The position numbers and the translations under genes are program-made. The notes under the pieces are model-generated. The model saw only the letters and a list, made by a program, of their open reading frames with translations, was not told the origin of the DNA and did not search any database. From assembly GCA_038845975.1 (NCBI GenBank), contig JAWBQF010000025.1, positions 1-37,378 on the forward strand: a stretch of 37,378 nt of DNA, written 5' to 3'. The stretch's first letter is position 1. Each line of letters opens with the position of its first letter. This document shows positions 1-37,378 of this stretch, in pieces. This stretch comes from Candidatus Methanomethylicia archaeon. Lineage in GTDB: Archaea; Thermoproteota; Methanomethylicia; CALHIW01.

Positions 1-530
1 ATTACTTGATAGAATATAATTTCGCTTTACCAACAAGTATGAATACTGCAGCCTACTATACCTCCATACTTACATATACATATCCTAAATACTTTTACCC
101 TATATAAATGCTTAATAGAATGCTATTATTCTACTTTAATTCAGCTTAACTATCCCTAAGCTCTAACGCAATACTCCCTAACACTCTAAAGACTGTTGTT
201 AGACCTCTATTAGTAATGGCTTAAACTAAGACATTATTACGTAAGCTTAGGAAGAGGAATATGATTATAAACCATTCTCTTAAACCTAAAATAATGGAAG
301 ATCATATTAGTATTATTGTTAAACGCTATCTTATAACTTACAGAAACAACTTTTAAGTAGCATCTATAACCTCATAATCTTTAATATTCGTAAAGCCTAT
401 ATCTAGAGCGATAAACATAATAAATCCATTCCAACATTTAAACGATGCAAAGCGGATTCCAATTTGGAAGAAGATAAAAACATCCATAAAGAAATCGAAG
501 GAAAACCATAAAATCTTATTAGAGAAGTAT

Positions 531-1034
531 TTAGTTTCCCTTCGTGGCCCTCTTTATTTCCATCACCATCCTCTCTACATATGGATATCTAGCCTTAATA
601 CCCTCAATATTAAGCTTAGCTTCATGAAAGCCCCATGCATGTAAAGCCCATGCGTGATCCCAAGCATCATAAAACCATTCACCTAGCTTCTTACCAGCAA
701 TTCTAGCTACATCATCAAGCTCGCTAGCTACCCATCCACCTCTTTCATTAACCTTCGCTAAGATTTCTGTAAGTTTGAAATGTATTGCTAAAGCCTTAAT
801 TGTTTCCTCAGCTACCTTGTAAAGTTTTTCACTAGCCTGTACAGGATCCTTATCAATAAGTTGTCTACCTTCCTCAAGGAATCTTTCAGCAAGCTCTAAA
901 TGAACCTCCAATTCATCCATAGGATCTAGCTTAAGCTCTTTTAGAATAATATCGAAAATGTAAGCTTCATAATCCAAACCAGCCTCCCTAAGCTTATTAA
1001 AAAGCTTCTCAGGTAAAACAATTTGAATAGACAT
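531..1034 (-). CDS. PaREP1-family (HEPN-like) protein
   Basis: Motifs DPVQASEKLYKVAEETIKALA and AWDHAWALHAWGFHEAKL are typical of crenarchaeal PaREP1 proteins. Confidence 0.9.
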   Translation of the reverse strand: MSIQIVLPEKLFNKLREAGLDYEAYIFDIILKELKLDPMDELEVHLELAERFLEEGRQLIDKDPVQASEKLYKVAEETIKALAIHFKLTEILAKVNERGGWVASELDDVARIAGKKLGEWFYDAWDHAWALHAWGFHEAKLNIEGIKARYPYVERMVMEIKRATKGN

Positions 1035-1116
1035 AGTGTTACTCTATATATTAATTTTTACTATTTAAGTTTTGCTAAACTTAAGGGTGCATTCAATAAT
1101 TAGCTTGCATCCAGTT

Positions 1117-1610
1117 ATGCTATATGTTATTTTCTTCGAAGATGGAATTGTAGAGCATATGACTTTAACCTTCTTATGAGTATTCTCGACCTCAAATCCA
1201 TGGATCCAGATTGGAAGAGGTAGGAAGACCTTGGGGTCTACTGAGCTTTACTTAAAGATCCTATTCTTAGAAGATGTGTAAGCTGAGTATGCTGAAAGCT
1301 CCTTCTCAACTACAAGAGGATTCCAAAGTCGACCTTAAGCTACTGGAGATAAACCTCATGAAGGAAGTTCCCGAAATCCTTCTCGGATTCCTTTACCTCC
1401 TAGAATACGACTATATTGTTTGGACTTAACGAAATTTATAGACTGGAGTAAGCTTCATAAATCTTCCTAAGCATAAGCCTTGATGAAGCTATTTCCATAC
1501 ATGTATATCTAACGACTTCCGAGGAGTTTGCGAAAGGAATTCCATCAGGTTCAGGGCTATTTTCGTGAATGGGTATTTGATGCCTATCCTGAGCGAGATT
1601 GTATTCAAGG
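1117..1610 (+). pseudogene. Heavily decayed gene, possibly the N-terminal part of a GlmU-like putative sugar nucleotidyltransferase
   Basis: Hand translation across frames gives MLYVIFFEDGIVE..LTFL*, ILDLK, LLEYDYIVW/DLTKF and AIFVNGYLMP, reminiscent of the IFED..LT..R..FDL / FING / YPWDL pattern. There are many stops and frameshifts, and it abuts the IS remnant. Confidence 0.3.
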
Positions 1611-1938
1611 GTCTGCTTCTTCTAAGCTAGCCTACCCATGGCATACCTTGGACGCTAAGGCATTAAGGATATTGACCCATATGCTCTCCCTACTTCATTC
1701 CTTAATTCTCCTCCAATAAGCCTTATACGAGGTACCTTCTAGGCATATCCATCCACCTACAACCATAATGAGTACATACAATATGTCGTTTACAGTCCTC
1801 CTATCATCAGCTCTAGGCTTACCAGTTCTAGCCCTTGGAGGAAAGAAAGGGCTCTACGAACTTCCACTTCTCATCACTTAACTCCCTAAACCTCATTTAG
1901 AACCTATAAGCAAGCTTAAATAGTTTTGAGACGAGTTC
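1611..1938 (-). mobile_element. Truncated IS5-family element (N-terminal transposase domain, DUF4096-like) with candidate left end
   Basis: From ATG at 1896 (-): MRFRELSDEKWKFVEPFLPPRARTGKPRADDRRTVNDILYVLI, frameshift, GCRWMDMPRRY, SYKAYWRRIKE*SRESIWVNILNAL. The DDE half is absent. GAACTCGTCTCAAAACTA (1938-1921, -) may be the terminal repeat, but no partner copy was found. Confidence 0.85.
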
Positions 1939-2139
1939 ATTGGTATCTGTTATCTAAAATCCTTCCCAATACCGATTTCTCTATTTGGTTTAAAGCCACT
2001 ATTTATAGCTAAGTGATGCCTGTACGTATGAATAGGTTTGCCTCTATAAGGATATCTATAAGTATAAATTCTATAGGCTTTAAAAGATTTATTAAAATCT
2101 TTTCTCTATTTAAAAATTACATAGTATATAGTTGCTATG

Positions 2140-2421
2140 TTAAATCTTAATACGTGTAATTTTAAATGTTACTGTATTTATTGGGTCTGGGCATTGAAGC
2201 TCTTCAATATAGTTAATCCAATCCGACTTCGAAGTATATCTATAAAGTACCGTTAGGTATGGTGTTAAAGCATTTAAAGCATATATGCATATATTACTGC
2301 TTTCACTTGAAATTATGTAGGGCTCCTCTACAACAATTCTATCACCAACCTTATACTTAGCTGCACACTCCCCCTTAACATTCTTAACCTCTAAAACAAC
2401 TTTATACATCGAATCATCCAT
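2140..2421 (-). CDS. TIGR04076-family small Cys-containing protein
   Basis: Pattern VKGECAAKYKVGD ... NICIYAL ... QCPDP..TVTFKI. Confidence 0.8.
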   Translation of the reverse strand: MDDSMYKVVLEVKNVKGECAAKYKVGDRIVVEEPYIISSESSNICIYALNALTPYLTVLYRYTSKSDWINYIEELQCPDPINTVTFKITRIKI

Positions 2422-2484
2422 CTAGCTTAGATAGTATTTATTTTCAGATACATTGAAGTATTTACTACAAAAATAGATTATTGT

Positions 2485-3675
2485 TTACTTGTAGAATTTC
2501 TCTCCAGTTTCAATCATTCTTTTAAGTAGTGGATGTGGAGTTAATATTTTACCTAGCTTATCTATATGGCCATATCTTGAAGCTAACTCTTCAAGCTGTT
2601 TTACAACTTCCTTAACTCCTACTTTATCAGCCATCTCTAATACTCCAAACGGTAAGTTGTATCCGAGTTTTACTGCTTTATCTATATCTTCAATTGAAGC
2701 TATTTCTTGATCTACTAGTTCAGCAGCTATATTTATTGATATGAATACATTTATTAATGGATTGAATTTATCTGCTAATGATTCACTCCATGATGATGGG
2801 ATCCTCCACGTTTTATCTGGATATTCATAGAATCCCTTACCTGTTTTAACTCCAAGCTCTCCACGTTTAACTTTATCCTCAATTATTGGAGGTACCTTAA
2901 ATCTTTCAGACTCCCTCTCCTCGAAGAATTTTGAAACATTATAGTGTACATCTATACCTACAAAATCCATTAATCCGAAAACCCCCATTCTTTGTCCCCC
3001 TCTATAGTATGCTGCTGAATCTATTTCTTCAGGTTTAAATACTCCCTCACTTACAAGCCATCCAGTAACAAATGTTGGCGGAATCATAATCCTATTAGCT
3101 ATGAATCCTATAACATCTTTTCTACATATTACAGGCTCCTTACCTAGCCTCCTAGCAAGCTCAACAGTTAAGTTTACGGTTTCATTGCTTGTTTTATCTC
3201 CATGAATTACCTCTACTAGCCTCATTAATTGGGGTGGATTGAAGAAATGCATTCCAACAACCTTTTCAGGTCTACTTGTTGCTTTAGCTATCTCCGTTAT
3301 TGGGAGTGAGGATGTATTTGTTGCTAGTATAGTGTGCTTCGGACTGTTTAAGTCAGCTTCTCTGAAAATCTTCTTTTTAAGCTCTAGGATTTCAGGTACT
3401 GCCTCAATCATGAAATCAGCATCTCTAATAGCTTCAGTTAGATTTATTGTTGTTTTAATTCTATTTAAAACATCCTCAATATTCTCCTTCAAAATCTTTT
3501 TCTCAGCAAGCTTTCCTAGACTCCACTTAATCTTTTCAAAAGCTGACCTAAGAAACTCATCCTTTACATCCATTACATATACATTATAGCCAGCCATAGC
3601 ACATAATTGAGCAATACCGTGACCCATAGCTCCAGCTCCAATAACAGAAATTTTTTTAATATCTTCAATCTTCAT
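2485..3675 (-). CDS. 3-hydroxyacyl-CoA dehydrogenase with duplicated C-terminal domain
   Basis: Rossmann motif VIGAGAMGHGIA, EAVPE, ATNTSSL, catalytic GMHFFNPP, GFIANR, and a second 3HCDH-like repeat (EDIDKAVKLGYNLPFG). Confidence 0.95.
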   Translation of the reverse strand: MKIEDIKKISVIGAGAMGHGIAQLCAMAGYNVYVMDVKDEFLRSAFEKIKWSLGKLAEKKILKENIEDVLNRIKTTINLTEAIRDADFMIEAVPEILELKKKIFREADLNSPKHTILATNTSSLPITEIAKATSRPEKVVGMHFFNPPQLMRLVEVIHGDKTSNETVNLTVELARRLGKEPVICRKDVIGFIANRIMIPPTFVTGWLVSEGVFKPEEIDSAAYYRGGQRMGVFGLMDFVGIDVHYNVSKFFEERESERFKVPPIIEDKVKRGELGVKTGKGFYEYPDKTWRIPSSWSESLADKFNPLINVFISINIAAELVDQEIASIEDIDKAVKLGYNLPFGVLEMADKVGVKEVVKQLEELASRYGHIDKLGKILTPHPLLKRMIETGEKFYK

Positions 3676-3856
3676 GAAACCACCTACCTACATTATCCAG
3701 ACATATATAAGAACGTTACGCTCCTATTAATGTTGCCCTAGACTATTGTTATGTATCTTTAGTATTTTGATAAACATCTATAAGTCAAGCTCCAATCATT
3801 TCTAGTTTATAGATATAATCGGTTAGAATAATAGGAAATCCTGCAGCTAGTAATTA

Positions 3857-4498
3857 CTAATAGCTGAATGGATTACCCATATTTTCATTTAGCTTAATAC
3901 TGAATACCTCTAGTAAGGTATTTTTGATTTTAAGTTTTTTCTCTATTGCTTCAGTAAGCTTTCTTTTAGAGTCCTCCATCTTTCTTCTTCTCCTGATAAT
4001 TTCTACTGTTTCATTCAGGTTTGTAATATCTATGATTTTATTAATTATTTCTACATCTCTTGCTGTTAGCGAATGATGTGAAGCTAGTTTAAGAGCTATG
4101 TATAGGCTTGGAGTTATTGTCCAATATTTCTCTCCATAAATCTCCTTCTCCACTATGTATTCTGTAAGATCTGATACTGTGCCTAAAGGTGTTGAGGTAA
4201 ATACTTCAACTACAATCGGCTTCCCTAGGCTGGTTTTAGCATATATAGTGTACATATAGCCCTCCACTATTCTCCTCGCTTCAAATCTCTCCATCTCCAT
4301 AAGATATCTGGAAAGCTCAATAACTTGATTAATATTAACTGAGCCTAATAAATCTATATTCTTACTAGCTAAGGGTTTATCTAAAAAGAACATTAATGAT
4401 TGAGATCCATAAACTGTTAAGTCTCCAACACCTAGATTTCTAAGAAATCTATATGATTTACTTAGTATAGGCATCCATTCTTCAGGTTCAGCCTCCAT
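3857..4498 (-). CDS. Pol-beta-superfamily nucleotidyltransferase, AbiEii/DUF6036-like putative toxin
   Basis: VYGSQSL..SKNIDLL (GS...xD motif), VEVF strand, C-terminal LKLAS..ARD motif; 1 bp downstream of the partner gene. Confidence 0.65.
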   Translation of the reverse strand: MEAEPEEWMPILSKSYRFLRNLGVGDLTVYGSQSLMFFLDKPLASKNIDLLGSVNINQVIELSRYLMEMERFEARRIVEGYMYTIYAKTSLGKPIVVEVFTSTPLGTVSDLTEYIVEKEIYGEKYWTITPSLYIALKLASHHSLTARDVEIINKIIDITNLNETVEIIRRRRKMEDSKRKLTEAIEKKLKIKNTLLEVFSIKLNENMGNPFSY

Positions 4499-4499
4499 A

Positions 4500-5018
4500 C
4501 TAAATCTCCGTTTGAATTTGTTTCCAAGCCTCCCTTACAATCTCATACGGTGTAAGAATGGGGTGATGATTAACCTCGTAATTGACATAATGATCCATAT
4601 CTGGATGTAGATTTAAATAATGTAAGGCAACCCTATAGTACCAGTCAATAACATCATCTATCTCTCTATACCTCCACCCTTCAACTATAACTTTATGAAT
4701 ATATGAAATCAATTTTTTCAAATCATCCTCAACACCATAACTTCTAGCTCTTCTAAACATGTAGTTCTTGTCGAGAGGCTTAGATACTATTAGCATTACA
4801 GCATAATCTAGGAAAATAGGTTTCTCATATGATTTCAAAACACAGTAGACAACATGATCCTCTATAGAAGCCAAAAGTTTCTCTCTACCATTAACGATTA
4901 TCTTTACACATCTATTAAGTTCCTCTTCACCTATATTTGTTTCCTCAAACTCCATAGGGATATTGATAATGTTTAAACCATACAGAGCTAAACCCCCTAA
5001 CCCCCATAGTACCTTCAT
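4500..5018 (-). CDS. Hypothetical protein, AbiEi C-terminal-domain-like putative antitoxin
   Basis: GLGGLALYGL, LLASIEDHVVYC and LDKNYMFRRARSYGV resemble AbiEi CTD or degenerate NTase motifs; tightly coupled to the NTase gene. Confidence 0.45.
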   Translation of the reverse strand: MKVLWGLGGLALYGLNIINIPMEFEETNIGEEELNRCVKIIVNGREKLLASIEDHVVYCVLKSYEKPIFLDYAVMLIVSKPLDKNYMFRRARSYGVEDDLKKLISYIHKVIVEGWRYREIDDVIDWYYRVALHYLNLHPDMDHYVNYEVNHHPILTPYEIVREAWKQIQTEI

Positions 5019-5165
5019 AAATTGAATAATACAAACTCAATATTTAAGCCTAATGCCCTATAACAAATCCATATAATTAAAACATTAATAGGGAGCGATA
5101 ACTTCGAACCATATAGTATTAATAGCTACAATTAGATTTATTACAGGCTAAATATTATCAAGTAT

Positions 5166-6473
5166 ATGAATAGAATACATATTCTCCTTATCCTTCTAGT
5201 CTGGATATTATCTACTAATGCTTCTCACAGCATTGCTGAGGCTGTTTTCACCTCGCTTAGAGATGGAAATTATTCAGTTTTAAAACCTTACTTAGATGAG
5301 GATATGGTGAAGGCATTTAGTGAGGAAAAATTTAGAGTTTTTAGGGAGGATTTATTATCTAGGTATGGACGGATTACAGGATACAAGTTTATTAGAGAGG
5401 ATGAAAGTGGAGAATTTATTCTTAACTACTATAGTTTCAGTTTCGAGAAAGCAAATATAACGTTTAAACTTGTTATAAGGAGGATTAATGACGAGTATAA
5501 GCTTTCCGGATTATGGATTCAGGAAGTAAACATAATCAGTAATGGATTCCCAATATTTATAGCTGTAATCCTCACAGCACTTGGAGGTCTTCTAGGTCTT
5601 CTAATATTCTACACTATAGGGTTTAAGATAGAGGGAAAAGAACTCCTTCTAGGTTTCCTCCTAGTATTAATAGTGATTTTCATACAGCCTATTATTCAGC
5701 AATCCTTGTTTCTAGCTTTTAACATTAAATCTAACATAGATATCCTAGCTAAGGGAGCAATCTTCATAGTTTTAGCTTCAATATGGCTTGGATTTATTGC
5801 AGGCTTCTTCCAGGAAGGTTTAAAGTACATATTTTGTAGAGGTAAAAATTTAGGGAATGCTTTATTTATTGGTGTAGGATTTGGTCTTGGAGAAGCAGTA
5901 ATAATTCCAATTATTCAATACATTCAATTAATAATGCTAGGAAGCCTACCTGAAACATCCCTTCTAAACTCTATTCTATCCATGATTGAAAGATTTCTGG
6001 TTACGGTATTTCATGCAGGAACAGCTATTACCCTAGCATACTCATATAGTAAAGGCTTCGGCTGGAAAACTCTCCTAGCCTTAAGTATTACTCATGGATT
6101 AATCGATGCCTTCGCTGCCTACTATCAATTAACTATTTCCCAGCTAAGCTTAAGCCTATCATACCTACTTTTAATAGCTTCTACACTAATCCTGCTTTAC
6201 TATGGAATCCCTAAAGCAAGAGCTACTATAGGGTTTAATGCTAATTGGATGTCTGATTTAGATGAAGTTGATAGGAAAGTCTTGTTAGCAATTGGTTTTC
6301 ATGGATGTAATTATTGGAGTCTTAGAGAGAATATGGGTATTGACGATGATGACTTAAGAATTAGGCTTCAAAGACTTGAAGATAGAGAATATATTAATGT
6401 TAGATTTGATAATAAATATGTTCTTACGGAGAAGGGAAGAATTGTTTTAAGAAAGATAATGAATAGAATTTGA
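5166..6473 (+). CDS. Membrane protein: signal peptide + DUF3887-like domain + YhfC-family intramembrane glutamic protease domain + C-terminal winged helix
   Basis: N-terminal hydrophobic signal; YLDEDMVKAFS..RYG..KLSGLWI (DUF3887-like); AGFFQEGLKY, GVGFGLGEA, ERFLVTVFHAG, HGLID (YhfC-type motifs); C-terminal LDEVDRKVLLAI..LQRLEDREYI..YVLTEKGR (wHTH). Confidence 0.75.
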   Translation: MNRIHILLILLVWILSTNASHSIAEAVFTSLRDGNYSVLKPYLDEDMVKAFSEEKFRVFREDLLSRYGRITGYKFIREDESGEFILNYYSFSFEKANITFKLVIRRINDEYKLSGLWIQEVNIISNGFPIFIAVILTALGGLLGLLIFYTIGFKIEGKELLLGFLLVLIVIFIQPIIQQSLFLAFNIKSNIDILAKGAIFIVLASIWLGFIAGFFQEGLKYIFCRGKNLGNALFIGVGFGLGEAVIIPIIQYIQLIMLGSLPETSLLNSILSMIERFLVTVFHAGTAITLAYSYSKGFGWKTLLALSITHGLIDAFAAYYQLTISQLSLSLSYLLLIASTLILLYYGIPKARATIGFNANWMSDLDEVDRKVLLAIGFHGCNYWSLRENMGIDDDDLRIRLQRLEDREYINVRFDNKYVLTEKGRIVLRKIMNRI

Positions 6474-6810
6474 TTTTATATTTAAATTTCATAAAGTTTT
6501 AAGATACATTTTAATTATTTTATTGAGTATTTATGAAAGGCTAAAAGACCTGTTGAATTCTTTAAAGGGCTGCTGGAGAAGCTTTAGGTTCTCTCAGTGT
6601 AGTAATTTCAGTTAGTAATGAGGAGGAAAGGACTCCGTATTGATGGTTGTAAACCATCTGTCAATGCTGTAAGGAATTCAATAAGGAGGATATTTCCAAA
6701 ATTGTAGAGGCAACACCATCAATTGGAAGAGTTGTTCTTCATGAGTTAGACTCAGTATAGATGATGGAATTCTAGTAGTATGAGTTTCATTAATACATGT
6801 AAGCTAGTAT

Positions 6811-7182
6811 TTACTTAAGCTCATTTATTATGATTGTTTTTATTTCTTCAAAGCTTGGAATACCTATTATTTTATGTTTTCCATTTATTATGAATGCAGG
6901 GTAACGTTTTACCTTATATCTTAATGATTTCCATATTCCTTGAGGAGTAGATGCATCAATAACGCTTATCCTGATTTTATCCCCGAAACAGTTGACGAGA
7001 TTAAATGCTAAATTACATATTTCTCTATAGTTTTCTCTTACTTCATTAGGGTAGCCCTTAAGCACTTCATCTATTAGAAATAGACCAGAAGCAGGAAGTA
7101 TTCTTTGACAATCCCTACAAATGGAGTAGAAAGTAGGGAAAACACCAAGGATTTCCACCTTAATCTGCAATGTCTCCACCAT
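6811..7182 (-). CDS. CxxC thioredoxin-fold-like protein
   Basis: CRDC near the N-terminus; C-terminal YKVKRYPAFIINGKHKIIGIPS resembles the cis-Pro/beta-hairpin of thioredoxin and glutaredoxin folds. Confidence 0.7.
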   Translation of the reverse strand: MVETLQIKVEILGVFPTFYSICRDCQRILPASGLFLIDEVLKGYPNEVRENYREICNLAFNLVNCFGDKIRISVIDASTPQGIWKSLRYKVKRYPAFIINGKHKIIGIPSFEEIKTIIINELK

Positions 7183-7486
7183 AATCCATATTTAGTCTAT
7201 TAATATAAAATTTACTATTTAATTTTAATGTAGTAACTCAATGTTTAAACCAATAATTTTCTTATAAGCTTTACATGACATAAGAGAGAGTTTAAGTTAA
7301 ATCATGATGTAGATGTCCCCTACATTGCTTGAATATTTATAGGAATTTCAACCAGCATATTAGATGGAAAACTATAGCTTAAATGTGGAAGTAATGGAGT
7401 TAGTAGATCTAGCTAATATTGCCTTAAATAAGCAATCTTAATAGTGATAGATTCATAATTATAAGTTAATTTAGCAAATAAATACT

Positions 7487-8497
7487 TTATTTAACTTCAG
7501 TTTTCACATTAATTTTCTCCTCAACATATTTAGCGAATTCATATGCTCCATTACTTCTCCTCTTATTCACTATTAATCTTGACGGTTTCGAGTTTTCAAC
7601 ATATTCTATTAATCCATTGAAATCTGAATGGTCACTGAATGCAATAAGCCACTTCCTCTTCGAAAGGTTTCTTATAGGTTTAGTAAATTCCCAACCGCTA
7701 AGAACAATCTTACATGAGTTACCACTATTTAAATACTGCTCATTGAAATGATTAGAGTAGTGGTTGAAATATATGTAGTATTTATCTCTAATAGCTTCCT
7801 TTGCTTCACTACTTGTTAATGGTAGATAGTCATCTATTCTTAAACCACTAACTTCAGCATATTTTGTCATTATATAGTGGGTAGAGGGGAGTATAAAAGG
7901 CGCTACTATATCGTTTTCTCTAAGCATCAGCATTACTTCATGTATTTTACCATAGTATGCATATATATGTACTGGGCCTTCCCTTAATAGTTTCTCAATG
8001 AAACTATTAAGTATATACTCAATATCACTATCAAACGGTCTAGTATAGCTTGGTCTACCATATACTGCATCAATAATTAAAATATCTGAGTTTATTACTG
8101 GAGTTTTAAGGGAAGGCTTTTTAAAATCACCAGTATATACTATTCTAGTACCATCATCTCTTTCATAAACTACCTGAATACTTCCAGGTATATGTAAGCA
8201 TCTTTCAAACCTTAGCCTACCATTTGAAAGCCTAATACTATCATCCATACTTAAAGGTAACTGCTGCTCTTCAGGTATTTGAACTCCTAAGCATTTAAGC
8301 CATTTAAGCGTTAGCTTTGTACCAACTATTCTAGAGCCATAACTAATACTTCTAGATAGATTTACTGTATGATCACTATGTATATGAGTAACAATTCTAA
8401 ACTTTAAACTATGATATCCATCTATAACAGCCTCATCTATAGTAATTCCCCCATTTCTAACCTCAACAAACCCATCCATAACCAGTATAACTGGCAT
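7487..8497 (-). CDS. Metallo-beta-lactamase fold nuclease, beta-CASP family
   Basis: THIHSDH, HIPGS, YTGDFK, DAVYG, FSDHSDF motifs. Confidence 0.88.
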   Translation of the reverse strand: MPVILVMDGFVEVRNGGITIDEAVIDGYHSLKFRIVTHIHSDHTVNLSRSISYGSRIVGTKLTLKWLKCLGVQIPEEQQLPLSMDDSIRLSNGRLRFERCLHIPGSIQVVYERDDGTRIVYTGDFKKPSLKTPVINSDILIIDAVYGRPSYTRPFDSDIEYILNSFIEKLLREGPVHIYAYYGKIHEVMLMLRENDIVAPFILPSTHYIMTKYAEVSGLRIDDYLPLTSSEAKEAIRDKYYIYFNHYSNHFNEQYLNSGNSCKIVLSGWEFTKPIRNLSKRKWLIAFSDHSDFNGLIEYVENSKPSRLIVNKRRSNGAYEFAKYVEEKINVKTEVK

Positions 8498-8768
8498 AAA
8501 GTGAATATAAATGTTTCCCTGTCAAATCATGCAATAACCCTATATCAACTAGGTTAAATAAACCGCGGTCTTTAACCATATGTATAACTACTAGGTATAA
8601 TTAAAATAATATATAAAACCATTAGAGAATATTAACCATCAGTGCTAATGTGATGAAGTCGTAAACAAGTTTAGAGCTCCTAATTTAAACTTGAATCATT
8701 CAAATGTTTAAACAGTAAGGAGAACTATCAAATAAAACCTATAAAGTTGACGATGTCCTCTTTATGAT

Positions 8769-8784
8769 AGTAAAGTTTATATAT
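8769..8784 (+). promoter_or_regulatory. BRE/TATA promoter of the dsrE-tusA operon
   Basis: Purine-rich AGTAAAG followed by TTTATATA (8776-8783), ending about 30 nt before the ATG at 8815. Confidence 0.55.
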
Positions 8785-8814
8785 CTATGCATGTAAGGAT
8801 TTAATGGTTATTAT

Positions 8815-9228
8815 ATGCCTAAGCTAAGTATAATATTGTTCTCAGGAACTATTGATAAGTTTATTCCTGTAGGTATTCTCTCGCAAACAGCTGCGAGCAT
8901 GAATATTCCCGTAAGAATATTTGTTACCGGATGGGCTTTAAATGCCTTTATGAAGAGTGGAGTAGAGAAAGCTATTAGAATTGATAAGAATTTCGAGGAT
9001 ATGGCTCCCATACTTATGGATGGATTAAAGAGAATGAATGCACCATCATGGTATGATATGATTAAGCAAGCGAAACAGATAGGTGATGTAAAGGTTTATG
9101 CATGCTCATTAATGGCTATGGCTCTCGGAATTAATAGTAAGGATCAGTTTGACCCTATAGTTGATGATATTGTTGGGGCAGCATCATTTCTACAAGAAGC
9201 TTCTGATGGACAAGTAATCTTTATATAG
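8815..9228 (+). CDS. dsrE: DsrE-family (DsrE2-like, soluble) sulfur carrier protein
   Basis: LSIILFSGTIDK, VRIFVTGWAL, single conserved Cys in KVYACSLM, IVGAASFL..A....IFI. Confidence 0.88.
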   Translation: MPKLSIILFSGTIDKFIPVGILSQTAASMNIPVRIFVTGWALNAFMKSGVEKAIRIDKNFEDMAPILMDGLKRMNAPSWYDMIKQAKQIGDVKVYACSLMAMALGINSKDQFDPIVDDIVGAASFLQEASDGQVIFI

Positions 9229-9236
9229 GTGTATTC

Positions 9237-9479
9237 ATGATGGAGGAGACTAAGCCGTTTAGAACACTTGATGTTAGAGGTCTTGCATGCCCAATTCCTG
9301 TTACCAAAACAAGCCAGGCAATAAAAGATATTCCTATAGGTGGAATACTTGAAGTACTGGCTACAGATCCAGGTGCTTTAATGGATATACCTGCATGGGC
9401 TAAAAGTACAGGTAATGAAGTTACTAAGGTAATAAGAGAGGGAAACATTATAAAGATATATGTTAGGAGGCTTAGATAG
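9237..9479 (+). CDS. tusA: TusA-family sulfurtransferase
   Basis: LDVRGLACPIPV (CPxP), LEVLATDPG..DIPAWAKSTGN. Confidence 0.95.
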   Translation: MMEETKPFRTLDVRGLACPIPVTKTSQAIKDIPIGGILEVLATDPGALMDIPAWAKSTGNEVTKVIREGNIIKIYVRRLR

Positions 9480-9484
9480 CATAT

Positions 9485-10177
9485 ATGCTACCTAAACTCA
9501 TAACTATTTTTTTAGCCTATATATCTATAATTATCTTTATCTCCGGTATAATTATTCGCTTAGCTAAATGGTATACTAAATCTAGGAATATAGCTTCATA
9601 TACATTATATCCTAAATCCGGTTTTCCATCGGTAATATTAAGGATTACCCTATTTCCTAGAGTCTTCGAGACTAATAGGCTTCTATGGATTTCAGGATGG
9701 ATATTTCATGTATCTCTAATCCTACTATTATTTGGTCATTTAAGACTATTTCAGGAGCCGTACTGGCTTTGGAATATTTTAAAGCTGGAAACATATGAGG
9801 ATGTTTCCAGATTCGCATTCATATCTGGTGGTATTACTGGAGTCTTATTTATATCTCCAGTATTTATGCTTCTAGCTAGGAGAATGAGAGGTACACTCTA
9901 CAAGCTATCTACATTTGAAGATTATTTTATACTACTATTACTGGCTCTAATAGGTTTAACTGGAAACTATATGAGATTTATGCTTCATATAGATGTTCCT
10001 AAACTACAGCAATTCTTCATCGGCCTACTCTATTTAAACCCATCACCCCATCAACCTACAGATCCAGTATTCCTAGTTCATATGTTTCTAGCTGAGCTGT
10101 TACTAATCTATTTACCCTTCAGTAAACTAATACATTCAATATCAGCAACTATATTAACCTATAGGTTTACGAGGTGA
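9485..10177 (+). CDS. NarI/DsrM/HdrE-like diheme cytochrome b membrane subunit
   Basis: Multiple TM helices; four His at heme-ligand positions: WIFH..LFGHLR and LVHMFLAE..LPFSKLIH. Confidence 0.88.
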   Translation: MLPKLITIFLAYISIIIFISGIIIRLAKWYTKSRNIASYTLYPKSGFPSVILRITLFPRVFETNRLLWISGWIFHVSLILLLFGHLRLFQEPYWLWNILKLETYEDVSRFAFISGGITGVLFISPVFMLLARRMRGTLYKLSTFEDYFILLLLALIGLTGNYMRFMLHIDVPKLQQFFIGLLYLNPSPHQPTDPVFLVHMFLAELLLIYLPFSKLIHSISATILTYRFTR

Positions 10178-11439
10178 TTTGCTTGAGTAACGAGTTTGAA
10201 AGTAAAGTTACAAGTATGCTTCATGAAGTAATTGGGAGGGAGCTTACTCAATACTTTGATTCATGTGTTAAATGCGGATTATGTTTTAATGCTTGCCATA
10301 TGTATTCCTCAACACATACATTAGAGTATGCACCTGCATTTAGAATGGAGCTGTTAAAAAGGATTTATAAAAGGTATCTTTCACTATCAGGTAAATTAAC
10401 TCCATGGATTAGTAGAGCTCTAAAAATAAATTCTGAATCTTTAAATCAGCTTAGAAAAGCTGTTTTTGAATGTACTGGATGTAGAAGATGCGCTCTCTAC
10501 TGCCCAATAGGTATAGATCCAACATTATCAATCTCTATCTCAAGAGGATTACTATCAAAGATTGGTTTAGCTCCTGAAATACTTGGACAACTTGCTGATA
10601 TGCAAATTGAAAGAGCTAGAAGTATGGATTTATATAGAGATATTATTATTGAACAAATAAATGTATTAAGAGCTAAACTTAGAGGTGAGCTTAAAGACCC
10701 TAATGCAGATATACCTCTCAATAAGGAGAATGCTAGAATACTCTATGTACCTATAAGCAGTGAGGAATCAATACTTAGTGCAGCTAAAATATTCAATATT
10801 GCTAGGGAAAATTGGAGTCTAAGCGTTTACGATGCTGCTAACTGGGCTTTCTTCCTCGGAGATATTGAGAGGGCTAAAGCGATATCTAAAAGAATAATAG
10901 ATGAAGCATTAACTCTAAAAGTGGAAACAGTAGCCATATCTGAATGTGGACACGGATACTTCATCATGAAACATCTAATAGATAAATGGTTTAATAGGGA
11001 ATTCCCATTTAAAGTTAAGAATATAATTGAAGTATTAGCTGAGTACATATCTGATAAAAGAATAAATCCCTCCACAATCTCGAATAGAGTTACTTATCAT
11101 GACCCATGTAGAATAGCTAGAAATAGCGGAATTATAGAGGAGCCGAGATATGTTATTAGGAGAATAGTTAAGGATTTTGCCGAGATGAATCCAAATAAAA
11201 ATAGAAACTGGTGTTGTGGAGGTGGAGGTGGACTAGTAGCTATACCTGAACTTAAAGATGTAAGAGTTTCAACTGGTATATTAAAGGCTAAACAAATAAA
11301 TGAGACAAAAGCTGAAATTGTAGTTGCTCCATGTGAAAACTGTAAGCAGCAAATATCTGATATAAATGAAAACTATAATTTAAATGTAAAGGTAATGGGA
11401 TTAGTGGATCTAGTTAACACTGCATTAACATTCAACTAA
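10174..11439 (+). CDS. DsrK/HdrD-like Fe-S oxidoreductase (CCG domain)
   Basis: CVKCGLCFNAC and CTGCRRCALYCP ferredoxin motifs; degenerate first CCG domain with ECGHGY; intact C-terminal YHDPC..NWCCGGGGG..PCENC. The start overlaps the upstream stop (GTGA). Confidence 0.9.
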   Translation: MICLSNEFESKVTSMLHEVIGRELTQYFDSCVKCGLCFNACHMYSSTHTLEYAPAFRMELLKRIYKRYLSLSGKLTPWISRALKINSESLNQLRKAVFECTGCRRCALYCPIGIDPTLSISISRGLLSKIGLAPEILGQLADMQIERARSMDLYRDIIIEQINVLRAKLRGELKDPNADIPLNKENARILYVPISSEESILSAAKIFNIARENWSLSVYDAANWAFFLGDIERAKAISKRIIDEALTLKVETVAISECGHGYFIMKHLIDKWFNREFPFKVKNIIEVLAEYISDKRINPSTISNRVTYHDPCRIARNSGIIEEPRYVIRRIVKDFAEMNPNKNRNWCCGGGGGLVAIPELKDVRVSTGILKAKQINETKAEIVVAPCENCKQQISDINENYNLNVKVMGLVDLVNTALTFN

Positions 11440-11581
11440 GCTTGAAATCTCCTATAGCTCCATAGATGAACTTAATTATAAAGATGTAATTAAGTTTTAA
11501 AGAATCTAGGAGAACCTACAGTTATAGAATATGATACGGTAAGAGGGCCAATAACTACGTTATGTGTATTACTAATAATTT

Positions 11582-11955
11582 TCAGCTATTAAGTTCATTC
11601 ATTATGATTGTTTTTATCTCTTCAAAGCTTGGAATACCTACAATCTTATGCTTCCCATTTATTATGAATACAGGGTATTGCTTAACTCTATATCTTAATG
11701 ATTTCCATAATCCTTTAGGAGTAAATACATCAGTAGCACTTATCCTAATTTTATCTCCAAAATAGTTAACAAGACTAAGTGCTAAATCAATATTTTCCTA
11801 TAGCTTTCCTTCATATCATTGGGATAGTCCTTAAGAACATTATTTGCTATGAATAGACCAGAAGCAGGAAGTAGTGGTTGGCAATTTCTACAAATAGAAT
11901 AGAAAGTAGGAAATATGCTGAGAATCTCTACTTTAATCTGCAACATCTCTACTAT
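11582..11955 (-). pseudogene. Frameshifted paralog of the CxxC thioredoxin-like gene at 6811-7182
   Basis: Translates IVEMLQIKVEILSIFPTFYSICRNCQPLLPASGLF..YPND; 1-nt deletion near 11790 (TGT to T-T); then DLALSLVNYFGDKIRIS..KSLRYRVKQYPVFIINGKHKIVGIPSFEEIKTIIMNELNS*. Collinear with the first copy. Confidence 0.9.
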
Positions 11956-12576
11956 TATTTAAACTCCAGTCAACTTATATAAACTTATTGTCAGTAATAA
12001 TGGCTTTGTTAACTTTAGCTTTATTTGGGTTTCTCTTTATTTATGGTGAGTTTATGTTTAAAGTTGTTAGGTTTTTAGGGAGAGAACTCCATTTACTCTA
12101 GTTATTATGGTGCTTATATGTTTTCGTTCATCTAGGATGGCTTCAGATATTCTAAGCTTATTGTTGTAGGAGTTATGTATGGATTTGCGATGTTGCGGCA
12201 TACTTACATCACTAACATTAAAAGGATTAGAGCTATCTATGGCTTAAATATATATTGTAATTGTATTAAGTAATAGAATTCAATACTATAAAGCATCATG
12301 TAAAATATTAAACTTAAACGTGAAATATATAGTTTAAAAGTTAGAATTAATTGAGAGAATAATACAATACATTAAGGATAGAACTAAGCTATTCGATAAC
12401 TACATACATTAATAGAAGATAAAAGCTAAGAATTCATAGAAACACAAAACAAAATATAGGTAATAAACATGCTTAAGTTAACAAAGCTGTAATGATTGCC
12501 TTATGAACTTAAATGTGTAACTGATAGCTTAAATTAACAGAGTGTAATGATAAATTAACTTTAGATATTTTATATT

Positions 12577-12995
12577 TTAGCTTAGAATGATTTTAGCTAT
12601 ATTAACTAGTGCTCTAGCTATAGGTTGGTCTGGAAATCTATATTTATTGTTTTCTCTTGATATAAATGCAACACTTATTAATCTCTCACATAACTCAGCT
12701 ATTCTAGATCCCAGTATTTCCTCACCTATTATTATGCTAGGGTTTTTAGCCGTTCACTCCATGATGCACTGCCTCCAAGCTATCTAGAGCAAGTATTATT
12801 GCAGCATATCCCCTCATAGATTGGGTAAATTGTAGGAATTGCTTTACATCACGTTCAACTTCTTTTACTGCCTTAATGAATATTTCTTCGATAATTTTTC
12901 ATCAGGATATCTTCCATATACTTTAATATTTGTTAGAGCCCCAGAACAGAAGGAGTGCCTGGCACTCCATCGATAATGCTGATAGGAGTACCAGC
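12577..12995 (-). pseudogene. C-terminal remnant of an archaeal AAA-type ATPase (COG1672-like) with winged helix
   Basis: Across frames: IIDGVPG, KIIEEIFIKAVKEVERDVKQFL..GYAAIILALD, GGSASWSE, GEEILGSRIAELCERLISVAFISRENNKYRFPDQPIARAL. Several frameshifts; no P-loop region seen. Confidence 0.7.
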
Positions 12996-13283
12996 ATTAA
13001 TTGAATAAGTTAGCTATATTAAATACTAGGGAATTTATTAATGAATTCATCTGAAAACTATTTAAATATTGTTGAGACTTAATTAAGTTAATAAGTTAAC
13101 CATCAATTAATTATGGAGTTTTCAGATAGACTCAATGATAATTTTAAGAACAACAATATTACTGTAAAATCTACTTTAAATATTTTAAATAGATTTAACC
13201 TAGCTATAATGCGTTTATTGTATTTGAATCTATTCTGCCACTTCATCTTCCCCTAATAGACCAGAATGAAATTTACACTGGAA

Positions 13284-13751
13284 TTAATGGGAATCCACAG
13301 TTATTATTATAAGGGATCCAAATCCAGAAATATTGTAAAGACTAAACTTGTAGTTATTAACTATAATTGTAGGTTTACCTATTTCACCAATCCTAATATT
13401 TAGGCTTTTAAGTTTTATATTTAGATTCTGTATAATGAAGGATTCAGCATTCATGTAGCAGTCTTCAAGATCTTTAGGCTCTATCACAGTATATGAATTG
13501 TTTCCAATTATTATTTCTTTAAGAATAAACTCACATGCTGTATTAACTTCAAAAACCTCATATATGTCCTTCATGTAGATAGAGTGGATATAATGTAAAA
13601 CTATCTTATCACCAGCATTAACATTACATGAGTAAACTTTTCCAGATTCTACAACTATAATTTTCAAAGTTAACTTATTATCATGTACTTTAAGAATTAC
13701 AATACTTAACAGAAAAATAAATATTAGTGTAGTTAAGAGTTTTCTATTCAT
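13284..13751 (-). CDS. DUF1850-family TAXI-TRAP accessory protein
   Basis: N-terminal TM, LHYIHSIY..IYEVFEV motif, directly abutting the TAXI gene. Confidence 0.8.
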   Translation of the reverse strand: MNRKLLTTLIFIFLLSIVILKVHDNKLTLKIIVVESGKVYSCNVNAGDKIVLHYIHSIYMKDIYEVFEVNTACEFILKEIIIGNNSYTVIEPKDLEDCYMNAESFIIQNLNIKLKSLNIRIGEIGKPTIIVNNYKFSLYNISGFGSLIIITVDSH

Positions 13752-14855
13752 TTAGCTTGTCCAAACTCCTTTCTCCTTGAAGTACTTTACAGCTCCATCA
13801 TGGAATGGAATTGGAGAACCTATAACAGCTGTTTTAATTGTTATCTCTTTAGCAACGCTATGAACAGCTATAAGCTCATCTATATGGTCGAAGATTACCT
13901 TTACTATTTGGTAGACAAGGTCTTCAGGTAGATCTGCTCTACATACCAGGAGATTTGTTAATGCTGTAACCTCAACATCTTTATCTACTCCAGGATATGT
14001 TCCTTTAGGTATTGTGGCTTTAAAGTATATTGGGCCGTAAAGTTCTGTAAGTTTAGGGAGAACTTCGGCATGCGGTAGTATCTTTATCTTTATTCCTGGA
14101 GTTGATGCAAGATCAAGAATAGCTGCTGTTGGTAAGCCTCCACTCCAGCAGAAAGCATCTATTTTACCGTCCTTCAATGCATCGCATGACTCTCTTACAC
14201 CCAATCTTTCCTTAACTATATCTTTATCAGGATCTATACCTGCAGCTGAAAGTACTCTTAAAGCTTTATACTCAGTACCGCTACCTGGAGCACCTAGAGA
14301 TACACGTTTACCTTTTAAGTCAGTTATCTTCTCAATACCTTTACCCTCTAAAGTTACGATATGGAAGTAATTTGTATAGAGAGCCATAACTGCTTTTACA
14401 GCTACCTTCCCTGTTGCTTCAAAAGCTCCTTTACCCATATAAGCATCGTAAGCAGCATCAGGCATAACAAGAGCTAAATCACTCTTTTTTGCATGAATAA
14501 GTTTTAAATTATCTACAGAAGCAGTTGTTACTTCGGCTGTTGCTTCAACTCCTGGAATATACTTTGAGATAAGGGAAGCAATTCCACCTCCAAGCGGATA
14601 GTAAACACCACCAACACCACCAGTAGCAATACTTAAAGTTTTAGGCCATGGAGTCATGGTAGGTGTTATCGGTGTAGTTATAGGAGTTGTTGGGGTTGCT
14701 ACTGGTGATGTTATAGTTATGATTTTTGTCTCTAATCTAGTTGTAGTTACCGTAGCTACAGGTACTGTTAAGCTACCAGCAAAATATCCAACAATAACTC
14801 CAACTATAAGAGAAACAACAATCAATACAGGTAGTATTCTACTACTTCTACTCAT
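13752..14855 (-). CDS. TAXI-family TRAP transporter solute-binding protein
   Basis: SIATGGVGGVYYPLGG, ASVDN, GKRVSLGAPGSGT, IPFHDGAVKYFKE; N-terminal TM anchor and Thr/Pro-rich linker. Confidence 0.95.
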   Translation of the reverse strand: MSRSSRILPVLIVVSLIVGVIVGYFAGSLTVPVATVTTTRLETKIITITSPVATPTTPITTPITPTMTPWPKTLSIATGGVGGVYYPLGGGIASLISKYIPGVEATAEVTTASVDNLKLIHAKKSDLALVMPDAAYDAYMGKGAFEATGKVAVKAVMALYTNYFHIVTLEGKGIEKITDLKGKRVSLGAPGSGTEYKALRVLSAAGIDPDKDIVKERLGVRESCDALKDGKIDAFCWSGGLPTAAILDLASTPGIKIKILPHAEVLPKLTELYGPIYFKATIPKGTYPGVDKDVEVTALTNLLVCRADLPEDLVYQIVKVIFDHIDELIAVHSVAKEITIKTAVIGSPIPFHDGAVKYFKEKGVWTS

Positions 14856-14889
14856 CTACAACCCCACTATTATGTAATTCTCATATTTT

Positions 14890-15133
14890 TAAATTTTTCG
14901 AGAATATGATTGCCCTGTCAACTTAGATAGCTATTATTGCCGTCACTTTTAATGTATTTCTATAATTCAAACATCTAAACTCCTATATTTACTATGTTAC
15001 TCAATACTTTAAAAATAGTAAATTGTTTAACTTATACATAGGTTTAACCTCCTTATATTTACCATAACCCACCACGTACTAAAATTATAGACATTTAATT
15101 TGACAAGACATCATGGTAAAGCCGAAAAATTTA
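14890..15133. promoter_or_regulatory. Back-to-back BRE/TATA promoters sharing an upstream motif
   Basis: Minus strand TTGACAGGGCAATCAT..CGAAAAATTTA (14921 to 14890); plus strand TTGACAAGACATCAT..CGAAAAATTTA (15100-15133). Confidence 0.55.
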
Positions 15134-15155
15134 TTTTTCTTAAACTTATTACTGA

Positions 15156-17024
15156 GTGATGAGGAATATTGAGAGATATTTTGTTACTGTGTTAGCGCTT
15201 GGTATGGCTTTATGGTCTCTATATTATGTTGTTAGTGTTATTGAGACATATACTTTTCGTATGGTTCACTTAGCCTTCATTCTCTCCCTTACACCTCTCC
15301 TCTACCCTATAAGTAAAAGAGGAAGTTGGAAGCTGAGAGTTTTCGACTATATATTTTCAGTTTTAGGATTTATAGTTATTATCTATGTATTTACAGATTT
15401 TGAAGGGTTTATATATAGATCAACAATGCCTACAGATCTAGATATATTGTTTGGGGCTATTACTATTATTTTAATTCTTGAAATGATGAGGAGAACAGCT
15501 GGAATTGTTTTACCTCTTCTCGTAGTCTTTTTCCTAGCCTACACTTATTTCGGTCCCTATCTCCCCCCTCCATTTACTCATAGAGGCTACGGTATTGATC
15601 GTATAGTTGGACATATGTACATGACTTTAGAGGGGATTTTCGGTGTACCACTAGATGTTTCAGCATCATTTGTAACTATATTTGTTGTTTACGGTGCATT
15701 GATGGAGGCTGCTGGTGCTGGAAGATTCTTCACTAATTTAGCGTTAAAGTTTATGGGTAGAAAGCCTTCAAGTGCTGGTAGAGCTGTTGTTTTAACTACC
15801 GGCTTAGTTGGGGGTCCTCAGGGAAGTGGAGTTGCAACAACAATGTCTCTTGGACCTGTATTATGGCCTCTACTAAGAGATGCAGGTTATAGTCCACATA
15901 GTGCTGCAGGTCTTCTTGCAACTGGCGGTATTGGTGCTGTTATTTCTCCGCCTATTATGGGTGCTGCTGCCTTTCTAATGATGGAGTTTCTAAGAATATC
16001 ATATCTTGAAGTTATTCTTCTCTGCATGATGCCTACAATACTATACTATATTGCATTCTGGCTTATTATTGAGCTTGAAGCAAGGAAACTAAATCTTAAA
16101 CCAGTAACAGTAACCCTACCTACATGGCGTAGTCTCCTTAAAGATAGCTATCATCTACTCTCACTAATAATCCTAATAGTATTAATAGTTATAGCTGGTA
16201 GAACACCGCAGCTTGCAGCTTTCTGGGCAATAATAACTGTAATAGTAACAAGCTTTCTAAACAGGAATAGAAAGGAGAAGTTAACACCTAGAAATCTTTT
16301 AAATGCTATTTCTGAAGGTATGAAAAGCCTAATTACCGTAGCTACAGTTCTTGCTGGAGCTGGATTAATCATAGGCTCATTCACTTTAACAGGTCTTGGA
16401 TTAAAGCTAGCTGGAATAATTATGACTGCAAGCATGGGATTTAGAATATTAGCTTTAATTCTCGCAGCTATAGCTACAGTAATTATTGGATTAGCTATTC
16501 CAATAACGGCTTCCTACGTTATTACTGTAATTATAGTTGCACCAGCTCTTAAAGCATTCGGAATTCCAGAATATATTACTCATACATTTGTATTCTACTA
16601 TGCTGTTCTCTCTGAGGTTTCTCCACCTGTAGGTTTATCACCACTTGCAGCCTCATCAATAACTGGAGCTAAACCATTCTCAGCAATGATGCAGGCATGG
16701 AAATACAGCTTACCAGCATTCCTAGTTCCATTCTTATTTAGTGTTACGGATGAAGGAGCATCACTACTATTAATTAAATCCCCTCCAATAGATTTCATAG
16801 AAGCATCTATAGTTTCCATAATTGCCATGCTATTATTTGCAGCAGCAACAATAGGATACATATACGGTAAATTAACAATTCCTGAACGTATAATTCTACT
16901 TATAGGATCACTTGGAATAGCATTCTTCCCATATACAAGCATCATATTCATAATTTCAATAATAATAGTAACAGCAACAATAATTATACACATAGCAGGA
17001 AGAAAAATAAGAATTATACCATAA
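15156..17024 (+). CDS. TRAP transporter fused permease (4TM/12TM, TAXI-associated)
   Basis: EMMRRTAG, HRGYGIDRIVGHMY..EGIFGVP, PPIMGAAAFLM, FVFYYAVLSEVSPPVGL; many TM helices. Confidence 0.95.
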   Translation: MMRNIERYFVTVLALGMALWSLYYVVSVIETYTFRMVHLAFILSLTPLLYPISKRGSWKLRVFDYIFSVLGFIVIIYVFTDFEGFIYRSTMPTDLDILFGAITIILILEMMRRTAGIVLPLLVVFFLAYTYFGPYLPPPFTHRGYGIDRIVGHMYMTLEGIFGVPLDVSASFVTIFVVYGALMEAAGAGRFFTNLALKFMGRKPSSAGRAVVLTTGLVGGPQGSGVATTMSLGPVLWPLLRDAGYSPHSAAGLLATGGIGAVISPPIMGAAAFLMMEFLRISYLEVILLCMMPTILYYIAFWLIIELEARKLNLKPVTVTLPTWRSLLKDSYHLLSLIILIVLIVIAGRTPQLAAFWAIITVIVTSFLNRNRKEKLTPRNLLNAISEGMKSLITVATVLAGAGLIIGSFTLTGLGLKLAGIIMTASMGFRILALILAAIATVIIGLAIPITASYVITVIIVAPALKAFGIPEYITHTFVFYYAVLSEVSPPVGLSPLAASSITGAKPFSAMMQAWKYSLPAFLVPFLFSVTDEGASLLLIKSPPIDFIEASIVSIIAMLLFAAATIGYIYGKLTIPERIILLIGSLGIAFFPYTSIIFIISIIIVTATIIIHIAGRKIRIIP

Positions 17025-17727
17025 TAACTAAACCGTAAAAGAAAGTATTTCGTTAAATAGAACTATTTGACATCGCAAAACATTAATATTAAGGTAATTG
17101 AACAAGTTTACGACTCAATACGCTATGAAGCGGTAAAGTATATTAGATACCCATCTTACCTATGAAGTTAAGCAAGCAAAGCAAAAGCTTCATCTAGGAA
17201 TGATTGCTAACAATTATTATACTACTAGCTAAACCAATTAGAGAAATAAAATTCAATAGAAAACAAATTATTATATATGTGAAATTAATAATATGAAACA
17301 TTATCTTTAAGTTTTATGTTCATAATATTGAGAAATGTAGGTATGAAAACTTCTTAAAATATTTTTGAAGAAAATTGGTCTAGAATTAATTTCTAAATTA
17401 TAGCTATGATATTAGGTTATGTTCCTTATAAGCATAATTATCATGGTAGAAGATATTATGACAAGAAAACTTGTAACTATGGGAATGAATCCATAATTAA
17501 GATCATAAACATAGACTGTATTATGATGCCTAGTAATTCACAACTATAATTGGATATTATGTAAACTCGTTAAAGTTTTATTAGGTAGTGTAATGAGCAT
17601 ATCTGGAAATTAGACTGAATATAAAGGGATATTTAGGAATTGGTTATGATGAGGTTACTGGTGGAAAATATGCTCATGTAGCATTCATGAAGGGAATAGT
17701 AGCAGCTAAAAATGGAAAGAGATAAAA

Positions 17728-18315
17728 TTATTTTATTTTCTCAAATCTCTCTATTACAGTTTTCCAGTTTACTGCTTTAAAGAAAGCTTCAATATAGTCT
17801 GCTCGTTTTAACCCGTAGTCCAGTATGTATGCATGTTCAAATACATCCATTACAAGTATTAAGTTACCTCCAGGAATATGTCCTATATCATGTTCATTAA
17901 TCCATATGTTGAAAAGCTTATTAACTACAGGATCATGGTATAATACTACCCATCCAATACCGCGAATCATACCTATTGCTTTAAATTCCTTCTCCCAGTT
18001 TTCATAGGATTCAAAGTCTTCAATTATCTTTCTATATAGACTTGAGCTTTTATCAAGTTCAGTATAGTCTTTAGTCATATTGTTAAAGTAGTATTCATGG
18101 AGACGCATACCACAGAACTCCCATCCAAATCTACGTTTAACCTCAGCATACTCAGGAGTTCCTATTTTTCCATTTTTTATTAGTGTATTTAATGTTTCAA
18201 TAAGCTTATTCGTATTTGCAACATATCCTTGATATAGTGTAAAGTGGTTTTTAAGAAGCTGCTCACTAAACCCTTTAATTCCAATTAGATAGCTGAAATC
18301 TATAGGCTTATACAT
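17728..18315 (-). CDS. sod: Fe/Mn superoxide dismutase
   Basis: Metal ligands in NHFTLYQGYV, LHEYYF and MDVFEHAYILDYG; GIGWV. Confidence 0.93.
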   Translation of the reverse strand: MYKPIDFSYLIGIKGFSEQLLKNHFTLYQGYVANTNKLIETLNTLIKNGKIGTPEYAEVKRRFGWEFCGMRLHEYYFNNMTKDYTELDKSSSLYRKIIEDFESYENWEKEFKAIGMIRGIGWVVLYHDPVVNKLFNIWINEHDIGHIPGGNLILVMDVFEHAYILDYGLKRADYIEAFFKAVNWKTVIERFEKIK

Positions 18316-18321
18316 ATTTAT

Positions 18322-18828
18322 CTACCTGAATTCTCTAAACTTGTTTTTAGGTGCATTACATATTGGGCATCTTTCAGGTAGAGCTCCCTCAACAGTATAT
18401 CCACACAACTCACATACATATATAGGGCCTATAGCAACATCTTCCTTCCGATCAGCTGCCTGTTTAGCTTTCTGGTATAGGGATATATGTATCTTCTCAG
18501 CTTCAAGAGCCCATCCAGTTGTTCTTTCAGCTCCTGTTTCCCCCTGTAGCTTAGCTACATTGTTGTATGCTGGATACATTTCATCAACCTCAAAAACCTC
18601 TCCATCAACAGCTACCTGTAGGTTTTCCGGTGTTGTACGTAACATCCCTAACACCTTGTAGTGATTTGAGGCATGAACAAGCTCAGCATAAGCTATAGCT
18701 CTAAAAAGCCTAGCAATATTTGGGAAGCCCTCCTGCTCAGCTTTACTAGCGAATATCATATATCGCATATGTGCCTGACTTTCACCAGCAAAAGCACTTC
18801 TTAAATTATCCTCAGTCATTCTCCTCAT
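18322..18828 (-). CDS. rbr: Rubrerythrin
   Basis: NLRSAFAGESQA, ELVHA, EMYP, EKIH and a rubredoxin-like CELCG..CPIC. Confidence 0.95.
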   Translation of the reverse strand: MRRMTEDNLRSAFAGESQAHMRYMIFASKAEQEGFPNIARLFRAIAYAELVHASNHYKVLGMLRTTPENLQVAVDGEVFEVDEMYPAYNNVAKLQGETGAERTTGWALEAEKIHISLYQKAKQAADRKEDVAIGPIYVCELCGYTVEGALPERCPICNAPKNKFREFR

Positions 18829-18841
18829 AATCAGAACCTCA

Positions 18842-18889
18842 AATAAACCTTTAGGAGATGCTTAAAAATTTTATGCCTAAACTTTTAGG
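18842..18889. promoter_or_regulatory. Paired palindromic candidate operators flanking the rbr-sod TATA box
   Basis: AATAAA-CC-TTTAGG (18842-18855) and CCTAAA-CT-TTTAGG (18876-18889) either side of TTTTTAAG on the minus strand (18868-18861). A third copy TCTAAA-CC-TTTAGA lies at 19122-19135. Confidence 0.5.
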
Positions 18890-19470
18890 GTTGATTATAC
18901 TGAATTCGCTTCCAAAATATTTAAATCTTTTATAGAGAGTTTTACTATGAAGTTTTATAGCTTTCCAGTAAGGAGTTAGGCTTTAATAAATATATTTTAC
19001 TATTAAAGTTAGGGTTATAGGTCTAGACTGATAACATGTTTACTATAAACGATCCTATACGGCTTGATTGCTAGATGTTGCTATATGCCTGCTCACTATG
19101 AGATGGCTTAAGGAAATCAAGTCTAAACCTTTAGATAAACTTTTACTAATAATATATTAGAGCAAATTGACTCTATGAAGCTTATAGCTTAATCTAGTTT
19201 AGCTCTACCATCTCATCAATCTGGAGGCTATTCGTTACATAGATATAACTAGCAAGATTCTAAGTTGTTGGATAAATATAGCTAAATATGTTAAAATTAC
19301 TGTTCGCTATGATGCTTAATGAGTTTTATGAATTATTAAGTGTAGCTTAATTTTTCTTACGCTCTGAAACATATATTCTTAATTATCGATTCTGGTAGAA
19401 ACACAATTAAGCTACAAGCAAATTCTAGAAAAATATATATTCATGTGTTGTTTTTCTATATTGAGGATTT

Positions 19471-19908
19471 ATGACAGGTAAGGAAGAGCTTTTAAACATG
19501 TTGAATAAGGCTTTAGAGCTTGAGCATGCTGCAAGAATACAGTATCTAACACATGCAGAAATTGTGAAGGGAATAAACGCTGAACCTATAATTGCCAGAC
19601 TTAAAGAAATAGCTAAGGATGAGGAGAAGCATGAGGAAATGTTTAGAGAAATTATTAGCGTCTATTTAGATGGCGTACCTTCAATGGGGATAGCTGAAAC
19701 CCATCCAGCTAAAACAATAGCTGAAATTCTTGATGTTAACCTTAAGGATGAAATGCATGCAGTTGAATTTTATAGTAGCATATATGAAAAGCTACGTACA
19801 ATGAGGGATGAGCTTAAATACACATATTTCCAGGTAGAACATAAAATAAGACACATAATAATGGATGAGCAGGAACATATTACTGAACTAAGCCTACTTA
19901 AAGGCTAA
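19471..19908 (+). CDS. Ferritin-like diiron four-helix-bundle protein (bacterioferritin-like)
   Basis: ALELEHAARIQY, DEEKH, DEMHAVEFY, DEQEH (paired ExxH motifs). Confidence 0.9.
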   Translation: MTGKEELLNMLNKALELEHAARIQYLTHAEIVKGINAEPIIARLKEIAKDEEKHEEMFREIISVYLDGVPSMGIAETHPAKTIAEILDVNLKDEMHAVEFYSSIYEKLRTMRDELKYTYFQVEHKIRHIIMDEQEHITELSLLKG

Positions 19909-20238
19909 AACTAATATTACCTTTTTATATAGTGTTGCTAATATGTCTACTTAGCGATGTTTACAACAACCAAATATTTGAAGTATCAACATTGCGAATT
20001 ATCGAAATATTAGATGAGAAATTGAGAAGCAATACTTAACATCCAGAAATAAGTAATAAACATCATACTCATGAGAACTAGCCTGTAAGAATTCAATAGT
20101 AGGAAGCATTTGAAATATATTTCAAGTAATGGCTTAACATTACAAGCGCCTACATGCCCCAGCTATAACCGTGAGGAAGCATACTAGAAACCATTAGACA
20201 TAGTCTTCATCGTATTATTAGCATAATGCTTATAGGTA

Positions 20239-21618
20239 TTGAATATACTAGTATTTATGTTGAAAATTTATAAAGCTACTGTTCTCATAGTTATCATGTT
20301 TTTACTTTCAGGAACATCTCTAACTTCCCAATTTATATTTGAAGTTGATGCTGTATCTATTGTTTATAAGGTGATTGATGGGGATACTTTCGATTCATCA
20401 ATAGGAAGAGTTAGGTTAGCTGACATAAACGCGCCTGAAGCTAGCGAACCTGGATACTATGAGGCAAAGCATGCTTTATCAAGTTTAATTCTGGATAAAA
20501 TGGTTTACCTAGATATTGATGATAAATACGTTAAGGATAAGTATGGAAGATATGTATGTGTTGTTTATGTTAGATATAATGAAACCCATCTTCTAAATGT
20601 AAATTTATTCCTCGCTATTAATGGCTATGCAATTATTGTTAACTATGATAATGAATTTAATCCATATACGTGGAGGCTACATGTCTACTATCCTGAACCT
20701 AAATCAACACAGGAAACAGTAATAAAAACCACAATAACAACAGCTACATCAACTCCTACTTCAACAACATTAACCCCTACTACAGGTAACTTAGCTGTCT
20801 ACGTCAAGTTTGGTGATGGGGATCCATGCAGTAAATGTAGTGTTTACATTGACGGTGTTAATAGAGGTTTTACTGATGATAATGGCTATTTAAAGATTGA
20901 GTTTTTACCTATAGGCATCCGTAATGTTGAGGCTGTATGGTATAATAATAGCTTTAAATATTATGGAAATACAAGTATCCATATTAATGGGGGTAAAACT
21001 GTTAGAGTGGAGTTAACAATACATCCTTTAGATAGTTGTATAATGATTACTAATTGGATTACTAATCCTGAAGAAGCTAATCCTGGAGATAGCGTTACAA
21101 TTACAGTATACTGGATATTTCTTAAATGTTGCAACTGCATAGTTAAAGCTAATGCTTTCGGTAGCTGGAATACTGATGAACAATTAGCCATTATATATGA
21201 TGGGGGAAGTATGGGGAACTGGCATCAAGTACTTAATAAATCATTCACAATAAAGGCACCTGGAAAACCTGGAAACTACCATGTTAGAGTGGGATTTGCT
21301 TACGATTACAGATTCCATAGCTATCATGAACTATTAAATGACGTACATATCGATATACCATTAACAGTTAAATCTCCAACAGGAGCAAGTATAATGTCTA
21401 CCTCAACAGTCAATACATATACTACAACATATACTTCTACACAAACCAATCCTACTCCTACACTTATTTCAACATATACTAGAGTACTGGAAGATCAAGA
21501 ATTAAACTCTCTCCTAGTAGCTGTAGGATTAATAATTGGATTAATAGTTCTACAAGCCATACTAATTATATCCGTAAAGAAATTGATGAAATACTATCCT
21601 CTACGTAAAAGGATCTAA
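20239..21618 (+). CDS. Membrane-anchored extracellular thermonuclease (SNase) with beta-sandwich domains; start may be ATG at 20257
   Basis: Signal peptide; VIDGDTF, VRLADINAPE, DKYGRY; two Thr-rich linkers; PEGA-like VYIDG..GFTD.NG; Ig-like domain; C-terminal TM with basic tail. Confidence 0.85.
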   Translation: MNILVFMLKIYKATVLIVIMFLLSGTSLTSQFIFEVDAVSIVYKVIDGDTFDSSIGRVRLADINAPEASEPGYYEAKHALSSLILDKMVYLDIDDKYVKDKYGRYVCVVYVRYNETHLLNVNLFLAINGYAIIVNYDNEFNPYTWRLHVYYPEPKSTQETVIKTTITTATSTPTSTTLTPTTGNLAVYVKFGDGDPCSKCSVYIDGVNRGFTDDNGYLKIEFLPIGIRNVEAVWYNNSFKYYGNTSIHINGGKTVRVELTIHPLDSCIMITNWITNPEEANPGDSVTITVYWIFLKCCNCIVKANAFGSWNTDEQLAIIYDGGSMGNWHQVLNKSFTIKAPGKPGNYHVRVGFAYDYRFHSYHELLNDVHIDIPLTVKSPTGASIMSTSTVNTYTTTYTSTQTNPTPTLISTYTRVLEDQELNSLLVAVGLIIGLIVLQAILIISVKKLMKYYPLRKRI

Positions 21619-22240
21619 CTACTAATATGTAGAATTCTAAAGTTAATATTAAGCTTAACTGTATTACTAAGCATCTTGAAAACTTAAATATGTCTGATTA
21701 CCTCTAGTATCGTGTTTCCTATTACACTTATTCTCCATGATGATATAGTTATCGGAAAGCTTTTACTCTATTCCTAGTATAATTTTCTCCATCAAATTCC
21801 AGTTCTCTAAATCATTCATACTTAAACTCAGCATTTACATAGCGTCCTATAGTAGCAAGAATCATCAATACAATTACAGATTGTAATTAGCCTTAATCCT
21901 AATACAATAAATATAAATCATTCAAACATCAAATCACATGTTATTCTCTAAAATAATTTAGAACAACATAATAATCCTACTACTAAAACTTATTAATAGT
22001 AGCATCTCAACATATATCCTAACGCTTTACTAAAATCAAGGGGAAGCTTAAAGGCAGCTTGATAGCATGAATACATAACTCTAACAATAATAAGCCTAAA
22101 ATACCTAAAGCCATTCTTAATAAATGGAAATACATGTAAACATTACCATAAGTAAATAGAGAAAAATAAAACTGAAATTCGCAAGATGTTTTCTTTAACG
22201 ACAAGTTTAAAAGTATTTAGTATTTTAAATTGCGATTTAG

Positions 22241-23083
22241 ATGAATAAACTAGGTATTATGTATAGTGTTAATGATTTAGCTGGTTTAGGAATAGCTGAA
22301 GTACTAGTCAGTAAACTTAAATGTAGAGAGGTAACAGTTAAGAAATCTATTAAGGCTTCATCTTATAGTTCAAACTATTTTGATGTGGTTTTAGCTGGAT
22401 TTAAAGAGGAAACTATTGATTTTGAGTTTCTTGATGATGTTGTTGATGTTGACTTCTACATCATACTTTCAAAACATAGAAGTGAAGCAGGAATTAAGTC
22501 CTTTACAGTTCATTCAACAGGTAATCCATGGAGAAACGCTGATGTTGGCGGTAAACCCTTAGAGCTTTCAATAGCAAATCCTCAAACTGCTAAAACACTT
22601 CTTCTAAATCTGAGCAAGTTTAGAGATGAATGGAGGTTAAGTAGCTTTGATGTAACCTATGAGGTTACACATCATGGTCCAACATCACTTAGAAAACCCA
22701 TAACATTTATTGAAATTGGAAGCTGTGAGGCTGAGTGGAAACTTAGAGAAGCTAGAGAAGTAGTTGCGGAAGCTGTTTTAAATCTGGTTGAGAATGGATT
22801 AGTAAGTAGCTATATACCGGTTGTAGGTTTTGGTGGAAATCATTATGCAAGTAGATTTAGTGAAAGAGCATTAAAAACCGAGGAAGCCTATGGACATATG
22901 ATAGCGAAATACGTAATAGATAAACTTACGGATAATGAGCTAAACCTAATAGTGGGGAATGCCATTACCAAAAATGCACAGAAAATATTGAGGGTAATAA
23001 TAGAGAAGAAGCTTAGAAGCACCTATAGAAAAACAATAAGAGATGTAGCATCACAGCTTAATATTAACTATTTAGAAACATAA
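22241..23083 (+). CDS. dtdA: D-aminoacyl-tRNA deacylase (DTD2 type)
   Basis: SKHRSE, FTVHSTGN, EVTHHGPT, FIEIGS, GFGGNHY, GHMIAKY. Confidence 0.95.
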   Translation: MNKLGIMYSVNDLAGLGIAEVLVSKLKCREVTVKKSIKASSYSSNYFDVVLAGFKEETIDFEFLDDVVDVDFYIILSKHRSEAGIKSFTVHSTGNPWRNADVGGKPLELSIANPQTAKTLLLNLSKFRDEWRLSSFDVTYEVTHHGPTSLRKPITFIEIGSCEAEWKLREAREVVAEAVLNLVENGLVSSYIPVVGFGGNHYASRFSERALKTEEAYGHMIAKYVIDKLTDNELNLIVGNAITKNAQKILRVIIEKKLRSTYRKTIRDVASQLNINYLET

Positions 23084-23315
23084 CTCTATCTAGTAAATCA
23101 AACCTCCAACAGATTATATATTAAATCTTAATAGGTTAAACCTAAATTTTATAATTCTTATTGATTGTTATGCTAAATCATTATTGATTTAATTCCACTG
23201 GTAATACAATATATTACCAAACAATCAATAATATGATTAATGGAATCTAGGTTTCGAAGCTCAGAACAACATTATGGTTACATAATACATGATATTATAA
23301 CATGTAAACATAAAA

Positions 23316-25439
23316 CTATGTCTTACCTAATTGATTCTTTATTCTTACTGCTAATGTTTTTCCAATTAGCGGGATTGAAGATAACTGTTCAATTGTTGCT
23401 TTCTTTAGGTCATCGATTGTTTTAAATCCTGAATTATAAAGCATTCTAGCTCTTACTCTTCCTATACCTTCAAGCTTAACAAGATCTAGAAGTTCCTCTC
23501 TTACTCCATTCTTTACCCTACTATTTATTGATTGAAGGGGGGTTACTATTTCTTTCTTACCGATTACTTTAGCTATTTCAGTTATTGAGTATGTAAGCCA
23601 GTCAGCTGTTTCTACATATACGTATAGGTCTCCAGGCCATATACCGTATTCCTCACATATTTTCTCTTCACCCTCCTCATTTATCCAGCTGTTAAGCATC
23701 ATTGCTGTTTTTAATTCAGCTAATAGCATATCATAATCATATAGACTAGTATCTATAAGTAACTCCTCCTCTACCTCCTCTAGAATTGCTAAGTATTTTT
23801 CTTCTTCCCTTCTTCCTAGGTATATTTTAGGCATATCTGGAGTACTACATAGTAGATGTAGTATTGATGTTGGCTTAATATCCTTAGCTTTCTCCAGCCC
23901 CCTCCTAATTATTACTGCTGATTTTGGATCTATGTAAAGCTGTGAAACTCTTCTACCTAGTATCGTTGCTTTAAGTCTTCTACTAGCTGTTATTAATTCA
24001 TTATCCTCTAGAAACTCTAAAACTCTCTTAACTCTATTCTTTATACTGTATGCTCCATACTGTATTCCGAAGAATGTTTTCTCCATAAAATCCATCAATT
24101 CATCCTCGCTTCCAGTAAATTCTGAGGCTATAAGTGATAGTATATGTGTTCTTAAAGCCTTCTCGCTTGCAAGCTTAGATGTAAGTCTTTCAGGTCTTCC
24201 TAAAACATATTTAGACATTAATGTATTGAAGCTAGCTTTACTTCCAGCAATTATTACTGCTTCACCTATTGAATCGTATTTAGGTCTACCTGCTCTTCCA
24301 GCCATCTGCTTATATTCCAGTATAGGTATTTGCACACTTCCAATTCCAACTTCATACCTATTAATTGAATCTATAACTACTCTTCTTGCAGGTAGATTTA
24401 CTCCAGCAGCTAGAGTTGGTGTTGCACATACTACTTTTAGAATTCTAGATCTGAATGTATCCTCAATTATTTTCCTATGTGGATGAGCTAATCCAGCATG
24501 GTGGAATGCTACTCCACACTTAATACATTCGGAAAGTATAGAGTTAATACTTGTTATAGGTTCTAGTGCAAGGATCTTCTTAGAAAGTTCTCTAAGCTCC
24601 TTACCCTCCTCCTTGGAGAGGTATTGATGAGTATAGTTTGAAAGCTTTCTAGCAAGACTTACAGCTTGAGCTCTACTACTAGTAAATATTAATGCTTGTC
24701 CTCCATTAACTAAAGTATCTAAGGCTATATTAATTGTTGAGTTTGATGTTAAGTATGGAACTTCAACTATTACTCCATCGTTAAACTCTATACTCCCCCT
24801 ATAATATACTCCCTCTCTAAGTTTAACAGGTCTCCAATCACTAGCAATAAGCTTCGCGTTTCTAAGCCATTTAGCAATTTCCTCAGCATTACTTACAGTT
24901 GCACTTAAAGCTAATACTTGAGCATTAGGGTTTAGAGATATTAGCTTTGTAAGTAGTACTTCAAGTATTGGTCCTCTTTCACCATCGTTAATTAAATGTA
25001 CTTCATCAGCAACTATAATTGACAATTCCCTAATCCATTTAGGCATATGTCTAGTTAATGAATCTGTTTTCTCATATGTTGAAACTATAATATCGTATTT
25101 TTCAAGCCATTCATTAGCGCTATCATAATCTCCAGTTGTAATAGCTACTTTAAGCCCTAATTCACTATACTTCATTAAATCATTAAATTTCTCACTTGCA
25201 AGTGCGCGTAGAGGAGTAAAGTATAATGCTTTACCTCCATGTTTAAGTATTCTATTAACTATTGTAAGTTCAGCAATTAAGGTTTTACCTGCGGCAGTAG
25301 GTATAGCTACAACAGTATCAACACCATTCAGTATACCAGCTCTAATAGCATCTACTTGTGGAGGGTAAAGCTCAACATATCCATACCTAACTAATAACTC
25401 CTTAACCCTACCATCAATATTTAAATCGCTAATCCTCAC
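23316..25439 (-). CDS. hel308: Ski2-like ATP-dependent DNA helicase Hel308/Hjm
   Basis: PTAAGKT, PLRALASEK, DEVH, LSAT, FHHAGL, TPTLAAGVNLPA, QMAGRAGRP, C-terminal GIGRVRARMLY HhH. Confidence 0.96.
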   Translation of the reverse strand: MRISDLNIDGRVKELLVRYGYVELYPPQVDAIRAGILNGVDTVVAIPTAAGKTLIAELTIVNRILKHGGKALYFTPLRALASEKFNDLMKYSELGLKVAITTGDYDSANEWLEKYDIIVSTYEKTDSLTRHMPKWIRELSIIVADEVHLINDGERGPILEVLLTKLISLNPNAQVLALSATVSNAEEIAKWLRNAKLIASDWRPVKLREGVYYRGSIEFNDGVIVEVPYLTSNSTINIALDTLVNGGQALIFTSSRAQAVSLARKLSNYTHQYLSKEEGKELRELSKKILALEPITSINSILSECIKCGVAFHHAGLAHPHRKIIEDTFRSRILKVVCATPTLAAGVNLPARRVVIDSINRYEVGIGSVQIPILEYKQMAGRAGRPKYDSIGEAVIIAGSKASFNTLMSKYVLGRPERLTSKLASEKALRTHILSLIASEFTGSEDELMDFMEKTFFGIQYGAYSIKNRVKRVLEFLEDNELITASRRLKATILGRRVSQLYIDPKSAVIIRRGLEKAKDIKPTSILHLLCSTPDMPKIYLGRREEEKYLAILEEVEEELLIDTSLYDYDMLLAELKTAMMLNSWINEEGEEKICEEYGIWPGDLYVYVETADWLTYSITEIAKVIGKKEIVTPLQSINSRVKNGVREELLDLVKLEGIGRVRARMLYNSGFKTIDDLKKATIEQLSSIPLIGKTLAVRIKNQLGKT

Positions 25440-25622
25440 TACCTAGAGAACTCTCCAACAGTATTTAAGTCTTTCAGCTAATAAACCTGCCTTGTGAACT
25501 TAAACCATCAAATATAATGAGTTCTACATTTAAAGTTCATAAAGCCAGTAAACCATAATAGGTAAGCTTATGAAGGTATAGTATACTACATATAGATGTA
25601 ACGTATGATACTTAGGAGATAG

Positions 25623-25793
25623 GAAGAGACAATCATCAATGGATGCGGCAAATACTCCAGTAAATCTCAGTCCTATGAGCACAGCAAAAATGTCTCAAAG
25701 TATAAATCAACTCTTGATAAAAATAGATGCATTACCTGTAGCATTTGTGTAGATGCCTTTTCAATTAGGGCTGTTTCCCTCATGTTTTCCTAG
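25623..25793 (+). pseudogene. Decayed 2x[4Fe-4S] ferredoxin-like remnant
   Basis: One frame reads IINGCGKYSSKS..KYKSTLDKNRCITCSICVDAFSIRAVSL*. This is CxxCxxC with the fourth Cys replaced by Phe, plus an eroded first motif (GCGK). No start codon. Confidence 0.55.
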
Positions 25794-25813
25794 TTGACTC
25801 CAACTTCTATAGA

Positions 25814-26149
25814 TTATAGGGTTTTAAATTCATCCATATACTTCTGAATACTCTTACATAGTTGACAGATATCAACCATATTTATTCCTAAACTCTTTGA
25901 TGTAGCTATTCTTTCCGCAGCTTCCTCTACGAATAACTTAACCTCATCTATTTTCATTAGTTTTTCAGATAATCTCCAACCACGTTTGGATTGTATGTAA
26001 TAGCTTATAGCTGGCTGTGTAGTGCCTAAGGCTTTAGCAGCTGAGGTTTGAGTAAAATTATACTTCTCTACAAGCTTCTTAGCTATGAGGAGCCTTATTG
26101 CTGGTAGAGTAAATCTAACAGCTATCTCGCATGGTGGCTTGAAACTCAT
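25814..26149 (-). CDS. Archaeal HTH transcriptional regulator (COG2522-like)
   Basis: PPCE..LPAIR..IAK.L, TQTSAAKALGTTQPAISYY..KRG, C-terminal ICQLC. Confidence 0.88.
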   Translation of the reverse strand: MSFKPPCEIAVRFTLPAIRLLIAKKLVEKYNFTQTSAAKALGTTQPAISYYIQSKRGWRLSEKLMKIDEVKLFVEEAAERIATSKSLGINMVDICQLCKSIQKYMDEFKTL

Positions 26150-26768
26150 AATACCTCTATGAAGTAAACTATTACTAAGTTATAAATTTTATAATAATTC
26201 ATTTGGCTACCGTTATCTCCACATAAATTCAGTATATTTCTATTTAAAATAAGCTTTAATATCATCAGCTTACCTTTATAGGAAATCATTACATTAGCCT
26301 CAAGCATATTTAAGCATACCATGGTACCATACATCATACCATAGGTAAAGCCTAGCTTCATCTAATTCTGAAAACACCTTCAATAGCTCTATCTCCTTTA
26401 ATATCTCGATTTTATCAAAATAAACTAAGTTAATCCAGTTCATACCAATCTCAATTCTACATATTCCAGATCTCTTCACTGAATATATATTAAACCCTAC
26501 TATTCCTACGGAGCATTCATACTTTGAAGTAAACGAATATAGTTCTAAGTATTGATGTTTTGCTTCCTAATAGTGTTGAATTGGAGACTGTAATTATCCA
26601 TTATAGCTTCTTAAACCATTTCTACCAGTAATATGTAGCTAGGCTTACAAAATATTCTCTCTAATTAAGTTATGACTTTACATAAATGATATATAAAATT
26701 AAGCTTCATTACCAGCACATTACTTATCTTGTTGTGAATGTTTAAATAATTGTAAGTAATTAATATGT

Positions 26769-26990
26769 ATGAGCTGTTTAGATCCTGTATATCAGGCAAT
26801 AGTTGATAGTAATGTTAAGCTTCTCAATAGCCTTAAGAGGATTAGGGAAGCTAGACGTGAAGTAATGGCTCAGCTAGGTTTAACTGATAAGGAATTAGAA
26901 ACAGCATCTATGTTTCAATGGTTGCTACGTCTATATATACGTAAGGTTGGTGAAGTGAAAGCTATTAAAGAGGTGGGGAAATATAGATGA
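26769..26990 (+). CDS. Small hypothetical protein, putative antitoxin partner of the downstream NTase
   Basis: 73-aa helical, charged ORF with a TATA-like TTTAAATA about 20-28 nt upstream; its 3' end overlaps the open frame of the NTase. Confidence 0.6.
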   Translation: MSCLDPVYQAIVDSNVKLLNSLKRIREARREVMAQLGLTDKELETASMFQWLLRLYIRKVGEVKAIKEVGKYR

Positions 26991-27039
26991 AGAGGATCTA
27001 CTTACATATGTTATTAGGATATCAGAAATACTTAATAGG

Positions 27040-27615
27040 TTGGGAGTAAACTATGTTCTTGTTGGCGGTCTTACATGTATACTTATGGGGGTTAGGAGAA
27101 TAACTGAAGATGCTGACTTCATAGTTAATGTAGGTTCAGAAAGTGAAGCTGAAAAGCTTTATGAAGCCCTTAAAAACGGAGGCTTCAATGTAAGTATTAA
27201 AGATGTTATTTATGCATTTAAAAATAAGAATCACTTTACAATACTTATTAATAGTTACCGTTTAGATTTTAAATTCCCATCATCAACTCTCGACTTTGAA
27301 ACATTGAGGAGAGCTATAGAAATTCGTTTAGAAGACTCAGTTATCAGGATTGCTCGTCTCGAGGAAAACATAGCTGCAAAAATCATAGTTTTAGCCTCAA
27401 TGAAGGATCTTGAGGATGCTTTATGGCTTATGATCCACCATAGGGATAAAATAGACTGGCATAGACTAAGCAAGCTTCTAGGAGATCAGCCATCAAAAAT
27501 AATAAGCAACATAATACTGAAAATCGAGGATGAGTTTAAAGGAAATAGCATTATTCTAGAGAAATTAAGTAAGCTTAAAACTCTACTTAAAGACCTAGTG
27601 GAAATGAAGCATTAA
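27040..27615 (+). CDS. Nucleotidyltransferase (DUF6036/AbiEii-like); true N-terminus probably further upstream
   Basis: YVLVGG..GVRRITEDADF, RLDF, EENIAAK..KDLEDA, IDWHRL. The frame stays open back to 26959. Confidence 0.8.
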   Translation: MGVNYVLVGGLTCILMGVRRITEDADFIVNVGSESEAEKLYEALKNGGFNVSIKDVIYAFKNKNHFTILINSYRLDFKFPSSTLDFETLRRAIEIRLEDSVIRIARLEENIAAKIIVLASMKDLEDALWLMIHHRDKIDWHRLSKLLGDQPSKIISNIILKIEDEFKGNSIILEKLSKLKTLLKDLVEMKH

Positions 27616-27812
27616 CCATTCATAATGATGATTAAGCTAGCTTAGAATACTTCTACTGGGAATATATTCATTGTTTCCAATAATGACATTAGATAATATA
27701 TTTTCGACGAATAGTTAACTATGCAAATGATTATCTGGCTTCTTATGCTGTCTTCAAAATAAGAATATCAGAATAAGATTTATTAATTTTGAAGTAAATG
27801 AATTCATGATGT

Positions 27813-28127
27813 TTGAAGGTGTCTAGATTATATCGATTACTTAGCTTCGTGATTTTGATATTAGGTATTCTAGGTGTACTAGGATCACTCTATCTTTTTG
27901 GACTTAAGGCTGTCGCAACTTCTCTTGTTCGAGATATGATAGGAAACACTATATGGTATGTATCCAACTCAAATATAACGGTTTACGAAGGTATTGAGAT
28001 TACGAATAGATGGCTCAATGAACTATCCTCACTCTCAGATAAACCGTTACTACTCTTATTAATCTACAGCCTGATATTAATATCAATATCGGTTATGATG
28101 ATTAAAAACCACGGTATAAATGATTAA
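27813..28127 (+). CDS. Small two-TM hypothetical membrane protein
   Basis: 104-aa ORF with N- and C-terminal hydrophobic helices and an upstream TTTATTAA. No family recognised. Confidence 0.6.
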   Translation: MKVSRLYRLLSFVILILGILGVLGSLYLFGLKAVATSLVRDMIGNTIWYVSNSNITVYEGIEITNRWLNELSSLSDKPLLLLLIYSLILISISVMMIKNHGIND

Positions 28128-29122
28128 ATAACACATTTCCACATAATCTCTAAAATGTTAAATAACTATGATGAAGCTTGCGAATAATTCAGAGGTTAAA
28201 ACTAATACACCTAGGTTTTCCTTTAATATGTTGTGGTAAAGTAATTTTTAACTTTGTCATATTTAAAATTTTAATATGGAATTATAATCCCCTATATTTT
28301 GAAGTATTAACTTTACCTCATCTCCTCAATAGGTAATCTATAATGCTTAAGTTTAATCGTTAAGCCACTAAAAACTCTTAGATACATCATGATATATACT
28401 ACTTTAAATGACAGTGCTAGTCTTTATACCCCATTATCAGCTTTTTTCTAAAAGACTTTACCTATGTAGGAACCTTTCATAATTCTCATACATCTATGGG
28501 CTTCTCCATTGAGTCTACATGATTTCCACTAGGTTCAATATATTTCTGCTTAGGAATATATTAGCCACCACACTCGATGAGTTCTTATTTCCTTAAGTTG
28601 TATGTTGGATCAAAATAAATCTCCTTTAATGCCCAGCTCTATACTTAGTCTTCATAACTTAGATTAGCTTATTACCACTATGTTTATATCTAAATCGATG
28701 CTGTGAACTTAAGTTATTGGCTATTTATGTCTTTTAAATTAAAGTTCACAACATCCTTAGATCCGTTGCAATGCTTAAAAGTAAGGACTTAACTGTAACA
28801 TCTACATGAATCCTAAATTCCACTTTACATTCACAATATCCTGTAAGTATCTCTAGCCTTAATTGTTACGTTATCTACAGAGTCCATCTAGGCTTCTGAT
28901 AAGGTAACCTATAGTAATCACCTTCCAAAAGCCGTTAAGAAATATTCATACAAACAATGCATTCATCTACAGCTGGTTGTAAGCATGCAGAAACTCCATC
29001 TAATATATCTGCCATTAGTTCTAATCCTAATGGTTTGGTACTAGGAGAAAGCTAACTACTAAGTAGTATTCTATTAAGATGATAGATCTCAGTAGCTTAA
29101 TAGATAGTATAGAATAGGGATA

Positions 29123-29818
29123 CTATGGTAGTGATGCTACTGGCTTAATACTTTTTAGAATACTCACTATCTCATCCTCACTAAATATTGGGGCAAAACA
29201 GTATTGATAATTAAGTACGCCTATTTGCATATCTGCAACTATGCAGTAATCCCCATACTTCTTACTGTATTCCCCATACGGATCCCAGTATGGAGCTTTA
29301 GTATTTAGATATACGTCTAAATCATTTATTTTCATCATTTTTTCTTTCGAGCTATTTGTAACATACCATGGAATTCCTGGAAGAGGTACAACCTGTATTG
29401 TAAGCTCAGCTGAATAGATCTTCTTGGTACCCGTATTACTATATACAACGATAATTATGTTTCCCACCTCACCATTAAGAACCTTACCGTAAATAGCGGT
29501 TAGCTTTAAACCTTTAGGAAGATACGTAGGTAGGTAAAGAGTTAATCCTCTCTTCCCCCATTGCTTGACAACAACATCAAGATCCACCTCCTCAGCAACT
29601 CTGTCGAATGGAACTGGGCCATGAGGAATCGAAGTTCTTGTTTCCATATGTTTATTTAAAAGCCTTCCATCCATCATGATATAGTAAGTTATAGAGAGAG
29701 TTATAATTATTCCTACAAGAAGAAATATGGAAAACAATTTTATATTAATAATTACCACCACCTCCAGCATAAAATTCATAATTTGATACCTTGATAATCC
29801 AATAGGGCTCATCTGCAT
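29123..29818 (-). CDS. Single-TM membrane-anchored protein with DUF4367-like extracellular domain; real start probably near 29760
   Basis: TM helix, LYLPTYLPKGL motif, C-terminal SEDEIVSILKSIK; GGAGGTG ribosome-binding site overlapping the end of the upstream gene. Confidence 0.6.
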   Translation of the reverse strand: MQMSPIGLSRYQIMNFMLEVVVIINIKLFSIFLLVGIIITLSITYYIMMDGRLLNKHMETRTSIPHGPVPFDRVAEEVDLDVVVKQWGKRGLTLYLPTYLPKGLKLTAIYGKVLNGEVGNIIIVVYSNTGTKKIYSAELTIQVVPLPGIPWYVTNSSKEKMMKINDLDVYLNTKAPYWDPYGEYSKKYGDYCIVADMQIGVLNYQYCFAPIFSEDEIVSILKSIKPVASLP

Positions 29819-30395
29819 GCTCTACACACCTATCCCAAAGCCACCAATCATATATCCTATAAGATAGATACATGAAGTGGGTTCCATCGATGTTTACCAG
29901 TGTTGGAAGAGGCATTTCACTAAATGCTTGATAATCTACTGCACTATTAGGTTTTAGAACATTTAGGAACTTGCTCCAATCATTAGAACCGCACGTCCAT
30001 ACATGTAGACTTGGATCCTTAGAAATCCAGTACTGATAGGTAACACCTGGAGTACGGGAATTAAAATACTCAAAATCATATCCATTTTCATCCTTTTTCT
30101 CATAGAATGAAAGAAGCTTGAAATTACTTTTAGAGGATTTATCGTATCCTACTTGCACCCAATACATAGGTGTATAGCTAAGCATTACTGTTACCCATTG
30201 GCAATAGGTACCATCCTTATCAATTGTATAAATATTTCCTTTAACACCATTAGGAGGAGGGTAGCCACCTGGCGGCCCATAGTAAAAGTATCCAGCATAG
30301 TAGGGTGGTGGAAGAGAAGCAGAAAACGTATTTATACCAACTACTAGCATGGTACTTAACAATATAATAACTAAGCATTTCACCATATGCTTCAT
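29745..30395 (-). CDS. Secreted beta-sandwich protein, possibly a glutamic peptidase (eqolisin G1 / neprosin-like)
   Basis: Signal peptide; YYAGY, QWV, WVQVG, FYE, PG, QAFSE occur in the same order as G1 motifs (WAG, AWVG, xQTG, WYE, GD, EWIVE); aromatic-rich. Confidence 0.5.
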   Translation of the reverse strand: MKHMVKCLVIILLSTMLVVGINTFSASLPPPYYAGYFYYGPPGGYPPPNGVKGNIYTIDKDGTYCQWVTVMLSYTPMYWVQVGYDKSSKSNFKLLSFYEKKDENGYDFEYFNSRTPGVTYQYWISKDPSLHVWTCGSNDWSKFLNVLKPNSAVDYQAFSEMPLPTLVNIDGTHFMYLSYRIYDWWLWDRCVEHADEPYWIIKVSNYEFYAGGGGNY

Positions 30396-31043
30396 AATTA
30401 AATAATTCAGAACTAACTCTTATTTTTTTTGATAATAAAATTCCAATAGGAATCAATACTTGTTATGCTTAAGGTATTTATATGATTTCTTCGTTATATA
30501 GCTGTTAACTTAAGTATGTTTATCATCTTTACTATTAGGTTTTATCTATAACTCTTAGCATTAATCTCCTCTAATATGTTTACTTTAGATAGTATTAATT
30601 TCTTAAGCACTTCACCCTCATATGGTTATTGAATAACTTACCTAATCAAGCTCTATTGAAAGTAGAAAGCTATAAATCTATTAGGAAATCAGTAATAGCA
30701 GTATAGTTTAATCTTAACCCTGCATGAACCATTCTAATAACAATAGGATTAAACAGTTTATCATTAACAAAATCTTTAACCTACTGAACATCTAATCATC
30801 AATAGTCTTAAACATTCATTATATTTTAGAAACTAGTATCTCATACCACTTTTCAATGGGGTTAAATTAGATATTATGGCTACCTATTATCATTAGATCT
30901 TACGATAAATGTTCTTCTCCCTACCCTATTCTATACTACATTTATATATTACTAGGCTTATATTTCGTATGGTTAGTATGTTTTCTCCTTGTTTAGCTAA
31001 AAGTGTATGTTTACTGATTAGGGTGATAATGGGGATGTAAGCT

Positions 31044-31489
31044 ATGATTGTGAGGGATAGGCTTTCTATTGCTGAAAGATATGTTAATCTACTTCGTACA
31101 TTCCGGAAGAAGATTGGAGATGTTGGGGAGCTGTCTAGAGATCTTATCCTTCGTGGTGCTGTTGAGAGATACTTACAGTTATCTATTGAGGCAATTATTG
31201 ATGTAGGTTTCAGAATATGCTCCATATTAGGGCTTGAGAAGCCTGAAAGGTATTGTGATATAGCTAAAATACTGTTGCATAGCGGTTTTTGAATGATAAA
31301 TATTCTAAAAGGCTTAAGCTTTAGATAGGCTTCAGAAACATTCTTGTACATGCCTATGCTTCAATAGATGTAGCTAAGGTGTTCGATGCTATGAATAAGA
31401 TAAAGGAACTGGAGGAAATAATAAAGCAGATTAGTAAGTCTCTAGAGGATAAGCCCATTGATCCTAAAGATACTGGGAACCATAGGTAA
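31044..31489 (+). pseudogene. hepT: Disrupted HepT/DUF86 HEPN ribonuclease toxin
   Basis: AVERYLQLSIEAIIDV, then a frameshift in the T-run near 31286-31290 and an in-frame TAG at 31322-31324, followed by IGFRNILVHAYASID (RxxxxHxY) and TAA at 31487-31489. Confidence 0.9.
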
Positions 31490-31874
31490 AACATTGATTG
31501 AAAAAGTTAGGAAGATTCTTAATTCAAGAAGCCTCATATTGTTTGCATATATTTTCGGCTCTCAAGTGATGGGGGAAGCCACGATGAGAAGTGATGGGGA
31601 TGTCGCAATATACACTTCGAAAAGTATGAGCTGGAAGGAAATTATAGAGGTTCAAAACCAGCTTGAGGATAATATAAACCGTAAAGTGGATCTAATATAT
31701 CTAAATACAGCTCCACTACTACTAACATATGAGGTGATCTCGAAGGGAAAGCTAATACTTGATAGAGATCCTGCAAGTAGGGTAGAGTATGAGACTAAAG
31801 TATTAAGGGAGTTTCTAGATATAAGGCCTAGACTTGAAGAATACTATAGATTAGTGCTTCACATGGAAAGCTAG
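31458..31874 (+). CDS. mntA: MntA-type minimal nucleotidyltransferase antitoxin
   Basis: AYIFGS-x10-DGD, KVDLIYLNTAP, EVISKGKLI. Confidence 0.88.
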   Translation: MILKILGTIGKTLIEKVRKILNSRSLILFAYIFGSQVMGEATMRSDGDVAIYTSKSMSWKEIIEVQNQLEDNINRKVDLIYLNTAPLLLTYEVISKGKLILDRDPASRVEYETKVLREFLDIRPRLEEYYRLVLHMES

Positions 31875-32112
31875 TATCATAAGTAGTTAGTATCTTAATC
31901 AATTTAGATCAGAAGTTTAAAGTTGCTGTAGATAAAGCCTAAGTTTGCTGGACTTCATGTAAAAGTTTACTTAAATGATTAAGGGGAAAATGGAATAGAT
32001 TCTAAATAGTAAAGCCATACATAAAGTTAAATTATCTAAATAGATTGAGGATAATATAGCAGCAATTATTTTAAGCGAAACACTTAAAATCTATTCTTTT
32101 AAAATATTAGAG

Positions 32113-32550
32113 ATGAGTGTAAGAATGGTTGATGTAACCGGTAAGGATGTTGTATTTAGGGAGGCTGTAGCTGAGGGTAGAATAAAGCTTAGGAGGGAAA
32201 CTGTAGAATTGGTGAGGATGGGGAGGATTGAGAAGGGAGATGTTTTTTCAATAGCGAAAATATCTGCAATAATGGCTGTTAAAAAAACCTCCGAGATTAT
32301 TCCTCTTACTCATCCAATACCTATAACATATGTAGATGCTGATATAAGAGATGATGAGGATAGCATCTATGTAAGGGTAACTGTTAGAACTAATGCTCAG
32401 ACAGGTGTTGAAATGGAGGCATTAACAGGTGTTGCTGCTGCTCTATTAACAGTATGGGATCTAGTTAAAAAATATGAGAAGAATGAAAGGGGACAATATC
32501 TAAATACTGAAATAAGCAGTATCAAAGTTGTAAGTAAGGTTAAGACCTAA
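32113..32550 (+). CDS. moaC: Cyclic pyranopterin monophosphate synthase
   Basis: MVDVTGK, KGDV, KKTSEIIPLTHPI, TGVEMEALTG, VWDLVK. Confidence 0.97.
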   Translation: MSVRMVDVTGKDVVFREAVAEGRIKLRRETVELVRMGRIEKGDVFSIAKISAIMAVKKTSEIIPLTHPIPITYVDADIRDDEDSIYVRVTVRTNAQTGVEMEALTGVAAALLTVWDLVKKYEKNERGQYLNTEISSIKVVSKVKT

Positions 32551-32573
32551 TACTTTGTGGCTTAGAATATAGG

Positions 32574-33746
32574 TTAAACTGTTATTTCCCTTATTGTTTC
32601 AACACTTCTCTTAAGTAGCAAATCTATATTTAGCTTTTCTTCGACTTCTTTGATTTCTTGAAGATTTGATTTTGTTGCTGGCTTACTTGGTTTAGCCCAG
32701 CATCCAGTTCTCGGTAGGCATCCTGTTCTGATACGTATACATGACTTATCATATGTTCCGATTTCCCTAGCTATCTTCTCAGTCTCAATCTTATCAAATC
32801 CTATTAATGGCCTAAATACTGGAAGCTCTGATGCTTCATCTATTGTTTGAAGATTAGATAGTGTTTGTGAAGCTACTTGAGCTAGGTTTTCACCAGTAAC
32901 TATTGCTTTAGCATTAATTCTCTTAGCAAGCTCATTAGCTACTCTATACATCATCCTCCTACATAGAATACATGTATATTTAGGAGCTGCCTTCCTGAAT
33001 TCTACTAGATTATGTTCATGCCTATATGTATACGCTCTTAACTTTACTCCTACACTCCAATGTTTTAATACCTTTAATACTTCAATATATCTTAAAAGAT
33101 CAGATTCCTCTCCTCCTCTTGGGAAGTAAGCAAACAATGGATATATTATACATCCCCTCTTCATCATCATCCATGCAGCTACAGGGGAATCTATACCTCC
33201 AGATAATAGACATACAGCTTTACCTGAGGATCCTAGTGGGAGACCACCTGGACCTTTAAGCTTACTATTATATACGAAGCAGTCCTCTCCTCTAACCTCA
33301 ACATAAACTGTTCTCTCAGGATTTTTAAGGTTAACTCTACATCCAGTCAAATCAACAATTATTCTCCCAATATCTCTCTCCAAGTCTAAACTTGTAAATT
33401 CATGTTTTCCCTCCCTACGTACACGGACAGCAAAGCTTCCCGCATTACCTATAAGGCTCTTCACATTACTTCTTATAAACTCATTAAGCTTTTCAAGCTT
33501 AACATGCATGCAAGGAGCAAAATAGGAAACACCGAAAACATATGGTAAAACCCTACATAAACTATCGATATCACTATGTTCAAGAAATATTCTCCCACCA
33601 AACAATCCAGCTTTAACTCCACCCACTTCATTCATAACATTTTCTATAAGGGTTTTTACAAACCTCCTTCTTACAGGAGGAGATTTAAGAGCTATCTCTC
33701 CGTATGCTAGAATAACTCCACTCCACATTAAGCTATCACTACACAC
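32574..33746 (-). CDS. thiI: tRNA 4-thiouridine synthase (THUMP + PP-loop, no rhodanese domain)
   Basis: YGEIALKS, GPGGLPLG, LSGGIDSPVA, CILCRRMM, TGENLAQVASQT, RPLIGFDK. Confidence 0.96.
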   Translation of the reverse strand: MCSDSLMWSGVILAYGEIALKSPPVRRRFVKTLIENVMNEVGGVKAGLFGGRIFLEHSDIDSLCRVLPYVFGVSYFAPCMHVKLEKLNEFIRSNVKSLIGNAGSFAVRVRREGKHEFTSLDLERDIGRIIVDLTGCRVNLKNPERTVYVEVRGEDCFVYNSKLKGPGGLPLGSSGKAVCLLSGGIDSPVAAWMMMKRGCIIYPLFAYFPRGGEESDLLRYIEVLKVLKHWSVGVKLRAYTYRHEHNLVEFRKAAPKYTCILCRRMMYRVANELAKRINAKAIVTGENLAQVASQTLSNLQTIDEASELPVFRPLIGFDKIETEKIAREIGTYDKSCIRIRTGCLPRTGCWAKPSKPATKSNLQEIKEVEEKLNIDLLLKRSVETIREITV

Positions 33747-33796
33747 TAATTAACAATTCATCCTAAAACATATTACGGTACTAAATTAGAAGAAGT

Positions 33797-34825
33797 CTAG
33801 AACCATTTATCAAGTCCTAATTGTCTTCCTGTCTTCCCTACTGATGTTTCAACCCTATCTATGGCTTTCTCTATCCGCTCCCGTGAAAAATCATGTTCCT
33901 CAACAAGTATCTCTATTACTCTACCTCTATCGATCGGTTTCCACTCCACTTTATAGTCTTCTGTTACTGTTGGTTTTAGGAAGATTTCCCTAATAGCTTG
34001 AAATGATGGTATCTGAATTTCAGGTAGATACTTTAATACATTCTCTAGATTACCATACTTCTTAATAAGCATATATGCACGTTTAGGACCTATCCCCTTT
34101 ACTCCATCAGGATTATAGTCTGTACCTATTAATATAGCTAAATCTATTAATTGCTCTCTTGTTAATTCAAGACTTCTCAATACTTCACTAAGTAAAACAA
34201 GCTCAGGTACTACTTCAACGTACCTCTCAGCTTTCGGAAGCTTACGTCTACCACTTATCGTTAAATTCCTTACCAGTTTAGGCGCTCCATAAAGAAGGGA
34301 ATCATAGTCTTGACTTGCAGAAGCCCAAACATCCCCTCTTATAGCTAGATAGGCTGCTTGAGCCTCCCCCTCTGAAGGAGCTTGAATCCATGGAATACCC
34401 ATAGCATTAAGAAGAGACTTAACTTCATCAACCATTTCCTCCCTCAATCTAGCCGACTGAGAAGCATAGGTTCTAGCTGCTTTAAGATCTCCTCTCTGTA
34501 AGGCCTCCTCATACTTCTTAACAGCCTCCTCCCTTAAAGCCTTCCTTCTAGCAACCTCCATCTCCTTTATCTCCGGAGGCTTCCCATCGAAAACATACAC
34601 TGGCTTAACCCCCATCTCCAATAAGTTAATTGTCCTATAGAAAACCCCACTGAGATGACTTGTCACCCTACCTTGGGAATCCATTAAAGGAGTTCCATCA
34701 GGCTGCCTAATAACAGTTAAGAACTGGTAAAGAGCATTATAACCATCAATAGCAATACTCTTACCCCTCAACTCCTGAAGCGTTAAAGTTGTCCTCACTA
34801 CAACATCCCCAAAATCAACACCCAA
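33797..34825 (-). CDS. fen: Flap endonuclease 1
   Basis: AIDGYNALYQFL, TSHLSG, APSEGEAQAA, SQDYDSLL, GTDYNPDG, C-terminal PIP box QLGLDKWF. Confidence 0.98.
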   Translation of the reverse strand: MGVDFGDVVVRTTLTLQELRGKSIAIDGYNALYQFLTVIRQPDGTPLMDSQGRVTSHLSGVFYRTINLLEMGVKPVYVFDGKPPEIKEMEVARRKALREEAVKKYEEALQRGDLKAARTYASQSARLREEMVDEVKSLLNAMGIPWIQAPSEGEAQAAYLAIRGDVWASASQDYDSLLYGAPKLVRNLTISGRRKLPKAERYVEVVPELVLLSEVLRSLELTREQLIDLAILIGTDYNPDGVKGIGPKRAYMLIKKYGNLENVLKYLPEIQIPSFQAIREIFLKPTVTEDYKVEWKPIDRGRVIEILVEEHDFSRERIEKAIDRVETSVGKTGRQLGLDKWF

Positions 34826-35366
34826 CCTCCCACCAAATTAACTAAACAATAATGTAAATATAAACTTAGCGTAACATGATGAAGGATTATTAACTTGAAG
34901 TTAAGCTAACATACCTTATCCATAGGGTAAATGCATGAATGCTTCATCGATGTTTATTAAATTATATGTTTCGCTGACTACGTAGTAATTTTCTATTTAA
35001 TAGCTTAATATTCTTCCCAGTTATGTGTTAGAATATAGAGATTCTTACTAGGTCCTTAAAGTTTATGACAATCTCTCTAACTAATTAAGATATTAGAGGA
35101 AAATGAATATTTGAAACAAGTTCCAAAATGCAATATGTTCAATTAAATACCTTCATCCCAGCCTAATAGTTATGCTACCATCCATAATCCTAAGTAATAT
35201 CTACAGAAATCACAGTGGAATTATTATAAGCACATAGATTACTCAATATCAATTCTAAGTCTACAGCTATAGGAAGCCAAATACCCTAACAATTCATCGT
35301 TAAGCTCACGAATTCCGTAGGAAAAACTTAAGGAAGATTTAAATATTCTATAATAAGTACATAGTT

Positions 35367-35810
35367 ATGGTGAAGTCCAGTAAGGCTTGGGATTGGCTAT
35401 CTATGGCTGAAGATGATTTAAGAGATGCTAGAAGAGACTATGAGTATGAAAGCTTTGCAAGTTCTGTAAACCATGCAGAACTTGCTTGTCAGAAAGCATT
35501 AAAAGCATTAATAGTAGCATTAGGTTATGAACCTTTAAAAACACATAAACCATCAATACAGATAAAAACCATAATAACTGGAGGATTATTAGAGGGGAGA
35601 AGAGAACTTATAGATAGAATAGGTAGAATTATATCTTATGCAATGACCCTGGAAGATCAGGGAACTATACCTAGATATGGATGGGAAACTATTAATAGAA
35701 TAATTAAGCCATTAGAAATATATGATAAGGAGAAGACAAAATCATTATTAGAAAATGCAGAATATGTTTTCAGCAAAGTTAAGGAAATACTAGGTGAAAT
35801 AGATTGCTAA
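35367..35810 (+). CDS. HEPN domain protein (COG2250-like)
   Basis: WLSMAEDDLRDA, AELACQKALKA, KTH, PRY; overlaps the downstream MNT gene. Confidence 0.88.
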   Translation: MVKSSKAWDWLSMAEDDLRDARRDYEYESFASSVNHAELACQKALKALIVALGYEPLKTHKPSIQIKTIITGGLLEGRRELIDRIGRIISYAMTLEDQGTIPRYGWETINRIIKPLEIYDKEKTKSLLENAEYVFSKVKEILGEIDC

Positions 35811-36223
35811 ATATTGACTGGGTGAGAGAACCATATAAATCCTATCTGAGAAAGTATGTTGAGAGATTAATTGGTTTAGGTAATGTTAAAGCAGTATTAC
35901 TATTCGGATCGTTGGCTGAGGATAGGATGAAGCCTTTCCCGGAGAGCGATATAGATCTACTCATTATTGCAGAAAATCTTCCAGAGAATCCAGTAGATAG
36001 AAGGTTAAGGAATCTACCTCTTAAAAATGGGAATACAATATTTGAAGATGTATGGCTTACACCAAAAGAACTGGAAGATGCAGTTAAGGGGGGGTGGGGA
36101 GTAGTATTAGATGCATTAACATTTGGAGTAAAACTCTACGATCCTGAAAACATAGTGGAGGAAGCTAAAAAACAAATCGAGAAATACTATACCAGAATAG
36201 GGAGAATTTGGAAGAGAAAGTAA
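35804..36223 (+). CDS. Minimal nucleotidyltransferase (MNT)
   Basis: VLLFGSLA..ESDIDLLII, LTPKEL, GVKLYD. Confidence 0.88.
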   Translation: MLNIDWVREPYKSYLRKYVERLIGLGNVKAVLLFGSLAEDRMKPFPESDIDLLIIAENLPENPVDRRLRNLPLKNGNTIFEDVWLTPKELEDAVKGGWGVVLDALTFGVKLYDPENIVEEAKKQIEKYYTRIGRIWKRK

Positions 36224-36325
36224 GCCATACTTACTGAATCAGCTAACATAAAGAAGCTTCAAGCTTAAAATAGCATTAAAATAGAAGTAATAAGCTTCAT
36301 CCTGCTTACTAGGTTACTTCTAAAT

Positions 36326-36913
36326 TTAGTTTTTAGCATGTCTCCATGTATAGTATAGTCGTTGTATTACGGTAATTTGTGAAAATACTATTATTAATAT
36401 CAATGCTGCCCTTAATGCTTGATTGTAAAATGGAAGAATCAACGTCCCAATAATTATTGTAATTAGTCTTTCCTGTCTTTCAAATAATCCTATAGCACAG
36501 CTTTTCAATCCACCACTTGATTCAGCTCTAGCTCTCGTATAGCTTACCATGATTGAGCTGAAAACAGCAATCATAACATATAACCATTCAACATATCCCC
36601 CAACAGCAATCCCAATCATTATTAAAAATTCAACATACCTATCCAATACAGCATCTAGAACTGATCCAAACCTAGTTTCAAAACCTATACTTCTTGCAAG
36701 AGCTCCATCTAAAGCATCCATAAATCCAGAAGCAATAATCATTATTAAAGCTAACAATGGCTGAAGTATAGCGTAAAAGTAGAAAATAGCGAAACCCAAT
36801 AGAAATCCTATGATGGTAATATGATTTGGCTTCAGTCCTATATAAGCTGCCTTAAGAGCAATAGGGCTAAACACCCTAATATCGATAAGCTCCCTCAATC
36901 TACTAAACACCAT
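36326..36913 (-). CDS. pgsA: CDP-alcohol phosphatidyltransferase (archaetidylinositol phosphate synthase-like)
   Basis: PNHITIIG, DALDGALAR..FGSVLDAVLDRYVE, VSYTRARAES, GLFERQER. Confidence 0.88.
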   Translation of the reverse strand: MVFSRLRELIDIRVFSPIALKAAYIGLKPNHITIIGFLLGFAIFYFYAILQPLLALIMIIASGFMDALDGALARSIGFETRFGSVLDAVLDRYVEFLIMIGIAVGGYVEWLYVMIAVFSSIMVSYTRARAESSGGLKSCAIGLFERQERLITIIIGTLILPFYNQALRAALILIIVFSQITVIQRLYYTWRHAKN

Positions 36914-37189
36914 AATTTATCAGCAACCACAATACTTAAGCTTCTATTACAAACCAATATTTAACTTTAACATAACCTACTATTCTAACCATATAATAGC
37001 CTTCTAATATACTTCACTATCAGTCTTAAAATCGTTTCACTCCTACTAAGATACTTTGTTGTAGCTTATCTAGCTATGAATTCATCATTACCAATGCCTA
37101 ACAACTATTTTAACTATTCTAATCAAATCTAGGAAATAGATTTATAGAACTGTATGTAAGTAGTCTTAAAGCTTGAAGCTAGATGTAAA

Positions 37190-37378
37190 ATGTCTATTAT
37201 AGTTTATATTGATGGACTTATAGAGCCTGTAAATCCTGGAGGTATTGCAACCTATGGCTTTGTAGTTTATAGAGGTGGAGTTAGAATTTATGAGGAGGCT
37301 GGACTTGTTGGTTCCGGTATGGATGGAGATGATGTTTCAAACAATGTAGCTGAATATACTGGATTAATAAAGGCTTTA
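37190..37378 (+). CDS. rnhA: Ribonuclease HI, 5' part (runs off the window end)
   Basis: Hand translation MSIIVYIDGLIEPVNPGGIATYGFVVY..SNNVAEYTGLIKAL shows the DG and NNxAEY catalytic motifs. Absent from the ORF track because it is truncated. Confidence 0.92.
   Translation, partial: MSIIVYIDGLIEPVNPGGIATYGFVVYRGGVRIYEEAGLVGSGMDGDDVSNNVAEYTGLIKAL

Follow-up and report, generated by a model that had tools for sequence, protein, structure and literature searches.

The 37,378-nt stretch of DNA analysed here (the window), from a Candidatus Methanomethylicia archaeon, encodes a four-gene cassette in which dsrE and tusA precede genes for a DsrM-like cytochrome b and a DsrK-like iron-sulfur subunit, and this cassette is a distinct and widespread unit rather than a Dsr operon in decay. 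We propose, with a probability of about 0.45 and hence at slightly less than even odds, that it is an operon for a membrane-bound, quinone-linked oxidoreductase acting reductively on sulfane sulfur carried by TusA and DsrE. No published description of the four-gene cassette was found in the literature; the archaeal version, its archaeal DsrE2B-type partner, and the lack of an adjacent regulator are new here. The sequence-only reading of this DNA had taken the genes for a minimal dsrE-tusA-dsrMK-like operon without dsrC or dsrAB. That interpretation is partly supported: the independence from Dsr, seen in genome searches and in a tree, and the conserved linkage to tusA and dsrE both stand, but "minimal" misleads, as the genes form a family of their own and not a reduced version of another operon.

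The four ORFs are co-oriented between 8815 and 11439 and, as had been noted from the sequence, are separated by gaps of 8, 5, and -4 bp in the ORF list. The dsrE-like gene (8815..9228, forward strand) encodes 137 aa with a single Cys at position 97; tusA (9237..9479, forward) encodes 80 aa with the active-site motif C18-P-I-P21; the gene for the NarI/DsrM-like cytochrome b (9485..10177, forward) encodes 230 aa with five hydrophobic segments by hydropathy; and the GTG-initiated gene for the DsrK/HdrD-like subunit (10174..11439, forward) encodes a cytoplasmic protein of 421 aa. A candidate archaeal promoter at 8770..8783 (forward), in which a BRE-like GTAAAG precedes the TATA box TTTATATA already noticed in the sequence-only reading, lies ~35 nt ahead of the start codon of dsrE and thus predicts a short or absent leader. 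Its core, GTAAA followed by (A/T)TATATAT, is kept in all four aligned loci (the window, L115, L116, and L117, which are close relatives of one another), while the rest of the upstream DNA diverges. One RNA run, available as assembled contigs, yielded three short pieces, and a single 381-nt metatranscriptome contig of this run covers the dsrE/tusA junction with four differences, a weak hint of cotranscription. Three raw-read RNA runs placed 0 reads, which carries no weight either way on transcription.

Among the annotated ORFs of the window, no regulator, rhodanese, or sulfur transporter adjoins the cassette, and the ORF-poor 1.8 kb downstream of it matches no Rfam family. A 61-nt relic of the 3' end of a second dsrK-like gene lies at 7367-7427. 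The divergent gene for a 336-aa metallo-beta-lactamase-fold protein (7487-8497) was ruled out as a persulfide dioxygenase; its product gives only a weak match to the ligase-associated exonuclease model (72.6 bits versus a cut-off of 325) and matches to beta-CASP models, and it does not lie beside the 80%-identical cassette orthologues. A thioredoxin-like gene was likewise rejected as a conserved partner, since no such gene accompanies the orthologues and the ORF adjoining the cassette of a second archaeal genome, G271, is unrelated to it.

The products, first described as a single-Cys DsrE, a CPxP TusA, a four-His cytochrome b, and a DsrK-type protein, are borne out as such by Pfam and by their conserved residues. 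The cytochrome b matches Pfam Nitrate_red_gam (77.2 bits; cut-off 22.9) and scores 99.8 bits against NCBIfam DsrM (cut-off 300), its ~230 aa aligning only to positions 110-267 of the 320-position model. Four of its six His residues (H75, H85, H199, and H217) are invariant in 75/75 homologues and are the predicted ligands of two haems b. In the DsrK-like protein, C31/34/37/41 and C100/103/106/110 make up two [4Fe-4S] motifs (Pfam Fer4_8, 45.2 bits; cut-off 27), E257-C258-G259-H260 (ECGH) represents a degenerate first CCG domain, and C312...C347-C348...C387-x-x-C390 belong to an intact C-terminal CCG domain, with Pfam CCG matching in a single stretch at residues 306-394 (47 bits; cut-off 20.6). 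All of these motif residues are invariant in the 30 aligned sequences (30/30). Against NCBIfam, the protein scores 247.5 bits with DsrK, 245.6 with TmcB, and 209.9 with HmcF, none of which reaches its cut-off. The best PDB folds for its AlphaFold2 model (pLDDT 89.3) are M. smegmatis EtfD (9ojn), LutA, and HdrB, of which EtfD comes nearest (Foldseek E 9.3e-12; query TM-score 0.69). As modelled, the subunit would possess an HdrB/HdrD-like fold, that of a family of S-S-cleaving enzymes.

Of the two small proteins, DsrE matches Pfam DrsE_2 (60.1 bits; cut-off 25) and misses the NCBIfam DsrE2 equivalog (25.3 versus 210 bits); its C97 is invariant in 61/61 aligned homologues, and PDB 2QS7 aligns to residues 3-137 with an E of 5.9e-35. 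The available text of PMC4175335 names 2QS7 as the DsrE2B of S. solfataricus. The fold family, the conserved Cys, and the closeness to 2QS7 together place the window protein, as far as sequence comparison goes, in the DsrE2B type. It shares 36% identity with its counterpart in the other archaeal cassette and 27% with one from a bacterial cassette. [quoted passage not shown] This inertness counts against the carrier role proposed for the window DsrE. It also bears on the quite unlikely alternative that the enzyme is a cytoplasmic thiosulfonate/tetrathionate reductase, whose DsrK-like site would cleave a Cys-S-thiosulfonate on TusA (and DsrE) to thiosulfate. Archaeal TusA and DsrE3A do form Cys-S-thiosulfonates with tetrathionate (PMC4175335, in the portion available), and a route through tetrathionate, TusA, and DsrE has been put forward for sulfur disproportionators (PMC13490349, likewise in part); however, the DsrE2B that took no thiosulfonate is of the same type as the window protein, and no tetrathionate-forming or -importing gene adjoins the window cassette.

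TusA matches Pfam TusA (PF01206) at 83.7 bits (cut-off 28.6), and its C18, P19, and P21, from the CPxP motif, are each invariant in 68/68 homologues. It is 55% identical to its counterpart in the G271 cassette and 47.5% to that of a Dehalococcoidales cassette, but only 36% to the other TusA of its own genome. Its best NCBIfam model is YedF, a TusA-like protein of selenium metabolism, and this match is what would favor a carrier of selenium (as selenotrisulfide or selenopersulfide) or another thiol-bound species over sulfur. Such a non-sulfur role appears very improbable: the YedF score of 44.6 bits falls well under the cut-off of 79, with the TusA model nearly equal at 37.9 (cut-off 78, also missed), no YedE or SelD was seen in the neighbourhoods annotated, and the recurring neighbours are sulfur-related.

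DsrMK is the core of DsrMKJOP, the menaquinol:DsrC-trisulfide oxidoreductase of dissimilatory sulfite reduction. Like the cassette enzyme, it pairs a dihaem cytochrome b of the NarI type with a cytoplasmic subunit in which two [4Fe-4S] motifs accompany a C-terminal CCG domain, and it is the best-scoring named NCBIfam family for the latter. The two nevertheless differ in descent, in genomic setting, and in partners. A careful tree built from 47 rows puts the window DsrK-like protein inside a cassette clade of 33 rows (support 82/94) and the 7 rows of canonical DsrK in a separate group (86/86); the support for the cassette clade is moderate, and the window branch is long (0.93). An AU test rejects a clade uniting the window protein with the seven canonical DsrK sequences (p-AU 0.0043). 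Hence, the nesting among canonical DsrK proteins that would have told against the earlier reading is not what the tree recovers. The absence of dsrC and dsrAB noted for the operon also extends genome-wide, with neither DsrC (PF04358) nor the sulfite-reductase domain NIR_SIR (PF01077) giving a match in the 93.3%-complete genome. The cassette scores under both the DsrK and DsrM cut-offs, it is not beside dsrAB here, and in place of DsrC it encodes TusA and DsrE as partners. Scores need care, as the window protein fits DsrK and TmcB nearly equally, and an archaeal DsrK beside dsrAB also falls under the cut-off of the NCBIfam DsrK equivalog (NF045796, 400 bits) at 313.9 bits, though TmcB fits it clearly less well at 238.2. 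Thus, this cut-off alone discriminates poorly in archaea. The true pathway does occur in the same phylum: in three genomes of one genus, dsrM-dsrK directly adjoins two NIR_SIR genes and DsrC is also encoded in the genome, and no tusA or dsrE match was found in these three loci. In two sulfate reducers, a true DsrK (731 and 716 bits) coexists with a cassette copy (240-280 bits).

The comparison covered 80 related loci from other genomes, with record titles naming Chloroflexota, Desulfobacterota, Spirochaetota, Actinomycetota, Bacillota, Chitinophagales, and others. Among the 67 related loci with enough upstream DNA, TusA is encoded in 63, DsrE in 59, and all three partners (DsrE, TusA, and DsrM) in 57, so that close homologues do keep tusA and dsrE beside them, a linkage on which the sequence-only reading depended. 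The gene order of the window recurs in 53 of the 57 complete loci, and the arrangement is therefore far beyond chance; the G271 cassette has the identical order. DsrC gave no match in 32 of the 57 cassette-bearing genomes searched, the matches being confined to 25/55 bacteria as against 0/2 archaea. The analysis establishes which genes the cassette contains, which residues bind its cofactors, that its linkage is conserved, and that it is independent of Dsr.

In its own phylum, however, the cassette is patchy, an orthologue being present in only 2/401 genomes, and 0/39 same-class genomes match at E <= 1e-40. Between the 80%-identical orthologous loci just the four genes are retained and the flanks differ, and contig L118, which is collinear with L115 yet has no more of the cassette than the final 97 dsrK-like codons, is a natural loss of it. 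Together with the 61-nt relic, these features would suit an accessory unit that this archaeon acquired horizontally, can dispense with, and does not at present use. We consider this highly unlikely, given that none of the four genes is disrupted and every cofactor ligand is present, that the cassette proteins keep 71-88% aa identity between two related lineages along with the promoter core, and that the GC content of the cassette is that of the surrounding DNA.

The neighbours of the bacterial loci offer further contextual information. Regulators or sensors account for 41 of the 53 upstream ORFs (28 MarR-type, 4 ArsR, 3 PocR-HTH, 2 LysR, and 4 two-component), which points to an inducible function. 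Downstream, the commonest gene encodes a FadL/TodX-like outer-membrane protein (15/51 ORFs), and sulfane-sulfur genes are few (5/51): two rhodanese + metallo-beta-lactamase fusions, which we take to be of the persulfide-dioxygenase type, one CoA-disulfide-reductase-like protein bearing a rhodanese domain, one fusion of a CoA-disulfide-reductase-like flavoprotein with rhodanese, TusA, and DsrE, and one CsoR/CstR-family repressor. Genes of these kinds recall the CstR-CstA-CstB system of Staphylococcus and the CoADR-rhodanese reductases, in which TusA-like, DsrE-like, or rhodanese domains pass persulfide sulfur to a terminal enzyme. There the terminal enzymes are soluble, either a dioxygenase or an NAD(P)H-dependent flavoprotein, whereas the one proposed for the cassette would be a quinone-linked membrane complex independent of oxygen.

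Other complexes pair a membrane cytochrome b with an HdrD-type Fe-S/CCG subunit, namely methanogen HdrED and the Tmc/Hmc systems (TmcBC, HmcEF) that sulfate reducers possess. The cassette scores far under their models (TmcB 245.6 versus 735, HmcF 209.9 versus 750, TmcC 37.2 versus 240 bits), and its operon lacks the multihaem cytochrome c partner of Tmc/Hmc. McrA (PF02249) has no match in the window genome, so that, unlike for HdrED, there would be no CoM-S-S-CoB to reduce. MtrD and MtrE are encoded on contig C2 of the same genome, a partial likeness to the published Culexarchaeia, which have Mtr without Mcr; no [NiFe]-hydrogenase match was found in the window genome. TusA and DsrE go unmentioned in the Culexarchaeia description. 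EtfD, the ETF:menaquinone oxidoreductase (EMO), is quinone-linked, with the same cytochrome b and HdrD-like architecture, and delivers electrons to menaquinone. It differs in being one fused polypeptide that works with EtfAB, while the cassette has separate cytochrome b and DsrK-like genes and no etf gene near. A fused EtfD-type copy does lie beside etfBA elsewhere in the window genome, and in the tree it roots outside the DsrK-like group.

With the DsrE3A/DsrE2B/TusA relay found beside sHdr in Sulfolobales (M. cuprina; PMC4175335, in the portion available), the cassette shares the DsrE2B type. Across the phylum the dsrE2B-tusA pair occurs often (at 23 of the best 29 loci examined), with a DsrM/K-like gene within ~1.5 kb at 0 of these 29; the window pair is instead joined to a membrane DsrMK-like enzyme, and neither DsrE3A nor an sHdr cluster was seen in its genome. 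An sHdr system was rejected there: a second dsrE-tusA pair sits with cysteine desulfurase and IscU, and ten other loci for CCG proteins have different contexts (lactate/glycolate-oxidase-like, Sdh/Frd-like, Lut-like, and HdrBC-like). A further group, DsrEFH type II, comprises DsrE-family sulfur transferases syntenic with tusA, the archaeal ones being reported next to dsrMK or qmoAB; as described in the available part of PMC13293266, these are three-gene dsrEFH systems that deliver to DsrC, and 73.9% co-occur with reductive dsrAB. In contrast, the window has a single dsrE and neither dsrC nor dsrAB.

In the reductive reading that we prefer, the dihaem cytochrome b would exchange electrons with the membrane quinone pool, and these would run through the two [4Fe-4S] clusters of the DsrK-like subunit to the CCG-domain cluster. 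This cluster would reductively split sulfane sulfur on TusA Cys18 and/or DsrE Cys97, carried as a persulfide or as a TusA-S(n)-DsrE bridge, a two-protein equivalent of the DsrC trisulfide, setting sulfide free and regenerating the carriers. The unit may thus operate without DsrAB or DsrC in disposing of, or respiring, zero-valent or protein-bound sulfur. Both the substrate and the reductive direction are inferred by us, as is any conservation of energy. That TusA and DsrE together stand in for DsrC, with the sulfane sulfur bridging them being reduced or formed by the DsrMK-like complex in exchange with the quinone pool, is doubtful.

The same complex might run in reverse, oxidising sulfide, or carrier thiols plus sulfide, building a TusA/DsrE persulfide or trisulfide and reducing quinone. 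Such an enzyme would be a cytoplasmic alternative to sulfide:quinone oxidoreductase, its sulfane sulfur going to biosynthesis (thiolated tRNA, molybdenum cofactor, and Fe-S clusters), oxidation, or detoxification. This reading is somewhat doubtful and has evidence on both sides. Quinol can be re-oxidised, given haem-copper oxidase subunit I in the genome and superoxide dismutase and rubrerythrin in the window, and this oxidase, with the lack of a [NiFe]-hydrogenase match, makes an oxidative role feasible in the organism; moreover, the nearest solved fold, EtfD, donates to quinone. As far as the available text of each source goes, sulfur oxidisers have an oxidative DsrMK (PMC10504309), and in a model for cable bacteria DsrMKJ forms DsrC trisulfide while reducing quinone (PMC13293266, 2026). 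On the other hand, the dsrE-tusA pair with cysteine desulfurase and IscU already provides for biosynthetic sulfur, and the CCG-protein loci examined gave no downstream sulfur-oxidising enzyme of the sHdr or rDsr kind. Many of the 80 loci, by record title, come from Desulfobacterota, Dehalococcoidia, and the like, lineages known as anaerobes, and this too counts against the oxidative direction.

DsrMK-type complexes serve as markers for dissimilatory sulfite metabolism, and the cassette represents a sister family with other sulfur carriers. As 32 of 57 genomes carrying it lack a DsrC match, pipelines that call its genes dsrMK would mis-assign sulfur metabolism. The archaeal example comes with natural controls in the form of a true dsrMK-dsrAB in the phylum, a natural deletion variant, and a swapped DsrE partner. 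If the proposed function is true, reactive sulfane sulfur could be handled without oxygen, DsrE2-type proteins would gain a job, and cytoplasmic sulfur trafficking would be tied to the respiratory chain in a new way, in groups such as Dehalococcoidia, spirochaetes, Actinomycetota, and Thermoproteota that are not regarded as sulfur respirers. If TusA and DsrE do stand in for DsrC, many anaerobic bacteria and some archaea would possess an energy-coupled, cytoplasmic "protein-persulfide respiration" needing neither sulfite reductase nor periplasmic polysulfide reductase, and the DsrMK module would either predate its use in the Dsr pathway or have evolved in parallel to it.

The cassette consists of four co-oriented genes with spacings of 8, 5 and -4 bp, and the ORF listing confirmed this arrangement as first read from the sequence, with every product matching Pfam above curated cut-offs: a dsrE-like gene (8815-9228, + strand, 137 aa; DrsE_2), tusA (9237-9479, +, 80 aa; TusA), a gene for a NarI-type, DsrM-like cytochrome b (9485-10177, +, 230 aa; Nitrate_red_gam), and a dsrK-like gene with a GTG start (10174-11439, +, 421 aa; CCG and 4Fe-4S dicluster). 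None of the four proteins reaches an NCBIfam equivalog cut-off; the nearest curated family is DsrM for the cytochrome b (99.8 bits versus a cut-off of 300) and DsrK for the DsrK-like protein (247.5 bits versus 400), with TmcB practically equal (245.6 bits). The single-Cys DsrE, CPxP TusA, four-His cytochrome b, and DsrK-type motifs picked out by the sequence-only reading are all present and invariant among homologues: C97 of DsrE in 61/61; C18, P19, and P21 of TusA in 68/68; H75, H85, H199, and H217 of the cytochrome b in 75/75; and the two CxxCxxCxxxC motifs, the ECGH, and the C312...CC...CxxC of the DsrK-like protein. Five hydrophobic segments are seen in the cytochrome b and none in the DsrK-like protein. 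A GTAAAG-TTTATATA element lies about 35 nt 5' of the first start codon; a comparison of four orthologous loci shows no other conserved block upstream except a short motif directly before the start.

Relatives of the DsrK-like protein are numerous: of 8000 candidates scored, 3939 pass E <= 0.001. The top one shares 80% identity, and those ranked after it, at 41-51%, come from very diverse bacteria and archaea. When one genome per species was scanned with the same protein, at least 601 stretches matched, at least 559 of them being relatives; from these, the best 80 loci served as a sample rather than a census, and partner genes were detected by tblastn with the window's four proteins. In 67 of these 80 loci, the dsrK-like gene was preceded by 1600 nt or more, and these loci attest to the conservation of tusA and dsrE beside close homologues, on which the earlier proposal depended: TusA was found in 63, the DsrM-like protein in 65, DsrE in 59, and all three in 57, and the gene order of the window recurs in 53 of these 57 complete loci. 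Of the ten incomplete loci, most are without a detectable DsrE, and L067, L079, and L080 are without TusA. The four genes are thus a conserved cassette and not a remnant.

The cassette also stands apart from the Dsr pathway. No match to DsrC/TusE, to the sulfite/nitrite reductase domain (NIR_SIR), or to McrA was found in the genome that carries the window (2.77 Mb in 76 contigs, 93.3% complete, 4.3% contamination); these genes are probably absent, although at this completeness some may lie outside the assembly. Among 401 genomes sampled from the same phylum, an orthologue occurs only in this genome (G000) and in one other (G271, 50% identity), which has the same order, dsrE-tusA-dsrM-dsrK, and likewise yielded no match to DsrC or NIR_SIR. 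In another genus of the phylum, five genomes carry a DsrK (32-34% identical) adjoining a DsrM, with no tusA or dsrE match at these loci; in the three that were checked, two NIR_SIR genes directly follow dsrMK and DsrC is present. The latter are true dsrMK-dsrAB loci and provide a natural control for the cassette. Two sulfate reducers, in which DsrC is present, have both a true DsrK (731 and 716 bits) and a cassette copy (240-280 bits), and one genome each of Dehalococcoidales, Leptospira, and Chitinophagales has the cassette copy alone and gave no DsrC match. Among 50 further cassette-bearing genomes of unassessed completeness (drawn from the 65 loci at which TusA, DsrM, and DsrK all occur), a DsrC-family match was found in 23 and none in 27.

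A maximum-likelihood tree was built on 47 rows: 31 DsrK-like proteins with an adjacent TusA (including 23 of the 65 bacterial loci, chosen to span phyla), 7 canonical DsrK proteins, 7 other paralogues, and an outgroup of 2 fused NarI-CCG proteins from the window's own genome. The cassette proteins fall into a single group of 33 with moderate support (82/94), which includes two proteins without a nearby TusA (L067_4001 and L079_3733), and canonical DsrK proteins form a separate group (86/86). The window's protein lies at the base of the cassette group, where the branching is unresolved, beside the other archaeal one and on a long end branch (0.93). Its grouping with the seven canonical DsrK proteins, named in the earlier proposal in advance of any tree, is rejected by the AU test (log-likelihood 17.6 lower, p 0.0043). 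The DsrK-like proteins of L067 and L079 nest deep in the cassette clade, yet neither TusA nor DsrE turned up in the locus retrieved around either; at L067, three DsrK-like paralogues stand in tandem. A confident AlphaFold2 model of the window's protein from a 30-sequence alignment (pLDDT 89.3, pTM 0.89) has its best solved fold matches in Mycobacterium smegmatis EtfD (9ojn), LutA, and HdrB of several Hdr complexes. A PDB sequence search returned 9ojn only, so neither that search nor the fold matches listed include a solved DsrK.

The DsrE of the window is of a distinct type. It matches PDB entry 2QS7 (E 5.9e-35), identified as Sulfolobus solfataricus DsrE2B in PMC4175335. The named proteins among its 86 database relatives (E <= 1e-10; 107-153 aa, mostly 130-139 aa) are solely archaeal, and its identity to other cassette DsrEs is low, only 36% for that of G271 and 27% for one from a bacterium. 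In contrast, the TusA is cassette-like, with 55% identity to that of G271 and 47.5% to a bacterial one, versus 36% to the other TusA of its genome. The window's type of DsrE occurs in 69 of the 401 genomes of the phylum; among the best 29 of these loci, tusA is adjacent in 23 and no DsrM- or DsrK-like gene was found within about 1.5 kb. As the DsrE is archaeal in type and far from the cassette DsrEs while the TusA is cassette-like, a different DsrE subgroup appears to have taken over the DsrE slot of the cassette here.

No regulator adjoins the cassette in the window. In bacterial loci, regulators or sensors account for 41 of 53 upstream ORFs (one per locus, 53 of 88 listed candidates), namely, 28 of the MarR type, 4 ArsR, 3 PocR-HTH, 2 LysR, and 4 two-component proteins. 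Downstream of the bacterial cassettes, 51 of 52 candidate ORFs were considered, a duplicate genome having been dropped. Fifteen encode FadL/TodX-like outer-membrane proteins just after the cassette (L021, L027, L033, L043, L045, L046, L056, L058, L060, L061, L063, L069, L070, L072, and L074). Since channels of this family carry hydrophobic molecules, a link to the uptake of elemental sulfur is conceivable. Two are rhodanese plus metallo-beta-lactamase fusions, one is a CoA-disulfide-reductase-like protein with a rhodanese domain, one is a CoA-disulfide-reductase-like flavoprotein fused to rhodanese, TusA, and DsrE (a single 826-aa polypeptide directly after the cassette of an Oscillospiraceae genome, L076:5412-7892), and one is a CsoR/CstR-family repressor; the rest are varied or without a family. 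We take the rhodanese-metallo-beta-lactamase type to be persulfide dioxygenases, the CoA-disulfide-reductase-rhodanese type to be persulfide reductases, and CstR to be a persulfide sensor. Though few, these neighbors fit a role in sulfane-sulfur handling.

Among close relatives, conservation is confined to the cassette: three metagenome contigs have 80%-identical orthologues, with 71-88% identity across the four proteins but different flanks. A fourth contig (L118) is collinear with one of these (L115) on both sides, but all that is left of its cassette is the final 97 codons of the dsrK-like gene (L118:7001-7291), and it is thus a natural deletion variant. The window itself bears traces of rearrangement in the form of a dsrK-like relic and a duplicated thioredoxin-like gene. 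The relic (7367-7427, +; 61 nt) matches the dsrK-like 3' end (11368-11428) at 80% identity and remains in frame as far as a stop codon. Its position between a thioredoxin-like gene and a metallo-beta-lactamase-fold gene suggests that a second copy was lost or that the region was rearranged long ago. The thioredoxin-like gene (123 aa, CxxC motif) occurs on either side of the cassette (6811-7182, -, and 11562-11970, -) in copies about 75-85% identical in nucleotides, of which the downstream one is frameshifted in the window and continuous over 122 residues in a near-identical metagenome contig (L114). Over roughly 1.8 kb (11440-13283) there is no ORF of at least 100 aa, nor does any Rfam family match at E <= 0.1; the decayed thioredoxin-like copy makes up some of this stretch, and an indel of about 90 nt relative to L114 lies near 13045-13134. 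Elsewhere in the window (17728-19908, 27040-27615, 31458-31874, 35367-36223, and 531-1034) are an oxidative-stress cluster (Fe/Mn superoxide dismutase, rubrerythrin, and a ferritin-like protein) and toxin-antitoxin/defense-type genes (AbiEii, HEPN with nucleotidyltransferase pairs, and PaREP1).

The remainder of the genome offers a redox context. A second dsrE-tusA pair, followed by a class-V aminotransferase of the cysteine desulfurase type and a NifU/IscU-like gene (G000:C12:34157-36516; L083:9658-12017), looks like a biosynthetic sulfur-relay operon. Two sets of genes encode quinone-linked complexes. In one (G000:C4:80687-86918; L084:6688-12919), a 659-aa fused NarI-plus-CCG protein is followed by a 172-aa ORF without a family, a DsrO-like 4Fe-4S dicluster protein, and a DsrP-like NrfD-family membrane protein, with another NarI-like gene nearby; this is a predicted Hme/DsrMKOP-like complex in a genome without a DsrAB or DsrC match. 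In the other (G000:C11:46445-52080; L085:4446-10081), genes for a GcvH-like lipoyl protein, a dihydrolipoamide-dehydrogenase-like flavoprotein, an EtfD/EMO-like fused NarI/CCG protein (682 aa), EtfB, and EtfA stand in a row. The genome also has a heme-copper oxidase subunit I and four molybdopterin oxidoreductases of unassigned type, and a search of it gave no cytochrome bd oxidase or [NiFe]-hydrogenase match. MtrD and MtrE are present (G000:C2:69634-71336; L089:1635-3337). MtrD and MtrE without a McrA match, together with a heme-copper oxidase and no [NiFe]-hydrogenase match, make an unusual combination, and at 4.3% contamination a foreign contig may be involved.

Neither outcome set to refute the earlier proposal appeared, namely, dsrC and dsrAB in the assembly with nesting among canonical DsrK proteins, or a lack of tusA/dsrE linkage. 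We propose that the cassette encodes a quinone-linked oxidoreductase that uses the CCG cluster in its DsrK-like subunit to act on sulfur carried by TusA and/or DsrE. Most probably, a persulfide or TusA-S-DsrE bridge would be reduced, yielding sulfide. We place the probability of this reading, reductive direction included, at about 0.45; a carrier-linked redox function in either direction is likely. Electron flow either way is conceivable because of the genome's quinone-linked complexes and heme-copper oxidase and the absence of bd oxidase and [NiFe]-hydrogenase matches. Sparse neighborhood evidence counts against the proposed function, as does the inertness of DsrE2B in vitro reported in PMC4175335. 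The gene set is undescribed in the literature searched, mostly outside subscription journals, including passages of PMC4175335, PMC11094781, PMC10504309, PMC13047784, PMC13490349, PMC13293266, and PMC9723716; the nearest statement there, in PMC13293266, is that archaeal dsrEFH type II genes occur with dsrMK or qmoAB. The cassette is a variant of the DsrMK/HdrED-type modules and is of interest to the fields of sulfur metabolism and bioenergetics.
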